IMG/VR virus record: IMGVR_UViG_2695420859_000017
Length of the DNA: 9,321 bases
Reading direction: 5' to 3' (one strand)
Source of the DNA: a virus
Taxonomy: Duplodnaviria > Heunggongvirae > Uroviricota > Caudoviricetes
Shown: positions 1-9,321 of the stretch, in pieces
How the letters are laid out: the number at the start of each line of letters is the position of its first letter
How positions within the stretch are numbered: position 1 is the stretch's first letter
Position numbers and translations under genes: made by a program
The notes under the pieces: model-generated
The model's database searches: none
Seen by the model: only the letters and a program-made list of their open reading frames with translations
What the model was told of the DNA's origin: nothing

Positions 1-769
1 TGTTTTTCAGGCGGGTGAATGCCTGACTGGTTTCATCCGCCCTGTCAGTCACATCCTGCTTAAGTGCGGAAAAGGCAGTTTCCATCTCAGCGAGGCGCTG
101 CTCAGTGGCGCTCAGTTTTTCCTGCACATGTTCAGCGACAGCGGTCACCGCTTCATGCACGTCATTCAGACGGGCGTCATCGCTGGCCTGTTTGCGGCCA
201 AAAATGGATTTCACCTTTTCGGTCAGGGCGGTGAACACGGTTTCAGGCAGGTCTTCAAATTCCAGCTCAACGGGCGTTGCCACTGAAATCAGGTTTTCAG
301 GGCTTAATTTGAAGCGGTTCAGGGGGTTGTGTTTTGCCGTGCGGCAGAATTCCAGGTATTCCGTGCCGAGGCTTGCCGGGTCATCGGTGACAGCCAGCCC
401 CACCAGATAACATTTGCCGGTATTGGCAAAGTTCGGCTGAATTTCCATTGAGGTGTAGACCTTCTGCGCGGCCTTGTTCATCGCGATAAGGTCATCGGTC
501 GGGGTGATTTTCGCAAACAGCGCCCATTTGCCTTTCAGCGCCGAATCGTCATCAATCTTTTCGGCCTTCAGTTCGGCCACATCGCCATAACGTTTAAAAA
601 TACCGTCAGGCAGGATGCCGCGCAGATGTTCCAGGTTAATGCGGCAACCATAGACACGCGGGTCAAAGGTTTCCGCCATTTCCTGAATATCCTGCGCACT
701 GATGACACGCCCGTCACAGGTGTCACCCTCAACGCCGATACGAAAGAATTTTGAGACTTTTTTTGCCAT
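1..769 (-). CDS. O: Capsid scaffolding protein GpO, partial (start codon at 767..769; 3' end lies beyond the window start)
   Basis: Reverse complement of 700..769 translates MAKKVSKFFRIGVEGDTCDGRVIS, which I recognise as the N-terminus of P2 GpO. The frame is open to position 1. It is absent from the ORF track because its stop is outside the window. It is divergent from the terminase gene, as in P2. Confidence 0.85.
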   Translation of the reverse strand, partial: MAKKVSKFFRIGVEGDTCDGRVISAQDIQEMAETFDPRVYGCRINLEHLRGILPDGIFKRYGDVAELKAEKIDDDSALKGKWALFAKITPTDDLIAMNKAAQKVYTSMEIQPNFANTGKCYLVGLAVTDDPASLGTEYLEFCRTAKHNPLNRFKLSPENLISVATPVELEFEDLPETVFTALTEKVKSIFGRKQASDDARLNDVHEAVTAVAEHVQEKLSATEQRLAEMETAFSALKQDVTDRADETSQAFTRLKN

Positions 770-806
770 TGTCAGGAGTCCTGAATAGTGATTAGAGGAG
801 TCACAT

Positions 807-826
807 GTCGGCATCAGTTTCCCGAC
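807..826. promoter_or_regulatory. Dyad GTCGG-N10-CCGAC in the divergent O/P intergenic region; possible activator or operator site for the late promoters
   Basis: Seen directly: 5-bp perfect inverted repeat with a 10-bp spacer, between the O start (769) and P start (943). It does not match the TGT-N12-ACA spacing that I recall for Ogr-dependent late promoters, so function is unassigned. Confidence 0.2.
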
Positions 827-942
827 GATGCGCATCCTCCGCCATCAGTCCCGGATGGCTTATCGCTGACACAACAGCACCTTAGCGAATCGCGGGGCGC
901 GACTCAGTAGCCTTGCCGTGTATTCATCACGGCGAGGTATTC

Positions 943-2715
943 ATGACCATCACCACAGACACCACTCTTTTACACGACCCGCGTCGTCAGGCGGCGCTGC
1001 TGTACTGGCAGGGGTTTTCCGTGCCGCAGATTGCCGCCATGTTGCAGATGAAACGCCCGACGGTGCAGAGCTGGAAACAGCGCGACGGCTGGGACAGCGT
1101 TGCCCCCATCAGCCGTGTCGAAATGAGCCTGGAAGCGCGGCTGACCCAGCTCATCATCAAACCGCAGAAAACCGGCGGTGACTTCAAGGAAATTGACCTG
1201 CTCGGACGCCAGATTGAACGACTGGCACGGGTAAACCGCTACAGTCAGACCGGCAACGAGGCAGACCTTAATCCGAACGTCGCTAACCGCAACAAAGGCG
1301 AGCGTCGCAAACCGAAAAAGAATTTTTTCAGTGACGAAGCCATCGAAAAGCTGGAGCAGATTTTCTTTGAGCAGTCTTTCGACTATCAGTTGCACTGGTA
1401 TCGCGCCGGGCTTGAGCACCGCATCCGCGATATACTGAAATCCCGCCAGATTGGCGCAACGTTTTATTTTTCCCGCGAGGCGCTGCTGCGCGCCCTGAAA
1501 ACCGGCCATAACCAGATTTTTCTGTCGGCCAGTAAAACGCAGGCGTATGTGTTCCGCGAATACATCATCGCCTTTGCCCGTCTGGTTGACGTTGACCTGA
1601 CCGGTGACCCGATTGTCCTGGGCAATAACGGCGCAAAACTAATTTTTCTCGGCACCAACTCCAACACCGCGCAGAGCCATAACGGCGACCTGTACGTCGA
1701 CGAGATTTTCTGGATCCCGAATTTTCAGGTACTGCGTAAGGTGGCATCAGGTATGGCCTCACAGAGTCACCTGCGCTCGACCTATTTCTCCACCCCGTCC
1801 ACGCTGGCGCACGACGCCTACCCGTTCTGGTCAGGTGAACTGTTCAACCGGGGACGCGCCAGCGCCGCCGAACGCGTGGAAATCGACGTCAGTCATAACG
1901 CCCTTGCCGGTGGTCTTCTCTGTGCGGACGGCCAGTGGCGGCAGATTGTCACCATTGAGGATGCCCTGAAAGGTGGCTGCACACTGTTCGACATTGAGCA
2001 GCTCAAACGTGAAAACAGCGCCGACGATTTTAAAAACCTGTTCATGTGTGAATTTGTTGACGACAAGGCGTCGGTGTTCCCGTTCGAGGAGCTGCAACGC
2101 TGCATGGTCGACACGCTGGAAGAATGGGAAGACTATGCGCCGTTTGCCGCCAATCCGTTCGGCTCACGTCCGGTATGGATTGGTTACGACCCGTCACACC
2201 GTGGCGACAGTGCCGGATGCGTGGTGCTGGCACCGCCGGTGGTGGCCGGTGGCAAATTCAGAATACTTGAGCGTCACCAGTGGAAAGGCATGGACTTTGC
2301 CACCCAGGCTGAATCCATCCGCAAACTCACCGAAAAATACAACGTCGAATACATCGGAATTGATGCCACCGGCCTCGGTGTCGGCGTGTTCCAGCTCGTT
2401 CGCTCGTTCTATCCCGCCGCGCGCGATATCCGCTACACGCCGGAAATGAAAACCGCAATGGTGCTCAAGGCAAAAGACGTTATTCGCCGTGGCTGTCTGG
2501 AATATGACGTCAGCGCCACCGACATCACCAGCTCGTTTATGGCTATCCGCAAGACCATGACCAGCAGCGGACGCAGCGCCACCTATGAGGCCAGCCGCAG
2601 CGAGGAAGCCAGCCACGCCGACCTCGCCTGGGCGACCATGCACGCCCTGTTAAATGAGCCACTCACCGCCGGTATCAGCACCCCGCTGACATCCACCATT
2701 CTGGAGTTTTACTGA
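943..2715 (+). CDS. P: Terminase large (ATPase) subunit GpP
   Basis: 590-codon ORF beginning MTITTDTTLLHDPRRQAALLYWQGFSVPQIAAMLQMKRPTVQSWKQRDGWD, recognised as P2-family GpP. ATG at 943 follows GAGG at 933..936; the ORF-track start at 913 is an upstream TTG and less likely. Stop TGA overlaps the next ATG (ATGA at 2715..2718). Confidence 0.9.
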   Translation: MTITTDTTLLHDPRRQAALLYWQGFSVPQIAAMLQMKRPTVQSWKQRDGWDSVAPISRVEMSLEARLTQLIIKPQKTGGDFKEIDLLGRQIERLARVNRYSQTGNEADLNPNVANRNKGERRKPKKNFFSDEAIEKLEQIFFEQSFDYQLHWYRAGLEHRIRDILKSRQIGATFYFSREALLRALKTGHNQIFLSASKTQAYVFREYIIAFARLVDVDLTGDPIVLGNNGAKLIFLGTNSNTAQSHNGDLYVDEIFWIPNFQVLRKVASGMASQSHLRSTYFSTPSTLAHDAYPFWSGELFNRGRASAAERVEIDVSHNALAGGLLCADGQWRQIVTIEDALKGGCTLFDIEQLKRENSADDFKNLFMCEFVDDKASVFPFEELQRCMVDTLEEWEDYAPFAANPFGSRPVWIGYDPSHRGDSAGCVVLAPPVVAGGKFRILERHQWKGMDFATQAESIRKLTEKYNVEYIGIDATGLGVGVFQLVRSFYPAARDIRYTPEMKTAMVLKAKDVIRRGCLEYDVSATDITSSFMAIRKTMTSSGRSATYEASRSEEASHADLAWATMHALLNEPLTAGISTPLTSTILEFY

Positions 2716-3872
2716 TGAGCAAGAAAAAAGGGAAAACACCGCAACCTGCGGCAAAAACAATGATCGCCAGCGCCCCGAAAATGGAGGCATTCACCTTTGG
2801 CGAGCCGGTACCGGTACTCGACCGCCGTGACATTCTTGATTACGTCGAATGCATCAGTAACGGCAGATGGTATGAGCCACCGGTCAGCTTTACCGGTCTG
2901 GCAAAAAGCCTGCGTGCCGCCGTGCATCACAGCTCCCCGATTTACGTCAAACGCAATATTCTGGCCTCGACATTTATCCCGCATCCGTGGCTTTCACAAC
3001 AGGATTTCAGCCGCTTTGTGCTGGATTTTCTGGTGTTCGGTAATGCGTTTCTGGAAAAGCGTTACAGCACCACCGGTAAGGTCATCAGACTGGAAACCTC
3101 ACCGGCAAAATATACCCGCCGTGGTGTGGAAGAGGATGTTTACTGGTGGGTGCCGTCCTTCAACGAGCCGACAGCCTTCACGCCCGGCTCCGTGTTTCAC
3201 CTGCTGGAGCCGGATATTAATCAGGAGCTGTACGGCCTGCCGGAATATCTCAGCGCCCTTAATTCTGCCTGGCTGAATGAGTCGGCCACGCTGTTTCGCC
3301 GCAAGTATTACGAAAACGGTGCTCATGCCGGATATATCATGTACGTCACTGATGCCGTGCAGGATCGCAACGATATCGAAATGCTTCGCGAAAACATGGT
3401 TAAGTCGAAAGGCCGCAACAACTTTAAAAATCTGTTTCTCTATGCCCCACAGGGGAAAGCCGACGGCATTAAAATTATCCCGCTCAGTGAAGTGGCAACG
3501 AAGGACGATTTTTTTAATATCAAAAAAGCCAGCGCCGCAGACCTGCTGGACGCGCACCGCATCCCTTTTCAGTTGATGGGCGGCAAGCCGGAGAACGTCG
3601 GGTCGCTGGGTGATATTGAGAAAGTGGCAAAGGTCTTTGTACGCCGTGGCTGTCTGGAATATGACGTCAGCGCCACCGACATCACCAGCTCGTTTATGGC
3701 TATCCGCAAGACCATGACCAGCAGCGGACGCAGCGCCACCTATGAGGCCAGCCGCAGCGAGGAAGCCAGCCACGCCGACCTCGCCTGGGCGACCATGCAC
3801 GCCCTGTTAAATGAGCCACTCACCGCCGGTATCAGCACCCCGCTGACATCCACCATTCTGGAGTTTTACTGA
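2715..3872 (+). pseudogene. Chimeric ORF: portal (GpQ) N-terminal ~309 codons fused in frame to a duplicated terminase C-terminal 76 codons
   Basis: Residues 1 to ~309 match the full portal copy at 4916..5935. From about nt 3642 the sequence shows no differences on visual comparison from terminase 2485..2715 (RRGCLEYDVSATDITSSFMAIRK...STILEFY), ending at a second copy of the P-stop/Q-start overlap. Confidence 0.55.
3642..3872 (+). repeat. Duplicate copy of the terminase 3' end (equals 2485..2715)
   Basis: Visual base-by-base comparison of 3642..3872 with 2485..2715 found no differences, including the terminal tactgATGagc junction. Confidence 0.8.
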
Positions 3873-4271
3873 TGAGCAAGAAAAAAGGGAAAACACCGCA
3901 ACCTGCGGCAAAAAAAATGACCGCCAGCACCCCGAAAATGGAGGCATTCACCTTTGGCGAGCCGGTGCCGGTACTCGACCGCCGTGACATTCTGGATTAC
4001 GTCGAATGCATCAGTAACGGCAGATGGTATGAGCCACCGGTCAGCTTTACCGGTCTGGCAAAAAGCCTGCGTGCTGCCGTGCATCACAGCTCACCGATTT
4101 ACGTCAAACGCAATATTCTGGCGTCGACATTTATCCCGCATCCGTGGCTTTCCCAGCAGGATTTCAGCCGCTTTGTGCTGGATTTTCTGGTGTTCGGTAA
4201 TGCGTTTCTGGAAAAGCGTTACAGCACCACCGGTAAAGTTATCAGGCTGGAAACCTCACCGGCAAAATATA
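3872..4271 (+). pseudogene. Portal (GpQ) 5' fragment, ~133 codons, diverged allele
   Basis: Begins MSKKKGKTPQPAAKKMTASTPKMEAF and tracks the portal to ...ETSPAKY. It differs from the other two copies by scattered single-base changes (KTMIASAP becomes KKMTASTP, plus apparently synonymous changes). After ~4271 the portal frame runs into unrelated sequence and stops at 4471. Confidence 0.55.
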
Positions 4272-4916
4272 TCGGTGTTCCCGTTCGAGGAGCTGCAACG
4301 CTGCATGGTCGACACGCTGGAAGAATGGGAAGACTATGCACCCTTTGCCGCCAATCCGTTCGGCTCCCGCCCGGTATGGATTGGTTACGACCCGTCACAC
4401 CGTGGCGACAGCGCCGGATGCGTGGTGCTGGCACCGCCGGTGGTGGCCGGTGGCAAATTCAGAATACTTGAGCGTCACCAGTGGAAAGGCATGGACTTTG
4501 CCACCCAGGCGGAATCCATCCGCAAACTCACCGAAAAATACAACGTCGAATACATCGGTATTGATGCCACCGGCCTCGGTGTCGGCGTGTTCCAGCTCGT
4601 GCGCTCGTTCTATCCTGCCGCGCGCGACATCCGCTACACGCCGGAAATGAAAACCGCAATGGTGCTCAAGGCAAAAGACGTTATCCGCCGTGGCTGTCTG
4701 GAATACGACGTCAGCGCCACCGACATCACCAGCTCGTTTATGGCTATCCGTAAGACCATGACCAGCAGCGGACGCAGCGCCACCTATGAGGCCAGCCGCA
4801 GCGAGGAAGCCAGCCACGCCGACCTCGCCTGGGCGACCATGCACGCCCTGTTAAATGAGCCACTCACCGCCGGTATCAGCACCCCGCTGACATCCACCAT
4901 TCTGGAGTTTTACTGA
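4272..4916 (+). pseudogene. Terminase (GpP) 3' fragment, ~214 codons, diverged allele, out of frame with the preceding portal fragment
   Basis: 4272..4916 corresponds to terminase 2071..2715 (VFPFEELQRCMVDTLEEWEDYAPFAANPF ... STILEFY) with several apparently synonymous single-base differences. It lies in a different frame from the portal fragment upstream; the ORF-track entry 3954..4916 is this frame reading backwards by chance. Confidence 0.55.
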
Positions 4917-5935
4917 TGAGCAAGAAAAAAGGGAAAACACCGCAACCTGCGGCAAAAACAATGATCGCCAGCGCCCCGAAAATGGAGGCATTCACCTTTG
5001 GCGAGCCGGTACCGGTACTCGACCGCCGTGACATTCTTGATTACGTCGAATGCATCAGTAACGGCAGATGGTATGAGCCACCGGTCAGCTTTACCGGTCT
5101 GGCAAAAAGCCTGCGTGCCGCCGTGCATCACAGCTCCCCGATTTACGTCAAACGCAATATTCTGGCCTCGACATTTATCCCGCATCCGTGGCTTTCACAA
5201 CAGGATTTCAGCCGCTTTGTGCTGGATTTTCTGGTGTTCGGTAATGCGTTTCTGGAAAAGCGTTACAGCACCACCGGTAAGGTCATCAGACTGGAAACCT
5301 CACCGGCAAAATATACCCGCCGTGGTGTGGAAGAGGATGTTTACTGGTGGGTGCCGTCCTTCAACGAGCCGACAGCCTTCGCGCCCGGCTCCGTGTTTCA
5401 CCTGCTGGAGCCGGATATTAATCAGGAACTGTACGGCCTGCCGGAATATCTCAGCGCCCTTAACTCTGCCTGGCTGAATGAGTCGGCCACGCTGTTCCGC
5501 CGCAAGTATTACGAAAATGGCGCACATGCCGGATACATCATGTACGTCACTGATGCCGTGCAGGACCGCAACGATATCGAAATGCTTCGCGAAAACATGG
5601 TCAAGTCGAAAGGCCGCAACAACTTTAAAAATCTGTTTCTCTATGCCCCACAGGGAAAAGCCGACGGCATTAAAATTATCCCGCTCAGTGAAGTGGCGAC
5701 GAAGGACGATTTTTTTAATATCAAAAAAGCCAGCGCGGAAGATCTAATGAGTGCCCATCGAGTCCCCCCGCAAATGATGGGGATGATGCCTAATAATGCG
5801 GGAGGATTTGGCGATGTAGTTAAAGCGGCTAAAGTTTTTGTCAGGAATGAGTTAGGGCATCTACAATCGCGAATGAAGGAATTGAACTCATGGATAGGTG
5901 AAACAGTTATAACATTTAACAATTACTCGTTATAA
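4916..5935 (+). CDS. Q: Portal protein GpQ, full length (339 aa), with a diverged AT-rich 3' end
   Basis: ORF starting MSKKKGKTPQPAAKTMIASAPKMEAFTFGEPVPVLDRRDILDYVECISNGRWYEPP, recognised as the P2-family portal. ATG overlaps the stop of the preceding terminase-derived segment. It is the only copy with a portal-type C-terminus and stop. Confidence 0.85.
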   Translation: MSKKKGKTPQPAAKTMIASAPKMEAFTFGEPVPVLDRRDILDYVECISNGRWYEPPVSFTGLAKSLRAAVHHSSPIYVKRNILASTFIPHPWLSQQDFSRFVLDFLVFGNAFLEKRYSTTGKVIRLETSPAKYTRRGVEEDVYWWVPSFNEPTAFAPGSVFHLLEPDINQELYGLPEYLSALNSAWLNESATLFRRKYYENGAHAGYIMYVTDAVQDRNDIEMLRENMVKSKGRNNFKNLFLYAPQGKADGIKIIPLSEVATKDDFFNIKKASAEDLMSAHRVPPQMMGMMPNNAGGFGDVVKAAKVFVRNELGHLQSRMKELNSWIGETVITFNNYSL

Positions 5936-5941
5936 ACCCTG

Positions 5942-5965
5942 CAGGCTTTGGCTCACCAAAGCCTG
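5942..5965. terminator. Hairpin between the convergent portal gene and the cargo operon (10-bp perfect stem CAGGCTTTGG / CCAAAGCCTG, 4-nt loop)
   Basis: Seen directly. Lies in the 35-bp gap between the Q stop (5935) and the minus-strand stop at 5971. No strong T-tract on either side, so intrinsic-terminator strength is uncertain. Confidence 0.45.
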
Positions 5966-5970
5966 TAAGA

Positions 5971-6588
5971 TCAAGCAGATAGGCAAAACGTTTCTGTTTG
6001 CCCCAAGTGTTCAAACACAGTAATCGATGTTACTTTTCCGGCACTTATTTTGTTAAGGAACTTCAATATTTGTTGAGGCTCCTCCATGACTGCTGTTTTC
6101 TTGATTATAAATCCCTCAAGATTTTTCAAGCTGTATCGCTGACTTGAGTTCTCAAGAGCAGCAATCATTGCCGAACTGCGCATATCTCTATGTCCACTAG
6201 CTCTACAAACGACAGCATAATTTAAATTAAGCTCTACAAAATTTTGCCTTGTCAACTCTGGAAGGTGTTTACATACAAAATGAAATAAAGTCGTAACACC
6301 TTCATGTATTTTCAACCTTATATCATCCTTTTGTGAACGTCCTTCTTTAAATTCAATGAAGTACAATTTATCTTCATATAAAAATAAAGCATCCGGTGAT
6401 TTTTCTTTAAACTCACGCTTATAAACAGGCGAGCAATTTAACACCGTATCATAGTTAAAGCCCTTCGAATCACAAATAATAAAATTCCGAGCCCCTGCAT
6501 CATTGTAGCTTAATCCGGTTACATCAACCATTGAATCAGGGTATACTTCACACAGTTTTCTAAAAACAAGTTCCTCATTAGAAATCAT
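5971..6588 (-). CDS. Hypothetical 205-aa protein, second gene of the cargo operon; family not recognised; possible PD-(D/E)xK-like nuclease motifs
   Basis: ATG at 6586..6588 is preceded by AGGAG (reverse complement of 6596..6600) at 7-nt spacing and overlaps the upstream gene by 11 nt (ATGATTTCTAA). Strongly AT-rich. Contains FIICD (res 36-40) and LFLYEDK / FIEFK (res 68-81), which could be PD-(D/E)xK motifs II and III; this is inference only. Confidence 0.7.
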   Translation of the reverse strand: MISNEELVFRKLCEVYPDSMVDVTGLSYNDAGARNFIICDSKGFNYDTVLNCSPVYKREFKEKSPDALFLYEDKLYFIEFKEGRSQKDDIRLKIHEGVTTLFHFVCKHLPELTRQNFVELNLNYAVVCRASGHRDMRSSAMIAALENSSQRYSLKNLEGFIIKKTAVMEEPQQILKFLNKISAGKVTSITVFEHLGQTETFCLSA

Positions 6589-7906
6589 CCAAATACTCCT
6601 GATTCAATTCTTTTAATGGTGATGCCAAAAGATTAATTGCATATGCAACATTATCAGTAATATCAACAAAAGATGTAAACTCTTCCCCAGGGAATCGCTC
6701 GCTTATATAGAACCGATTTTCAATCCCAATTTTATCGCTATAATGTTTAAGAGCATCAATAATATACGGGCTATGTGTTGTAATTATTATATCAACCCCC
6801 ATAGACACTAACTCACAAATAATCTCAGCATAGAAAACCTGCCATTTTGGATGTAAGTTCACCTCTGGCTCATCAATAATCAGTAACGAGTTATCTACTG
6901 CTGCCCCGCACTTAACAAGCATATCAAGAATACCTAAAGACTTTATTCCTGACGCAATATTACCCGATGTGACTTTATAGCCTTGCTTCTCTAGAAAAAA
7001 ATCATTCTTTTCAATATCATAAACCACTTCACCACAGAAAGTAGCATTGATTTTGTTAGATATACGCAGTGACTCTTTTAAAAATGAGCCATCATCAAAA
7101 ATATCCGAATGCACAAATAAATTATAAACTGAATCGCTTAATTTTATTGATAGATCTTTCACATGCAATGGAACAGTTAGACGTCCTGATTCACCATTAC
7201 TATCAAATAAAGTTTTAGCAAAACGAACCAAATTATGAAATTGCATAATACTTGGAGAGTCAACATAGGTTGCGTCGACATATCCTAAGCCATCAGTATA
7301 ATCAAATTGTGATATACCATCTTTAGTCCATTTAATATCAATTAACTGACTAACACCATCAACAACTTCCAGAGATGCTTTAACTGGATTTTGATTACCC
7401 TTCTGAATAATTTCGCCTCTAAATTCAGAGTAAAAGGCCTTACGCAGAGCACGGTTGATAGCAGATAGCTCATCATCTGGCTCAAGCATTATATCTCTGA
7501 TTTTTCTTATATCAGAGAGTACAGAATCAGCCATCAATTCTGGAAGAAGCCCTTCCTCAATCAAATTATATAGATAACTCTCTCTCTCAGCCAAAGTTTT
7601 AGAGATATCTATTTTTAGAGAGGCATAAAACTTTCTTGGATTGAATAACTCTCTAATTTCCGGCGTAGCAGCAATATTAATCCTCCTACGCAGATTAAAA
7701 TATATTTTCTCTACGATAGATGTAATTCTATCCTCTTTGTCTTCTTCTAAATCCTCTTGATAACGAGATATCGCCTTTACCATTGAAAACAATATTTTCC
7801 CTACGGTACTCTTCCCCGTATCATTTTCACCAGTTATGACAGTTAAACCACCAACTGAAACATCAGCTTCTGCAATAGTTCCAAAATTATTAATTTTTAT
7901 ACGCAT
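6578..7906 (-). CDS. OLD/ABC-family (AAA_15/AAA_21-like) ATPase, 442 aa, with no Toprim or other nuclease domain
   Basis: N-terminal Walker A GENDTGKST (nt 7805..7831), C-terminal Walker B LLIIDEPE (nt 6863..6886) and H-loop TTHSP (nt 6767..6781), with ~300 residues between the Walker motifs. This layout is typical of OLD/GajA/AriA/PtuA-type ATPases. Spot counts of 60-nt lines give roughly 27-30% GC against about 60% in the structural genes. Confidence 0.8.
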   Translation of the reverse strand: MRIKINNFGTIAEADVSVGGLTVITGENDTGKSTVGKILFSMVKAISRYQEDLEEDKEDRITSIVEKIYFNLRRRINIAATPEIRELFNPRKFYASLKIDISKTLAERESYLYNLIEEGLLPELMADSVLSDIRKIRDIMLEPDDELSAINRALRKAFYSEFRGEIIQKGNQNPVKASLEVVDGVSQLIDIKWTKDGISQFDYTDGLGYVDATYVDSPSIMQFHNLVRFAKTLFDSNGESGRLTVPLHVKDLSIKLSDSVYNLFVHSDIFDDGSFLKESLRISNKINATFCGEVVYDIEKNDFFLEKQGYKVTSGNIASGIKSLGILDMLVKCGAAVDNSLLIIDEPEVNLHPKWQVFYAEIICELVSMGVDIIITTHSPYIIDALKHYSDKIGIENRFYISERFPGEEFTSFVDITDNVAYAINLLASPLKELNQEYLDDF

Positions 7907-7946
7907 AAACTATCTCACTGTACGCCAGATATCCAACCTTATGAAT

Positions 7947-7975
7947 ACTTTAGCATATTTCCAAAAAGATGACAC
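7947..7975 (-). promoter_or_regulatory. Candidate sigma70 promoter for the cargo operon (GTGTCA-N17-TAAAGT with a TG extended -10)
   Basis: Read on the minus strand between cos and the ATPase start codon. A 4/6 match at -35 and TGnTAAAGT at -10 would leave a ~40-nt 5' UTR. Pattern match by eye only. Confidence 0.25.
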
Positions 7976-7999
7976 TGGTGGTTGCAGGCCTCGCGCGCA

Positions 8000-8018
8000 G
8001 TGCTTTCCCCGCCTCGCC
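8000..8018 (-). other. cos: cos site: 19-nt cohesive-end sequence identical to P2 (GGCGAGGCGGGGAAAGCAC on the minus strand)
   Basis: Reverse complement of 8000..8018 is GGCGAGGCGGGGAAAGCAC, followed by CTGCGCGC, matching my recollection of the P2 left end. It sits in a GC-rich block, in the expected neighbourhood of the portal gene. Confidence 0.75.
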
Positions 8019-8112
8019 CGCCCGCTTCACGGGGCGGTTTTAATGCAGTTGCATAGATACTATGGATCCGCACCAGTCCTGACCGCACGCAGCCTGAACG
8101 GACATCCCCAGC

Positions 8113-8141
8113 GCATGCAAAAACATTCACTGGTTGCATGC
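8113..8141. other. Inverted repeat GCATGCAA-N13-TTGCATGC followed by CTTTTT
   Basis: Seen directly, ~100 bp from cos. Could be a protein-binding site or a weak terminator. Confidence 0.2.
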
Positions 8142-8302
8142 ATAGCTTTTTAAGTACGCCATACCGCAACTGTACATTTTTAAGCAATTGGCAACTTTAA
8201 AAAATTTACATTGCTTTCAAGACCTTATCATCCGTAGTCTCTGTTTTTTACTTTGAGCTACATCAATAAAATCTCAAACATGTTTAATGCAAAGCCCTTG
8301 TT

Positions 8303-8356
8303 ACACAACATAGAATGTATGTCTAGAAACAACGACATACTATATGTTGTGTTTTT
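8303..8356 (+). other. Long imperfect hairpin (arms ACACAACATAGAATGTATGTC / GACATACTATATGTTGTGT, 10-nt loop) followed by a T-run; terminator-like or sRNA 3' end
   Basis: Seen directly: 10-bp and 7-bp perfect stem segments separated by a small internal loop, then TTTTT at 8352..8356. An A-tract is lacking on the other side, so orientation is plus. Confidence 0.4.
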
Positions 8357-8418
8357 CCGGCTCTCTGTTCGGTGATATGCCAAATCACTTTGCGTTTAAA
8401 CAGAGCATTATTTCAGGG

Positions 8419-8433
8419 CAAGACTTCGCTCAA
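8419..8433 (+). repeat. 15-bp direct repeat CAAGACTTCGCTCAA, copy 1
   Basis: Exact 15-mer found again at 8683..8697; the two copies bracket the small ORF and its terminator. Confidence 0.5.
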
Positions 8434-8496
8434 AAGTCATTCCACCTAAGAAGCGCATATACCGGTGGAAGTTGCCCTCTACTTACAGGAGGCAAT

Positions 8497-8610
8497 ATGA
8501 AGAAATGCTATTACTGCATTCTCGTTCTGGCCCTCTTTGGCTATCCAAACGGTAGTCCGAGTGGTTTGTCAGTAAACGTCAGTAATATCAATGTCAGCAT
8601 TATGCTTTAA
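8497..8610 (+). CDS. Small hydrophobic peptide, 37 aa (MKKCYYCILVLALFGYPNGSPSGLSVNVSNINVSIML); function unknown
   Basis: ATG at 8497 is preceded by a consensus AGGAGG at 8487..8492 (4-nt spacing). Stop at 8608..8610 is followed 13 nt later by a strong intrinsic terminator. The N-terminus is KK followed by a ~13-residue hydrophobic stretch. Short length keeps confidence low. Confidence 0.35.
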   Translation: MKKCYYCILVLALFGYPNGSPSGLSVNVSNINVSIML

Positions 8611-8622
8611 TATGCTTCAAAC

Positions 8623-8652
8623 AAAAAAACCACCTGCCAGGGTGGTTTTTTT
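8623..8652. terminator. Rho-independent terminator, bidirectional form (AAAAAAACCACC-TGCCAG-GGTGGTTTTTTT)
   Basis: Seen directly: perfect GC-containing stem with a 6-nt loop, A-tract upstream and T7 downstream. Confidence 0.8.
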
Positions 8653-8682
8653 GCGCCCATCATCAATACGATGAAAGACTGA

Positions 8683-8697
8683 CAAGACTTCGCTCAA
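8683..8697 (+). repeat. 15-bp direct repeat CAAGACTTCGCTCAA, copy 2
   Basis: Identical to 8419..8433; AAGACT-like motifs also occur at 8675..8680 and 8696..8700. Confidence 0.5.
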
Positions 8698-8912
8698 GAC
8701 GAATTATGCGTCGACATAAGGTTACCCGCAATGATTTTATTAGACTAAATGGATGGCCTTTTATGACCCGGATCAAACGGCTGTCCTTACCGACATGCTA
8801 GTCACTCAATAGCATTTAGCCTTCTAATTCAGCATGCTATTGACCTTCTGCTGCCCCATAACTGCTCCGCATAAGCCATTCAATGCCATATCAAATCACG
8901 TTGTGTTTTTAC

Positions 8913-9321
8913 TCAAATGGGTAACGAGAACCCCGGCCACTCATCAGCAACCGGATACGTGAATTTTTTCCCGTCATAATTTACGGTCGCGCCACGCGCC
9001 AGCGCCTCAAGCTCCCATCGTTGCGGCCTGATACCGTTCTGAGCGAGGTCAACGCGGATACGGGTAATTTGCAATCGTTCAGACCTGGTCAGTCTGGCAG
9101 ATGGTGCAATTTCATGCGGTTTTAACGGGATTCCGTTTCTTTGCTGACGATTTGGTGTTCTCAGTCCGTGTTTTAATGCGCCCCTGAGCACCATCACTAC
9201 CTCCGGGTCACTCCATTCGATAACACCGTCATCTACCAGATTAAGCACTGCTGCGGCGTGCTCAGAAGGTGTGGGAGCCGGTAACGAAGTATCACCACCG
9301 GTGAGCTTTCCACAGTTATTG
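8913..9321 (-). CDS. Phage protein, 3' portion only (gene starts beyond the window end); probably the last gene of the early/replication operon
   Basis: The minus-strand frame is open from the window edge (…TGGDTSLPAPTPSEHAAAVLNLVDDGVIEWSDPEV…) to TGA at 8913..8915. The ORF-track start at 9248 is an internal GTG. GC content is backbone-like. Product assignment is positional inference only. Confidence 0.55.
   Translation of the reverse strand, partial: NNCGKLTGGDTSLPAPTPSEHAAAVLNLVDDGVIEWSDPEVVMVLRGALKHGLRTPNRQQRNGIPLKPHEIAPSARLTRSERLQITRIRVDLAQNGIRPQRWELEALARGATVNYDGKKFTYPVADEWPGFSLPI

Follow-up and report, generated by a model that had tools for sequence, protein, structure and literature searches.

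Why would a P2-like phage carry the junction between its terminase and portal genes three times over? The DNA analysed here (the window, 9,321 bp in length) has the features of a P2-like (Peduovirus) packaging module: Terminase_6N/6C domains followed by a Phage_portal domain, a stop/start overlap between the two genes and a divergent gpO. It shares with the P2-type module the leftward O gene for the gpO scaffold, the rightward P (terminase) and Q (portal) genes, the ATGA overlap, a downstream gpA, a cargo hotspot and cos, and it is 97-98% identical to phage P2, Wphi and many E. coli prophages. Our findings indicate that the triplicated junction is very probably a false "heterotype" duplication that arose when a short-read draft was scaffolded, and is not biology. 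In the phage itself, terminase and portal are almost certainly each encoded by a single normal gene, and once the false duplication is removed no difference from the P2-type module is left.

Layout of the triplicated P/Q junction

The motif TACTGATGAGC, in which the TGA stop codon of P overlaps the ATG start codon of Q, begins at positions 2710, 3867 and 4911; the expected number of occurrences is 0 (200 dinucleotide-preserving shuffles of the sequence gave no match in any). A preliminary description had given these overlaps as 2712, 3869 and 4913, which are the identical sites with an offset of 2 nt within the motif, and the fragment lengths that it listed agree with ours. On the plus strand, P is present in full (943-2715, 590 aa, Terminase_5/6N/6C) and then as fragments of 231 bp (3642-3872) and 645 bp (4272-4916), while Q is present as fragments of 926 bp (2715-3640) and about 400 bp (3872-4270) and then in full (4916-5935). 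By self-BLAST, 2071-3535 corresponds to 4272-5736 at 98.3% identity (25 mismatches in 1,465), and 3626-4271 corresponds both to 2469-3114 (97.2%) and to 4670-5315 (96.9%). The copies are 1.7-3.1% apart and differ at 40 sites, 36 of which are at the third codon position, so the differences are those of natural alleles and neither errors nor the marks of fresh duplicates.

Relatives of this prophage have a simpler arrangement. Seven complete E. coli genomes match the whole window at 98.4-99.0% identity within about 7,120 bp of their own sequence, 2,201 bp fewer than the 9,321 bp of the window; these seven and a 296-kb contig (L125, GCA_048655625.1) contain the same prophage with the same cargo and a single P/Q junction. 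The same terminase protein is found in ten further contexts, with one P followed by one Q in all ten, and it is variable cargo that adjoins Q in those relatives. The window has two junctions at which portal sequence runs backward into terminase sequence (junctions 1 and 2). Neither was found by BLAST in 5,426 complete E. coli genomes or among 50,697 phage records, and a wildcard-pattern scan for them gave no match. Exact-pattern scans of IMG/VR, GTDB genomes and JGI metagenomes gave no match either; those negatives are weak because each pattern included a placeholder "a", and it is the wildcard scan and the BLAST searches that provide valid negatives. One candidate carrier of junction 2, H31 (strain PSJ-12), was rejected as a decayed P2 remnant in which terminase and portal fragments had been abutted by deletion.

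Ambiguous bases at the two backward junctions

The window is the entire draft contig CYER01000057.1 (GCA_001283965.1). When the archived record was compared with the window, the two were mismatched at positions 3641 and 4271 only: the archived base is N in each case and the window has "a". These are the only ambiguous bases in the 9,321, and they fall precisely on the two backward junctions from portal to terminase; for two positions taken at random, the probability of hitting both is about 2e-8. At junction 1 the archived sequence reads ...GGTCTTTGTNCGCCGTGGC..., with the placeholder at 3641 lying between portal codon 309 and terminase codon 514. At junction 2 it reads ...CGGCAAAATATNTCGGTGTTC..., with the placeholder at 4271 lying between portal codon 133 and terminase codon 376. 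The natural alleles at the site of 3641 are C (120 cases) or T (2 cases) in the portal gene and C (93) or T (8) in the terminase gene, with A in none, and the "a" displayed there therefore fits a placeholder. It is unlikely that the Ns stand for some other IUPAC code, that is, for an ambiguous call and not a gap, since there are two ambiguous positions in all and each of them is a junction. An N implies that the assembler had no sequence across the join. With N at 3641 and 4271, and with no sequenced base across the junctions, the contig is best read as three contigs joined by scaffolding. Its outer ends fall within the conserved P2 genes O and A, which is typical of a contig that is bounded by repeats.

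The flanks of the two junctions have different properties. At junction 1 the portal sequence before the join and the terminase sequence before the entry point are alike at 14 of 19 positions; among 1.78 million pairings of a portal position with a terminase position, just 66 reach that level (p ~4e-5). Junction 2 has a microhomology of 0-1 nt, and the parental sequences are without homology there. The Ns at the joins make the junction-1 similarity unreadable as a signature of recombination. A blind abutment of contig ends would not predict it, which is a counter-point to an artefact; it may have arisen either by chance or from the way in which the scaffolder looks for overlaps.

Two prophage haplotypes in three scaffold pieces

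The three pieces that are separated by the Ns can be resolved into two natural haplotypes, X and Y, that are about 98% identical over P-Q. Thirty-nine sites are diagnostic, and every piece is made up of pure X and pure Y blocks. When un-shuffled, X consists of window positions 1-2550, 3708-4270 and 5315-9321 and agrees with the single-junction E. coli prophage of L125 at 7,119 of 7,120 bases; Y forms one fragment of 1,571 bp (Y 2070-3640), all 1,571 bases of which are shared with the prophage of E. coli O121 201805972. As assembled, pieces A and C are 70 and 26 differences away from X, and their top matches in complete genomes are merely 98.6% and 99.4% identical.

Piece A (1-3640, plus strand) carries, by gene calls and Pfam domains, the 3' part of gpO (1-769, minus strand), P, and codons 1-309 of Q. 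It is chimeric, being X through 2550 and Y at 2758-3640; it differs from natural X (L125) once up to 2757 and from natural Y (the O121 prophage) nowhere over 2551-3640. Piece B (3642-4270, plus strand, 629 bp), composed of 231 bp of the terminase 3' end and about 400 bp of the portal 5' region, is pure X, with 0 differences from L125 and 15 from natural Y. Piece C (4272-9321, plus strand) carries 645 bp of the terminase 3' end, the full Q, the cargo, cos and the 3' end of gpA. This piece too is chimeric: Y alleles occupy 4340-5290, and everything from 5381 is X. Compared with natural X it has 26 differences, all of them Y alleles at 2139-3089 in common coordinates, and from common position 3180 it matches L125 without a single difference. 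The switches within A and C sit inside two plus-strand stretches in which X and Y are identical. The X-to-Y switch of piece A lies in S1 (207 bp, 2551-2757; further copies at 3708-3914 and 4752-4958), between the last X-diagnostic site at 2550 and the first Y-diagnostic site at 2758, and the Y-to-X switch of piece C lies in S2 (90 bp, 5291-5380; copies at 3090-3179 and, truncated, at 4247-4270), between the last Y-diagnostic site at common position 3089 and the first X-diagnostic site at common position 3180.

X carries an AT-rich ATPase cargo and Y has the canonical portal tail. Copy 1 contains 105 bp of a canonical portal tail, which the resident X prophage lacks (58% identity). The O121 prophage is 90% identical to the right end of the contig. 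For the 205-aa cargo partner, a single-sequence AlphaFold model was too poor for use (mean pLDDT 47).

These observations suggest how the contig may have come about. The read set would have held two P2-like prophage haplotypes, X and Y, and the assembler would have swapped one for the other within S1 and S2, so that contig A emerged as X with a 3' Y overhang, contig B as pure X and contig C as a 5' Y overhang followed by X. Read pairs from the X prophage would then have linked the X parts of A, B and C in turn, and the scaffolder would have taken the order A-B-C from those links. As a result of the Y overhangs, neighbouring contigs would overlap in coordinates by about 1.16 kb (1,156 bp) and 1.04 kb (1,043 bp) with sequences that do not match; the scaffolder would have seen no overlap and written a single N at each join. 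ABySS, in its "Overlap" step, and SSPACE write a single n where read pairs predict an overlap and none is found, and the joins here resemble theirs in having one ambiguous base apiece between contigs that overlap in their true coordinates and differ by haplotype. The single N would thus mean "overlap expected but not found". On this scheme the real X prophage would have one P and one Q across 7,120 bp and not 9,321 bp, and the 1,571 bp of Y would be part of a second prophage, the rest of which would lie on other contigs. The preliminary description had offered an assembly artefact from collapsed or mixed reads as one of its two explanations. The artefact stands, whereas collapse does not describe it: the two haplotypes stayed un-collapsed and three partly chimeric contigs were strung in tandem.

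False heterotype duplications have been characterised by Ko et al. (2022, Genome Biol 23:205, PMC9516828), who name among the hallmarks an assembly gap that separates the copies and, within every copy, sequence specific to one haplotype, describe false gene gains and chimeric gene models as consequences, and point to Kelley and Salzberg (2010) as earlier work on false duplications. The window has its sole two Ns between copies 1 and 2 and between copies 2 and 3, its haplotype-specific sequence matches natural X at 7,119/7,120 and natural Y at 1,571/1,571, and the region is single-copy in better assemblies (the seven complete genomes and L125). As in the cases of Ko et al., similar versions of a region were assembled apart and set side by side on one scaffold. 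Unlike those cases, the "haplotypes" here are paralogous prophages or strains in a haploid bacterium and not diploid alleles, and the gaps are one base long and become invisible once N is shown as a base.

Alternative origins and false gene models

A scaffolding artefact of the same kind would also result if Y came from a second E. coli strain in a mixed or contaminated culture. From the contig, a single genome that carries both prophages looks the same as two genomes that carry one apiece, and X and Y are each found alone in other genomes. We consider this origin of Y unlikely all the same: genomes with two or more P2-like prophages seem to be common (the whole window matches up to five separate places in some complete genomes, and two places in several X-type genomes), and the mixing of strains would as a rule impair an assembly throughout. 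We infer that X and Y reside within one genome.

A genuine rearrangement between two co-resident or co-infecting P2-like phages, with the Ns as uncalled bases at real junctions, is quite improbable. Its simplest version is a two-step template switch in which X is copied to portal codon 133, followed by a switch to Y at terminase codon 376, after which Y is copied for 1.57 kb to portal codon 309 and X is re-entered at terminase codon 514. In its favour, X 1-3113, Y 2070-3640 and X 2485 to the end add up to the length of the contig exactly, no k-mer of the window up to k = 77 is missing from this X/Y/X order, junction 1 falls on one of the best Q/P microhomology patches (14/19), as in microhomology-mediated events, and P and Q would each survive in one intact copy. 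It was the Ns at 3641 and 4271 that overturned this model, with its microhomology at junction 1 and its X/Y/X order, because a graph assembler with junction-spanning reads would have written bases there. Junction 2 is also without homology, neither junction was found in the 5,426 complete E. coli genomes or in deposited phages, the order of the contig as it stands needs two extra homologous exchanges, and it would be very rare a priori for illegitimate recombination to strike twice, independently, within 631 bp and in a lineage without intermediates. That the Ns mask real junctions, with 1.57 kb of Y copied into X by two backward switches during co-replication, is accordingly very improbable in our estimation. 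If true, it would be a bacterial-phage case of multi-template replicative rearrangement in which one P and one Q stay intact, portal and terminase are also fused in frame and the prophage gains 2.2 kb of DNA.

Genuine tandem duplications were reportedly described in derivatives of P2 and lambda in the 1970s, and the window resembles them in its backward junctions and in its partial extra copies within an otherwise intact genome. Genuine duplications have sequenced junctions and copies that are identical at first; here N stands at both junctions, and the copies represent distinct natural haplotypes that are not derived from one another. The other explanation in the preliminary description was a nested duplication, in which a single degenerating prophage would have copied its own P/Q region in tandem. 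Backward junctions with partial copies are the topology that tandem duplications make, but the probability of this reading is close to nil: the copies differ by 1.7-3.1%, nearly all of it synonymous, the differences are alleles of two independent natural haplotypes found elsewhere and not private mutations, the 105-bp portal tail of copy 1 is missing from X, the junctions are unsequenced Ns and every other genome examined has a single junction.

Pieces B and C begin directly after the X/Y SNPs at 2484 and 2070, and each of the four seams lies at a naturally polymorphic position, compared with a polymorphic fraction of about 15% among sites in general. No single k suits all four ends, and the rare alleles at 3114 and 3641 are on different haplotypes; a reading of the piece boundaries as de Bruijn graph node ends was set aside as suggestive only. 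The window lacks Chi sites, and with them any support for fragment ends trimmed by RecBCD.

The triplication is without biological importance and its value is in quality control: two co-resident prophages that are about 98% identical can mimic a nested duplication convincingly in a draft assembly. The display of N as "a" in the window hid the sole character that marked the junctions as scaffold joins, and ambiguous bases deserve to be kept or flagged in such windows. Three false gene models result, namely a 385-aa fusion, a 199-aa ORF and a 163-aa ORF. The artefactual 385-aa ORF (2715-3872, plus strand; CTY49476.1) joins Q residues 1-309 to P residues 514-590, with Phage_portal and Terminase_6C domains; the N does not interrupt it, since every GTN codon specifies Val, and the exact protein is found on CYER01000057.1 only. 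The artefactual 199-aa ORF (3872-4471, plus strand) consists of Q residues 1-133 followed by out-of-frame terminase sequence and crosses the second N. Its exact translation had no match in the protein collection, as is expected if the deposited codon is NTC. The 339-aa portal Q at 4916-5935 (plus strand; WP_053881724.1/CTY49540.1) is, as assembled, a Y/X chimeric allele. The true X portal allele is that of L125. The artefact has thus spread to the protein databases, as the fusion CTY49476.1 and as the chimeric portal WP_053881724.1 (UniRef100_UPI0006A431DC), which occurs on CYER01000057.1 only.

Ambiguous bases at the repeated terminase-portal junctions

The window contains a segment of a P2-like prophage, in which the 3' part of scaffold gene O (1-769, minus strand) and the 590-aa large terminase gene P (943-2715) are followed by the portal gene Q, a two-gene AT-rich cargo (5971-7906, minus strand), a cos-like site (about 8000-8018) and, last, the 3' end of replication gene A. 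The motif TACTGATGAGC, in which the stop of P overlaps the start of Q, is expected zero times by chance and was counted three times, at 2710, 3867 and 4911; the three junctions reported in the preliminary description are therefore present, and the lengths it listed for the P and Q fragments are correct. Self-comparison of the window gave a nested layout, with 2071-3535 matching 4272-5736 at 98.3% and 3626-4271 matching both 2469-3114 (97.2%) and 4670-5315 (96.9%).

Exact look-up of the 385-aa ORF at 2715-3872 identified the window as the complete contig CYER01000057.1 (9,321 bp), part of the draft E. coli assembly GCA_001283965.1. Window and archived record disagree at just two positions, 3641 and 4271, where the record has N and the window 'a'. 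No other ambiguous character occurs in the contig, and both Ns lie precisely at the backward junctions, a coincidence with a chance probability of about 2e-8. The contig passes from portal codon 309 to terminase codon 514, and from portal codon 133 to terminase codon 376, with no connecting sequenced base in either case. Both backward junctions are scaffold joins. The ambiguous bases were evidently swapped for A during preparation of the window, hiding the joins from its reader. Because 3641 is a placeholder, the 'a' there matches no natural portal or terminase allele; GTN encodes valine whatever the base, so the fusion ORF still translates, and the second N, which falls in a codon NTC, accounts for the lack of an exact match in the protein collection to the 199-aa ORF that runs across it.

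Two natural haplotypes in the repeated copies

Between the copies there are 40 differing sites, of which 36 are third codon positions; these differences are selection-filtered natural alleles, neither sequencing errors nor the mark of a fresh duplication. Comparison with reference prophages showed that the alleles form blocks of two haplotypes, X and Y. When re-registered as window 1-2550 + 3708-4270 + 5315-9321, X is identical at 7,119 of 7,120 positions to an ordinary prophage of another E. coli (L125; GCA_048655625.1). The leftover material is one contiguous 1,571-bp Y fragment, running from terminase codon 376 to portal codon 309, and all of its positions (1,571/1,571) agree with the prophage carried by E. 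coli O121 strain 201805972. As assembled, the pieces fit far worse: they depart from X at 70 and 26 sites, and their closest complete genomes reach only 98.6% and 99.4%. Single Ns separate three pieces made up of X and Y blocks. Piece A (1-3640) carries X alleles as far as 2550 and Y alleles from 2758; piece B (3642-4270) is X throughout; in piece C (4272-9321), Y extends to common position 3089 and X begins at 3180. The switches in A and C fall within stretches of 207 bp and 90 bp, respectively, that are identical in X and Y.

Neither junction was found among 5,426 complete E. coli genomes in BLAST searches with 160-bp probes across each junction. In deposited phage genomes the three parts of a two-junction BLAST probe spread over the normal 1,575-bp P-Q region. 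Seven complete genomes match the window over its full length at 98.4-99.0% within about 7,120 bp, a span shorter than the window by 2,201 bp, exactly the extra material, and the identical terminase protein occurs in ten further genomic contexts, all of which (10/10) have one P and then one Q. Neither junction turned up when IMG/VR, GTDB genomes and JGI metagenomes were scanned for exact patterns, a weak result given that the patterns held the placeholder 'a'; the negatives from a wildcard scan, and from BLAST of complete E. coli genomes and deposited phages, are valid.

The sole apparent junction match, in E. coli PSJ-12 (NZ_AP027622.1; locus L001, 7722-8825), was rejected as a deletion remnant. 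In this decayed P2-like remnant, which adjoins yegQ, a fragment from the 5' part of terminase is joined directly to a portal fragment that lacks its N-terminus, amid many other truncated phage genes. This deletion scar is genuine, lies in a complete genome and illustrates real P/Q decay.

Origin of the false duplication and its database products

We conclude with high confidence that the triple P/Q junction does not represent a biological feature: it is a false duplication, an assembly error of a known class. Of the two origins first proposed, duplication in a degenerating prophage is not supported, since the copies are two natural haplotypes and the junctions are Ns; the assembly artefact is borne out by the Ns at both joins and by the match of X and Y, once re-registered, to natural prophages.

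The 9.3-kb contig has both ends inside conserved P2 genes, as expected from a short-read assembler where flanking phage genes repeat in the sample; ends of this kind imply that the reads included a second P2-like element. At the 207-bp and 90-bp stretches the assembler would have passed from one prophage to the other, leaving a Y overhang at the 3' end of contig A and the 5' end of contig C, while read pairs from the X prophage would link A to B to C. Because of the overhangs, the contigs would share coordinates (about 1.16 kb and 1.04 kb) yet carry different sequence there, so that the scaffolder would detect no overlap and place one N at each join. ABySS and SSPACE place one N where an expected contig overlap is not found. 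Among the published hallmarks of false heterotype duplications, described for diploid genomes, are an assembly gap separating the copies and sequence in every copy that is specific to one haplotype (Ko et al. 2022, PMC9516828); this contig shows both and is their counterpart in bacteria, involving two prophages. Without the 2,201-bp false duplicate the packaging module is an ordinary P2-type one that has a single terminase gene and a single portal gene, and the corrected segment is essentially identical to prophages of other E. coli.

Y may derive from a second strain in the culture and not from a second prophage, and the N at the junctions may be another IUPAC code normalised by the locus store; neither would make the triplication real. 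A real microhomology-mediated rearrangement between X and Y is very improbable: the order X[1-3113] + Y[2070-3640] + X[2485-end] needs only two template switches and gives the same length and the same k-mers to k = 77, and portal and terminase parents are unusually similar around junction 1 (14/19 nt, a score that 66 of 1.78 million position pairs attain), but reads across real junctions would have yielded bases and not Ns. The similarity patch at junction 1 is an unexplained coincidence or a by-product of an overlap heuristic.

Two proteins are products of this misassembly, and exact protein look-up found the first in this contig only: CTY49476.1, a 385-aa portal::terminase fusion ORF (2715-3872), and WP_053881724.1 (CTY49540.1; UniRef100_UPI0006A431DC), a 339-aa portal (4916-5935) that is an X/Y chimeric allele and is likewise known from this contig only. 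The practical value of the case is as a warning: artefactual proteins have been seeded into public databases, and a base put in place of an N concealed the evidence from the first-stage reader.

Cargo, portal tail and cos region

The cargo lies between the portal stop and cos and has a GC content of 35%, compared with 52-57% for P/Q. One of its genes encodes a 442-aa AAA_15/AAA_21 ABC-type ATPase, whose best PADLOC matches (HEC-02A, PD-T4-4_A, AriA and PtuA) run through the ATPase core only, and overlaps the gene for a 205-aa protein that has no match in Pfam, PADLOC, NCBIfam or PDB sequences and whose single-sequence AlphaFold model (mean pLDDT 47) is too poor for use. The two are a likely candidate defence-type pair in the P2 hotspot, and they are unchanged in seven complete E. 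coli genomes.

Divergent versions of the final 66 or so portal codons (5737-5935, codons about 274-339; compare 3536-3640) accompany different cargos. The X-type 339-aa portal has a tail of 42% GC, with 58% nucleotide identity to the canonical tail, and is paired with the 442-aa ATPase cargo; a related 339-aa portal tail at two other prophage loci (L127, L131) is paired with a different AAA_21 ATPase pair, and the canonical 344-aa portal tail with other cargos. This association places the recombination boundary of the hotspot inside Q, and the portal C-terminus co-varies with the cargo.

At about 8000 lies GTGCTTTCCCCGCCTCGCC, which we read as the P2 cohesive-end sequence in reverse complement; a GC-rich hairpin and a T-run come next (8018-8037). 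This block (about 8000-8037; 8912-8973 in L004, the O121 prophage) shows conservation in both X-type and O121 Y-type prophages; X carries its cargo between Q and cos, whereas the variable genes of the O121 prophage are on the other side of cos. The region of about 0.9 kb from cos to gene A (8040-8910) is without a convincing gene, its sole ORF (88 aa, 8344-8610) having no Pfam match, and shares just about 90% identity with the O121 prophage, which makes it far more diverged than P/Q.

Follow-up and report, generated by a model that had tools for sequence, protein, structure and literature searches.

The 385-aa open reading frame (ORF) in which a P2-type portal gene runs in frame into the 3′ end of the large terminase gene most likely results from faulty assembly or, at best, from an accident private to one isolate, rather than being a gene with a role. 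With a probability of roughly 0.55, this fusion ORF is considered to be the by-product of a false duplication that arose by misassembly of two co-resident P2-like prophages. The stretch of DNA analyzed here (the window) is the entire 9,321-bp draft contig CYER01000057.1 of E. coli (GCA_001283965.1). It is composed of two haplotypes, named X and Y, between which it switches phase, and it carries two junctions that were found in none of the other sequences searched; in close relatives the locus has a single-copy layout.

Extra DNA at the terminase/portal boundary

The window represents the late-gene end of a P2-like prophage and both of its ends lie inside P2 genes, gpO and gpA. It contains no N bases and corresponds to 7,120 bp of canonical P2-like prophage with 2,201 additional bases (1,157 + 1,044) at the terminase/portal boundary (Table 1). 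The genes and their order, gpP followed by gpQ with a TGATG stop/start overlap, the divergent gpO gene upstream and the gpA-gpQ hotspot and cos site downstream are those of the canonical P2 late operon, from which the window differs in that the 2,201 added bases contain two more portal starts and two more 3′ fragments of the terminase gene. No Pfam matches were obtained for the truncated portal ORF, and within the terminase 3′ fragment that follows it the gene caller selected an internal ORF of 163 aa (4425–4916). A scan for an exact Ogr-type dyad, TGT-N12-ACA, upstream of gpP found none. The hotspot, as defined in PMC9122126, carries cargo that lies outside the fusion and is given as context.

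Table 1. Features of the 9,321-bp window (contig CYER01000057.1).
Feature	Position	Strand	Remarks
gpO capsid scaffold gene, 5′ part	1..769	-	truncated by contig end; PF05929; GPO family annotation in canonical relative L001
gpP large terminase, intact, 590 aa, haplotype X	943..2715	+	Terminase_5, Terminase_6N, Terminase_6C
Stretch of 207 bp identical in X and Y	2551..2757		switch of the contig from X to Y; from mismatch maps against L001, L006 and L004
Fusion ORF, 385 aa	2715..3872	+	Y-type portal residues 1–310 and X-type terminase residues 516–590
Junction J1	3640..3645		Y portal nt ~926–930 and X terminase (canonical 2485); CGC microhomology
Piece 2, 627 bp, haplotype X	3645..4271	+	terminase tail and portal codons 1–133
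Truncated portal ORF, 199 aa	3872..4471	+	133 portal residues, then terminase DNA read out of frame
Junction J2	4270..4272		X portal nt 400 and terminase at canonical 2070/2071; out of frame
Terminase 3′ fragment from about codon 377, haplotype Y	4272..4916	+	without its own start
Full-length portal, 339 aa	4916..5935	+	chimera of Y (N-terminal) and X (C-terminal); switch within identical stretch 5291–5380
P2 gpA-gpQ hotspot cargo	5971..7906	-	205-aa protein with no family assigned and 442-aa AAA_21/AAA_15 ATPase
P2 19-nt cohesive-end (cos) sequence, exact	8000..8018	-	0 mismatches; chance expectation 0.01
gpA replication endonuclease gene, 3′ end	8913..9321	-	truncated by contig end; position of the replication endonuclease annotated in L001

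The same locus was identified in seven complete E. coli genomes with 98.4–99.0% identity over 7,120 bp, the length of the window minus the added bases, and all seven have one terminase gene with one portal gene directly behind it. The 590-aa terminase protein is present in exact form in 428 blocks of the assembly collection, and a single portal follows in 10 of the 10 matches listed. The third portal copy, as the exact protein written in the contig, is present in this contig only among the indexed assemblies. The gpP and gpQ genes as such are ordinary, and their arrangement, for which no recurrence was found, belongs to no functional fusion family.

The repeat copies consist of two haplotypes

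Self-comparison of the window showed a gap-free match of 98.3% between 2071–3535 and 4272–5736, and further gap-free matches of 3626–4271 to 2469–3114 (97.2%) and to 4670–5315 (96.9%). The window was divided into piece 1 (1–3644), piece 2 (3645–4271) and piece 3 (4272–9321), and piece-1 coordinates are used below as canonical numbering. Pieces 1 and 3 are identical over 2551–3179; they show 13 differences in 2139–2550 and many more beginning at 3180. Thirteen sites, all in 2758–3089, set piece 2 apart from the other two. The parts that resemble the canonical relatives are piece 1 up to 2757, piece 2 throughout and piece 3 from 3090 on. Piece 2 has no mismatches to the loci L006 and L009 of two other E. 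coli assemblies, two mismatches to L001, and 99.7% identity to the canonical prophages of MB06022 and BUCT2930.

When the parts were put together by haplotype, two sequences with near-perfect database counterparts were obtained. Haplotype X (window 1–2757, 3915–4271 and 5316–9321; 7,120 bp) shows one mismatch over its full length to L006 and L009. Haplotype Y (window 4272–5380 and 3180–3644, that is, piece 3 for canonical 2071–3179 and piece 1 for 3180–3644; 1,574 bp) shows a single mismatch to L004, the P2-like prophage of E. coli O121 201805972, and the next best complete genome reaches 98.2%. The copies as they stand in the contig fit far less well: 72 mismatches to X (L006) and 14 to Y (L004) were counted for the first, and 26 and 12, respectively, for the third. 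The switches between haplotypes fall within stretches that do not differ between X and Y (canonical 2551–2757 and 3090–3179). The Y version of the middle segment is used twice in the contig and the X version once, and k-mers linking X-type canonical 3089 to 3115 and onward are absent from it.

The three "copies" are a mosaic of two natural haplotypes that are out of phase, and not an in-place duplication; X is the prophage carrying the ATPase hotspot and Y a P2-like prophage of the O121 type. An old in-place tandem duplication, which the 2–3% divergence among the three copies might suggest, was rejected, as the differences split into two database-matched haplotypes and the same-haplotype portions of the copies are identical. 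Three separate prophage alleles were likewise rejected, since two suffice.

A layout of equal length can be written in natural phase as X(1–3114), Y(2071–3644) and X(2488–7120). Up to k=91, no k-mer of the contig is missing from this layout, and the DNA of the fusion ORF is identical in both.

Sequence at the junctions

At J1 (3644/3645) the Y portal is joined to the X terminase; the join is flush, with three shared bases (CGC). At J2 (4271/4272) the X portal is joined to the terminase at 2070/2071, again flush and with zero or one shared base. Both are thus novel junctions with little or no homology, as is expected of a real tandem or template-switch duplication. The base at 3641, an A, is found in neither parent: the Y portal in L004 has C, and the terminase has T in X and C in Y. 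The best complete-genome matches to the portal allele at J1 have a single mismatch each over 85 portal-side bases. Since the A at 3641 is the sole difference between re-phased Y and L004 and lies 1–4 nt from J1, it is tied to the junction.

Two further features of the piece ends were considered. The 8-mer CGCCGTGG occurs at both ends of the X piece and might be taken as suggestive, and random breakpoints share such a sequence 4.4% of the time. The boundaries of de Bruijn graph nodes at a single k were also examined as a cause of the piece ends. Only 2071 fits, at k=69, and this fit requires that Y equals X upstream of 2139, and L004 has a Y-type base at 2070. The other three of the four ends, canonical 2485, 3114 and 3644, do not fall where the X/Y variants predict graph nodes to end.

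The junctions were not found elsewhere

Among 5,426 complete E. coli genomes, no place covering J1 and no true match to J2 could be identified. The sole place that bridged the J2 query, H36, proved to be a degraded P2 remnant with different breakpoints. The 2,201 bp of extra DNA were not found in the INPHARED phage records, and exact-pattern scans for J1 and J2 gave no match in IMG/VR, the GTDB representatives and the JGI metagenomes. A junction-peptide search of a collection of 5.8 billion protein clusters returned canonical portal or terminase fragments only. With the full-length fusion protein as query, ordinary portals and a few deletion-type chimeras were retrieved, and no protein in which a portal is followed by a terminase tail. 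In these comparisons, which concern other strains only, the duplication was missing from each complete genome of a related strain as well as from the remaining collections. Literature searches yielded nothing relevant on assembly GCA_001283965.1 and nothing usable on tandem duplications in P2.

The deletion-type chimeras, fusion ORFs of terminase and portal in degraded P2 remnants (P0190, 608 aa; locus L002), resemble the ORF studied here in that they are incidental gpP/gpQ chimeras of single assemblies. They were made by deletion and consist of an N-terminal part of the terminase followed by a C-terminal part of the portal, whereas the order of portal followed by terminase tail presupposes a junction of the duplication type and was encountered in no other sequence searched.

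Anatomy of the fusion ORF

The ORF reported in the preliminary description is indeed present in the deposited sequence and joins the portal in frame to the terminase C-terminus. Its portal part ends in ...AKVFVR and is followed by the 75 C-terminal residues of the terminase, RGCLEYDV...ILEFY. The Arg codon CGC at 3642–3644 is common to the portal and terminase parents, so that the earlier split into about 309 and 76 residues lies within the ambiguity of this codon. The product matches the profiles of P2-type gpQ (PBSX family) significantly: TIGR01540 (portal_PBSX) scores 232 bits (cutoff 166) over profile positions 1–296 of 320, and PF04860 (Phage_portal) scores 43.1 bits (cutoff 39.1). The C-terminus of the portal is incomplete, as the last 29–34 residues of the 339/344-aa portals (NEL...) are swapped for terminase sequence. 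On the terminase side, Terminase_6N is missing and the RNaseH-like nuclease domain Terminase_6C is represented by profile positions 97–154 of 155 only, so the product does not qualify as a gpP protein.

The fusion keeps the native portal start, with GGAG 8 nt upstream and an ATG that overlaps the upstream TGA as TGATG. If the DNA exists, translation of the fusion within the late operon would be plausible because this start is kept. The protein is on record once (CTY49476.1), from one contig; for a fusion under selection, recurrence or conservation would be expected.

The earlier observation that the second junction is out of frame was confirmed for J2. The accompanying caveat that a frame is preserved by chance in about one of three cases also stands, as one in-frame junction out of two (1/3 each) is at chance level. 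The part of the preliminary description that found no support is the proposed interference of the fusion with packaging: the ORF is known from a single contig with no counterpart in any search, its tail is a fragment of a nuclease domain, and the contig is phase-switched between two prophage haplotypes. An assembly artefact, which the same description had named as an outcome that would refute its proposal, now appears as the leading, if unproven, explanation for the fusion.

Discussion

The misassembly that is favored here would have started from an isolate carrying two P2-like prophages, X and Y. The assembler would have threaded the wrong phase through stretches common to both, so that the Y middle segment was used twice and the X version, left over, was placed between the chimeric pieces. 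Chaining of the pieces end to end would then have produced two non-homologous joins, J1 and J2, for which read support would be lacking. The cell itself would have one ordinary terminase and one ordinary portal gene per prophage and would make no fusion protein. Several observations argue for this course of events. The anomaly is confined to the 1.6 kb in which the haplotypes interleave, and the phase of the contig is demonstrably wrong; one branch is doubled and the other left over; the contig is of small size, with both ends inside phage genes; and neither junction nor a junction-spanning protein was found elsewhere. In addition, the sole base of re-phased Y that differs from L004 adjoins J1 and matches neither parent, and could be unsupported sequence.

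False "heterotype" duplications, in which divergent copies come to lie next to each other, in some cases linked by unsupported sequence that erroneous gap filling has introduced, have been described (Ko et al., 2022, PMC9516828). The window shares with them the adjacent diverged versions, the extra gene copies, the chimeric gene models, the variant-specific sequence in each copy and the single copy in better assemblies of relatives. Its copies carry sequence specific to two haplotypes or paralogues and are chimeras as written. It differs from them in that two paralogous prophages take the place of two alleles. Furthermore, heterotype duplications usually have a gap between the copies, whereas here, where the contig sequence alone was compared, no gap separates the copies, the joins being flush, non-homologous and free of N.

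This last point counts against misassembly and in favor of the alternative that J1 and J2 are real and private to the strain, which has a substantial, if minority, chance of being correct. It would imply a recent hybrid partial duplication that arose when two P2-like genomes twice underwent unequal, non-homologous exchange or template switching. The most economical layout would be X(...3114), Y(2070–3644) and X(2485...) in canonical numbering, of which the deposited contig would be a mis-phased version; as all k-mers up to k=91 are present in the natural-phase layout, short reads from it could give this contig. The joins share only 0–3 bp, and for such an adjacency a de Bruijn contig needs reads or a post-assembly joining step. 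Moreover, three of the four piece ends are off the predicted graph-node ends, and the Y segment is sharply bounded at both sides: an L004-like Y differs from X beyond both segment ends, and a free Y contig should run past 2070 and 3644. J1 and J2 each combine X with Y, which is what exchange between two phage genomes predicts, and the non-parental base beside J1 would also fit error-prone joining. In these respects the window resembles products of microhomology-mediated template switching or unequal illegitimate exchange involving co-resident phage genomes, with two backward jumps of ~1.0–1.2 kb, hybrid junctions of two templates and a non-templated base at one of them. Tandem duplications of P2 DNA were reportedly mapped by electron microscopy in the 1970s by Chattoraj and Inman. 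Any duplication event would have to be recent, because the same-haplotype portions of the copies are identical. The prophage would retain an intact terminase and portal, and the fusion and the truncated portal ORF would be neutral or mildly harmful by-products, transcribed with the late operon only, the fusion being translated from its native GGAG/ATG by TGATG coupling. In contrast to known template-switch duplications, two rare non-homologous events, each between different prophages, would be needed within the same 1.6 kb, a region to which misassembly would be confined naturally, and the junctions are known from a single deposited draft contig whose phase is at least partly wrong.

The remaining readings are far less probable. 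There is a slight chance that both junctions are real and sit on a distinct 2.2-kb molecule or amplified unit, in which Y 2070–3644 and X 2485–3114 would form a self-closing cycle, present in part of the culture and threaded into the X prophage by the assembler. Joined through J1 and J2, these parts do close into a cycle of exactly 2,201 bp (1,574 + 630 minus the three shared bases), but this cycle would consist of gene fragments only, with no replication or mobility function, and nothing comparable was found elsewhere. That the fusion is a selected gene or has a function is very improbable. The preserved frame at J1 would agree with it, as would the native start with its ribosome-binding site, and large terminase C-terminal ends contact the portal in several phages. 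Against this stand the lack of a second occurrence in any collection, the out-of-frame state of the neighboring J2, the one-in-three chance of an in-frame join, the tail with its piece of Terminase_6C and the portal deprived of its last ~30 residues. As the copies are undiverged, there has been no time for selection on the fusion, which is private, undiverged and unselected whatever its origin. Hardly to be expected, too, is a chain of events in which the junctions are real, made by two unequal exchanges, and a late-operon fusion protein, trans-activated by a heteroimmune P2-like phage or a P4-like satellite, would co-assemble into portal rings and poison DNA packaging, so acting as an accidental prophage-borne exclusion factor.

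If the junctions of the window were real, they would provide a small, clean example of a hybrid duplication between two resident prophages, still with no sign of a function. The case serves mainly as a caution, since CTY49476.1, a chimeric "phage capsid protein" known from this single draft contig, is now listed in NCBI nr and in protein collections derived from there, where it could be misread as a gene fusion or as evidence of extra portal copies. A cheap check of general use is to re-phase the repeat copies against close relatives and to see whether two natural haplotypes emerge, which suits prophage-rich draft genomes.

Bases at the two junctions

At J1, the join at 3644/3645 between the portal gene (gpQ) of haplotype Y and the terminase gene (gpP) of haplotype X, the adjoining A at window position 3641 is absent from both parental sequences, the corresponding base being C in the Y portal, T in the X terminase and C in the Y terminase. 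When the re-phased Y segment was compared with its relative, the O121 prophage (L004), this A was the sole difference. The last base ahead of piece 3, window position 4271, is likewise an A. Piece 2 starts in the 8-mer CGCCGTGG (codons Arg-Arg-Gly; window 3642-3649), which has a second site at canonical 3117-3124 (window 3117-3124 and 5318-5325), 2 nt past the piece 2 end point in the parental portal. Sharing of an 8-mer this close is expected in 4.4% of random breakpoints.

A further ORF crosses J2, the join at 4271/4272 from the X portal to the terminase. Its first part is read from the second portal copy, in a frame other than that of the portal, and beyond the join it continues in the terminase frame through the C-terminal region; it shows no sign of a dedicated start signal.

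Features in the window and in other records
Feature	Position	Strand	Remark
320-aa ORF across J2, TTG start	window 3954-4916	+	ORF call
Two hotspot cargo genes, overlapping	window 5971-7906	-	P2 gpA-gpQ hotspot
P2 19-nt cohesive-end sequence, GGCGAGGCGGGGAAAGCAC	window 8000-8018	-	exact match
'Oxidoreductase'-named terminase fragments	L005 3874-5645 (NZ_CP067342.1); cluster of P0016		

Chimeric and fragmented gpP/gpQ genes in other assemblies

Deletion-type chimeric ORFs were identified in degraded P2 remnants of other assemblies (L002 4722-5825, NZ_AP027622.1; P0152, P0154, P0190, P0194, and P0230). Among them are a 608-aa ORF, in which the ATPase part of the terminase is joined in frame to the portal from residue ~59 onward, and portals whose N-termini are foreign. 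Chimeras of gpP and gpQ that arise incidentally are thus no rarity. In public records, C-terminal fragments of frameshifted or truncated P2 terminase genes widely carry the label 'oxidoreductase', which is a propagated naming error.

Left flank and hotspot cargo

The left flank (window 1-2138), which covers most of gpP and the start of gpO, diverges from the MB06022 (L001) and O121 (L004) prophages alike by about 1.6-1.8%. It is identical except for one base to L006 and L009, the two E. coli assemblies that re-phased X matches with a single mismatch, and thus reflects the usual mosaicism among P2-like prophages with the same hotspot cargo. This cargo occupies a known P2 hotspot (PMC9122126), and the exact cos copy shows that in this phage it lies between the portal gene and cos. 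The larger gene encodes a 442-aa AAA_21/AAA_15 ATPase, whose top PADLOC matches (HEC-02A, PD-T4-4_A, AriA, and PtuA) are all partial and in most cases cover its C-terminal part. Its 205-aa partner had no matches in Pfam, NCBIfam or PADLOC. Both proteins belong at full length to PHROG families of unknown function (phrog_14430 and phrog_25533). The ATPase and its partner resemble an uncharacterised, candidate two-gene defence system.

Follow-up and report, generated by a model that had tools for sequence, protein, structure and literature searches.

The stretch of DNA that we analyzed, called the window below, is 9,321 bp long and carries a packaging module of the P2-like (Peduovirus) type, as identified by a gpP-type terminase ATPase, a portal, a gpO scaffold protein, the P2 cos 19-mer, and synteny with P2-like prophages. 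The intact terminase protein occurs in identical form on 203 contigs, and in 10 of the 10 contexts listed, a single portal gene directly follows it. In the window, two further ORFs stand between the terminase gene and the ORF for a full-length portal. These and the other features of the locus are collected in the table.

Features of the window, including the pieces of the underlying scaffold and the haplotype (X or Y) of each block
Feature	Position	Strand	Description
gpO gene	1-769	-	partial
Terminase ATPase subunit	943..2715	+	gpP-like, 590 aa, intact, X allele; Terminase_5, Terminase_6N, Terminase_6C
Portal-terminase "fusion" ORF	2715..3872	+	385 aa, artefactual; Phage_portal + Terminase_6C
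199-aa ORF	3872..4471	+	artefactual; X-type portal head (133 aa), then out-of-frame terminase sequence
Portal ORF	4916..5935	+	339 aa, assembly chimera; Y-type head (KTMIASAP) on X-type body/tail
Prophage X two-gene cargo	5971..7906	-	205-aa protein of unknown family + 442-aa ABC/OLD-type ATPase
P2 cos 19-mer	8000..8018	-	exact match
Replication gene A	from 8913		end of gene
Contig A	1..3640		ends inside portal gene; X, then shared, then Y
Scaffold gap J1	3641..3641		N in record; joins portal position 927 to position ~1543 of the terminase
Contig B	3642..4270		629 bp; X throughout; terminase tail + portal head
Scaffold gap J2	4271..4271		N in record; blunt, without microhomology
Contig C	4272..9321		Y, then shared, then X with portal 3′ end, cargo, cos, end of gene A
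Block of contig A	1-2550		haplotype X; 1 mismatch to L005 (at 293), 50 to H123
Block of contig A	2551-2757		X/Y identical; 207 bp
Block of contig A	2758-3640		haplotype Y; 0 mismatches to H123, 69 to L005
Block of contig B	3642-4270		haplotype X; 0 mismatches to L005, 15 to H123
Block of contig C	4272-5290		haplotype Y; 0 mismatches to H123, 26 to L005
Block of contig C	5291-5380		X/Y identical; 90 bp, equivalent to 3090-3179
Block of contig C	5381-9321		haplotype X; 5381-5935 and cargo region: 0 mismatches to L005

The first of the two cargo genes encodes the 442-aa ATPase (AAA_15/AAA_21, phrog_14430), which has partial, mostly C-terminal matches to the defense ATPases HEC-02A, PD-T4-4_A, AriA, and PtuA; in the PDB, it likewise has partial matches to chains from AriA and from an OLD-family nuclease. 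The gene for the 205-aa protein overlaps the ATPase gene. The only match of this second protein was phrog_25533; Pfam, PADLOC, and NCBIfam returned none, and its PDB matches were weak (E >= 0.025) and at chance level. The cargo pair is present in at least seven complete E. coli genomes and may be an uncharacterized two-gene anti-phage candidate.

We compared the portal genes and cos sites of five loci with a 339-aa portal (L001, L003, L005, L007, and L011) with those of eight loci with a 344-aa portal (L004, L006, L008-L010, and L012-L014). In the 339-aa-portal prophages, the last ~66 portal codons are replaced by sequence with ~55-58% nucleotide identity to the standard allele, and the cos 19-mer lies 1,958-2,065 bp past the portal stop, which places the ATPase cassette between the portal gene and cos. 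In the 344-aa-portal prophages, by contrast, cos lies 169-189 bp past the stop, and variable cargo is found on the gene-A side of cos. Because the cassette lies between the portal gene and cos, the insertion site in the 339-aa-portal prophages differs from the classical tin/old side. The boundary of this insertion lies inside the portal gene.

Self-BLAST and a repeat search of the window revealed three partly overlapping copies of the region that spans the terminase tail and the portal head. Positions 4272-5736 match 2071-3535 at an offset of 2201 with 25 mismatches, and positions 3626-4271 match both 2469-3114 (offset 1157) and 4670-5315 (offset 1044). A regular repeat unit is absent; the geometry is instead that of two abrupt joins, at 3641/3642 (J1) and 4271/4272 (J2), where the sequence jumps backward by 1157 and 1044 bp, respectively. 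Tandem Repeats Finder detected no repeat in the window, where the periods exceed 500 bp. At J1, portal sequence meets terminase sequence in an imperfect match of 14-15 of 19 bases (3626-3644). We also considered 3536-3644 as an odd insert and rejected this idea: the segment is common P2-type portal sequence, and the third copy has a divergent portal 3′ end.

The sequence-only reading had held that the middle repeat unit (3872-4916) is a different allele from its neighbors. A precise alignment reproduced all of the differences exactly, and they are real. The first duplicated terminase tail, previously judged by eye to be unchanged from the parental terminase, is identical to it (0/273 differences between 3642-3914 and 2485-2757). 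Scattered substitutions had been reported in the portal part of the middle unit, and 3915-4246 indeed carries 13 relative to both other copies. Ten of these are at third codon positions and three are non-synonymous (T15K, I17T, and A20T), the latter accounting for the reported change of KTMIASAP to KKMTASTP. The terminase part had been thought to differ by synonymous changes; comparison of 4272-4916 with 2071-2715 detected 13 substitutions and no amino-acid change among 214 residues, and the two examples given, gcg to gca and tcacgt to tcccgc, map to 2139/4340 and to 2166 and 2169/4367 and 4370, respectively.

An exact-protein look-up of the 385-aa ORF led to CYER01000057.1, a 9,321-bp record of the E. 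coli draft assembly GCA_001283965.1, which corresponds to the entire window. Compared base by base, the window and the record differ at only two positions, 3641 and 4271, both of which are N in CYER01000057.1 and A in the window. These two positions are also the only non-colinear junctions in the window, and we had located the junctions from self-comparison, independently of the Ns. Because a single N stands at each join, CYER01000057.1 is a scaffold of three contigs, which we designate A, B, and C. The novel joints at 3641 and 4271 were never sequenced, and nothing was read across either. A genuine duplication or recombinant would have continuous sequence across each joint, but both joints are N; the coincidence of the junctions with N placeholders, found at 3641 and 4271 and nowhere else, is what a scaffolding artefact would leave. 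The record terminates within two conserved P2 genes, O at one end and A at the other, which is where related prophages would be expected to break an assembly. Microhomology-mediated recombination at J1 was a candidate that we dropped once the Ns had been found; J2 is blunt. We treat the patch of similarity at J1, which would also suit microhomology-mediated joining, as a coincidence.

The two ORFs that separate the terminase gene from the full-length portal ORF are artefactual because they read through the N placeholders at 3641 and 4271, and the change from N to A makes such spurious ORFs appear. Owing to the N, the record's own locus does not translate to the 385-aa query. Among ~15 billion proteins, the 385-aa fusion was found on CYER01000057.1 only, and an exact protein look-up of the 199-aa ORF found nothing. 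The portal encoded by 4916-5935 was likewise found on CYER01000057.1 only. When the head supplied by contig B is swapped in, the result is identical to a protein that occurs on 194 contigs, WP_053894469.1. The 385-aa fusion (CTY49476.1) and the chimeric portal (CTY49540.1/WP_053881724.1) have entered public protein databases from this scaffold.

The junctions were absent from independent assemblies, as is characteristic of a scaffolding artefact. A search of 5,426 complete E. coli genomes yielded neither J1 nor J2, and none of these genomes contains the structure. Their best matches cover 7,120 bp, 2,201 fewer than the 9,321 of the window, and have a single terminase and a single portal together with the same cargo; queries spanning each junction matched only as separate pieces. 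Among the matches listed from a phage database of 50,697 records, there were only separately aligned pieces and none that crossed a junction. Exact searches of genome, viral, and metagenome contig collections with 40-mers across each junction, in which the N was treated as a wildcard, gave 0 matches.

We next asked where the sequence of each contig comes from. Since a test for never more than two alleles per site is powerless for SNPs, we replaced it with a block-wise comparison to natural references, using L005 (on a contig of 296 kb in GCA_048655625.1 that bears the same cargo) for haplotype X and H123 (NZ_CP119441.1, another E. coli prophage) for haplotype Y. Every variable block of the three contigs has 0 mismatches to one of these references and 12-90 to the other, with position 293 as the sole exception. 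The cargo at 5971-7906 is separate from the artefact and marks which haplotype is X. Contig B, whose terminase tail and portal head are equivalent to 2485-2715 and 2715-3113 and which carries KKMTASTP, is 99.7% identical to genomes with the same cargo. In the first two variable blocks, A is X-Y, B is X-X, and C is Y-Y, with two alleles per block. Three block combinations built on no more than two alleles per block require that one contig or more be a haplotype-switch chimera; A and C change haplotype in stretches that are identical between X and Y.

The overlapping pieces re-thread into colinear haplotypes, a further property of scaffolding artefacts. Joining A (1-2757), B (3915-4270), and C (5315-9321) yields a colinear X locus of 7,120 bp with one mismatch to L005 (7119/7120), and the product is a normal terminase-portal-cargo locus, relative to which the deposited scaffold has 2,201 extra bases. 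Colinear paths other than this X thread have 14-27 mismatches to L005. For haplotype Y, the thread C (4272-5380) plus A (3180-3640) matches H123 at 1,570 of 1,570 bases. The threaded X locus differs from the prophage in GCA_048655625.1 only at window position 293; in this unrelated assembly, the X prophage is essentially identical.

The same comparison accounts for the differences between the copies, which are not due to chance, because each variant matches a pre-existing natural allele. Copies of a genuine duplication would be identical or carry new mutations of their own; here, all differences are pre-existing X or Y alleles, and the region equivalent to 2071-3640 holds no private mutations. 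The proposal of a distinct allele at 3872-4916 therefore stands with respect to the differences themselves but not to a single unit. Because this segment straddles J2, its portal and terminase parts come from different contigs, and it is a composite of an X-type portal head (contig B) and a Y-type terminase tail (contig C). Its neighbors are also X/Y chimeras that switch within X/Y-identical stretches. Two origins had been offered for the repeat. A chimeric assembly of two co-resident prophages agrees with the N at both joins and with the sorting of the pieces, without remainder, into two P2-like haplotypes. Recombination between two related P2-like prophages as the source of the repeat is unsupported, since no sequence spans either junction.

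Our findings thus point to a scaffolding artefact in which three short-read contigs from two P2-like prophages were chained across two single-N gaps, a reading to which we assign a probability of about 93%. The read set of the isolate would have contained sequences of two P2-like (Peduovirus) prophages that are close relatives: X, with a 339-aa portal and an ATPase cargo that separates the portal gene from cos, and Y, with a standard 344-aa-type portal. From these, a short-read assembler would have built three contigs that cover the terminase-portal region. Two of the three switched haplotype in X/Y-identical stretches: A from X to Y within the 207 bp at 2551-2757, and C from Y to X in the 90-bp stretch that corresponds to 3090-3179. 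Contig B, of 629 bp, would have supplied the X-type portal head missing from A and C. A paired-read scaffolder that followed X-specific links would have ordered the X terminase (A), the portal head (B), and the portal tail with the cargo (C), chaining the contigs end to end despite homologous overlaps of 1157 and 1044 bp and placing a single N at each join. With mis-threaded Y sequence at the inner ends of A and C, end-to-end chaining would give rise to apparent backward jumps of these lengths. Once the Ns were printed as "A", the scaffold would have come to resemble a tandem repeat of terminase tail and portal head with copies of different alleles.

The positions of the contig ends are consistent with such a course of events. 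The N at 3641 sits on an X/Y SNP column (canonical 2484) and the N at 4271 on canonical 2070, and B and C start at the equivalents of 2485 and 2071, each one base past an X/Y SNP. About 2.6% of columns are variable, and the probability that both contig starts would adjoin a SNP by chance is ~7e-4. Extension may have halted at a base with ~50:50 ambiguity, or the contig starts may reflect the boundary of a de Bruijn bubble. According to the Sanger pipeline paper (PMC5320598), the scaffolding program SSPACE and the gap-filling program GapFiller work greedily and may join sequences falsely. GapFiller uses majority voting at allelic overhangs and closes a gap only with an overlap of at least 10 nt (PMC3446322). 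Scaffolding and gap filling of this kind, with greedy joins and N gaps, are described in both papers (PMC5320598; PMC3446322). That software of this kind was responsible is our inference, as is the role of X-specific links in driving the contig order. The ~1.9 kb of Y-specific sequence inside the scaffold suggests that the rest of prophage Y was present as well, and the two haplotypes could derive from a mixed culture instead of one genome.

Two other explanations deserve consideration. The joins could be false while contigs A and C are faithful, in which case the isolate would have carried at least three P2-like prophages, including natural X/Y recombinants. E. coli genomes contain up to five P2-like places each, mosaicism is a property of P2-like phages, and real homologous recombination would likewise take place in shared stretches such as those that hold the switch points. 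Nevertheless, this explanation is improbable: it is less parsimonious, as two haplotypes explain every base, the X and Y threads agree at 7119/7120 and 1570/1570 positions with two independent natural prophages, and the portal of contig C is seen in no other assembly. Still harder to credit is a genuinely rearranged X/Y hybrid prophage, in which illegitimate recombination produced a real partial triplication that includes the terminase tail and the portal head, the Ns being simply uncalled bases; J1 does lie in a patch of portal/terminase similarity, the first fusion ORF is in frame, and a phage with the intact terminase (943-2715) and full-length portal (4916-5935) could stay viable, but both joins are undocumented Ns, J2 lacks microhomology, two illegitimate and two homologous crossovers would be needed within 2.2 kb with each block still 100% identical to either X or Y, all pieces can be threaded back into two natural phages, and the genomes, phage records, contig collections, and proteins searched held no second instance of the junctions, of the fusion protein, or of the chimeric portal. 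We regard it as very improbable, too, that the in-frame portal-terminase fusion ORF is real and the scaffold order right, as that rearrangement would entail.

Genuine tandem duplications do occur in phage P2 genomes, as exemplified by the classical P2 duplication mutants. The window resembles these superficially in having repeated segments within a P2-type genome. In real duplications the novel joints are sequenced and the copies are initially identical; in the window, both joints are Ns, and the copies represent alleles that already existed in two phages. The window is also like the false duplications known from scaffolds as "negative gaps" or haplotig chaining, in which unmerged allelic or overlapping contigs follow one another with no more than a minimal N gap between them (PMC5320598; PMC3446322). 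Shared features include allelic SNPs between the copies, contig ends at variant positions, and junctions without sequence support. Where a diploid would contribute its two haplotypes, the "alleles" of this scaffold belong to two related prophages, from either a haploid bacterium or a mixed culture. With the artefact removed, the locus is like those of E. coli P2-like (Peduovirus) prophages, with a standard packaging module, an exact cos 19-mer, and variable cargo between the portal gene and gene A. Once the X blocks are threaded, it shows no difference from the gpO/gpP/gpQ/cos/cargo hotspot/gpA region of these prophages.

The repeat with a middle unit of a different allele is not a real feature of a P2-like phage and has no biological significance. 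Any other reading of the window that depends on this repeat, for example duplicated terminase tails or fusion ORFs, should be discounted likewise. Replacement of N by a normal base hides scaffold gaps, with the result that false joins mimic exotic repeats, gene fusions, and "alleles".

Follow-up and report, generated by a model that had tools for sequence, protein, structure and literature searches.

In the window (the whole stretch of 9,321 nucleotides analyzed here), positions 5737 to 7992 form a block that an E. coli P2-type phage most probably acquired in one piece from another P2-like phage, diverged and richer in AT. It takes in the 3' part of the portal gene Q, followed by a hairpin, genes for a 205-aa protein and an ABC-type ATPase, and the region upstream of these two genes. 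A sequence-only reading of the window had proposed that the cargo next to Q was gained by recombination with a breakpoint inside Q, and that a foreign Q 3' end was imported together with it. Linkage, sequence affinity, GC content and a step in the diversity among carriers all speak for this idea. It can be refined, because the other edge of the block is the edge of the cos core (7992/7993), which places the cargo on the Q side of cos. The features of the locus are the following:

2715-4915, + strand: two chimeric copies, each with a Q 5' part joined to a P 3' part; outside the mosaic event, the first being the comparator of the sequence-only reading
4916-5736, + strand: 5' part of portal gene Q, resident E. 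coli P2 type; 821 nt, 97.4-97.6% identity to P2 and canonical E. coli alleles
5699-5736, + strand: crossover interval in Q, on a conserved nucleotide island (codons ~263-274, KDDFFNIKKAS)
5737-5935, + strand: foreign, AT-shifted Q 3' end; last 65 codons and stop, 43% nucleotide mismatch to canonical
5940-5967, no strand assigned: hairpin with a perfect 12-bp stem between the convergent Q and 205-aa genes, part of the block, in place of the P2 tQ terminator region
5971-6588, - strand: cargo gene 2, an open reading frame for a 205-aa protein, with an 11-nt overlap with the ATPase gene
6578-7906, - strand: cargo gene 1, a predicted 442-aa ABC-type ATPase (AAA_15/AAA_21), defence-like
7907-7992, no strand assigned: region upstream of the cargo operon, closing the block at the edge of the cos core
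7993-8047, no strand assigned: cos core, matching P2 cos at all 55 nt; the boundary of the block on its right
8048-8912, no strand assigned: another variable block, between cos and gene A; absent from P2, which has old and tin there

Results

The portal gene is a mosaic

Full-length Q (4916-5935) encodes a 339-aa portal, as found also in 10 further carrier assemblies. It matches the Phage_portal family (PF04860) over residues 89-325 with 59.9 bits (curated cut-off 39.1), and this match spans most of the diverged tail. The synteny is that of P2 and of all carriers, with the terminase gene P immediately 5', stop and start codons overlapping at 4916, and cos nearby.

Compared with a canonical E. 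coli P2-type Q (L172), the gene has 20 mismatches in 821 nucleotides (2.4%) before 5737 and 85 in 196 (43%) after, so that identity falls from 97.6% to 57% (Fisher p = 3e-49 for the step at 5736/5737). The maximum-chi-square breakpoint lies after Q nucleotide 821, which is window position 5736. Sporadic mismatches end at 5698 and dense ones begin at 5737, confining the crossover to 5699-5736. P2 and more than 70 other P2-like phage records align to Q at nucleotides 1-821/830 only. Composition changes as well: GC drops from 52.3% (nucleotides 1-821) to 42.3% (822-1017), and GC at third codon positions from 62% to 40% (p = 0.001), compared with 72% in the homologous canonical stretch. Among 68 diverse P2-like Q genes, the crossover interval coincides with a local conservation peak (0.84-0.86 at 5702-5734).

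Much of this had been noticed from the letters of the window. The reported match of about 800 bp between full-length Q and the upstream Q-derived copy (2715-3644) corresponds to 12 mismatches in the first 821 nucleotides, and the reported sharp divergence of the last ~200 bp to the dense mismatches from 5737. Its proposed start, 5730, is within a few bases of the mapped crossover interval. Of the quoted peptides, AAKVFVRNELGHLQSRMKELN is encoded by the full copy and GDIEKVAKVFV by the chimeric one, and the diverged part is indeed the AT-richer one.

The upstream copies themselves look like an assembly artefact. Their Q::P junctions (3644/3645 and 4271/4272) have at most 1-3 nt of microhomology, neither junction has a collinear match in 5426 complete genomes, and all other carriers have one P and one Q. 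The earlier comparison stands despite this chimeric setting, since the comparator segment is a canonical P2-type allele (97.4% identity to P2). As the window is the entire 9.3-kb draft-assembly contig CYER01000057.1, and as this contig holds Q::P junctions absent from complete genomes, the diverged Q tail might be suspected of being another mis-join. However, 7 complete chromosomes and many independent assemblies, with one normal P and one normal Q, show the same order of Q, cassette and cos at 99-100% identity, which refutes an artefact as the source of the tail and leaves this explanation with practically no probability.

The two parts of Q have opposite affinities. The tail is 76-81% identical at the amino acid level to portals of Dryocola and Buttiauxella prophages, but only 59% identical to the canonical E. 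coli tail, whereas the 5' part is 98-100% identical to E. coli and 79-85% identical to Dryocola/Buttiauxella-type portals. Lying inside the Phage_portal match and being closer to the Dryocola/Buttiauxella portals than to the canonical E. coli tail, it is a genuine portal C-terminus of another lineage. Relaxed or positive selection together with AT-biased mutation could in principle have accelerated the divergence of the portal C-terminus in place, with no recombination, and across the family Q is conserved somewhat less well toward its C-terminus than elsewhere. Yet the 43% nucleotide divergence borders on 2.4% with a step that is one base sharp, and the tail is nearly invariant while the Q 5' parts of the carriers vary at 7% of sites. 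The greater proximity of the tail to portals of other genera than to those of its own lineage effectively refutes such a process, which we regard as scarcely conceivable.

A solved structural homologue of the chimeric portal was not found by sequence. An AlphaFold model from a 38-sequence alignment reached a mean pLDDT of 37, too low to be of use, with moderate confidence at the C-terminal helix only (~residues 301-327). The chimeric gene, which is essential, stays in frame across the junction.

The block carries a defence-like cassette

The two genes of the cassette adjoin each other in every carrier. The ATPase matches AAA_15 (7e-19) and AAA_21 (1.7e-18) in Pfam, its top PADLOC matches are HEC-02A (1.8e-33) and PD-T4-4_A (1.7e-30), and the GC content at its gene is 31-38%. 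Searches of the 205-aa protein against Pfam, PADLOC and NCBIfam gave zero matches; a distant P2-like phage (L090) has a 53%-identical homologue at the corresponding position. From these predictions the two-gene cassette appears defence-like, and it is presumably functional. PD-T4-4 and HEC-02 are two-gene ATPase systems, and the window resembles them in that its ATPase matches both A components and is followed, within one operon, by a small partner whose gene overlaps its own. It differs in that the best-scoring stretch of the ATPase covers only about residues 273-396, the C-terminal third, and in that the 205-aa partner has no PADLOC match, so that only one of the two components is recognized. 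The cassette is at most a candidate member of either system.

The hairpin between the convergent genes has a predicted folding energy of -20.6 kcal/mol on the + strand (z = -3.5) and -21.4 kcal/mol on the - strand (z = -2.6). A terminator scan made no call at 5940-5967, where the + strand is without a clear U-tract. Promoter-like sites were no more numerous in the promoter scan than in shuffled sequence, and none fell in 7907-7992. Comparison of 7907-7992 with P2 and the other cargo types showed no similarity before 7993.

Tail and cargo are inherited together

The diverged Q tail is present in 8 of 5426 complete E. coli genomes, and the cargo is present in the same 8. Both also occur together in 6 IMG/VR contigs, 1 metagenome contig and 10 further assemblies; the latter differ in their A, int and repressor genes and in their A-side cargo, while all share the architecture of Q and cargo. 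The same tail with other cargo, or with none, was not seen in the 5426 complete E. coli genomes, IMG/VR, the metagenome contig or the 10 assemblies. None of 50,697 phage records contained the block in an isolated phage.

As expected from the sequence-only reading, the breakpoint is common to the carriers, and diversity changes right there. Among 17 carriers, the proportion of polymorphic sites is 5.3% in P, 7.3% in the 5' part of Q (4916-5698), 0.5% in the 3' part of Q, 0.44% in the cargo and 8.8% in A. The step lies at 5698/5737, with 0 of 38 sites polymorphic in the crossover interval. Carriers of the main lineage have 0-1 mismatches in the Q tail (5737-5935). A second block lineage diverges by 3.0% in the tail and by 3.3% in the cargo. 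With low diversity within, high diversity outside and a common breakpoint, the block is inherited as a unit.

This linkage evidence comes from the descendants of one or two import events, and linkage alone is therefore compatible with two closely spaced events. A type-II Q tail could have been obtained by plain allelic exchange and the cassette inserted separately, in either order. Four loci (L097, L100, L101 and L210) combine a related tail (75% amino acid identity) and the same breakpoint with an unrelated cassette, indicating that, over deep time, a tail class is not strictly tied to one cassette, and the lack of an identified donor leaves further room for two steps. On the other hand, tail-only or cassette-only intermediates are absent from the 5426 complete genomes and the other collections searched, tail and cassette have diverged to a similar degree in the second block lineage, resident-type sequence is absent throughout 5737-7992, and each of five other non-canonical tails has a cassette of its own. 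We therefore consider two separate events unlikely, and import of tail and cassette as one block the preferred reading.

The donor search used the 70-aa tail against genome_contigs, IMG/VR and metagenome contigs, and the nucleotide tail and the whole block against phage records. A donor carrying the block contiguously was not found in any of these collections. Non-carrier relatives of the tail reached at most 81% amino acid and 79% nucleotide identity, and only the 3%-diverged second block lineage falls between the carriers and the nearest non-carriers. A protein-database search with the 70-aa tail returned short fragments only. As the collections searched contain no direct donor, the foreign origin is deduced from the mosaic pattern and not from an identified parent, and we infer the direction of transfer and the single-step import by parsimony.

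The block ends at the cos core

The 19-nt cohesive end lies at 8000-8018, the 19-mer GTGCTTTCCCCGCCTCGCC occurs once, and the block ends 7 nt before it. Similarity to seven other loci restarts at 7993-7995, and the right boundary is 7992/7993 in all comparisons. Gene A starts from 8913 on the - strand and Q ends at 5935, so that variable cargo lies between A and Q, next to cos.

The A-side block (8048-8912) assorts independently of the Q-side block. It is present in 149 complete genomes, about 7 of which have the Q-side cargo of the window; in E. coli W it is paired with a different Q-side cargo, and three carriers (L088, L333 and L343) have other sequence at its position.

The flanks also bear on the polarity of the exchange. 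A mosaic junction is by itself directionless, and the many different E. coli-type flanks among carriers show that flanks have clearly been exchanged. One could thus suppose that the foreign, AT-richer cassette phage was ancestral, and that E. coli-type DNA replaced everything but 5737-7992. This would require about 30 kb to be replaced and 2.3 kb to be kept, and E. coli-type sequence, at 94-100% identity, makes up both flanks and the cos core. Such a history, which in effect yields the same recombination products with the same junction, seems very unlikely to us, and import into an E. coli P2-type phage remains the direction that we favor.

Other cargo at the same position

Seven different cargo types fill the slot between Q and cos. 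In samples picked by similarity to the window's Q, which are not independent, 59 of 60 E. coli-type loci with a canonical Q tail have a Q-to-cos spacer of 157-169 bp, whereas in all nine contigs with one of six non-canonical Q tails AT-rich cargo of 942-2308 bp fills this interval. The left breakpoints are staggered (Q nucleotides 816, 822 in the window, 936, 941, 982 and 1006, and position 1170 in the spacer), and the right edge is 5-8 nt before cos in all seven types. Breakpoints 816 and 822 lie on a conservation peak of Q, 936 lies at the 3' end of a second peak and 941 just beyond it; three of the four most 5' breakpoints, including that of the window, are thus on a conserved nucleotide island.

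As with the cargo of the window, part of the Q 3' end is replaced in five of the six other Q-side cargo types. The remaining type (L206) has its breakpoint in the spacer and leaves the canonical Q intact, so that a Q-side cargo usually, though not necessarily, comes with a replaced Q tail. We also considered a recent swapping of the canonical "empty" module, from Q tail to cos, between lineages with 80%-identical Q; the identity profile rises only mildly, and this idea is unsupported.

Discussion

A cos-proximal defence hotspot between gpA and gpQ of P2-like phages is already known (Rousset et al., 2022, PMC9122126; a 2026 survey, PMC13586616). The cargo of the window fits it in lying between A and Q by cos and in being AT-rich, short, defence-like and variable among near-identical phages. 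The locus is a further example at a known hotspot and not a new kind of element and, taken singly, is an ordinary phage mosaic junction. In contrast to the hotspot as published in the portions of these papers available to us, the boundary in the window is about 200 nt inside Q, and the cargo is on the Q side, where P2 has only ~170 bp. In the same portions, gpQ is taken as a fixed flank, the two sides of cos are not separated, and in-Q breakpoints do not appear. A literature search, whose reach did not extend to older subscription papers on P2-like recombination, found no published in-Q breakpoints either. Six other cassettes share the anatomy of the window, and surveys that take gpQ for an unchanging flank therefore probably overlook some of the sequence that is exchanged.

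The P2 old/tin region belongs to the same hotspot and likewise consists of accessory exclusion genes, among them one for an ATPase (the annotation of P2 Old reads "AAA family ATPase"), and the window ATPase has weak PADLOC matches to Old. However, old and tin are on the A side of cos and the cassette of the window is on the Q side, nucleotide similarity between the two is nil, and the 205-aa partner is unrelated.

Our data suggest a model for the exchange. The left crossover would have occurred within codons ~263-274 of Q, a short tract with a nucleotide sequence conserved among P2-like phages, and homology presumably drove it. The right edge, at the conserved 55-bp cos core, could stem from a second crossover inside the core or from joining at cos itself. 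With just 57% identity to resident alleles, the tail would offer no homology for later crossovers between tail and cargo, making the two one linkage block, and recombination upstream in Q has probably since spread this block onto many E. coli P2-like backgrounds. To our knowledge, P2 has no recombinase of its own, so that host RecA or the enzyme of another phage would have to act.

The sharp junction between 97% and 57% identity on a conserved nucleotide island resembles relaxed-homology phage mosaicism at short conserved tracts (for example, De Paepe et al., 2014, PMC3945230). In contrast to such mosaicism, one boundary of the block is the packaging site and not a second stretch of gene homology, and the exchange is here read from sequences. 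Rousset et al. (2022, PMC9122126) speculate that cos ends and a second homologous crossover exchange the hotspot locus, which fits the junctions mapped here.

Whether the pattern extends to P2-like phages in general is, in our judgment, evenly balanced. The joint reading would be that the last ~20-70 portal codons belong to the mobile cassette and not to the core, that Q-side cassettes meet the cos core at one constant point, 5-8 nt short of the cohesive end, that they are exchanged by one crossover in a conserved Q island with cos as the second boundary, that they carry their own, often AT-shifted, tail across lineages and genera, and that the two sides of cos assort independently. The mechanism behind the rapid turnover of hotspot cargo is stated to be unresolved in both surveys (PMC9122126, PMC13586616), and the joint reading, if true, would turn it into a specific, testable one. 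The gpA-gpQ hotspot is a major reservoir of anti-phage systems in P2-like phages, and the locus provides a base-resolved footprint of one exchange, with one boundary in the Q island and one at the cos core, after which, as the population data show, the block spreads whole.

The portal seems to accept a sequence of 59% identity in place of its C-terminal ~65 residues, and we presume that the chimeric portal is functional. A replaceable portal C-terminus would bear on portal engineering and on the delimitation of core genes in prophage comparisons.

The contig and its repeated portal segments

The window is the whole of contig CYER01000057.1 (9321 bp, draft assembly GCA_001283965.1), and is a piece of a P2-like prophage with the following features:

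913-2715 (+): terminase gene P
2715-3872 (+): chimeric Q::P copy 1
3872-4916 (+): chimeric Q::P copy 2
4916-5935 (+): portal gene Q, complete
5971-6588 (-): gene for a 205-aa protein
6578-7906 (-): gene for a 442-aa ATPase
8913 onward (-): 3' end of replication gene A

The GC content is 31-38% over 6200-7900, compared to 50-60% in the remaining window. The cohesive-end 19-mer of P2 occurs once, at 8000-8018, within a 55-nt core (7993-8047) with 100% identity to P2 cos. The AT-rich cargo, a cassette of the 205-aa and ATPase genes, therefore sits between Q and cos. In P2, this interval comprises only ~170 bp with the tQ terminator, and old and tin lie on the opposite side of cos. The locus is the cos-proximal gpA-gpQ hotspot of P2-like phages. 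A perfect 12-bp hairpin (5940-5967) separates the convergent Q and 205-aa genes. The sole terminator-like call in 5850-8950 is a GC-rich 6-bp stem followed by TTTTAA at 8018-8037, beginning on the last base of the 19-mer; because it is inside the conserved cos core, it may be a structural element of cos and not a terminator.

In the tandem at 2715-4915, copy 1 joins the 5' 930 nt of Q in frame to the 3' 247 nt of P, and copy 2 joins about 400 nt of the Q 5' end out of frame to the 3' 645 nt of P. Pairwise differences among the three P/Q copies are 1-3%, the junctions (3644/3645 and 4271/4272) have microhomology of 1-3 nt at most, and neither is found collinear in complete E. coli genomes (0/5426 for either). 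Moreover, the layout (P nt 1 to Q nt 930, P nt 1557 to Q nt about 400, P nt 1159 onward) matches three overlapping allelic contigs abutted end to end. For these reasons, the chimeric copies are most likely an assembly or scaffolding artefact from a strain with several P2-like prophages, although real illegitimate recombination is a conceivable origin. The findings on the Q 3' end are unaffected by an artefact of this kind, since they rest on complete genomes.

A mosaic junction inside the portal gene

The sequence-only reading described the 3' end of Q as a diverged, AT-rich allele, and its coordinates and both peptides that it quoted are correct. The full Q shows 12 differences from the first chimeric copy in the first 821 nt, and dense differences from 5737. 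Compared with a canonical E. coli P2-type Q (L172), there are 20/821 mismatches before 5737 and 85/196 after (Fisher p = 3e-49), with the maximum-chi-square breakpoint after 5736. The last sporadic mismatch is at 5698, which places the crossover within 5699-5736. In P2 and upwards of 70 further P2-like phage records, the match to Q covers only nt 1-821 or 1-830. The AT shift is also real: at the step, GC drops from 52.3% to 42.3% and GC3 drops from 62% to 40%, against a GC3 of 72% in the corresponding part of the canonical allele. As a phage mosaic junction, it is of the standard kind.

The Q tail (the diverged part from 5737) is a genuine portal C-terminus from another lineage, and most of it is covered by the Pfam Phage_portal match (residues 89-325). 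Judged by one genome per species, the nearest 70-aa tails are those of Dryocola and Buttiauxella prophages (76-81% aa identity), followed by Photorhabdus, Rahnella and Rouxiella (about 70%). Over residues 1-274 the window Q shares 98-100% identity with Escherichia P2-type portals, but the tail shares only 59%. With the exception of a second, 3%-diverged lineage of the block, no intermediates between carriers of the tail and their closest relatives lacking it (no more than 81% aa and 79% nt identity) were found in the genome, IMG/VR, metagenome and phage collections, and the direct donor is unsampled in these collections. The family-wide consensus C-terminus is nearer to the window tail than to the P2 tail. 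The C-terminal tails of P2-like portals therefore form two old classes, as compared over Q codons 275-339 (alignment A2 and loci L004-L331): a P2 type (RIPFQLMGGKPENVGSLGDIEKVAKVF...) and a consensus type (RVPPQMMG..PNN.GGFGDV.KAAQVF...). The less family-typical of the two is the canonical E. coli tail.

Linkage of the tail and the cassette

The Q tail is present in 8/5426 complete E. coli genomes, and the cassette is present in the same 8 (in one case as a 3.8-kb fragment with a plasmid label). The same arrangement is found in 6 IMG/VR contigs, and the tail plus the remainder of the block on 1 metagenome contig. Index entries for the identical ATPase protein cover 780 assembly blocks; among the matches listed (10 of 780 blocks), all read A ... 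cos ... ATPase, 205-aa gene, 339-aa portal, P, in varied phage backgrounds that differ in gene A, integrase and repressor type. The other carriers (complete genomes, IMG/VR contigs and the ten listed assemblies) have a single normal P and Q. According to the sequence-only reading, the cargo had brought the foreign Q 3' end with it. The same tail with unrelated cargo, or without cargo, was looked for and not found in the 5426 genomes, IMG/VR, the metagenome contig and the ten listed assemblies; tail and cassette always occur together.

The record labelled plasmid (L333, NZ_CP159691.1, "plasmid unnamed3", 3847 bp, linear) is a P2-like prophage fragment with Q tail, cassette, cos and A-side genes, and belongs to the second block lineage, about 3% diverged.

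Polymorphic sites in 16 main-lineage carriers and the window
P 3' part: 5.3%
Q 4916-5698: 7.3%
5699-5736: 0%
Q tail: 0.5%
Cassette: 0.44%
A-side block: 0.35%
Gene A: 8.8%

The step in diversity among carriers coincides exactly with the mosaic boundary in Q. In the second block lineage (L088, CP159691), divergence is 3.0% for the tail and 3.3% for the cassette, and the breakpoint is at the same position in both lineages, as expected for the shared breakpoint that the sequence-only reading had proposed to look for. The low diversity in the block and the similar divergence of tail and cassette in the second lineage show that the two share a common history, with flanks repeatedly exchanged up to the homology edge. 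On the A side, similarity to P2 starts again only at 8926, ~4 codons into gene A from its 3' end (8913-8925), and carrier diversity rises at the gene A stop codon, a milder mirror of the boundary inside Q.

The right boundary and the two sides of cos

The window becomes similar again to P2, and to 7 loci with other cargo, at 7993-7995, 5-7 nt ahead of the cohesive-end sequence. The two sides of cos assort independently. The A-side stretch 8060-8900 is found in 149 complete genomes, only about 7 of which also have the window's Q-side cassette, and three carriers (L088, L333, L343) differ in A-side content. Direct evidence comes from E. coli W, which has the same A-side stretch alongside a different Q-side cassette (477 + 190 aa). 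Its P2-like prophage (L332, NC_017664.1 2324946-2330786) is 99.8% identical to the window in the A-side stretch, and its cassette encodes a 477-aa AAA ATPase and a 190-aa protein. Carrier L343 (NRYI01000095.1, ~3243-5864) has a retron-like reverse transcriptase (weak RVT_1 match) and small ORFs on the A side in addition to the Q-side block, so that separate cargo sets flank cos on both sides.

Recurrence with other cargo

The general rule suggested by the locus is more interesting than the single locus itself. The canonical tail-spacer-cos arrangement is found in 1537/1630 complete E. coli genomes with any match. For loci of the E. coli type (94% identity or more in Q residues 1-274), Q stop-to-cos spacing is 157-169 bp in 59/60 with the canonical tail, and 942-2308 bp in 9/9 contigs with non-canonical tails, of which there are six kinds. 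The long Q-to-cos DNA has 33-37% GC and one or two minus-strand genes that vary by type; several cargo types are pairs of an ATPase and a partner, related only at the level of the ATPase domain (27-29% identity).

In canonical numbering, the left breakpoints lie at Q nt 816, 822 (the window), 936, 941, 982 and 1006, the sole exception being L206, with a breakpoint at 1170 in the spacer and an intact Q. The right edge is constant at nt 1197-1200, with the cos 19-mer beginning at 1205. In 68 diverse P2-like Q genes, nucleotide conservation peaks at codons 263-269 (5702-5734) and 298-308 (5807-5854); breakpoints 816 and 822 are on the first peak, 936 coincides with the 3' edge of the second, and 941 is slightly beyond it. 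Relative to the rest of Q, tail GC3 is +0.07 in short-spacer and -0.10 in long-spacer loci among 177 non-redundant P2-like loci with detectable cos (Mann-Whitney p = 1e-17, inflated because the loci are interrelated and were picked by similarity to the window Q).

A model for the exchange

Most likely, a diverged P2-like phage with a Q-to-cos cassette recombined with an E. coli P2-type phage, which we infer to have been the recipient. The left crossover would have occurred at the cassette-proximal island of nucleotide conservation in Q, presumably depending on homology, and the right boundary is the cos core, reached either by another crossover inside the 55-bp core or by a join at cos. With cos at the end of the linear genome, one crossover in Q between linear or concatemeric genomes would suffice to swap the terminal segment. 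This proposal agrees with the speculation, in Rousset et al. 2022 (PMC9122126), that cos ends and one homologous event exchange the hotspot. The chimeric portal is presumably functional. After import, tail and cassette would be locked together, since the 57%-identical tail gives no homology between them; later exchanges with resident phages would then fall upstream in Q, which would explain the diversity step. The two boundaries, the linkage, the diversity step and the recurrence are themselves observed.

In the sections covered, the hotspot papers (PMC9122126, PMC13586616) use gpQ as a fixed flanking gene, make no distinction between the sides of cos, and describe the mechanism of exchange as unresolved. 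A search of the accessible literature found no published description of breakpoints inside Q.

Cassette genes and a small A-side ORF

The 442-aa protein is, judging by its sequence, an ABC-type ATPase (Pfam AAA_15, AAA_21), with HEC-02A and PD-T4-4_A as top PADLOC matches and only sub-threshold NCBIfam matches, e.g. PtuA. Its 205-aa partner has no match in Pfam, PADLOC or NCBIfam. The cassette may serve in defence. Both genes have homologues (57% and 53% aa) immediately downstream of Q in a distant P2-like phage (L090, IMGVR_UViG_2511231160_000001, ~8001-11031), whose portal is 63-65% aa identical; the cassette family is therefore anciently associated with the Q side of cos.

The A-side variable block contains a 37-aa ORF (MKKCYYCILVLALFGYPNGSPSGLSVNVSNINVSIML; 8497-8610, +) without family match, a feature annotated in none of the 149 complete genomes with the block. 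A strong AGGAGG ribosome-binding site just precedes it, and a hairpin with T-run (stem CCACC/GGTGG between A7 and T7, at about 8630-8652) follows. The ORF could encode a small membrane or toxic peptide.

Follow-up and report, generated by a model that had tools for sequence, protein, structure and literature searches.

A two-gene cassette of an ABC ATPase and a predicted PD-(D/E)xK nuclease beside cos in a P2-like prophage: a probable anti-phage defence system

Layout and setting of the cassette

Beside cos in a P2-like prophage of E. coli lie two minus-strand genes of foreign base composition, raising the question of what this cargo does. In the window analysed here, a stretch of 9,321 nt from the IMG/VR virus record IMGVR_UViG_2695420859_000017, ORF calling placed gene A at 6578-7906 (442 aa, 50 kDa) and gene B at 5971-6588 (205 aa, 23.5 kDa), overlapping by 11 nt and flanked by the stop of the portal gene (5935) and an exact match to P2 cos (8000-8018), just as a preliminary description of this DNA had two overlapping minus-strand genes between portal and cos. 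Its statement that their GC content is roughly half that of the structural genes holds for GC3 (0.26/0.31 in the operon versus 0.58/0.70 in the structural genes), whereas the overall GC of the operon is about two thirds that of its neighbours (0.349 versus 0.547 for bases 1-5935).

The junction of the two genes indicates translational coupling, judging from its sequence: the stop codon TAA of gene A (6578-6580) falls within codons 3-4 of gene B, and a Shine-Dalgarno sequence AGGAG (6596-6600, minus strand) lies inside the end of gene A, 7 nt before the ATG of gene B. Upstream of gene A, we infer a cassette promoter at 7947-7975 on the minus strand, with a -35 element GTGTCA (7970-7975), a -10 element TAAAGT (7947-7952) and a 17-nt spacer ending in an extended -10 TG (7954-7955). 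A generic promoter and terminator scan of this region returned nothing above shuffle background, and the candidate was absent from its output; the proposal is based instead on the motif TATGCTAAAGT, which lies 38-45 nt ahead of the gene A start codon, was the sole conserved block among 10 diverged loci and has four invariant positions in the -10 element across them. At the other end, the 35-nt gap between the convergent stops of the portal gene (5935) and gene B (5971) holds a perfect GC-rich hairpin of 10-12 bp (5942-5965), with folding energies of -21.4 kcal/mol on the minus strand and -19.7 kcal/mol on the plus strand (z -4.6 and -5.5) and equally good folding in 0 of 200 shuffles. The hairpin has no clean U-tract and was therefore missed by the terminator scan; its probable role is to stop transcription in both directions or to stabilise RNA.

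The upstream boundary of the cassette is cos itself, the phage's own element and not part of the system. The 19-nt P2 cohesive-end sequence, GGCGAGGCGGGGAAAGCAC, matched exactly at 8000-8018 on the minus strand (0.01 chance matches expected), which places it 94 nt ahead of the gene A start codon; records of P2-family phages start or end within 8000-8153, and 13 related loci likewise carry the cos motif directly before gene A. Searches of the window for Rfam families and tRNAs were empty.

In P2, the gpA-cos-gpQ hotspot is occupied by old and tin. Across P2-like phages the same hotspot holds anti-phage systems, and the catalogue of its content lists a system #73 ('AAA_15/AAA_21') at 57 of 18,150 loci (Rousset et al., 2022, Table S5B). 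The proteins of #73 (WP_001220547 and WP_000624949) are identical in sequence to those of our cassette and come from the same locus, but #73 is a catalogue entry only, its partner protein being listed as 'hypothetical', and both accessions are missing from the table of cloned and tested systems (Rousset et al., 2022). We found no published test of the pair in the papers and supplements searched and no mention of its accessions in the paper texts searched; it is absent from the DefensePredictor supplements and from the text of a 2026 domain-centric discovery paper, and a 2026 preprint on P2/P4 hotspots tested P4 loci only. The content of the P2 hotspot turns over rapidly.

An ABC ATPase and its predicted nuclease partner

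Gene A encodes an ABC ATPase of the SMC/Rad50/RecF/OLD clade that lacks a nuclease domain. Its Walker A motif (GENDTGKST, 26-34, with K32), Walker B motif (LLIIDEPE, 341-348, with D345/E346) and H-loop (TTHSP, 376-380, with H378) lie where they had been described, together with an ABC signature (ASGIKS, 318-323), and the catalytic motifs are invariant across 64 homologues. The structure model contains a helical insert of about 130 residues (approximately 32-162) with neither a long coiled coil nor a zinc hook, and a short beta/alpha extension of about 45 residues (397-438) after the H-loop. The earlier reading of an ATPase without Toprim is borne out by this short tail and by Pfam, which reported AAA_15/AAA_21 only in a protein ending at residue 442. 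The fold is that of an ABC protein near PtuA, AriA and GajA, the closest structures being DNA-binding SMC/Rad50 heads, and the best PADLOC matches were HEC-02A (1.8e-33) and PD-T4-4_A (1.7e-30), followed by NsnB, AriA, PtuA and Old, all of them ATPases from validated defence systems.

The partner had been left unassigned in the preliminary description, which noted correctly that its sequence has no CxxC or HNH pattern; the protein can nevertheless be assigned as a predicted PD-(D/E)xK nuclease. Gene B shows the alpha-beta-beta-beta-alpha-beta core of this fold, in which one strand begins with an acidic residue and the following strand carries (D/E)xK. The putative catalytic triad consists of D66 (in SPDALF) together with E79-x-K81 (in FIEFKEG), and a helix with conserved R91, K93, H95 and E96 comes after it. 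The PD-(D/E)xK motif is invariant over 118 sequences of the gene B superfamily, and it is on this invariance and the modelled fold that the proposed active site is based. The fold search that had been suggested for this protein gave nuclease matches; Foldseek against the PDB returned none at E <= 0.001. The best matches were DNA endonucleases (N.BspD6I, FokI, NucS, PspGI, EcoRII, NgoMIV and Shedu), and weak matches linked gene B to cap-snatching RNA endonucleases, both in Pfam (L_protein_N, E 0.022) and in Foldseek (the L proteins of Lassa, LCMV and La Crosse viruses).

Sequence searches placed gene B in a protein family that so far has no database description. Pfam, NCBIfam and PADLOC gave no family at a meaningful E-value for gene B, Pfam gave none for the 118 superfamily members, a sequence search of solved structures produced chance-level matches only, and PHROGs labels both cassette proteins 'unknown function'; the superfamily nevertheless comprises 582 representative clusters. 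The earlier suggestion of a possibly unclassified system stands, the partner having no counterpart among the models of PADLOC, Pfam and NCBIfam. Its architecture is not new, since pairs of an ABC ATPase and a PD-(D/E)xK nuclease are already known, and this pair is already catalogued as #73.

Conservation and probable function

The ATPase gene preceded the nuclease gene in all 33 loci examined, which include P2-like phages, integrase islands, a transposon-flanked locus and a Sulfurovum chromosome, and in every one of them the two genes overlapped or were separated by a gap of at most 59 nt. This adjacency persists where the partners share only 19-25% identity. The pair occurs in both orientations and on both sides of cos; one copy sits between tail genes S and V of a phage genome, and the Sulfurovum copy lies among housekeeping genes without a mobile element. 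Of the 5,426 complete E. coli genomes, 8 carry the pair, and in each of these it is intact. Set against the 2,136 genomes with the cos flank, these 8 mean that over 99% of P2-like prophages lack the cassette. An exact-sequence look-up returned the exact proteins on about 400 contigs. Both genes are under purifying selection, with dN/dS values against a close relative of 0.08 for gene A and 0.20 for gene B; comparisons with more distant loci were mostly uninformative owing to saturated dS, and full-length ORFs were retained even there. Both ORFs were intact at every locus examined.

Given the hotspot context, the matches of gene A to defence ATPases, the PD-(D/E)xK partner, the strict conservation of the mobile pair and the selection acting on it, the cassette is probably an autonomous two-gene anti-phage defence system carried as cargo of the P2-like prophage, with the ABC ATPase as sensor and the nuclease as effector, in line with what had been inferred at the outset. 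A lysogen would express both genes from the cassette's own extended -10 promoter, with translation of gene B coupled to that of gene A. By analogy with the higher-order complexes of PD-T4-4 and the solved PARIS and Septu complexes, gene A may, like other ABC ATPases, form a head-to-head dimer around ATP that keeps gene B inactive in a complex, the docking site probably being the C-terminal extension of gene A, as predicted for WonA-WonB. More speculatively, the variable helical insert of gene A (approximately residues 32-162) would sense a phage-derived cue, and binding or hydrolysis of ATP would then license gene B to cut nucleic acid through its predicted D66/E79/K81 site and a divalent metal, so that the infection would be aborted or the invader destroyed.

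Which of these two outcomes applies is a closer call. At slightly less than even confidence, we lean towards an abortive outcome directed at translation or RNA, rather than direct degradation of DNA, because of what is seen in the closest characterised relatives, WonAB and PD-T4-4; the best structural matches of gene B, all DNA nucleases, argue against this lean. They favour instead a restriction-like, ATP-dependent complex on the lines of Hachiman, AbpAB or Shedu, with gene A recognising foreign or broken DNA, or translocating along it, and gene B cutting it. The similarity of gene A to DNA-binding SMC/Rad50 heads and the degradation of DNA in vitro by several PD-(D/E)xK nuclease-NTPase complexes also speak for this reading, which we consider the less probable of the two. 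Weighing on the other side are the translation arrest with intact DNA in WonAB, the inactivity of PD-T4-4 on all DNA tested, the weak but concordant matches of gene B to cap-snatching RNA endonucleases, and the lack of a methylase or other self-protection gene.

Other roles for the pair appear much less probable than defence. A tightly coupled nuclease and regulator on mobile elements could form an addiction module in which gene A neutralises a toxic gene B and so stabilises the prophage, and the vocabulary of the databases fits, Pfam describing AAA_21 as 'putative AbiEii toxin, Type IV TA system' and PDB entries calling AriA an 'antitoxin'. We consider this improbable, since the WonAB nuclease is toxic only with an active ATPase, which rules out simple neutralisation, deletion of either PARIS gene is non-toxic, a passive antitoxin would have no need of the invariant ATPase motifs, and the Sulfurovum copy has no mobile element to stabilise. 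The pair might instead aid the phage life cycle, for example as a Rad50/Mre11- or SbcCD-like factor next to cos that processes DNA ends or assists recombination or packaging; this is very unlikely for a pair of foreign base composition that most P2-like prophages lack, that is found outside phages as well as at other sites of phage genomes, and whose orientation and side relative to cos both vary. The short insert of gene A also departs from the Rad50-type coiled coil and zinc hook, and gene B is not an Mre11-type phosphoesterase. The slimmest chance falls to decaying or functionless cargo hitch-hiking in a hotspot that swaps its content rapidly, a view with which the rarity of the pair in E. 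coli and the lack of a recorded phenotype agree, whereas the intact ORFs, the low dN/dS, the catalytic residues invariant over deep divergence, the conserved promoter motif and the spread of the exact proteins over many contigs do not.

If the probable defence cassette is protective, it adds a widespread, compact 1.9 kb system, with hundreds of loci that are at present unannotated because PADLOC-DB 2.0, Pfam, NCBIfam and PHROGs miss the effector; for P2 biology it adds another documented occupant of the cos hotspot in place of old and tin. By itself the cassette raises no new question, since both its architecture and its hotspot are already established. A wider proposal, which we put forward tentatively and think rather unlikely, is that the pair represents a large unnamed ABC-ATPase/nuclease immune family (at least 582 clusters at 50% identity, in Gammaproteobacteria, Betaproteobacteria, Campylobacterota and probably Firmicutes), whose effector of roughly 200 aa would be a new PD-(D/E)xK clade that aborts infection as an RNase licensed by ATP, with tRNA, rRNA or mRNA as its target, rather than as a DNase. 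It would, if true, extend the emerging rule that nucleases of unrelated folds, when controlled by an ABC ATPase, converge on the translation apparatus, of which Toprim in PARIS and OLD, HNH in retron-Eco7 and Septu, and REase in WonAB are the examples.

Comparison with known defence systems

Several known systems were set aside. An OLD-family nuclease (classes 1-4) carries a C-terminal Toprim domain fused to the ATPase in a single polypeptide, which Pfam did not find in gene A, and the match of the PADLOC model for Old is confined to the ABC core (profile positions 283-332 of 578). The effectors of PARIS and Old (Toprim/DUF4435) and of Septu and retron-Eco7 (HNH) differ from gene B. Against PARIS (AriAB), neither Pfam nor PADLOC linked gene B to DUF4435 or AriB at E <= 1, and its fold is PD-(D/E)xK rather than Toprim; against Septu (PtuAB), gene B has no HNH or PtuB match and no CxxC/H-N-H pattern. 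Menshen was rejected because the ATPase matches over its core only and the partner matches nothing, and GAPS4, a two-gene PD-(D/E)xK system of Vibrio, was rejected because its nuclease gene comes first, its motif is HGxD-SxK instead of PD...ExK, and its nuclease is paired with a ring-forming protein that is not an ATPase.

The PADLOC search, another check proposed at the outset, gave partial ATPase matches to two validated systems and none for gene B. HEC-02 (Hma-embedded candidate 02; Payne et al., bioRxiv 10.1101/2024.01.29.577857) likewise consists of two genes, an ABC ATPase and a nuclease of the PD-(D/E)xK superfamily (NERD-like), both of which are required for defence. Gene A matched HEC-02A with 114 bits over the conserved C-terminal ABC core only (profile positions 172-295 of 338), and gene B had no match to HEC-02B or NERD even at E <= 1. 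Models of HEC-02B, NERD or Cas4 pick up a few distant members of the gene B superfamily at about 1e-5, the individual HEC-02B models matching 5, 2 and 2 of the 118 members at this weak level, and gene B likely shares a superfamily with HEC-02B. The settings differ, HEC-02 being found in Hma/Hachiman loci and our cassette in a prophage hotspot. PD-T4-4, a two-gene system of E. coli described as 'ATPase, nuclease', is of nearly the same length (1,973 bp versus 1,936 bp here), and its effector has been described as PD-(D/E)xK (Vassallo et al., 2022, PMC9519451). Its proteins assemble into higher-order complexes, and after purification the complex cut 0 of 11 DNA substrates. Gene A matched PD-T4-4_A in two partial stretches (105 bits, E 1.7e-30), whereas the PD-T4-4_B model matched neither gene B at E <= 1 nor any of the 118 superfamily members at E <= 1e-3.

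WonAB, whose operon type Krishnan et al. (2020) were the first to note, is also prophage-borne and consists of a Toprim-less ABC ATPase followed by a small PD-(D/E)xK protein, whose catalytic D...ExK residues lie on consecutive strands as in gene B (2025, PMC12137116). Its activity needs both proteins, the ATPase motifs and the nuclease lysine, and leads to abortive infection with translation arrest and intact DNA, the nuclease being Lon-labile and ATPase-dependent (PMC12137116); among pairs of an ABC ATPase and a PD-(D/E)xK nuclease, WonAB is the only one with mechanistic data. Membership of our cassette in WonAB was rejected: hhalign gave probabilities of 0.2% (three WonB sequences) and 2%, aligning only a 23-column motif, and WonA aligned with gene A in BLASTP at 28% identity over 102 residues, covering the ABC motifs only. 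Unlike gene B, WonB is only about 145 aa long, its N-terminus is rich in Cys and its motif is (V/I)ELKGSD, and no EFKEG/EFKNG-type sequence occurred among the WonAB and 'novel REase' matches listed.

In conclusion, the architecture of the cassette, an ABC ATPase with a PD-(D/E)xK nuclease, matches three validated systems, HEC-02, PD-T4-4 and WonAB, and the likeness appears to be one of architecture and fold, not of family membership. If protective, the cassette would be a fourth, independently diverged example of this kind, and its comparison with HEC-02, PD-T4-4 and WonAB could reveal which parts of the ATPase, such as its inserts or C-terminal tail, set trigger specificity and whether DNA or RNA is the target of the nuclease.

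Location and expression signals of the cassette

The window belongs to a P2-like E. coli prophage, in which the plus-strand genes for the terminase ATPase (913-2715) and the portal (4916-5935) are convergent to two overlapping minus-strand ORFs, gene A (6578-7906, 442 aa) and gene B (5971-6588, 205 aa). In the complete E. coli 600468 genome, this stretch carries terminase, portal, WP_000624949 and WP_001220547 (annotated as 'hypothetical protein' and 'AAA family ATPase', respectively), about 1 kb without genes, and the replication endonuclease gpA. The 19-nt P2 cohesive-end sequence has a single exact match in the window, at 8000-8018 (0.01 expected by chance), and several P2-family phage records start or stop inside 8000-8153; the pair thus lies with cos on one side and the portal gene on the other, in agreement with the preliminary description. 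The GC content of the operon is 0.349 compared to 0.547 for the structural genes, and its GC3 is 0.26/0.31 compared to 0.58/0.70.

The A stop codon falls within codons 3-4 of B and AGGAG is located 7 nt ahead of the B ATG, suggesting that B is translationally coupled to A. Upstream of A, TATGCTAAAGT is the sole block common to ten diverged homologous loci, lying 38-45 nt ahead of the start codon, and we infer that it is the cassette's own promoter (candidate -35 GTGTCA at 7970-7975, 17-nt spacer, extended-10 TG and -10 TAAAGT at 7947-7952); a generic promoter scan did not pick it up. The 35-nt gap separating the convergent portal and B stops holds a perfect GC-rich hairpin (5942-5965; dG of -21.4 kcal/mol on the minus and -19.7 kcal/mol on the plus strand), and 0 of 200 shuffles folded equally well.

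A GC-rich hairpin with a trailing TTTT (CCGCCCGCTTCACGGGGCGG TTTTAATGCA, 8018-8037) directly adjoins the cohesive-end sequence and is the sole terminator-like site detected within 5800-8400. From cos to the gpA stop codon (8913), about 900 bp (8019-8912) carry no annotated gene in RefSeq genomes; this segment has short ORFs only (≤88 aa) and a GC content of 0.36-0.46, yielded no Rfam family or tRNA, and may be what is left of cargo previously carried at the hotspot. Moreover, the terminase/portal region contains two additional chimeric segments (2071-4969), in which the 5' part of the portal gene is joined to the terminase 3' end. A 300-nt junction repeat is present in three copies (at 2469, 3626 and 4670; 97-99% identity), and in seven complete E. 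coli genomes the equivalent region, at 7,120 bp, is 2,201 bp shorter than the window. The region appears to be either mis-assembled from co-resident P2-like prophages or a genuine tandem recombination product, and in neither case would the full terminase gene or the last, full portal copy be disrupted.

An ABC ATPase and a predicted nuclease

Pfam assigned AAA_15 and AAA_21 to A, and the ATPase motifs quoted in the preliminary description were all found at the residues it had given. Walker A, signature motif, Walker B/D-loop and H-loop are invariant across 64 A homologues with identities down to 36%. Residues ~32-162 form a mostly helical insert, whereas only a short beta/alpha tail (397-438) follows the H-loop, and no Toprim or other nuclease domain was found. 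Hence 'OLD-type ATPase without nuclease' was a fair label, although in fold A resembles PtuA and SMC heads more closely. In PADLOC-DB, A matched HEC-02A best (1.8e-33), followed by PD-T4-4_A (1.7e-30), PDC-M47A and NsnB, then AriA, PtuA and Old, every match being restricted to the conserved core.

B had been considered unassignable, and indeed no family was matched at a meaningful level in Pfam, NCBIfam or PADLOC; in PHROGs each of the two proteins has its exact family (phrog_14430 and phrog_25533), labelled 'unknown function' in both cases. An alignment of 48 B homologues nevertheless allowed a fold assignment: P65-D66 and E79-x-K81, the PD-(D/E)xK signature, are invariant, followed by R91, K93 and H95/E96. 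An exhaustive profile search (E ≤ 1e-3) expanded the superfamily to 582 representative clusters; in a deeper alignment of 118 of these, with a mean column identity of 14%, D66 and E79 remained invariant and K81 and K93 were each conserved at ≥90%. Because of this conservation, B is predicted to be a divergent restriction-endonuclease-fold nuclease with an intact catalytic motif.

Conservation and mobility of the pair

An A homologue lies immediately upstream of a B homologue in all 33 loci examined, with an overlap or a gap of ≤59 nt. These include a gammaproteobacterial integrase island (L002/L003), a Pseudomonas locus with a flanking transposase (L004), a Sulfurovum chromosome (L009) and 23 viral contigs, 18 of which have P2-type portal and/or terminase genes adjoining B. 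The cassette is in the opposite orientation in Klebsiella P2-like prophages (L006/L007) and, judged by the gpA strand, in another Klebsiella-type P2-like hotspot (L034). In L031 it is located at the gpA side of cos, and in a P2-like prophage of Janthinobacterium (L008) it separates tail gene S from baseplate gene V, at the position where P2 carries the non-essential orf30. Since position and orientation vary in this way, the cassette behaves as an autonomous unit using several insertion hotspots. In diverged P2-like phages (L017, L020-L027, L031-L033), identities are 50-78% for A, 40-73% for B, 63-80% for the portal and 30-60% for gpA; cargo divergence thus roughly matches that of the portal while gpA has dropped further, which hints that in some lineages the cassette has long resided beside the portal gene, although turnover at the hotspot is reported to be fast.

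Two very distant A-B pairs among the 33 loci (B identity 19-25%) have noteworthy neighbours. In L010, a single instance, a gene with an RNA 2'-phosphotransferase domain (PF01885, KptA/Tpt1; 4595-5152) follows the pair after 19 nt, a link that, if recurrent, would point towards RNA as the substrate or towards nucleic-acid ADP-ribosylation. In L011, whose ComK and DnaB_2 genes close by make a Firmicute the probable source, an AbiH-domain gene (3033-4211) lies ~770 bp downstream in defence-island-like surroundings.

The cassette is rare, with 8 carriers among 5,426 complete genomes of E. coli and 57 occurrences among 18,150 P2 hotspot loci, and the exact A and B proteins occur on ~400 contigs. 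Compared to a relative 95-98% identical, A has a dN/dS of 0.08 and B one of 0.20; when more distant loci were compared, dS was saturated, yet both ORFs were full-length. Such purifying selection, together with invariant catalytic residues, makes decaying cargo the least likely explanation. A role in the phage life cycle is scarcely more probable, as the cassette is sporadic, varies in position and orientation, also occurs outside phages and has a foreign base composition. A toxin-antitoxin or addiction module is somewhat less improbable, but still unlikely: a passive antitoxin would not need the invariant ATPase motifs of A, the genetics of the defence systems WonAB and PARIS speak against it, and one copy is on a chromosome without a mobile element. 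The earlier proposal of an unclassified anti-phage system is supported as far as computation allows.

Proposed activity and relation to known systems

We propose that the pair is an ATPase-gated nuclease; features of sequence and fold are what is seen here, while complex, trigger and target are deduced from relatives. The cassette would be expressed constitutively in the lysogen, A would dimerise around ATP and hold B, and a phage cue sensed by the variable helical insert of A would lead ATP binding or hydrolysis to license the D66/E79/K81 site of B, halting infection. We lean slightly towards RNA or translation as the target, with an abortive outcome, since prophage-borne WonAB causes abortive infection and translation arrest with DNA intact (PMC12137116), and PD-T4-4 forms complexes that, when purified, were inactive on every DNA substrate tested. 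In addition, tRNA is the reported target of PARIS, of retron-Eco7 (Septu-type PtuAB effectors) and, according to a 2026 preprint, of P2 Old, and B weakly but concordantly matches cap-snatching RNA endonucleases. Direct DNA cleavage by B stays a strong rival to an RNA or translation target, because the proteins structurally nearest to B are DNA nucleases.

The gpA-cos-gpQ hotspot, which in P2 is occupied by old and tin and elsewhere by several validated systems, was described by Rousset et al. (2022), who already catalogued the pair without naming or testing it: system #73 'AAA_15/AAA_21' of their Table S5B is identical in sequence, and neither A nor B is among the systems that they tabulate as cloned and tested. 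Having a PD-(D/E)xK fold in B, the pair falls in an already validated architectural kind rather than a new type, sharing its 'ABC ATPase plus PD-(D/E)xK nuclease' architecture with three systems: HEC-02, with a NERD-like effector and both genes needed (10.1101/2024.01.29.577857), PD-T4-4, a 1,973-bp 'ATPase, nuclease' pair (PMC9519451), and WonAB, which depends on ATPase motifs and the nuclease lysine (PMC12137116). GAPS4, a two-gene PD-(D/E)xK system, was ruled out as a relative by its different gene order, motif and partner. B itself could be placed in none of the effector families of the three systems. The PD-T4-4_B and HEC-02B models did not match B; each HEC-02B model matched no more than 5 of the 118 superfamily members, and NERD or Cas4 models matched a few (all ~1e-5), so that a superfamily shared with HEC-02B is likely. 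In profile-profile comparison with three WonB sequences, the alignment was confined to the 23 columns of the catalytic motif (probability 0.2-2%). In conclusion, B represents a large, conserved effector family that is invisible to current defence-annotation tools.

Follow-up and report, generated by a model that had tools for sequence, protein, structure and literature searches.

A WonA-type ABC ATPase and a PD-(D/E)xK-fold protein as a probable two-gene anti-phage defence cassette in a P2-like prophage of Escherichia coli

A pair of overlapping genes was identified between the cohesive-end site and the portal gene of a P2-like E. coli prophage, within a window of 9321 nucleotides (the whole stretch of DNA analysed; IMG/VR record IMGVR_UViG_2695420859_000017). 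The upstream gene (6578..7906, minus strand) codes for an Old/WonA-type ABC ATPase of 442 aa without a fused nuclease, which is proposed, from its motifs, its homologues and an AF2 model, as the sensor or regulator subunit. The downstream gene (5971..6588, minus strand) codes for a PD-(D/E)xK-fold protein of 205 aa, proposed as the nuclease effector from its structure model and a conserved motif. The pair probably constitutes an anti-phage defence cassette that the prophage bears as accessory cargo, in which the ATPase would sense and license and the PD-(D/E)xK nuclease would execute. Most likely it is of one kind with the recently described WonAB, PD-T4-4 and HEC-02, its nuclease family being one that the databases searched do not recognise.

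The pair is foreign, low-GC accessory cargo at the gpA–gpQ hotspot of P2. The cohesive-end sequence of cos (GGCGAGGCGGGGAAAGCAC; 8000..8018, minus strand) is identical to that of P2 when aligned with the left and right ends of P2, which locates the pair between cosL and the portal gene Q. The annotated order in NZ_CP059723 is terminase, portal, ATPase/nuclease pair, cos and replication endonuclease; nothing else is coded between Q and cos, and there is no third gene. Variable, non-core genes between the replication gene A and the portal gene Q are the mark of the gpA–gpQ defence hotspot, where P2 has its own old and tin genes (PMC9122126), and the pair is of this type. Its GC content is 0.33–0.36 against 0.52–0.60 in the phage backbone. 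The right edge of the cargo lies at ∼7993, where homology common to 2136 genomes begins, ∼7 nt from the cohesive-end sequence. The cassette was found in 8 of 5426 complete E. coli genomes, as against 2136 for the flanking cos segment; it is missing from P2 and from >99% of P2-like prophages with the same cos flank, and was not found among 50,697 deposited phage genomes. No RNA family was detected in the window by an Rfam scan, and a literature search on the RefSeq proteins WP_001220547 and WP_000624949 found no paper.

The ATPase belongs to the Old/AAA_15/AAA_21 ABC-ATPase superfamily and carries the Old-type motifs GxNxxGKS and DEPExxLHP. The Walker A motif or P-loop (GENDTGKST, with K32) was placed at 7805..7831, the ABC signature-like motif ASGIKS at 6938..6955 and the segment from Walker B (LLIIDEPE; LLIIDEPEVNLHP, with D345 and E346) through the H-loop TTH378 at 6773..6886, all three by translation in place (minus strand). 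In an alignment of 42 homologues with identity down to 36%, G26, N28, G31, K32, S33 and T34 of Walker A, A318 and G320 of the signature-like motif, and D345, E346, P347, E348, H352, P353 and H378 of the Walker B/H-loop region are invariant; the OLD-type Walker A, Walker B and H-loop motifs are present and conserved. The spacing agrees with what a sequence-only reading of this DNA had estimated: 313 residues separate K32 from D345 (∼300 had been given), and the protein ends 64 residues after H378 (about 60 had been given). In the AF2 model (pLDDT 88) all 442 residues are taken up by an ABC head and its inserts. Insert 1 (residues 49–162; 7421..7762, minus strand), for which the AF2 secondary structure gives six helices of 6–27 residues each, is modelled as a helical bundle and not as a long coiled coil. 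It is absent from the 342-aa HEC-02A, and the alignment to WonA is loose there. Close homologues are all 425–460 aa long, so the shortness of the ATPase is characteristic of its family and does not come from truncation. Homologues of the ATPase number 1468 at E≤1e-10 and relatives of the partner 618 cluster representatives at E≤1e-3 (∼600 clusters at 50% identity), far beyond what chance would give.

The same reading had described the protein as resembling the N-terminal half of P2 Old (a polypeptide of ∼590 aa; the P2 old CDS proved to encode 586 aa) while lacking its nuclease half. The lack was borne out. A Pfam search of the ATPase returned no Toprim or nuclease match; a match to Tox-REase-2 at residues 208–254, with E 0.08 and no significant stretch, scored 13.6 bits where the cut-off is 27.6 and was discarded as noise. 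The C-terminal Toprim domain that is fused to the ATPase in the OLD family has no counterpart here among Pfam or PADLOC domains, the AF2 model consisting of ABC head and inserts, and the presence of a Toprim or other nuclease domain in hidden or degenerate form was ruled out by Pfam, the AF2 model and the alignment to P2 Old taken together. The claim had been made to hang on the absence of a degenerate nuclease domain and on conservation of the Walker motifs, and it came through on both counts. The resemblance itself stood in part. Both proteins are members of the ABC ATPase superfamily and have the motifs GxNxxGKS and DEPExxLHP...THS in common, and the PADLOC Old model matches the ATPase at 1.4e-14, but only 52–57 residues could be aligned: BLASTP gave 39% identity over 57 aa, and hhalign (93.6%) gave a single aligned segment of 52 columns, from about Walker B as far as the H-loop, whereas WonA is far closer with 335 columns. 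Judged by these alignments, P2 Old is a distant relative whose likeness is limited to the ATPase motifs. P2 Old combines ATPase and C-terminal Toprim nuclease in one chain, whereas the cassette has its nuclease, of the PD-(D/E)xK type, as a protein of its own. No similarity was found between the partner and the Toprim half of P2 Old, and with a partner that is not Toprim the pair was ruled out as a split Old. The P2 old gene and the cassette occupy the same P2-like hotspot, but old lies to the right of cos and the cassette to the left, between cosL and Q.

The 205-aa protein models as a PD-(D/E)xK-fold predicted nuclease. The predicted structure has an alpha/beta core in which an acidic residue opens one strand and a (D/E)xK element follows in the next, D66 standing directly before strand 67–71 and the ExK within strand 74–81. 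The catalytic-type motif D66-x12-E79-F-K81 (DALFLYEDKLYFIEFK; 6346..6393, minus strand) was translated in place and checked in the family alignment, in which 67 sequences with identities down to 17% (mean column identity 19%) are invariant at D66, E79, F80, K81 and K93 and nearly invariant at S27 and D47. Database models do not describe this family: none was found for it in Pfam, NCBIfam or PADLOC, and DUF4435 matched neither the protein nor its 67 relatives, the Pfam NERD model did not match the family, and no HNH match was obtained for the partner (Pfam, PADLOC) or its relatives. The family consensus, scanned against PADLOC and Pfam, recovered only HEC-02B at 0.0067 and DUF7867 at 0.044. The suggestion, made from the sequence alone, that nuclease activity might be supplied in trans by this protein is now the supported alternative, given the PD-(D/E)xK fold, the invariant D...ExK and the position immediately downstream of the ATPase gene.

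The two genes are co-inherited as an operon unit. They overlap by 11 nt at the ATPase stop and nuclease start (ATGATTTCTAA; 6578..6588, minus strand, from the ORF coordinates and the sequence), an arrangement consistent with translational coupling. In all six distant loci compared, the gene order is the same, with the nuclease immediately downstream and overlaps of 8–14 nt. The contexts of these loci are unrelated: an integrase island, a locus with a Tn5 transposase neighbour, a V. cholerae cassette array, a Janthinobacterium P2-like prophage, where the pair sits at another site, and Sulfurovum. The identities of ATPase and nuclease co-vary over 19 contig-matched pairs (Spearman 0.88). The best 150 relatives contained no Rosetta-stone fusion of the two proteins; a single long match (P0280, 605 aa) was rejected as a spurious, repetitive Kunitz protein.

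Three validated defence systems combine an ATPase with a PD-(D/E)xK protein, namely WonAB, PD-T4-4 and HEC-02. WonAB, the "WASA OLD-ABC ATPase nuclease", represents a wider "OLD-ABC ATPase + novel REase" operon type (Adams et al. 2025, PMC12137116), which according to the citation in that paper was first noted by Krishnan et al. 2020. WonAB is likewise a prophage-borne two-gene operon, for a small PD-(D/E)xK protein and an OLD-type ABC ATPase that has no nuclease fused to it; it resides in WASA-1 of V. cholerae, and the cassette in a P2-like prophage of E. coli. The 42-sequence ATPase family was aligned by hhalign with four WonA sequences (Supplementary Table 4, PMC12137116) over nearly the full length, 335 columns (Prob 99.3%, E 2.9e-20; residues 2–388 against 3–363), and the protein qualifies as a stand-alone WonA-type OLD-ABC ATPase. 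The motifs GKST..K.iF and TTHSPYI are shared; between Walker A and B the ATPase is ∼45 residues longer than WonA (K32/E346 here, K34/E300 in WonA). The nuclease has in common with WonB the layout of an upstream D, a second D, E-x-K-G and a polar residue on the next helix, but its length is 205 aa against ∼145 aa for WonB (CD...ELKG...Q motif). When the 67-sequence nuclease family was aligned by hhalign with three and then with nine WonB sequences, probabilities of 0.7% and 1.6% were obtained and only 26–27 columns around D...ExK were aligned; homology of the partner to WonB was therefore unsupported in two tests, the fold class being the same. A V. cholerae wonAB qPCR primer gave no match among the viral contigs searched.

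The E. coli system PD-T4-4, which has been validated (Vassallo et al. 2022, PMC9519451), is an "ATPase, nuclease" pair borne by a mobile element. Its operon (1973 bp) and the cassette (1936 bp) are of similar size, its nuclease is also classed as PD-(D/E)xK, and its ATPase model, PD-T4-4_A, of similar length at 460–474 aa, matches the cassette ATPase; PD-T4-4 resides in an ICE-like element, the cassette in the P2 hotspot. The sequence comparison with PD-T4-4 (RCO57999.1, RCO57988.1) was made through its PADLOC models. The best PADLOC matches of the ATPase were HEC-02A (1.8e-33) and PD-T4-4_A (1.7e-30 and 1.3e-24). The PD-T4-4_B models matched neither the 205-aa protein (E≤1) nor any of the 67 family members (E≤0.01). 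HEC-02 consists of an ABC ATPase and a small, 169-aa NERD-like PD-(D/E)xK protein, lies embedded in Hachiman loci where the cassette lies in a prophage, and depends on both genes to give protection (Payne et al. 2024 preprint, 10.1101/2024.01.29.577857). Against the tested HEC-02A (342 aa), which is without the insert of ∼100 aa, hhalign aligned 110 C-terminal columns only (97.8%). The nuclease of the window gave no PADLOC match to HEC-02B; the HEC-02B models were weakly matched by 9 of the 67 family members (best ∼1e-5), and in hhalign of the family against the tested HEC-02B (Prob 9%) only the D-x12-ExK motif was aligned, in register. By sequence similarity the nuclease cannot be recognised as WonB, PD-T4-4_B or NERD, and it appears only marginally related to HEC-02B.

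In the mechanism proposed, both proteins would be made together from one translationally coupled operon, and the ABC ATPase, probably an ATP-sandwich dimer, would act as sensor and licensing subunit with the 205-aa PD-(D/E)xK protein, its nuclease effector, probably docked on it. On infection by another phage, a cue would be sensed through the variable helical inserts of the ATPase, and ATP binding or hydrolysis would then license the nuclease to cut nucleic acid; the infecting phage would be stopped and the host cell probably arrested too (abortive infection). We infer complex formation, the need for both genes, ATP-dependent licensing and the abortive outcome by analogy. WonAB requires the ATPase residues of WonA and K71 of WonB, and acts by abortive infection (PMC12137116); all 16 nuclease-NTPase systems tested in another study formed complexes (10.1101/2025.07.10.664194).

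The substrate of the nuclease is the point at which another reading of the same architecture competes with a DNA-cutting mode. An RNA-specific effector, as proposed for WonAB, would cut tRNA or rRNA, turn translation off and make the infection abortive with no degradation of DNA; we regard this as a possibility of limited weight. WonAB leaves DNA undegraded and seems to hit translation (PMC12137116), which leaves some plausibility to the earlier alternative of a system working without DNA cleavage. Against RNA targeting, the nuclease is without detectable WonB homology beyond the catalytic motif, most other structural neighbours of its model are DNA endonucleases (for example PspGI, McrC, FokI, Hef and N.BspD6I), and PD-T4-4 has been grouped with nucleic-acid-targeting PD-(D/E)xK systems; the fold alone does not tell the substrate. 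A related and equally tentative proposal is that the protein represents a new, minimal PD-(D/E)xK effector family, recruited by WonA-like ATPases independently of WonB, PD-T4-4_B and NERD, in a distinct type of system, overlooked by present detection tools, that would cut a translation RNA and not DNA, as has been reported for WonB, PARIS AriB and P2 OLD. A protein that does not cleave at all, being instead an inactive adaptor or DNA-binding module, for example in SMC/Rad50-like clamping or compaction of DNA, is quite improbable: D66, E79, K81 and K93 do not vary in 67 sequences whose mean column identity is 19%, which is the pattern of an active site and not of a scaffold, and the ATPase has no long coiled coil.

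A toxin–antitoxin or addiction module that stabilises the prophage, with the nuclease as toxin, the ATPase as antitoxin and no role in phage defence, is unlikely. The Pfam label of AAA_21 ("putative AbiEii toxin, Type IV TA system"), the carriage of the cassette on mobile elements, and the finding that over-produced WonB is toxic and Lon-labile (PMC12137116) would fit it; but WonAB is not a simple toxin–antitoxin pair, its toxicity needing WonA and the ATPase activity of WonA (PMC12137116), so simple neutralisation is excluded for WonAB. HEC-02 and PD-T4-4, moreover, protect against phages, and the invariant catalytic motifs of the ATPase would not be needed by a mere sequestering antitoxin. 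The case that the cassette is one of the named OLD-family systems, PARIS (AriA and AriB), Septu (PtuA and PtuB) or Gabija (GajA and GajB), and works alike is very weak. PARIS and Septu are also two-gene systems of an AAA_15/AAA_21 ABC ATPase, with a core similar to that of the cassette, and a separate nuclease, and PARIS too occurs in P2/P4 hotspots. Their effectors differ: AriB is Toprim/DUF4435 and PtuB is HNH, whereas the partner here has the model and motif of a PD-(D/E)xK protein and shows no DUF4435/Toprim, HNH or UvrD-helicase signature. The NCBIfam PtuA model scored 37 bits against a cut-off of 500, and Gabija, a GajA ATPase–Toprim fusion with a UvrD-like GajB helicase, is not matched by an ATPase without Toprim and a neighbour that is not a helicase. 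Matches of the ATPase to all three systems mirror the shared ABC core only, and membership was ruled out on the fold of the partner. Least credible of all is a service of the two genes to the life cycle of the phage itself (cos processing, packaging or replication). The start of the cassette within ∼7 nt of the cohesive-end sequence would suit such a role; it is contradicted by the absence of the cassette from P2 and from nearly all P2-like prophages with the same cos flank, by its foreign GC content and by its occurrence in non-phage contexts.

Pairs of an ABC ATPase and a nuclease (Old, Gabija, PARIS, Septu, WonAB, PD-T4-4, HEC-02) are coming to light as one of the largest groups of immune systems in bacteria. 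Sensing falls to the ATPase, and execution to a nuclease that can be exchanged. As a defence system, the cassette would add a further effector family to the WonA-like sensor, at the locus where P2 carries the fused old; the unfused effector at this locus makes it a natural case of one sensor scaffold with a swapped effector. The effector is missed by the PADLOC, Pfam and NCBIfam models, and the system would consequently go uncalled by those of PADLOC, so that counts of defence content in P2-like prophages may be too low. The cassette would also offer a compact E. coli model for sensing by WonA-type ATPases and for the choice between DNA and RNA cutting by their PD-(D/E)xK partners. The general understanding of the build of these systems is unchanged, and the gain is therefore mainly incremental.

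Possible control regions lie on both sides of the operon. The leader of 93 nt between cos and the ATPase start codon (7907..7999, minus strand) is the sole room for an operon promoter, and a consensus scan of it returned no promoter-like site. A 10-bp inverted repeat, read from the sequence (CAGGCTTTGG-tgag-CCAAAGCCTG; 5942..5965), separates the stop of the nuclease gene from that of the convergent portal gene Q; a consensus terminator scan gave no call at the repeat. The repeat is a possible bidirectional terminator, and tQ of P2 is annotated at the equivalent position.

The window is a piece of an E. coli P2-like prophage, in which the large terminase gene (913-2715, + strand) and portal gene Q (4916-5935, + strand) are accompanied by two - strand ORFs, one of 205 aa (the partner; 5971-6588) and one of 442 aa (the ATPase; 6578-7906). 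A 2.4-kb stretch is identical in E. coli BUCT2930 (NZ_CP059723.1), where the RefSeq gene order is terminase, portal, WP_000624949.1 ("hypothetical protein"), WP_001220547.1 ("AAA family ATPase"), 1 kb unannotated and replication endonuclease gpA. The 19-nt cos cohesive end (GGCGAGGCGGGGAAAGCAC; 8000-8018, - strand) is unchanged from P2 and accompanied by the P2 right-hand cos flank; since the P2 match left of cos extends for only ~7 nt, the ATPase and partner genes fill the space from cosL to the Q 3′ end, which in P2 is just 167 bp, terminator tQ included. The insertion site is the gpA-gpQ hotspot next to cos in P2-like phages, occupied by old and tin in P2 itself and by numerous defence systems elsewhere (PMC9122126). 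The GC content is 33-36% in the cassette versus 52-60% in the phage backbone. Among 5426 complete E. coli genomes the cassette turned up in just 8 (the adjoining cos segment in 2136), and none of 50,697 deposited phage genomes had it. The nuclease gene and portal gene Q converge, with 35 nt between their stop codons; in this gap, where P2 has tQ, lies an inverted repeat (5942-5965) with perfect 10-bp arms and a loop of 4 nt, for which a consensus terminator scan gave no call.

The Pfam matches of the 442-aa protein were AAA_15 and AAA_21; none was to a nuclease domain. Walker A (GENDTGKST, 7805-7831), the signature (ASGIKS, 6938-6955) and Walker B (LLIIDEPEVNLHP) through H-loop TTH378 (6773-6886), all translated in place on the - strand, are invariant across 42 homologues down to 36% identity. 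An AlphaFold model (pLDDT 88, pTM 0.81) covers the entire chain and comprises N-terminal β-hairpins with the P-loop helix, helical Insert 1 (residues 49-162), a β-sheet region (177-215), a second helical insert (Insert 2, 247-290), the half with signature, Walker B and H-loop, and, at the C-terminal end, two strands and a terminal helix. As its six helices are just 6-27 residues long, Insert 1 is modelled as a helical bundle rather than a long SMC-like coiled coil; the Walker A-Walker B region, put at ~300 residues by the sequence-only reading, spans 313 residues with helical inserts and no long coiled coil in the model. That reading had also described an Old-like ATPase lacking the nuclease half and ending about 60 residues past the H-loop. 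The end lies 64 residues from H378, and the missing half is borne out as a family trait, not a truncation, because all close homologues are 425-460 aa long. The resemblance to Old holds for the superfamily, but the nearest relatives are WonAB, PD-T4-4 and HEC-02. [quoted passage not shown]

The 205-aa protein had no match in Pfam, NCBIfam or PADLOC. Its family comprises 64 homologous clusters (~200 aa, Gammaproteobacteria), and a profile search returned 618 representatives, the best 150 of which are nearly all 76-234 aa long, i.e. stand-alone. Across 67 family members (down to 17% identity) D66, E79, F80, K81 and K93 are invariant and S27 and D47 nearly so. In the predicted structure (pLDDT 85, pTM 0.83) D66 immediately precedes one strand, E79-x-K81 lies in the next, and a long helix with K93 follows the ExK strand; from this layout the protein is predicted to have the PD-(D/E)xK arrangement, a nuclease fold.

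The ATPase stop and partner start overlap by 11 nt. The gene order and an overlap of 8-14 nt are repeated in six distant loci with unrelated surroundings: in a marine gammaproteobacterium (L003, adjoining an integrase; metagenomic contig L004 is similar), in Pseudomonas (adjoining a Tn5-type transposase), in Vibrio cholerae GCA_028489255.1 (L006:1980-3861, in an array of small cassettes), on a metagenomic contig, in Janthinobacterium sp. 35 (GCA_002754575.1, L008:4001-5876, in a P2-like prophage between tail genes S and V) and in Sulfurovum (partner a distant member of the 205-aa family; Prob 92%, motif conserved). ATPase and partner identities to the query co-vary (Spearman 0.88, 19 contig-matched pairs). 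The ATPase and partner genes form a single unit. Of the alternatives in the earlier reading, the one in which the downstream gene provides any nuclease activity in trans is supported; the partner is a PD-(D/E)xK protein and not a Toprim domain.

The Janthinobacterium cassette (37% and 43% identity for ATPase and nuclease) lies in a betaproteobacterial prophage at a different site, gpS-gpV, and P2-like phages have therefore acquired the cassette at least twice. The V. cholerae pair has small unrelated neighbours (glyoxalase, acetyltransferases, DUF3709, DUF4144), a run that resembles an integron-type cassette array; with a partner of 200 aa whose motif lysine is residue 80, this pair is not WonAB. 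In another P2-like backbone, where the genes to the right differ, the cassette occurs as a 96.5% variant (L011; NZ_CP159691.1, "plasmid unnamed3", linear, 3847 bp). Annotated as a plasmid, this is in fact a P2-like prophage fragment, bounded by a portal pseudogene and a DUF3850/orf91-like gene, with two additional hypothetical genes right of the cassette.

Three experimentally validated systems have the ATPase-nuclease architecture: PD-T4-4 ("ATPase, nuclease", 1973 bp; PMC9519451), whose nuclease is classed PD-(D/E)xK (10.1101/2025.07.10.664194); HEC-02, an ABC ATPase with a NERD-like nuclease, both genes being required (10.1101/2024.01.29.577857); and WonAB, an OLD-ABC ATPase with a "novel REase" (PMC12137116). 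WonAB defence is lost in ATPase and in nuclease point mutants; abortive infection sets in once phage replication has begun, with DNA intact and translation blocked, and WonB is Lon-labile and toxic only with active WonA (PMC12137116). The WonA/WonB and HEC-02 references were the sequences printed in the supplements of the source papers. The ATPase family aligned nearly end to end with WonA (99.3%, 335 columns), but with the tested HEC-02A over the last 110 columns only. The nuclease family, in contrast, aligned with WonB in the 26-27 catalytic-motif columns only (Prob 0.7-1.6%) and with the tested HEC-02B at 9% probability, motif in register; HEC-02B models matched 9 of its 67 members at ~1e-5, and no PD-T4-4_B model or Pfam NERD matched any. 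Given the near-full WonA alignment, the proposed sensor subunit is a WonA-like ATPase; the effector shares the fold class of the three known effectors yet probably forms its own family, related to HEC-02B marginally at most (PD-T4-4_B was compared via models only). The Walker B region of the ATPase is hit at 2.5e-20 by PADLOC model PDLC04146, which bears the name HEC-02B; this model apparently describes an ATPase despite its "B" label, which could confuse automated HEC-02 calls.

The cassette is uncharacterised, but fits a known design. Best supported, and held with reasonable though not high confidence, is a defence system in which the ATPase licenses the nuclease. The two proteins would be co-translated, as the gene overlap suggests, and would form a complex, since all 16 nuclease-NTPase systems tested do so (10.1101/2025.07.10.664194) and a WonAB complex is predicted. 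An infection cue may be sensed by the variable ATPase inserts, whereupon ATP binding or hydrolysis would license nucleic-acid cleavage at the D66/E79/K81 site and a competing phage would be halted, probably with sacrifice of the infected cell. The target may be DNA or a translation RNA; the WonAB data, together with a report of P2 OLD itself as a tRNase (10.64898/2026.07.10.737580), make RNA a serious possibility. It is unlikely that the overlapping genes encode a toxin and its antitoxin; that the partner, with its invariant motif, is an inactive adaptor is likewise improbable, as is a housekeeping role for the phage. PADLOC has no model for the effector family, so its models would miss the cassette; the broader model of PMC12137116 might already list this E. 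coli locus.

A 0.6-kb unannotated segment (8300-8912) separates cos from gpA and was found in 150 complete E. coli genomes, with or without the ATPase cassette. It holds a hydrophobic, signal-peptide-like ORF of 37 aa (8497-8610, + strand; MKKCYYCILVLALFGYPNG...), 3′ of which a GC-rich hairpin (~8623-8653) lies between A and T runs. Possibly it is a further small cargo module, lying across cos from the ATPase cassette.

The terminase-3′/portal-5′ junction is present in three copies, 97-99% identical, within 2469-4969 (2469-2768, 3626-3925 and 4670-4969), and there is a further repeat pair (2071-2370 vs 4272-4571). The three copies give rise to chimeric ORFs: a portal N-terminus joined to a terminase C-terminus (2715-3872), a truncated portal (3872-4471) and a terminase C-terminus (3954-4916). 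This 2.8-kb region corresponds to a single copy of ~1.57 kb in every complete E. coli genome mapped; it has the appearance of either a local rearrangement or a chimera assembled from co-resident P2-like prophages.

Follow-up and report, generated by a model that had tools for sequence, protein, structure and literature searches.

A predicted stand-alone PD-(D/E)xK nuclease paired with an OLD-type ABC ATPase in the defence hotspot of a P2-like prophage

Introduction

A known class of anti-phage systems, represented by HEC-02, PD-T4-4 and WonAB, combines an ABC ATPase with a PD-(D/E)xK protein. HEC-02 consists of the ABC ATPase HEC-02A and the NERD-like PD-(D/E)xK protein HEC-02B, and its defence requires both genes (Payne et al. 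2024, 10.1101/2024.01.29.577857). PD-T4-4, found on mobile elements of E. coli, consists of the P-loop/ABC ATPase PD-T4-4_A and the PD-(D/E)xK protein PD-T4-4_B (Vassallo et al. 2022). WonAB is an abortive-infection system of the V. cholerae WASA-1 prophage, in which defence is abolished by the K71A mutation of WonB and in ATPase mutants of WonA (Adams et al. 2025, PMC12137116). The toxicity of WonB needs WonA and its ATPase activity; genomic DNA stays intact during this toxicity and translation stops (PMC12137116), which suggests an RNA target for WonB. Operons of the type 'OLD-ABC ATPase + novel REase' were noted in the same study (Adams et al. 2025, PMC12137116). In phage P2, the interval from gpQ through cos to gpA is a defence hotspot (Rousset et al. 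2022; Vassallo et al. 2022).

In this study, we analysed a stretch of 9,321 nt from the IMG/VR virus record IMGVR_UViG_2695420859_000017 (Caudoviricetes), referred to below as the window. It carries, on the minus strand, an ABC ATPase gene followed by the gene of a small protein, hereafter the partner. From conservation, a structure model and analogy with the systems above, we propose that the partner is very probably a stand-alone PD-(D/E)xK nuclease and would be the effector in a putative anti-phage cassette of two genes in a P2-like prophage.

Comparison of the gene pair with described systems

The ATPase gene (6578..7906, minus strand; RefSeq WP_001220547, 'AAA family ATPase') encodes an OLD-type ABC ATPase of 442 aa, the predicted sensor or regulator of the pair. 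In its Walker A motif, G26-E-N-D-T-G-K32-S-T34 (7805..7831, minus strand), residues G26, N28, G31, K32, S33 and T34 are invariant among 50 homologues. Likewise invariant are D345, E346, P347, E348, L351 and H352 in the Walker B and OLD-type D-loop segment LLIID345-E346-PEVNLHP (6848..6886, minus strand), and H378, S379 and P380 at the H-loop (H378, 6773-6775, minus strand). The protein consists of an ABC head that carries a helical insert, and contains no nuclease domain, as a sequence-only reading of the window had supposed when it spoke of an ATPase lacking its own nuclease. The partner gene (5971..6588, minus strand; RefSeq WP_000624949, 'hypothetical protein') encodes 205 aa and overlaps the ATPase gene by 11 nt (ATGATTTCTAA; 6578..6588, minus strand), its ATG lying within the last codons of the latter. 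This overlap suggests translational coupling; at related loci, the two genes abut or overlap in like fashion. Between the convergent portal and partner genes lies a GC-rich hairpin of 10-12 bp (5942..5965), with a fold energy of -19.7 to -21.4 kcal/mol and a z-score of about -4, which none of 200 shuffles equalled; it is likely a bidirectional terminator. A sigma-70 promoter scan from cos to the ATPase start gave no convincing site.

Among the PADLOC models, one for HEC-02A fits the ATPase best (PDLC04214, 1.8e-33), followed by PD-T4-4_A (1.7e-30); another HEC-02A model, PDLC04213, matches at 5.7e-25. The arrangement is also that of HEC-02, where an ABC ATPase without a nuclease domain precedes a small PD-(D/E)xK protein with a (D/E/Q)xK motif. 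However, the HEC-02A match comes in two stretches, the best of which covers the C-terminal ABC core only (273-396), and the 442 aa of the ATPase compare with a model of 338 positions. The second components correspond less well. For the partner family we used a close alignment of 45 homologues with 36-83% identity and a wide alignment of 93 sequences with 15-29% identity to the partner. The HEC-02B models did not match the window partner at E <= 1, matched one of the 45 close homologues at 0.011, and matched eight of the 93 distant relatives at 1.5e-5 to 2.2e-4, a link at the level of the superfamily only; Pfam NERD matched neither the partner nor any of the 45 close or 93 distant relatives. 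HEC-02 is moreover embedded in an Hma system, whereas the cassette occupies the P2 hotspot. PD-T4-4, which sits in an ICE-like element, shows the same asymmetry: its PD-T4-4_B model matches neither the partner nor its close or distant relatives.

WonAB resembles the cassette in that it is borne by a prophage and joins an ABC ATPase of the OLD type, whose Walker B is followed by EPExxL[HY]P, to a small PD-(D/E)xK variant; the Walker B region of the ATPase aligns with WonA in this motif. Beyond it, hhalign relates the ATPase to WonA with 98.9% probability over 186 columns at about 20% identity, in the ABC core and not over the whole length. The partner reached an hhalign probability of 4-8% with WonB and 28-46% with the cyanobacterial novel REase. 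In the former alignment, D66 of the partner falls on the conserved C-D and E79-x-K81 on E-L-K, whose lysine we take to be K71; in the latter, D66 falls on a conserved D and the ExK on E-x-K. Since these alignments (4-46%) are at the level of the motif only, membership of the partner in the WonB or novel REase family was rejected. The WonB motif reads CD...ELKGSD..KA..Q and homology of the partner to WonB was not found; the two also differ in size, WonB being a protein of about 16 kDa (143-154 aa in the homologues listed) and the partner one of 205 aa with an extra C-terminal alpha/beta part. The motifs of the partner family were not found in the accessible portion of the hit tables of Adams et al. 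2025.

More distant systems differ in the nuclease itself. PtuB of Septu is an HNH nuclease, whereas the partner, unlike Septu and retron-associated PtuAB, has no HNH signal and matches the PD-(D/E)xK fold; the PADLOC PtuA scores of the ATPase (1e-13 to 1e-18) are far below those of HEC-02A. In contrast to OLD, Gabija GajA and PARIS AriAB, neither protein of the pair contains a TOPRIM or DUF4435 domain, and the nuclease fold is another one. The nuclease domains of the CARF-PD-(D/E)xK proteins Can2 and Card1 are the closest solved folds to the partner, at 9-16% identity; however, the partner has no CARF sensor, and its presumed control is by the ATPase rather than by cyclic oligoadenylate. Our literature searches, covering PD-T4-4, WonAB, HEC-02 and PDC-M29/M47, found no named system that matches the pair. 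Judged by its sequences, the cassette is a new family within the known ABC ATPase and PD-(D/E)xK class and belongs to none of the named systems, because the partner fails the B models of HEC-02 and PD-T4-4 and aligns with WonB at the motif level only, and because the ATPase shares just the ABC core with WonA.

Conservation and fold of the partner

The sequence-only reading had proposed a PD-(D/E)xK nuclease core with FIICD as motif II and either LFLYEDK or FIEFK as motif III. The strings are located as it described: FIICD ends at D40, LFLYEDK spans residues 68-74 with E72 and K74, and FIEFK spans 77-81 with E79 and K81, which gives spacings of 32 and 39 residues. It called this pattern weak evidence, rightly so, as a loose 'hhhD ... 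hh[DE]xK' occurs in 4.6% of composition-matched shuffles of the partner. The stricter 'PD ... hh[DE]xK' occurs in 1%. A literal PD at P65-D66 (SPDALF), overlooked in that reading, is present in 45 of 45 close homologues and is followed 12 residues on by E79-F-K81.

Conservation separates these alternatives clearly. In the close alignment, S27, D47, N51, P65, D66, F77, E79, K81, G83, R91 and K93 are identical in all 45 sequences. At the distances of the wide alignment, D66, E79 and K93 are each retained in 93 of 93 sequences, D47 in 92 and K81 in 91, and position 96 is E or D in 85. An active site of D40 with E72-x-K74 would have in its favour that the strings are present and resemble the ends of hydrophobic strands. 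However, D40 is an aspartate in 21 of the 45 close and 18 of the 93 distant homologues, E72 is kept in 2 of 45 and K74 in 19 of 45, and the structure model places D40 in a turn before strand 1 and residues 72-73 in the variable turn between strands 2 and 3. Because they vary so much across the close family, D40, E72 and K74 are chance features, and a site built on them is already refuted by conservation. The second choice of the reading, E79-x-K81, passed the same comparison, and the counts identify P65-D66 followed by E79-F-K81 as the true signature, with P65-D66 as motif II. Thus, the nuclease core that it suggested is borne out by the fold and by a conserved signature, but not by the assignment of D40 and E72/K74; the guess at function was very probably right and the aspartate wrong, D66 taking the place of D40.

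The catalytic core, from the P65 to the K93 codon, occupies 6310..6396 on the minus strand, with D66 at 6391-6393, E79 at 6352-6354, K81 at 6346-6348 and K93 at 6310-6312; the codon of the invariant D47 lies upstream at 6448-6450 (minus strand). The best explanation of the conservation is that D66, E79 and K81 are the predicted metal-binding and catalytic residues, while D47, K93 and E96 are presumably in or near the active site.

An AF2 model built on the 45-sequence alignment (pLDDT 86.7, pTM 0.84) agreed with the expected PD-(D/E)xK-type fold. Its elements run in the order helix 4-15, strands 42-45, 67-71 and 74-81, helix 87-108 and strand 122-128, followed by an extra alpha/beta part, so that the alpha-beta-beta-beta-alpha-beta core of restriction endonucleases is present. 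D66 is found at the N-terminal end of strand 2, strand 3 contains both E79 and K81, and K93 is on the helix 87-108, while D40 is in the hairpin turn before strand 1. The model therefore shows the two features by which PD-(D/E)xK proteins are recognised, a conserved acidic residue opening strand 2 and a conserved (D/E)xK within strand 3, and its secondary structure suggests that D47, D66, E79, K81 and K93 cluster in space. Foldseek matches included Hef/XPF, N.BspD6I, Mus81, HincII and bunyaviral cap-snatching endonucleases, all weakly.

Sequence comparisons point the same way. The partner itself gave nothing below E 0.02 against Pfam, NCBIfam and PADLOC, and sequence searches of PDB chains with the close and wide profiles returned no meaningful match. 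Among the 45 close members, seven matched Pfam L_protein_N, a bunyaviral PD-(D/E)xK endonuclease (best E 0.022), and PADLOC returned CARF_PDDEXK at 6e-4, HEC-02B at 0.011 and PDC-M29B in 11 of 45; among the 93 distant relatives it returned HEC-02B in eight, Cas4 in two and NERD in one, with single weak Pfam matches to SduA_C and Tox-REase-9. These links are weak but one-directional, all of them leading to the PD-(D/E)xK superfamily. A precomputed Pfam tag of one distant relative (PF09520) was dropped, as a re-scan did not reproduce it.

Inactive PD-(D/E)xK folds are known, and together with the weakness of the structural matches this leaves room for a partner that keeps the fold but is no enzyme, and that instead binds nucleic acid on behalf of the ATPase, as its sensor or adaptor. 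We consider this quite improbable, since D66, E79, K81, D47 and K93 are retained in 91-93 of 93 relatives at 15-29% identity. Exact retention of the canonical catalytic positions at such distances indicates selection on chemistry rather than on the fold alone, and hence argues for the partner as a catalytic nuclease.

The aligned nuclease core does not include the C-terminal third of the partner (residues 139-205, window 5971-6174). This third contains the motif LKNLEG (residues 153-159), in which L154, N156 and G159 are invariant in the close family but are not conserved in the wider superfamily. This region is a candidate docking surface for the ATPase, putatively co-varying with the ATPase subtype.

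Distribution and the P2 hotspot

A search of 5.8 billion proteins yielded 64 homologues of the partner, every one about 200 aa long and 'hypothetical', and among 1.84 billion cluster representatives, searched exhaustively with a profile, there were 567 relatives at E <= 0.001. In PHROGs, the partner matched the unannotated family phrog_25533 only. We examined 12 loci, from E. coli, Enterovibrio, Cedecea, Oceanospirillum, Pseudoduganella, Fusobacterium, Macrococcus, metagenomic contigs and a Clostridia MAG; a contig scan with the family profile gave only five loci, and wider context was obtained through exact-protein look-ups. In 11 of the 12, an ATPase of the same family (HMM E 1e-52 to 1e-196) lies directly upstream of the partner in the same direction, so that the pair occurs in Proteobacteria, Fusobacterium and Macrococcus. 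For at least 13 pairs of partner and ATPase homologues, the longest contigs of the two are equally long and the identities to the window proteins drop in step, and these genes are probably adjacent on one contig. The exception among the loci is in the Clostridia MAG (L006, 1341-1814), where no ABC ATPase gene precedes a partner-like fragment that matches the wide alignment at a profile E of 1.5e-25. This ORF sits directly before a serine recombinase gene, and may represent an orphan, or a copy that is decaying on a mobile element.

The window represents a P2-like prophage, and the cassette is 100% identical in seven complete E. coli chromosomes, in which its neighbours are annotated 'phage portal protein' on one side and 'replication endonuclease' on the other. 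In the window, one border is the P2-type portal (gpQ) gene (4916..5935, plus strand), an ORF that bears the label 'phage portal protein' in L001, the identical prophage. The other is the gene of the P2 replication endonuclease (gpA), which runs off the window and of which the window contains the 3' end (8913..9321, minus strand); the window coordinate plus 6061 gives the L001 coordinate, and L001 14974-17250 is annotated 'replication endonuclease'. An exact match to GGCGAGGCGGGGAAAGCAC, which we take to be the P2 cos sequence, was found at 8000..8018 on the minus strand (0.01 expected by chance), 93 nt upstream of the ATPase start codon, and this adjoining site marks the cassette as cos-adjacent hotspot cargo. 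The GC content of the cassette is 34-36%, against 54-57% in the phage backbone, and the partner is carried by 8 of 5426 complete E. coli genomes, against 1757 that carry the neighbouring terminase/portal DNA. The cassette is thus placed as cargo of the P2 hotspot is, between gpQ and gpA, by cos, and variable between prophages. The exact pair, with both protein sequences identical, is system #73 of the P2 hotspot census, with 57 occurrences (Rousset et al. 2022 Table S5B); it is labelled 'AAA_15/AAA_21' there, and the second protein stands without a note. By accession and by sequence string, the pair is not among the systems tested in that study (Rousset et al. 2022 Table S2).

The location, 93 nt and one gene from cos and adjoining the portal gene, would also suit a nuclease of the phage's own DNA metabolism, for instance one associated with cos or replication, rather than one of defence. 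Such a role is very improbable given the rarity of the gene (8 against 1757 genomes with the adjoining phage DNA) and a GC content 20 points under that of the backbone. Furthermore, tblastn with the partner matched none of 50,697 deposited phage genomes, and homologous pairs are known from non-phage contexts.

A related fragment was seen in RefSeq NZ_CP159691.1 (3847 bp), named 'plasmid unnamed3'. This linear 3.8-kb P2-like hotspot fragment contains a portal pseudogene fragment, a version of the cassette with 96.7% identity and another three small genes. Rather than a plasmid, it is almost certainly a prophage contig that was left unplaced.

Proposed mechanism and substrate

On the model of HEC-02, PD-T4-4, WonAB and Septu, the ATPase, probably as a dimer, would bind the nuclease and detect an infection cue; a contact between the two proteins is suggested by synteny. 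Binding or hydrolysis of ATP would then license the nuclease, and cleavage of nucleic acid would stop phage development, most likely through abortive infection. We regard this course, from sensing by the ATPase to an aborted infection, as the likely one. WonAB is its best experimental model, as it combines abortive infection with a nuclease that depends on the ATPase and with an arrest of translation.

Being two small genes that overlap and are carried by a mobile element, the pair could also act in toxin-antitoxin fashion, as an addiction module stabilising the prophage, with the nuclease as toxin and the ATPase as a simple neutralising antitoxin, and without any sensing of phage. The Pfam AAA_21 label ('putative AbiEii toxin, Type IV TA system') and the toxicity of over-produced WonB alone could be read in this way. 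However, the toxicity of WonAB requires WonA together with its ATPase activity, and this dependence on active WonA excludes simple sequestration in that system. Defence by HEC-02 likewise needs both genes, and the pair is also found at chromosomal sites outside prophages, for example by housekeeping genes in Fusobacterium. Addiction is therefore an improbable function of the pair, and an ATPase-licensed defence nuclease remains the preferred reading.

The substrate of such a nuclease may be either DNA or RNA. DNA is the default substrate of the PD-(D/E)xK fold and, by analogy, is slightly favoured for the partner. The same architecture could instead act on tRNA or rRNA and shut down translation as proposed for WonB, a possibility that we hold to be real, if the less probable one. 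In its favour, WonB toxicity spares genomic DNA and stops translation, and the ABC-ATPase systems PARIS, whose AriB cleaves tRNA, and OLD are both reported to have tRNA as a target. The only Pfam signal of the family, in seven of 45 members, is that of the RNA-cleaving bunyaviral L-protein endonuclease, and cap-snatching endonucleases recur in the Foldseek list. In addition, conservation is stricter for K93, which sits on the helix that follows strand 3, than for K81; endonucleases of the influenza PA type have their catalytic lysine on the following helix, a position that K93 resembles. In the accessible part of a 2026 preprint, P2 OLD is described as an abortive tRNase. On the other side, all of these similarities are below significance, and hhalign to WonB gave a probability of only 4-8%. 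It is more doubtful still, and rather unlikely, that the partner belongs to an unrecognised family of ABC-ATPase-licensed PD-(D/E)xK nucleases that target tRNA or rRNA, with K93 catalytic as in influenza PA and bunyaviral cap-snatching enzymes. If true, the RNA-targeting family would extend the suspected translation arrest of WonAB to a widespread family that crosses phyla (567 cluster representatives, E <= 0.001).

For a protein that is 'hypothetical' in RefSeq and a bare entry in the 2022 census of the P2 hotspot, the present analysis provides a testable function and a list of residues (D66, E79, K81, K93 and D47). PADLOC v2 would not call the pair as a system, because component B fails every model. 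Considering the hundreds of related clusters and the occurrence of the pair in Proteobacteria, Fusobacterium and Macrococcus, defence annotation probably under-counts this class. The cassette introduces no new principle and is ordinary for the P2 hotspot; alongside HEC-02, PD-T4-4 and WonAB, it lends support to the idea of OLD-type ABC ATPases as interchangeable sensors for varied nuclease effectors.

Other features of the window

The junction between the 3' part of the terminase gene and the 5' part of the portal gene occurs three times in the window at 97-99% identity (2469-2768, 3626-3925 and 4670-4969), with further repeat copies at 2071-2370 and 4272-4571. The repeats yield the chimeric ORFs 2715-3872, 3872-4471 and 3954-4916 ahead of the intact portal gene 4916-5935. 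In each of the complete E. coli genomes with this region, the 5041 nt of positions 900-5940 correspond to no more than about 2840 nt, so that the triplication is unique to the source of the window. It could reflect a genuine tandem rearrangement, or an artefact of an assembly in which several P2-like prophages were mixed.

An Rfam scan of the window gave no match. Between cos and the gpA stop codon, about 900 nt (8019-8912; GC 43%) have no annotated gene in the identical reference prophage and contain one unconvincing ORF only, of 88 aa (8344-8610, plus strand). Directly against cos, at 8018-8037, there is a GC-rich hairpin with a T-run behind it. The corresponding space of another strain is occupied by extra genes, including one for a DUF3850 protein.

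Follow-up and report, generated by a model that had tools for sequence, protein, structure and literature searches.

An exact P2-type cos site and a cargo module in the known cos-to-portal slot of a P2-like Escherichia coli prophage

The DNA addressed here, a stretch of 9,321 bp referred to as the window, corresponds to the whole of contig CYER01000057.1 from the draft assembly GCA_001283965.1. Within this stretch, the sequence at positions 7993-8147 is very probably the intact cos site of a P2-like (Peduovirus) Escherichia coli prophage, with a cargo module occupying the known slot between cosL and the portal gene in such a way that packaging would be undisturbed. This reading draws on sequence identity, on the pattern of conservation seen in related elements, on gene content and on the occurrence of the same region in complete prophages. 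Both the site and the hotspot around it are already known; the slot has been described as a location of foreign DNA since 1996.

The reverse complement of positions 8000-8018, GGCGAGGCGGGGAAAGCAC, exactly matches the 19-nt cohesive end of phage P2, annotated as cosL (positions 1-19) and cosR in NC_001895, thus placing cosN on the minus strand of the window. The cos region was compared by aligning the window with the circularized P2, 186 and P4 genomes and by considering 120 IMG/VR loci containing the exact 19-mer. Identity to P2 was found to be contiguous over 55 of 55 bp at 7993..8047 (minus strand), corresponding to positions -29..+7 in the P2 orientation. At the sequence level, this run fits the 55-bp core common to P2 and P4 that is credited, in passages of PMC5694545 and PMC9594776, to Ziermann and Calendar (1990). 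Among 114 unique flanks, only the block spanning -35..+7 was strongly conserved. The original prediction of an exact P2-type cos site was thus confirmed, both by the full match of the 19-mer upon alignment to the reference P2 site and by the identical 55-bp run. The idea that the 19-mer had been encountered by chance can be dismissed, since GGCGAGGCGGGGAAAGCAC yielded a single match in the window at three or fewer mismatches, with 0.01 matches being expected per dinucleotide-preserving shuffle, and since the match lies within 55 contiguous P2-identical bases and in a syntenic context.

By analogy with P2, the terminase (gpM and gpP) would recognize the right arm of the site together with the 55-bp core and would cleave the window cos by introducing nicks 19 nt apart, thereby leaving 5' overhangs of 19 nt in virion DNA. 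Based on the P2 annotation, these staggered nicks are predicted to fall at 8018/8019 on the minus strand of the window and at 7999/8000 on the plus strand. A terminator-like hairpin overlapping cos (8018-8037) was also considered and rejected, as this sequence folds no better than does shuffled sequence (z -0.46); covariation at these positions, judged by eye, likewise offered no support for such a structure.

Examination of the remainder of the window, which is oriented opposite to the P2 map, revealed a gene on the plus strand encoding the terminase large subunit (gpP homolog; 943..2715; 590 aa, with Terminase_5, Terminase_6N and Terminase_6C domains), followed on the same strand by a portal gene (gpQ homolog; 4916..5935; 339 aa, with a Pfam Phage_portal domain and 91% identity to P2 gpQ). 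On the minus strand lies the 3' end of a replication endonuclease gene (gpA homolog; 8913..9321), the frame of which is open to the end of the contig and runs off that end. The genes bordering cos follow the P2 order, gpA lying to one side of the site and gpQ, gpP and gpO to the other. This gene context refutes the proposal that the site belongs to a P4-like satellite or is an isolated cos remnant, a proposal that retains next to no credibility even though the same 19-mer, with cargo beginning at +8, also occurs in P4-like satellites.

The portal gene stop codon lies 2064 bp from cos, as compared to 167 bp in P2. The cargo DNA found in between contains 31-39% GC (~2.06 kb at 35%), as opposed to 52-60% in the phage backbone, in agreement with the earlier description of some 2 kb of AT-rich cargo separating the portal gene from cos. 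On the other side, the gpA stop codon is 907 bp from cos, the shortest gpA-to-cos spacing among 56 loci. Thus, whereas P2 carries its own cargo (old and tin) on the gpA side of cos, the element in the window carries cargo on the portal side, together with a minimal 907-bp spacer towards gpA. The ~770 bp of DNA that extend from the right arm to the gpA stop codon (8148-8912) are also AT-rich and contain no annotated gene in the RefSeq record of E. coli BUCT2930. An 88-aa ORF in this region (8344-8610, plus strand) showed no family match, while an Rfam scan of 5900-9321 returned only sub-threshold matches, including near 8596-8707.

Positions 5900-9321 of the window were found at 99.9-100% identity in seven complete E. 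coli chromosomes; strains BUCT2930 (NZ_CP059723) and 600468 (NZ_CP025849) are examples of carriers of the identical module. In the one of these genomes that was examined, namely that of BUCT2930, the region is contained within a P2-like prophage of ~32 kb situated between pflA and pflB, in which the P2 genes are complete from int to ogr and none is flagged as a pseudogene. The presence of this complete prophage bears out the earlier proposal that an internal cos points to a prophage or circular form and not to a packaged genome end; cos lies inside the window because the element is an integrated P2-like prophage.

The junction between the end of the terminase gene and the start of the portal gene appears three times within 2071-5736 of the window, with 2071-3535 resembling 4272-5736, and 3626-4271 resembling both 2469-3114 and 4670-5315 (97-98% identity). 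The two odd junctions coincide exactly with positions 3641 and 4271, scaffold joins (3641..4271) that are the only positions given as N in the public record of CYER01000057.1 and that read as A in the window. Because the novel junctions fall exactly on these N positions, the triplication was considered to be a scaffolding artifact. A real tandem duplication that would mark a defective prophage was rejected, given that the junctions are the N positions and that the copies differ by 2-3%. No triplication was found in the best 15 matching complete E. coli genomes, with each match covering only ~3.6-3.9 kb of the genome record for a query of 6.1 kb. The joins hence connect overlapping, slightly different contigs and give no indication that the prophage is rearranged or defective. 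The draft genome that served as source probably holds several P2-like prophages.

Mapping of the conserved positions around cos, for which alignment to P2 and 186 had earlier been suggested, revealed conservation among the compared loci to comprise the -35..+7 core and a series of right-arm repeats, all of which are intact in the window. The right arm, corresponding to the P2 right-end side and presumed to be the region recognized by the terminase, spans 8019..8147 (minus strand) and contains TGCAT/ATGCA repeats at 8043-8047, 8050-8054, 8115-8119 and 8135-8143. In cos coordinates, these pentamers are found at -125, -124, -121, -101, -36 and -29, the same kind of placement as seen in 111 unique loci. 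Across these P2-like and P4-like loci, TGCAT/ATGCA occurred at ~0.9-1.2 copies per 10-bp bin at -130..-101 and at 0.6-0.95 copies per bin at -40..-21, as compared to a background of ~0.02 per bin elsewhere, including the whole left arm. A typical right-end side accordingly contains some three copies within -130..-100, plus one or two more within -36..-25. On the basis of this repeat criterion, which was derived in the present analysis and not from the literature, the pentamers are candidate terminase binding repeats, and terminase recognition would lie within 7993-8147, mostly outside the interval originally highlighted (7907-8018). Disruption of the flanking packaging signals, which had been named as the observation that would argue against a working site, was not seen on the 8019-8147 side, where the position-conserved signals are intact.

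When compared to the P2 site in NC_001895, the window cos thus shares the 19-mer, the -29..+7 core, the position between gpA and gpQ, and the presence of TGCAT repeats in the right arm. By contrast, beyond -30 the right arm is only ~75% alike and is nearer to those of other Peduovirus isolates. Overall, the right arm shows 96-97% identity to the ends of the sequenced Peduovirus genomes MET_P1_103_31 and VB-YPM-4, as opposed to 75-79% for P2 and 186. The left arm of the window is unrelated to that of P2 beyond +7.

Indeed, homology with other P2-like phages ends 7 bp to the left of the cut, at 7992/7993, directly after the sequence TGCGCGC. The first cargo ATG is found at 7906 on the minus strand, such that 93 bp (7907-7999) separate this codon from the bottom-strand cut. 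As such, the original estimate that cargo lies ~90 bp from cos holds for the start codon but not for the break in homology, which is only 7 bp from the cut. Judged by sequence, the 93 bp before the cut are the leader of the cargo module itself; the segment at 7907..7992 (minus strand) showed no relation to P2, 186 or P4, homology with P2-like elements stopping at 7993. This leader probably holds the promoter of the cargo genes, although a scan of the 93 bp for sigma-70 promoters returned none above threshold.

The same +7/+8 boundary was noted in P4, in eight other IMG/VR loci with portal-side cargo and in P4-like satellites; in the alignment, the P4 left arm is unrelated to that of P2 beyond +7. 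Given how general this boundary is, its presence in the window is not a sign of damage. The suggestion that the cargo may encroach on sequences recognized by the terminase was accordingly not upheld, since the core is identical to that of P2, the conserved right-arm elements are all present and the +8 boundary is shared by other elements. The cargo would not disturb packaging because everything that the terminase likely needs lies from +7 rightwards.

A semi-conserved element was, however, detected in the left arm of some elements. This consists of a T-tract followed by CTGAGCGCGTC near +39 (about +25..+52) and was present in 13 of 37 left-flank types. Carriers include P2, some P4-like satellites and the loci L006, L017, L024, L025, L040, L064 and L109; a similar sequence was seen by eye, but not scored, in 186. 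The element is absent from the corresponding positions of the window (7941-7975) and from 23 other left-flank types, and no locus in which cargo directly adjoins cos retains it. This sequence may have an accessory role or may simply be ancestral, and its absence here means that a quantitative effect on packaging is possible.

An alternative interpretation would hold that, by removing this accessory element, the cargo insertion damaged cos, leaving a prophage that is defective or poorly packaged. In line with such damage, the left arm beyond +7 has been wholly replaced, the T-tract and CTGAGCGCGTC shared by P2 and some P4-like elements, and found in similar form in 186, are missing, and no entry in the phage collection was found to contain the cargo. 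Still, P4, which is packaged by the P2 terminase (PMC9122126), lacks that left-arm homology, and 24 of the 37 left-flank types lack the motif. Moreover, phiCTX remains viable despite the cargo that it carries in this slot, the BUCT2930 prophage containing the cassette has a complete gene set, and the cassette has been retained at this position in E. coli and, at 61% protein identity, in Pectobacterium, a distribution that is hard to square with dead elements. Damage to cos was hence considered unlikely, and an intact site beside a tolerated cargo module remains the favored explanation.

The position of this module is in keeping with what is known of P2-like phages. Located between cosL and the portal gene, the slot is described, in passages of PMC5694545 and PMC6868368 that cite Dodd and Egan (1996) and Nakayama (1999), as a site where foreign genes are picked up. 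In the case of retrons Ec86 and Ec67, the DNA replaced is that from cos to the packaging-gene terminator (PMC6868368; PMC7826664). The gpA-gpQ interval around cos serves as the defense hotspot in P2-like phages (PMC9122126, by Rousset et al., 2022; PMC13586616). The latter two sources treat gpA-gpQ as a single hotspot, without separating the two sides of cos. The window shares with this hotspot its locus and low-GC, defense-like cargo, as well as an exact protein pair. The arrangement 'AAA_15/AAA_15/AAA_21 + hypothetical', comprising WP_001220547 and WP_000624949, is given in the supplementary tables of PMC9122126, and the same two proteins are those annotated at the corresponding position of BUCT2930. 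Within the searched text and supplements of that study, the pair is mentioned only in the list of arrangements, outside the systems said to have been tested.

A portal gene was identifiable in 93 of the IMG/VR loci. A short, P2-like spacer (200 bp or less) separates it from cos in 85 of these, and in the other eight the intervening DNA measures 0.9-3.2 kb. In all eight long-spacer loci, different sequence starts right after the conserved 7-bp block, which reads CGCGCTC in L102 and TGCGCGC in the others. Different cargo was found in this same slot in seven elements with the exact 19-mer (L023, L027, L032, L056, L097, L102 and L103), the respective loci together containing a PDC-S02-like gene, DRT2, a gene for a 545-aa protein, genes for two small proteins, an Avs5-like gene, PD-T4-4 A and B, and genes for a type IV retron reverse transcriptase and a membrane protein. 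Of these portal-side cargos, DRT2, the Avs5-like gene, PD-T4-4, the retron reverse transcriptase and PDC-S02 are recognized defense genes. Because the slot is already known to collect such genes, the placement of cargo beside cos is an ordinary arrangement.

Sequenced phages offer further examples. In phiCTX, ctx lies between cosL and Q in the same layout, and in vB_EcoM-613R3 the slot is occupied by a CDS encoding 334 aa. The slot used in the window is likewise that of retrons Ec67 and Ec86 (Dodd and Egan, 1996), of ctx in phiCTX (Nakayama, 1999) and of ORF1-4 in phiRSY1. The parallel with phiCTX extends to gene order, with cos being followed by cargo transcribed away from cos, a terminator or hairpin and a convergent portal gene. 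In contrast to Ec67/Ec86, phiCTX and phiRSY1, the window contains a different cargo, and the replacement also takes in some 65 codons at the end of the portal gene.

These codons constitute a variant, AT-richer portal 3' end (5737..5935, plus strand) that travels with the cargo and marks the left recombination boundary. In the listed genomes without the cargo, the match to the window ends inside the portal gene, at 5736-5745. Correspondingly, the first 274 residues of the portal protein are nearly identical to those of P2 gpQ, with divergence occurring entirely after residue 274. Because the portal tail resembles the portal protein of a Pectobacterium P2-like prophage carrying the same cassette, the portal 3' end was considered to be part of the cargo module. 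Between the convergent portal and cargo genes lies a hairpin (5942..5965) with a perfect 10-bp stem and a 4-nt loop, for which folding energies of -19.7 and -21.4 kcal/mol were calculated (z -5.6 and -4.8). Despite having no canonical U-run, this hairpin is probably a bidirectional terminator that replaces tQ of P2.

The module in the cosL-to-portal slot thus spans ~5737-7992 and comprises the portal 3' end, the hairpin, a gene encoding a 205-aa protein, an ATPase gene and the 93-bp leader. Given where the portal match ends, the divergence from gpQ after residue 274, the Pectobacterium-like tail and the hairpin between the two genes, the module most likely arrived through a recombinational swap, for which the conserved cos core would have provided one anchor and the portal gene the other.

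Transcription of both cargo genes leads away from cos, in the direction of the portal gene. The first (6578..7906, minus strand) encodes a 442-aa ABC-type ATPase of the OLD/AriA/PtuA-like kind, with matches to Pfam AAA_15 (7e-19) and AAA_21 (1.7e-18). This protein is identical to WP_001220547, belongs to phrog_14430 and yielded sequence matches in the PDB that include an OLD-family nuclease, AriA and PtuA. Its best PADLOC matches were HEC-02A and PD-T4-4_A, with HEC-02A being the higher scoring; the match to PD-T4-4_A (E 1.7e-30) has its best stretch over residues 274-384 only.

The second gene (5971..6588, minus strand) overlaps the first by 11 nt and encodes the 205-aa protein, for which no Pfam or PADLOC match was obtained and for which a PDB sequence search with the family profile returned nothing meaningful. 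Residues D66, E79 and K81 are invariant in this family. The structure model of the protein is confident (pLDDT 84.5), and its predicted fold resembles those of PD-(D/E)xK nucleases, not Toprim. As such, the 205-aa protein is probably a PD-(D/E)xK nuclease effector. Two other assignments were considered and rejected. The possibility that the protein is a PD-T4-4_B homolog was dropped, given an hhalign probability of 0.2 against a bona fide PD-T4-4_B from L102 and the absence of a PADLOC match. Likewise, assignment to PARIS was not accepted, as the protein has no Pfam domain, DUF4435/Toprim included, and its fold is not that of Toprim.

The two genes remain together, and overlapping, in three other contexts. 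In Pectobacterium P2-like prophages, a cassette with 61% identity at the protein level occupies the same cos-to-portal slot beside a different cos sequence (L130, 4683-6618). In Vibrio cholerae, a homologous cassette is found within an array of small cassette genes (L132, 1980-3861), and in Pseudomonas it lies beside a Tn5-like transposase (L134, 4698-6606).

The cargo is most likely a two-gene anti-phage system, predicted to combine an ATPase sensor with a nuclease effector. Like PD-T4-4, PARIS AriA/AriB, Septu PtuA/PtuB and Gabija GajA, it has an AAA_15/AAA_21-type ATPase gene (~440 aa) with a small effector gene downstream that overlaps it, and it shares with them carriage in phage hotspots, true PD-T4-4 filling the same slot in L102. 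The window ATPase, however, resembles those of PD-T4-4, PARIS, Septu and Gabija only in the shared ABC motifs, and its 205-aa partner, unlike those of PD-T4-4, PARIS and Septu, has no detectable homology to PD-T4-4_B, to DUF4435/Toprim or to HNH partners. It is tentatively proposed, at something short of even confidence, that the pair represents a distinct, uncharacterized two-gene anti-phage system with an effector family lying outside Pfam and PADLOC 2.0 and, secondarily, that loss of the left-arm element in cargo-bearing variants may carry a packaging cost.

The significance of these findings is mainly one of annotation, in that the contig carries a P2-like prophage with what is very probably an intact packaging site. 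At the level of cos anatomy, the comparison points to a conserved core at -35..+7 accompanied by TGCAT repeats reaching to about -130, with no conservation beyond +7, thereby placing the functional cos mostly to the right of the interval that had first drawn attention. The sole item worth experiment is the cassette encoding the ATPase and its nuclease-like partner.

Follow-up and report, generated by a model that had tools for sequence, protein, structure and literature searches.

What does the long, imperfect inverted repeat at 8303-8356 do in a part of a prophage where nothing has been annotated? The DNA considered here, a stretch of 9,321 nucleotides referred to below as the window, belongs to a P2-like (Peduovirus) prophage of E. 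coli, with stretches 100% identical to chromosomes such as NZ_CP025849. About 1 kb of it (7907-8912), containing the repeat, is devoid of RefSeq annotation; the repeat and what follows it lie between cos and the 3' end (8913) of the replication gene A, which is carried by the minus strand. From the sequence alone, it was originally predicted that this stem followed by a T-run, with no plus-strand gene between it and cos, could form the 3' end of a small RNA originating near cos, act as an attenuator for a small open reading frame (ORF) located downstream, or be a protein-binding palindrome. The absence of a plus-strand gene between cos and the repeat is correct, and the small ORF is present and merits attention. 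Among the three proposals, support is found for the last one: the arms of the repeat coincide with the outer half-sites of two putative boxes for the repressor NrdR, and the repeat is probably an NrdR operator made of tandem boxes, within a captured host nrdDG promoter that would drive the small ORF and be accompanied by a small RNA (sRNA). This promoter, the ORF and the sRNA gene are referred to below as the module (Table 1).

Considered as a fold, the inverted repeat is real, with 17 pairs, 10 in the outer arms and 7 in the inner arms, a 4x2 internal loop between them and a terminal loop of 10 nt; G-C accounts for 6 of the 17 pairs. The minimum free energy is -21.0 kcal/mol on the plus strand (z = -4.6) and -21.2 kcal/mol on the minus strand (z = -4.3), and none of 200 shuffled sequences folds as well. 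The T-run noticed after the stem does exist, as TTTTT at 8352-8356, but its first T is paired, leaving only four unpaired T before CC. A Rho-independent terminator likewise has a stem followed by T residues; it is however expected to combine a G+C-rich unbroken stem and a short loop with an immediately adjoining tract of about 6-8 U, and to be kept in relatives with its U-tract, whereas the T-tract here is short, the stem is AU-rich, interrupted and not conserved, and the whole hairpin spans the predicted transcription start. A simple terminator scan of the window did not list the hairpin, but little weight can be given to this result since the same scan missed the clear terminator at 8623-8652.

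Table 1. Positions of the features discussed in the text (numbering of the window; sites without a strand have an empty cell).
Feature	Position	Strand	Remarks
P2 cos 19-mer	8000-8018	-	Exact match
Block homologous to the host nrdDG promoter region	8171-8353	+	Local alignment, BLAST
FNR site 2 homologue, TTGAGCTACATCAA	8253-8266		Identical to the E. coli nrdDG site; centred 64.5 bp upstream of the predicted start
FNR site 1 homologue, TTAATGCAAAGCCC	8284-8297		Alignment to nrdDG site 1 (-33.5)
Hairpin and T-run	8303-8356	+	Putative outer NrdR half-sites plus allele-specific inner stem
Outer arms, ACACAACATA / TATGTTGTGT	8303-8312 / 8343-8352		10 pairs
Putative NrdR box 1, ACACAACATAGAATGT	8303-8318		9.2 bits, second-best match in the window; overlaps the -10
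-10 hexamer, TAGAAT	8311-8316	+	Aligned with the nrdDG -10, TAAAAT
Inner arms, GTATGTC / GACATAC	8317-8323 / 8334-8340		7 pairs
Predicted transcription start	8324 (+/- 2 nt)	+	From the nrdDG register
Structured 5' UTR, ~174 nt	8324-8496	+	Fold z, covariation
Putative NrdR box 2, ATACTATATGTTGTGT	8337-8352		18.5 bits, best match in the window; 6/6 key positions
Predicted sRNA target in the leader	8416-8433 (core CAAGACTTCGCTCAA, 8419-8433)	+	Duplex prediction; 63 nt upstream of the AUG
Shine-Dalgarno, AGGAGG	8487-8492	+	Precedes the 37-aa ORF
Small ORF, 37 aa, MKKCYYCILVLALFGYPNGSPSGLSVNVSNINVSIML	8497-8610	+	Open in all three clades
Bidirectional intrinsic terminator, A7-CCACC-TGCCAG-GGTGG-T7	8623-8652		Perfect inverted repeat; common to mRNA and sRNA
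Predicted sRNA, ~73 nt	8696 to 8623	-	Single-stranded 5' seed UGAGCGAAGUCUUGUCA, central hairpin, terminator
Predicted sRNA promoter	8703-8731	-	-35 TTGCGG (8731-8726), 17-bp spacer, -10 CATAAT (8708-8703)

The surroundings of the repeat are those of a host promoter. A block ending right after NrdR box 2, where the 3' arm of the repeat also ends, is homologous to the region upstream of nrdD in E. coli K-12, with 69% identity (73-76% for the alleles of sister phages) and one identical run of 29 nt. The distant match returned by BLAST falls in the Salmonella intergenic region upstream of nrdD, and the corresponding region of E. coli is matched too. In the published 54-mer of nrdDG, FNR site 2 (TTGAGCTACATCAA) is located at -64.5 and FNR site 1 (TTGATGCAAAGCAC) at -33.5 (PMC10425943). 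Both sites have a homologue in the window, in the same tandem arrangement and with the -10 in register, the distance between the -10 and the start of FNR site 1 being 27 nt in every homologue. The homologue of FNR site 2 is the sole sequence within one mismatch of TTGAT-N4-ATCAA over the 9.3 kb, while that of FNR site 1 is weakened in the window allele (TTAAT) as compared with the sister alleles and the plasmid homologues, which have TTGATGCAAA. Because the FNR spacing is the same, the register of host nrdDG can be carried over, and transcription is predicted to start near 8324, inside the loop of the hairpin; a transcript initiated there therefore could not form the hairpin. We infer from this architecture an anaerobic, FNR-dependent transcription from the nrdDG-like promoter.

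NrdR boxes are 16-bp partial palindromes with conserved C4, A6, A8, T9, T11 and G13, usually spaced by 15-16 bp (PMC12176259, PMC13584703). The whole window was scanned with a matrix built from ten published boxes (PMC13584703; consensus acaCwAtATaTwGtgt), which score 8.9-16.9 bits when left out of it, and the two best matches are those flanking the predicted start. Box 2 outscores every host box, and it shares ATATGTTGT with the host box 2. Box 1, at the low end of the scores of published boxes, has four of the six key positions, its right half being devoid of T11 and G13. Taken together, the pair reaches 27.7 bits, as compared with a null maximum of 9.2 +/- 2.5 and with none of 300 random sequences of like composition attaining this sum. 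Three of the four half-sites are perfect. The consensus half-site, ACACAACAT, is present both in box 1, on its left side, and in box 2, on its right side, which explains the perfect 10-bp inverted repeat. More generally, paired palindromic operator boxes can mimic a terminator hairpin.

Regarding the anatomy expected of such an operator, the boxes are separated by 18 bp in the window allele and 16 bp in the sister alleles, in which box 1 scores 7.6 bits. Both spacers are within the range considered here (15-16 bp, with 14-18 or 24-27 bp tolerated in vitro), and synthetic box pairs with 15-18 bp spacers are bound by E. coli NrdR with a KD of 45-91 nM in vitro (PMC12051234). The boxes would also overlap the polymerase binding site or the start of the promoter, box 1 lying on the -10 and box 2 past the predicted start, at +14 to +29. 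On the other hand, the 18-bp spacer lies at the limit of tolerance, and the region is too similar throughout the phage clade to reveal box-specific selection. Nor is this a control region upstream of a ribonucleotide-reductase operon: the next gene is the 37-aa ORF, and neither the window nor the prophage region inspected contains a ribonucleotide-reductase gene.

The resemblance with the nrdDG promoter of E. coli and Salmonella thus extends over ~180 bp, with an identical FNR site 2, FNR site 1 and -10 in the same register, and two 16-bp boxes around the start. The module differs from it by its location on a P2-like prophage and on plasmids, by driving the 37-aa ORF instead of nrdDG, by ~10 extra bp between the -10 and box 2, by a box 1 that has a degenerate right half and lies 9 bp further downstream, over the -10, and by a box spacer of 16 or 18 bp instead of 15 bp. 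In the mechanism proposed, the inverted repeat would act as DNA and not as an RNA hairpin, providing an operator for the host NrdR, the dATP/ATP-sensing repressor of ribonucleotide-reductase genes. Transcription would begin between the boxes, activated by FNR when oxygen is missing, and it would be blocked by dATP/ATP-loaded NrdR sitting on box 1, over the -10, and on box 2. To our knowledge, repression by NrdR is considered to be confined almost entirely to ribonucleotide-reductase operons.

Homologues of the module (8202-8709), with 72-76% identity, can be found on ~390 large plasmids, IncF in every record examined, mostly from Klebsiella but also from Enterobacter, Citrobacter, Salmonella and Leclercia. 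Plasmids of Citrobacter, Salmonella and Leclercia have the boxes at the positions of host nrdD, with the same 15-bp spacer, and the variants of their box 2 (CCCCAACAGATAGGGG, CCCCTACAGGTAGGGG and ACCCAATAAGTAGTAT) all retain C4, A6, A8, T11 and G13. In the Enterobacter plasmid, the spacer is longer by one helical turn (25 bp), a length that also belongs to a tolerated class. The phage clade has the downstream box 2 in common with the latter plasmid, together with a new box 1 located nine bp further down, over the -10. In most Klebsiella plasmids, both boxes have decayed while the promoter, the ORF and the sRNA are kept, and NrdR control would thus be dispensable for the module. As far as these alignments can tell, the operator is an ancestral feature, repeatedly remodelled and sometimes dispensable.

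Such losses raise the possibility that the promoter is in use but that the operator of the phages is itself a decaying relic, no longer usefully bound by NrdR, in which case the palindrome would now be functionless. The low score of box 1 in the window allele, lower still in the sister alleles, its lack of T11 and G13, the spacer stretched to 18 bp and the Klebsiella plasmids can all be read in this way, and G13 is critical in the context of nrdEF, where its mutation in one box abolished the binding of E. coli NrdR (PMC13584703). However, decay is hardly expected to leave a box 2 scoring above every host box and three perfect half-sites out of four; spacers of 15-18 bp are tolerated by E. coli NrdR (PMC12051234); and, after the old position was lost, the phage lineage has acquired a new box 1, 16 bp from box 2, which looks rebuilt. 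A relic is for these reasons considered unlikely. If the boxes work as an operator, they would provide a case of natural operator rebuilding, in which one promoter has box spacers of 15, 16, 18 or 25 bp depending on the lineage, matching the spacer tolerance published for NrdR in vitro.

The putative NrdR operator would account for the outer arms, and the rest of the stem has a history of its own. The sister phage allele retains the same outer 10-bp arms. It has, however, ATGCA--ACC in place of the 5' inner arm and TTGTT in place of the T-run, and a 2-nt deletion and three substitutions leave it without the inner stem of the window allele. The sister allele folds at -11.1 kcal/mol (z = -1.2), no better than shuffled sequence. 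The plasmid homologues, taken as outgroups, have neither the 2-nt insertion nor the inner stem and the T-run, and it is because they also lack this insertion that the long stem can be regarded as derived in the window allele. With respect to conservation, the palindrome has therefore two parts, outer arms that are invariant among phage alleles and a long stem with T-run that is not conserved; no compensatory change is seen in the hairpin between alleles. On this comparison, the extra length of the stem and the T-run of the window allele is a derived by-product of the 2-nt insertion and of clustered substitutions. The changes at 8313-8324, namely three substitutions and the insertion within 8 nt, are responsible for the seven additional pairs formed with the opposite arm, and this cluster looks like a quasipalindrome template-switch mutation. 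A candidate site for the P2 late-promoter activator Ogr (TGT-N12-ACA at 8320-8337) is present in the window allele only and was dropped.

These observations weigh heavily on any role of the repeat in RNA. It was envisaged that the hairpin belongs to the leader of a longer transcript, where it would attenuate or stabilise the expression of the small ORF, from a start served for instance by TTTACA (8206-8211) and TATCAT (8227-8232). The fold is strong in the window allele, this -35/-10-like pair was noticed upstream by reading the sequence, and the 3' arm also makes a 5'-terminal stem-loop in the predicted mRNA. Nevertheless, the two hexamers are 15 bp apart and unlisted by the promoter scan, the corresponding sequence of host nrdDG is not the promoter, and both the poor fold of the sister allele with no compensatory changes and the unconserved T-run argue against a selected RNA structure, which makes a leader hairpin quite improbable. 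An attenuator in the sense of the original prediction fares no better, since the 5' arm would remain untranscribed with a start at ~8324 and the stem is not conserved.

It is harder still to believe that the boxes serve as a sink, by which a phage replicating to high copy number would titrate the scarce NrdR, de-repress the host reductase genes and raise the supply of dNTPs; the strength of box 2 and the position of the element beside gene A, in a phage genome that replicates, would suit such a role, but the boxes always accompany a complete promoter, ORF and sRNA, and the same module is found on IncF plasmids, with Klebsiella copies devoid of boxes. Finally, an intrinsic terminator forming the 3' end of a small RNA from the cos-proximal region is extremely unlikely in spite of the stem and T residues on the plus strand, given the four unpaired T, the AU-rich interrupted stem with its 10-nt loop, the lack of inner stem and T-run in the sister allele and in all plasmid homologues, a scan finding no promoter between cos and 8303, and the G+C-rich terminator-like hairpin already present at 8018-8037. 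Conservation, anatomy and the predicted start site are thus the reasons why both the terminator and the attenuator readings fail.

Downstream of the putative NrdR operator, the nrdDG-like promoter is predicted to produce an mRNA of ~330 nt, consisting of a structured leader of 174 nt, a hydrophobic peptide of 37 aa and an end at the terminator 8623-8652. The fold of this mRNA (8324-8660) has a z of -4.7, and the stems of the leader covary across clades. The ORF has 37-39 codons in all three clades, with substitutions biased to third codon positions and stops in the other frames, i.e., it is a small hydrophobic ORF conserved as coding sequence, as expected of a type I toxin. The peptide has no match in Pfam or NCBIfam, and a search of 5.8 billion proteins with a padded peptide query returned two unnamed clusters. 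A direct repeat of 30 nt with 73% identity was also observed between a conserved leader stem (8368-8397) and the sequence preceding the stop codon of gene A (8879-8908), which may be due to chance.

The second transcript predicted for the module is a convergent sRNA, whose promoter has an invariant -10 and a nearly invariant -35 across clades, with unrelated spacer sequences. The terminator that would be common to both RNAs hardly varies among all the homologues (the Enterobacter plasmid has one substitution in the loop), and in the central hairpin of the sRNA 8 of 21 pairs are changed on both sides with pairing kept. The 15-nt sequence CAAGACTTCGCTCAA occurs as a direct repeat at 8419 and 8683, the second copy lying, on the minus strand, just downstream of the sRNA promoter. 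Through its 5' end, the sRNA would pair with a segment of the leader located 63 nt ahead of the AUG, the seed-leader duplex being predicted to contain 16-17 bp and the target to lie 62-64 nt before the AUG in all clades. Three compensatory changes have occurred in seed and target in the Citrobacter clade, with pairing retained; cognate duplexes are predicted at -29 to -39 kcal/mol, while the sRNA of the diverged clade would form only -14 to -18 kcal/mol with the leaders of the other clades. This covariation represents a single clade split, and concerted evolution of the direct repeat could mimic it.

In a permissive Rfam scan of 7900-9000, the matches obtained (RNAI, Phe leader and OrzO-P) are weak, driven by the terminator and far below threshold, and nothing reaches the gathering score in the three plasmid homologues submitted to Rfam. 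The terminator core (8624-8651) has 27-28 nt identical to a sequence on ~300 small E. coli plasmids, which explains the weak RNAI matches. Nothing relevant could be found in the literature on the seed sequence, or on NrdR in connection with toxin-antitoxin systems, prophages or plasmids.

The arrangement of an mRNA with a convergent sRNA resembles a type I toxin-antitoxin pair. Type I pairs with short leader complementarity comprise tisB/istR-1, zorO/orzO, shoB/ohsC, dinQ/agrB and timP/timR, and the promoters of tisB and dinQ are under LexA control, i.e., gated by stress. As in these pairs, the module has a small hydrophobic ORF behind a long structured leader, carriage by prophages and plasmids, a separate sRNA of ~70 nt with a 5' seed predicted to pair over 16-17 bp with the leader, far upstream of the ribosome binding site, and a putatively stress-gated promoter for the toxin-like gene; the pairing of sRNA and mRNA is in the present case a prediction. 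Unlike those pairs, in which the sRNA gene is upstream and divergent, the sRNA gene of the module is downstream and convergent with one bidirectional terminator, the promoter of the toxin-like gene is of FNR/NrdR type, the peptide matches no known toxin family and the RNAs match no Rfam family. By analogy only, the 37-aa peptide could be toxic.

The nearest in design is TimP/TimR (PMC7667032). TimP (RyfA) of E. coli and Salmonella is likewise a peptide of ~40 aa with a basic N-terminus, a C-x-C-I motif, a hydrophobic stretch similar to a signal sequence and a polar tail, and its sRNA is aimed at the leader, although the gene layout of the module is different. Homology with TimP was rejected: BLASTP gave nothing, hhalign gave 6% probability over 11 columns, and there is no Rfam match to RyfA. 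On the plasmid pHvKP51-Vir-P15 (locus L044, 1818-1955), an annotated dinQ type I toxin gene is located ~1 kb from the homologous module, and the two may belong to a cluster of small toxin genes.

Going further, it may be speculated that nucleotide supply and oxygen gate the module, which would serve as a type I toxin-antitoxin or abortive-infection device, a reading we hold to be rather doubtful. In such a device, dATP-loaded NrdR would hold toxin transcription off and FNR would be needed to switch it on; a fall of dATP under the anaerobic conditions of the gut, to which phage infection or replication stress could lead, would free a membrane-active peptide unless the sRNA blocks it. On this reading, the small ORF would be the first NrdR-controlled non-reductase gene on a mobile element. 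Whatever the activity of the peptide, mobile elements have acquired a complete control region of nrdDG type, with two FNR sites and a putative NrdR box pair, and have fused it to an unannotated ORF and sRNA. If the boxes work, dNTP status and oxygen would be linked to a toxin-like gene in a phage defence hotspot.

The region gpA-cos-gpQ, to which the unannotated ~1 kb corresponds, has indeed been described as a defence hotspot of P2 (PMC9122126). To the left of cos are found the gene of an AAA-ATPase and that of a 205-aa partner, followed by the portal and terminase genes. The ATPase (442 aa, ABC/AAA-type, minus-strand region 5971-7906) matches the PADLOC models HEC-02A, PD-T4-4_A and AriA-like, while the partner gene, which overlaps that of the ATPase, has no PADLOC match; together they are probably a two-gene defence cargo of the cos-proximal hotspot. 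Other prophages with the same nrdD-like module have a different cargo, or none, at this position. Abutting the cos 19-mer, the terminator-like hairpin at 8018-8037 (plus strand) mentioned above is CCGCCCGCTTCACGGGGCGG followed by TTTT. A cos-related packaging role or a replication origin was dropped as a function of the module, which is also found on plasmids devoid of cos and gene A.

The 750-bp block adjoining gene A is present in 158 of 5426 complete E. coli genomes (~3%), as two main alleles ~14% apart, and also in isolated phages. A pattern scan of IMG/VR retrieved ~30 near-identical phage loci, again with two alleles only. A search of species-representative genomes with the back-translated ORF pattern gave two unrelated matches, the module being absent from these representatives.

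Elsewhere in the window, segments from the 3' end of the terminase gene and the 5' end of the portal gene (2071-2768, 3626-3925 and 4272-4969) are repeated two to three times with 97-99% identity and start-to-start spacings of 1157 and 1044 bp, yielding extra portal-like ORFs at 2715-3872, 3872-4471 and 4916-5935. The prophage of NZ_CP025849, otherwise identical, has a single terminase gene and a single portal gene. Either a real tandem rearrangement or the assembly of several P2-like prophages into one mosaic sequence could account for these repeats.

A last observation concerns the numbering of host records. In NZ_CP119441, the P2 replication endonuclease gene occupies coordinates 1-2277, i.e., the very start of the record, and the module is numbered 2290-3040 in many complete E. 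coli chromosomes. In these E. coli records, the prophage gene A was apparently mistaken for a replication-initiator gene by start-rotation software.

Follow-up and report, generated by a model that had tools for sequence, protein, structure and literature searches.

A putative type I toxin-antitoxin-like module with convergent layout beside cos in P2-like prophages and on enterobacterial plasmids

In a 9,321-nucleotide stretch of caudoviral DNA (the window), a 37-codon ORF and an intrinsic terminator lie between two copies of a 15-base direct repeat. A sequence-only reading had taken this arrangement for a micro-cassette bracketed by its repeats, and had considered the ORF to be a moron, to code for a small membrane-active peptide or toxin, or to be what is left of the signal peptide of a longer protein. 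Our best reading of the sequence is a new type I toxin-antitoxin-like family with the convergent layout of par from pAD1. The region ~8200-8731 would then be one compact module of this type, consisting of two convergent genes and a common bidirectional terminator, and we consider this the probable interpretation.

Location and distribution

The position of the module is defined by the following features.

8000-8018, minus strand: P2 cohesive end (cos), an exact match to the 19-nt GGCGAGGCGGGGAAAGCAC
8487-8492, plus strand: Shine-Dalgarno sequence (SD) AGGAGG, upstream of ATG 8497
8497-8610, plus strand: 37-codon ORF (ATG 8497, stop codon 8608-8610) with the product MKKCYYCILVLALFGYPNGSPSGLSVNVSNINVSIML
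8913..9321, minus strand: 3' end of gene A (replication endonuclease), with the translation open up to the window end

The 19-nt cohesive-end sequence of P2 was taken from PMC3931495, and gene A is annotated in an identical prophage of E. coli 600468. The module is located between cos and the end of gene A (8913) of a P2-like prophage. The sequence-only reading had placed it on the correct side of cos, and P2 carries old and tin in this interval (PMC9122126). The module is accessory cargo of the P2 gpA-gpQ hotspot defined in PMC9122126: it is found between the replication gene A and the portal gene Q, beside cos, and is variably present. Reference P2 is devoid of the cassette at the BLAST level, and in strain EC12 the gpQ-gpA interval contains solely the cassette and cos.

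In E. coli, the module was found in 158 of 5,426 genomes, always within a P2-like prophage in the loci examined. It also occurs in 411 plasmid records (392 from Klebsiella), 350 of which are typed as conjugative. Diverged homologues are present on plasmids or contigs of Klebsiella, Kluyvera, Leclercia, Citrobacter and Salmonella, where the layout is kept and the flanks have diverged. One MAG has an orphan sRNA gene. The whole sequence of pKPN3 from K. pneumoniae MGH 78578, a strain with dRNA-seq/RIL-seq data, does not contain the cassette. Such a distribution is in keeping with a module of the selfish or addiction type.

The direct repeat and a predicted minus-strand sRNA

The repeat CAAGACTTCGCTCAA occurs exactly at 8419-8433 (copy 1) and 8683-8697 (copy 2), with both copies on the plus strand, and no third copy exists when up to two mismatches are allowed. 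Shuffled sequences gave a mean of 0.01 matches, and two copies in none of 200 shuffles. Both copies can be read as parts of predicted transcripts that run towards each other.

8417..8432, plus strand: target site in the mRNA leader, containing repeat copy 1 and complementary to the 5' end of the predicted sRNA
8621..8696, minus strand: predicted sRNA (~75 nt), composed of a 5' seed, a small variable hairpin and the terminator
8623-8652, both strands: bidirectional intrinsic terminator (A7 8623-8629, stem-loop 8630-8645, T7 8646-8652)
8681..8697, minus strand: seed of the predicted sRNA, containing repeat copy 2
8731-8703, minus strand: predicted sigma-70 promoter of the sRNA (-35 TTGCGG 8731-8726, 17-nt spacer, -10 CATAAT 8708-8703)

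The predicted sRNA has a folding energy of -29.5 kcal/mol (z = -3.85), and its three-part architecture (seed, hairpin, terminator) is kept across the lineages. The middle hairpin differs in sequence in each lineage and shows three compensatory pairs. The core of the seed is invariant, and the bases directly beside it vary. In Klebsiella plasmids, the stretch between seed and terminator is non-homologous to the P2 version, and the seed is nonetheless retained; the -10, the -35 and the spacings are likewise kept between these versions. The -10 CATAAT is invariant in 12 of 12 lineages and is always 6 nt from the seed. The -35 is TTGCG[G/A] at 17 nt, or TTGCCT or TTGCGT at 18 nt in group B, and the spacer sequence has diverged. 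In a consensus scan, both promoters of the module scored at or below the threshold (8/12 for the sRNA promoter in the window). A promoter-like CTGACA-17-AATTAT on the plus strand (8679-8707) was discarded, its -35 not being conserved in relatives. Rfam returned no family for the window at E <= 1, the only matches being sub-threshold ones to RNAI and Phe-leader that are driven by the terminator; nor did the cassettes of three related loci match a family at the gathering score.

The strong terminator reported from the sequence is real; what had been overlooked is that it is perfectly bidirectional. Its arms (8622-8634 and 8641-8653) are 100% complementary, and stem-loop and T-run are invariant in 12 of 12 lineages while the adjoining sequence diverges. 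In pJM45, the A-run is one base shorter. A simple terminator scan did not pick up this element. As part of the module interpretation, the terminator is probably shared by the mRNA and the predicted sRNA, and the two RNAs are complementary across its hairpin as well. The gene A transcript heads for the same terminator and crosses the predicted sRNA gene on its way. A ColE1-type origin in Tatumella has the same terminator, which accounts for the RNAI matches in Rfam.

The first 16 nt of the predicted sRNA are the reverse complement of copy 2 and are therefore perfectly complementary to copy 1. The duplex is predicted to comprise 16 contiguous pairs, and its site ranks first in 10 of 10 lineages tested. 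It is located 78 nt upstream of the ATG in the window, and at 77-79 nt in 12 lineages. When 17 pairs are counted, 94.8% of the cells are paired, compared to 31-41% in slid controls. Three pairs are changed on both sides (compensatory), and the covariation score was reached by 0 of 500 shuffles. Klebsiella plasmids have two copies of TGGCAAGACTTCGCTCA. The plasmids from Leclercia, Citrobacter and Salmonella have two copies of (TG)GTAAGGCTTTGCTCA, with three substitutions found in both copies. In Kluyvera, a T in copy 1 faces a C in copy 2, resulting in a U.G pair, which is the direction compatible with RNA. A change from GA to AG next to copy 2, seen between P2 clades, makes a G.U and a G-C pair trade places. 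The three compensatory changes all distinguish the same two seed types and may go back to few evolutionary events. Gene conversion between the repeat copies is a possible alternative source of the joint change.

We consider it likely that the direct repeat is the DNA footprint of a sense/antisense pair transcribed from opposite strands. The copies are most likely the matching halves of an antisense pair and not insertion scars. The bracketing proposed earlier, in which the repeats would be scars (a target-site duplication or att-like sites) around a mobile moron made up of ORF and terminator, has in its favor an exact 15-bp direct repeat on either side of these elements and a location in a known gene-exchange hotspot (PMC9122126). 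This proposal is largely refuted, and we assign it hardly any probability. The conserved functional unit (~8200 to 8731) extends well beyond both copies, with the sRNA promoter outside copy 2 and the nrdD-like promoter upstream of copy 1. The 5,426 E. coli genomes do not contain an empty site with a single copy; a synthetic junction query resulted in two-piece matches only (~551 bp, in ~150 E. coli genomes), the remaining matches being partial and restricted to two plasmids. The criteria for mobile micro-cassettes of the IS, MITE or integron-cassette type include terminal inverted repeats, and these are lacking together with the empty site. The spacing of the repeats is ~264 bp in the P2 lineage (with a single locus one base shorter); the other lineages have 264-272 bp. 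The two copies change jointly across lineages, at three positions, as RNA-RNA pairing would predict and as is not expected of scars. It is likewise highly improbable that both copies are sites for one DNA-binding protein, e.g., a repressor that controls both promoters. In favor of such sites, the copies are identical and have the same orientation, and copy 2 is just downstream of the predicted -10 of the sRNA, a typical operator position. However, no regulator gene accompanies the cassette in prophage or plasmid contexts, the repeat has no internal dyad symmetry, and the two seed variants, which differ at three positions, would each require a co-evolved protein. Where differences are tolerated, they amount to G.U pairs at the RNA level, in a strand-specific direction.

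A predicted nrdDG-like promoter and the mRNA leader

The minus-strand sRNA gene, the bidirectionality of the terminator and an nrdD-type promoter had all escaped the sequence-only reading. The last of these is located upstream of copy 1, and its elements, together with two hairpins of the leader, are as follows.

8200..8322, plus strand: nrdDG-type promoter region, homologous to the E. coli treC-nrdD intergenic region
8253..8266, plus strand: FNR-like site 1, TTGAG-CTAC-ATCAA, the same sequence as in the upstream FNR-like site of nrdD
8284..8297, plus strand: weaker FNR-like site 2, TTAAT-GCAA-AGCCC, which aligns with TTGAT-GCAA-AGCAC of nrdD
8303-8318, plus strand: degenerate NrdR-box partner, ACACAACATAGAATGT (4/6 positions, 18-bp linker)
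8311..8316, plus strand: predicted -10 of the mRNA, TAGAAT, which aligns with TAAAAT of nrdD and of other lineages
8337..8352, plus strand: NrdR-box-like ATACTATATGTTGTGT, with 6/6 conserved positions (C4 A6 A8 T9 T11 G13)
8440..8470, plus strand: leader hairpin UUCCACC...GGUGGAA, with a compensatory change (A8444-U8466 to G-C) between P2 clades
8472..8495, plus strand: predicted SD-sequestering hairpin, in which UUGCCCUCU pairs with AGGAGGCAA; it is part of the minimum-energy structure

The gene for anaerobic ribonucleotide reductase of E. coli (nrdDG) is activated by FNR and repressed by NrdR, and the FNR consensus is TTGAT-N4-ATCAA. In BLAST, window positions 8228-8295 (68 nt) are 88% identical to the DNA between treC and nrdD in cassette-free E. 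coli chromosomes. When the region upstream of nrdD was aligned with eight cassette lineages, collinearity extended from TTTACA, across both FNR-like sites, as far as TAAAATGC. Site 1 is TTGTT-N4-ATCAA in the plasmid lineages, and site 2 is TTGAT-GCAA-ATCAC in group B plasmids. The centers of the two sites are 31 bp apart, and site 2 is 20.5 bp from the -10, both as in nrdD. The region shares with the nrdDG promoter its upstream homology and the geometry of two predicted FNR-like sites and -10; it differs in its location upstream of a 37-codon ORF rather than nrdDG. It probably drives the mRNA of this ORF. The mRNA start is predicted at ~8323, from geometry only, which would give a 5'UTR of ~174 nt. 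A second promoter on the plus strand just upstream of copy 1 (A[T/G]CACT-16/17-CATTAT) is a possibility; its position is conserved, and it is weak. A P2 late (Ogr-type) promoter, TGT-N12-ACA at 8320-8337, was rejected, as it is not conserved in relatives.

NrdR sites consist of two 16-bp boxes, with C4 A6 A8 T9 T11 G13 conserved and a linker of 15-16 bp (PMC13584703). The boxes are kept in the Leclercia lineage (6/6 and 5/6 positions, with the 15-bp linker of nrdD), and the linker is 16 bp in the Z142 clade; the window has one perfect box. Because the P2 lineage has an 11-nt insertion and a degenerate box 1, NrdR control is doubtful there, and for the lineage of the window, as judged from the sequence, it is uncertain. 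A hairpin at 8303-8352 was tried as a plus-strand terminator and rejected: its T-run is not conserved, and the inverted repeat is better read as the remnants of NrdR boxes.

The leader is predicted to hold the SD in a stem, with an unpaired probability of 0.08 for 8487-8492. The helix 8440..8470 is weakly recovered across all lineages, and the consensus structure of the leader is weak. A switch in which the sRNA frees the anti-SD was dropped, the SD being sequestered in folding with or without the target blocked. Blocking the target, 78 nt upstream of the ATG, left the predicted SD accessibility unchanged.

The small ORF and a possible function of the module

The ORF, its SD and its start had been recognized from the sequence and are borne out with a small coordinate correction (AGGAGG 8487-8492, ATG 8497, stop codon 8608-8610). 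The peptide starts with KK, followed by a hydrophobic segment of 13 residues and the uncharged tail SGLSVNVSNINVSIML of alternating polar and hydrophobic residues; it has no PXXXG motif. E. coli W (ATCC 9637) has an identical locus at ~2331108-2331659 of NC_017635.1, where the ORF bears the annotation ECW_m2278; the ORF is present on at least 1000 contigs. It is intact in 25 of 25 distinct P2-type sequences that cover it entirely. In five further lineages, homologues of 37-39 aa are encoded. Lineages with peptides just 14-24% identical to that of the window share with it a basic N-terminus, C-x-C, a hydrophobic core and the alternating tail. An extension of the ORF to 88 aa is not conserved, since relatives have a TAG codon at 8434; a homology search with the extended ORF retrieved the same clusters only. 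Searches of Pfam, NCBIfam, PHROGs and PADLOC with five peptide variants gave nothing significant, protein and RNA family models indicate no membership in Hok/Gef, Ldr, TisB, Ibs, ShoB, DinQ or ZorO, and full-text literature searches with the repeat, seed and peptide strings found nothing relevant.

By its own account, the sequence-only reading would have been refuted if homologues with a conserved ORF, a translation signal and conservation of the repeat pair in related prophages were all missing; homologues retain the ORF, and the repeat pair occurs in every relative examined. Coding-type substitutions and the maintained length of 37-39 codons support the ORF as a real, conserved small-protein gene. 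A remnant of a longer protein's signal peptide is contradicted by the same length and by the SD, start and stop codons, all of which are kept at 14-24% peptide identity. The best reading of the product remains a small membrane-active peptide or toxin, as judged from its sequence.

Two further explanations concern the ORF itself. The plus-strand transcript might be non-coding and the ORF fortuitous, in which case the locus would be a sponge, or a pair of sRNA and anti-sRNA, acting on targets elsewhere. Within P2 clades, leader and ORF are conserved to the same degree (variable-site density ~11-12% in both), the orphan sRNA gene comes without the ORF, and PGAP never annotated the ORF in the loci examined. 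We nevertheless regard this explanation as improbable. The ORF has 13 variable sites; 10 of these fall on third codon positions and none on a second position (p = 0.0016), and flanking controls are flat in this test. Moreover, ORF length, SD, start and stop are retained across the diverged peptides, indels are of whole codons, and the residue pattern is common to all of them. If the ORF is coding, it may specify a benign small membrane protein of prophages and plasmids, for example a factor for exclusion, stress or anaerobiosis, that is controlled by the sRNA and has no toxin-antitoxin function. Every sequence feature fits sRNA control of a small protein, and none demonstrates toxicity. The peptide is atypical among type I toxins, with a hydrophobic stretch of only ~13 residues and a tail that is uncharged and beta-like, and the nrdD-type promoter suggests conditional, physiological expression. 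On the other hand, a dedicated antisense RNA tightly coupled to a small hydrophobic ORF, an orphan sRNA resembling an antitoxin and the presence on conjugative plasmids are all typical of type I systems (PMC7472228, PMC7667032). We consider a benign function possible and, on balance, unlikely.

At the level of sequence, a predicted antisense-RNA gene lies beside a toxin-like gene, as in the type I class, and the 37-aa product is within the size of its small (<60 aa) hydrophobic proteins. The analysis directly establishes the sequence elements, how they are conserved and co-vary, a coding signature and the homology of the promoter region. From these we infer that both RNAs are transcribed from the predicted starts and pair in vivo, that synthesis of the peptide is repressed, that the peptide is toxic and located in the membrane, and that the module has a biological role, according to the following model. 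On the plus strand, the nrdDG-type promoter would give rise to an mRNA that encodes the 37-aa peptide behind a leader of ~174 nt, while TTGCGG-17-CATAAT on the minus strand would direct synthesis of the ~75-nt sRNA, from a start at 8694-8696 to the A-run side of the terminator. The sRNA would pair with the leader and prevent peptide synthesis: it would either occupy a standby or loading region for ribosomes, located upstream of the sequestered SD, or create a substrate for RNase III. The peptide would insert into the inner membrane and be harmful once the sRNA falls, so that the module could act as a type I toxin-antitoxin-like addiction or defence device. During lytic growth of the prophage, read-through from gene A might supply extra antisense RNA.

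It is tempting to go one step further and assume that a type I toxin has captured the nrdDG promoter, tying it to nucleotide and oxygen status (activation by FNR, repression by NrdR) in an abortive-infection or addiction device that senses the metabolic state. We rate this extension as rather unlikely. If true, the device, found on resistance plasmids of Klebsiella as well as in the defence hotspot of P2, would fire when dNTP pools or respiration are disturbed, e.g., by an infecting phage or upon loss of the element. The borrowed promoter offers a testable tie of anaerobiosis and nucleotide sensing to a toxin-like gene.

If confirmed, the toxin-antitoxin-like module would represent a new enterobacterial type I family with peptide and RNA outside the described ones, might have a part in prophage and plasmid maintenance or phage exclusion, and would extend the par(pAD1) layout, known in Firmicutes, to mobile elements of Gram-negatives. 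Standard annotation is blind to the module, and studies of the P2 defence hotspot start from annotated proteins. Short direct repeats that flank a bidirectional terminator are a signature that can be mined for more sense/antisense modules.

The closest layout is that of par from pAD1 of Enterococcus faecalis (Fst mRNA RNA I, antitoxin RNA II), in which the promoters converge on a common bidirectional terminator and direct repeats in the DNA are read in opposite directions (PMC7472228). The module shares the promoter and terminator arrangement (predicted here), the complementary 5' regions of both RNAs that result from oppositely transcribed repeats, an SD within an intramolecular stem-loop (also predicted here), a small peptide (33 aa there, 37 aa here) and carriage on mobile elements (PMC7472228). 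It differs in having one repeat pair instead of DRa and DRb, with the target 77-79 nt upstream of the ATG, whereas the par repeats overlap the region of translation initiation. Neither the Fst/Ldr motif (PXXXG) nor a charged tail is present in the peptide, the predicted sRNA has ~75 nt compared to ~40 nt, the hosts are Enterobacterales and not Firmicutes, and there is no sequence homology.

TimP/TimR of Salmonella (ryfA locus) resembles the module in its 38-aa TimP with an N-terminal signal-like hydrophobic segment, in a TimR 5' region with 18-nt contiguous complementarity to the mRNA leader, and in a target position relative to the ORF that is conserved between species (PMC7667032). Those genes are, however, divergent neighbours on the chromosome, whereas the genes described here are convergent, have a common terminator and are carried by phages and plasmids. 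The RyfA family of Rfam (RF00126, timP RNA) has no match here at E <= 1. The pairs tisB/istR-1, zorO/orzO, dinQ/agrB and shoB/ohsC also combine a small hydrophobic peptide with a short stretch of perfect complementarity in a long leader, at a considerable distance upstream of the SD (established knowledge; PMC7667032). These systems differ by divergent transcription and by LexA or other control, and their RNAs and peptides are unrelated to those of the module. On pJ53-KPC_Vir, the AgrB family of Rfam matched not the cassette but only a neighbouring dinQ/agrB locus.

A conserved module between cos and gene A

In the window, a P2-like (Peduovirus) E. coli prophage, there is a conserved module of ~530 bp. 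It comprises the repeats, an ORF, a terminator and two predicted promoters and is best explained as a small membrane-peptide gene controlled by an sRNA, of the type I toxin-antitoxin kind. This reading comes from comparative sequence analysis. We consider it fairly likely that the module, with its sRNA/mRNA pairing, is real, and give about even odds to the peptide being a toxin. The relevant features are as follows (coordinates on the + strand).

8000-8018: P2 cohesive end (cos), an exact match to the 19-nt sequence (PMC3931495)
~8200-8352: homolog of the E. coli nrdDG promoter, upstream of copy 1
8419-8433: repeat copy 1, CAAGACTTCGCTCAA, in the predicted mRNA leader
8487-8492, + strand: Shine-Dalgarno sequence (SD), AGGAGG
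8497-8610, + strand: 37-codon ORF, ATG at 8497, stop codon at 8608-8610
8623-8652: terminator hairpin
8683-8697: repeat copy 2, CAAGACTTCGCTCAA; its minus-strand copy is the predicted sRNA seed
ending at 8913: gene A (replication endonuclease), on the strand opposite to terminase, portal and cargo

The positions of cos and of the end of gene A place the module between the two, and thus on the side of cos where P2 carries old and tin, as the sequence-only reading had proposed. P2 carries these genes in the gpA-gpQ hotspot (PMC9122126). In strain 600468, which has an identical locus, the annotated order is terminase, portal, two cargo genes, ~1 kb without annotation and the opposite-strand gene A. 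Of 5,426 complete E. coli genomes, 158 have the region, and PGAP never annotates it there. In the window, cargo is found between Q and cos; strains 439 and Z142 have theirs between cos and position 8149, and the Q-A interval of strain EC12 holds nothing but cos and this region. Because cargo is inserted variously outside it, and because EC12 has only cos and the region, ~8150-8912 behaves as a unit of its own.

Several other observations concern the prophage. Many complete E. coli RefSeq chromosomes start exactly at P2 gene A (2277 nt), the region then being at 2290-3040; apparently, the prophage replication gene was taken for the start gene of the chromosome when these assemblies were rotated. 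The terminase/portal junction occurs three times in the window (2469-4969, within 913-5935), as 300-nt copies at 2469, 3626 and 4670 that are 97-99% identical and spaced by 1157 and 1044. They yield chimeric ORFs (portal N-terminus/terminase C-terminus) ahead of the intact portal gene (4916-5935). The otherwise identical 600468 prophage has a single terminase and a single portal gene. Either mixed P2-like prophages were misassembled here, or the tripled junction is a real tandem rearrangement. The portal-cos cargo (5971-7906, minus strand) codes for a 442-aa AAA_15/AAA_21 ATPase, with HEC-02A, PD-T4-4_A and AriA-like as top PADLOC matches, and an overlapping 205-aa protein without a family. 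Together, these look like a candidate two-gene anti-phage system.

The ORF and the repeats as a probable sense/antisense pair

As first described, the ORF has an SD and lies between the repeat copies, which have no third site at up to 2 mismatches; two copies of CAAGACTTCGCTCAA arose in none of 200 dinucleotide-preserving shuffles. The terminator 3' of the ORF is as strong as had been claimed, with an A7 run on one side, a T7 run on the other and 13-nt arms that are 100% complementary, so that it would stop transcription from both directions.

The ORF appears to be a genuine gene. All 25 distinct P2-type sequences that span it entirely preserve the start codon, the frame, the length and a stop (TAA or TAG); two further ones end within the ORF and are not counted. 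Of its 13 variable sites, ten are third and none are second codon positions (binomial p = 0.0016), and four flanking control segments have no codon-position bias. An extended reading frame of 88 aa was discarded, being interrupted by TAG in relatives. The 37-aa product, MKKCYYCILVLALFGYPNGSPSGLSVNVSNINVSIML, has an entry in E. coli W (hypothetical protein ECW_m2278) and occurs on at least 1000 contigs. Searches against Pfam, PHROG, NCBIfam and PADLOC models gave no match for it.

The ORF and terminator had been described as a cassette bracketed by the repeats. This layout is real, but a junction query made for an empty site found none among 5,426 E. coli genomes, and the predicted promoters lie outside the copies, within the module. 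The repeats are read here as a sense/antisense pair instead: when the copies of a direct DNA repeat are transcribed from opposite strands, the RNAs are perfectly complementary. This reading has four lines of support. A putative minus-strand promoter lies directly outside copy 2. Its -10 element, CATAAT, is invariant in 12 lineages, and the -35 element upstream, at a distance of 17 nt, is TTGCG[G/A]; the Leclercia/Citrobacter/Salmonella group has TTGCCT or TTGCGT instead, 18 nt away. The spacer has diverged in sequence; the distance from the -10 element to TGAGC is always 6 nt. The sRNA would start at ~8694-8696, at the antisense repeat copy, and end at the shared terminator (~75 nt). Its predicted form is the same in every lineage: a single-stranded 5' seed, a small hairpin of lineage-specific sequence (three pairs with compensatory change) and the terminator. 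Between P2 and Klebsiella, the DNA from terminator to seed is unalignable, and the seed is exact.

Table. Sequence shared between the repeat copies
Window clade (P2): CAAGACTTCGCTCAA, 15 nt
Z142 clade (P2): GCAAGACTTCGCTC, 14 nt; next to copy 2, GA to AG exchanges a G.U and a G-C pair
L090 clade (P2): GCAAGACTTCGCT, 13 nt
Klebsiella plasmids: TGGCAAGACTTCGCTCA, 17 nt
Kluyvera: Klebsiella sequence, but T in copy 1 versus C in copy 2 (U.G pair)
Leclercia, Citrobacter, Salmonella: (TG)GTAAGGCTTTGCTCA; three substitutions, each in both copies

In the predicted intermolecular helix (17 pairs, nine sequences), 94.8% of the cells are standard pairs; with the partner shifted by 1-3 columns, the share drops to 31-41%. 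Double-sided changes occur at three pairs (C-G to U-A, A-U to G-C, C-G to U-A) and distinguish only two seed types; the covariation score was reached in none of 500 shuffles. The best predicted duplex of sRNA core and mRNA is anchored on sRNA nt 1-17 and the leader repeat copy in every lineage tested, and the distance from this target to the ATG downstream is 77-79 nt in 12 of 12 lineages.

An inverted and imperfect third repeat copy is found inside gene A (9035-9050). The gene A mRNA would contain GACCUCGCUCA, complementary to the seed at 10 of 11 positions. This may mean nothing, since ~0.15 such matches are expected by chance (rough estimate).

Diverged homologs and the nrdDG-like promoter

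The junction query also matched a 79%-identical fragment of a Klebsiella-type plasmid, where the whole arrangement is present: a 17-nt repeat (TGGCAAGACTTCGCTCA, twice), GGAGG followed by a 37-codon ORF (product MNRLCLCILVLTLFGYPVGSQSGWSVNVSHINVNISL) and a terminator identical to that of the window. The cassette is found in 411 plasmid records (392 from Klebsiella, 350 typed as conjugative). A search for a transcriptome from a cassette-bearing strain found none; pKPN3 of MGH 78578 is without the cassette. Further lineages are Kluyvera georgiana, Leclercia tamurae, a Leclercia adecarboxylata plasmid, and Citrobacter and Salmonella IncF plasmids. Their peptides (37-39 aa) are 14-68% identical to that of the window and share a basic N-terminus, a C-x-C motif, a hydrophobic core and an alternating polar/hydrophobic tail. 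Two checks proposed by the sequence-only reading thus came out in its favor: homologs with a conserved ORF exist in the Klebsiella, Kluyvera, Leclercia, Citrobacter and Salmonella lineages, and the repeats occur as a pair in these and in the P2 clades.

Two loci deserve separate mention. On pJ53-KPC_Vir, a dinQ/agrB type I toxin-antitoxin locus (2881-3355; dinQ annotated, Rfam AgrB 45 bits) lies among IS elements ~1 kb from the cassette. An Enterobacter MAG (CAUQTV010000013.1, ~3330-3450) has an orphan sRNA gene with seed CTGGTAAGGCTTTGCTC, CATAAT promoter and terminator, and repeat copy 1 is absent within 330 nt upstream of the terminator. This could be a retained antitoxin, or the toxin side could have been replaced.

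The predicted mRNA promoter region is 88% identical (8228-8295, BLAST) to the treC-nrdD intergenic region of chromosomes without the cassette. The DNA upstream of nrdD is collinear with all cassette lineages; the aligned stretch begins at a conserved TTTACA, takes in two FNR-like sites and ends at TA(A/G)AATGC. The first site, TTGAG-CTAC-ATCAA, has the same sequence in nrdD; the second is TTAAT-GCAA-AGCCC. The spacings between the sites (31 bp) and from site to -10 (20.5 bp) equal those at nrdD. Roca et al. reportedly placed the FNR positions at nrdD at about -64.5 and -33.5 in 2008. By analogy, the mRNA would start near 8323, with a leader of ~174 nt. Both promoters, for mRNA and sRNA, are modest matches to consensus. 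TTTACA (8205-8210) precedes the first FNR-like site by ~45 nt. It is invariant in nrdD and every cassette lineage and may serve as a second promoter element or as a binding site.

The aligned nrdD segment is that of a 57-bp NrdR-binding probe (PMC12176259). Under the criteria for NrdR boxes (C4 A6 A8 T9 T11 G13, linker 15-16 bp; PMC13584703), the Leclercia lineage has a good pair (6/6 and 5/6, 15-bp linker), whereas in the window the box at 8337-8352 is perfect and its partner is degenerate (4/6, 18-bp linker). Control by NrdR is therefore plausible for the family and uncertain in the window.

Proposed repression and known systems

Folding places the SD within a local hairpin (UUGCCCUCU pairing with AGGAGGCAA; unpaired probability 0.08). 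This value is unchanged when the sRNA target is blocked, so that a simple sRNA-triggered switch is unsupported. Between P2 clades, one pair of a leader hairpin (8440-8470) changes from A-U to G-C in a compensatory way; overall, leader structure is only weakly conserved. Two other routes have precedents in tisB/istR-1 and zorO/orzO. By analogy, the sRNA may occupy an upstream standby or loading site, or its duplex with the leader may be a substrate of RNase III.

A full-text literature search for the repeat, seed and peptide sequences found no paper, and two P2 hotspot studies, built on annotated proteins (one of them PMC9122126), do not mention the module. The closest functional analog in enterobacteria is TimP/TimR, with a 38-aa peptide that has a signal-like segment and an sRNA whose 5' end is complementary to the leader (PMC7667032). 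It differs by its divergent arrangement, and its Rfam family gives no match in the module. In regulatory layout, the match to par of pAD1 is point for point: convergent promoters, a shared bidirectional terminator, opposite-read direct repeats and a sequestered SD (PMC7472228). Tests of membership in that family came out negative; the target of the module lies away from the initiation region, and its peptide is devoid of an Fst/Ldr motif and of a charged tail. In par, RNA pairing starts at the terminator hairpin (PMC7472228), and the predicted sRNA and mRNA of the module are likewise fully complementary across their own shared terminator hairpin.
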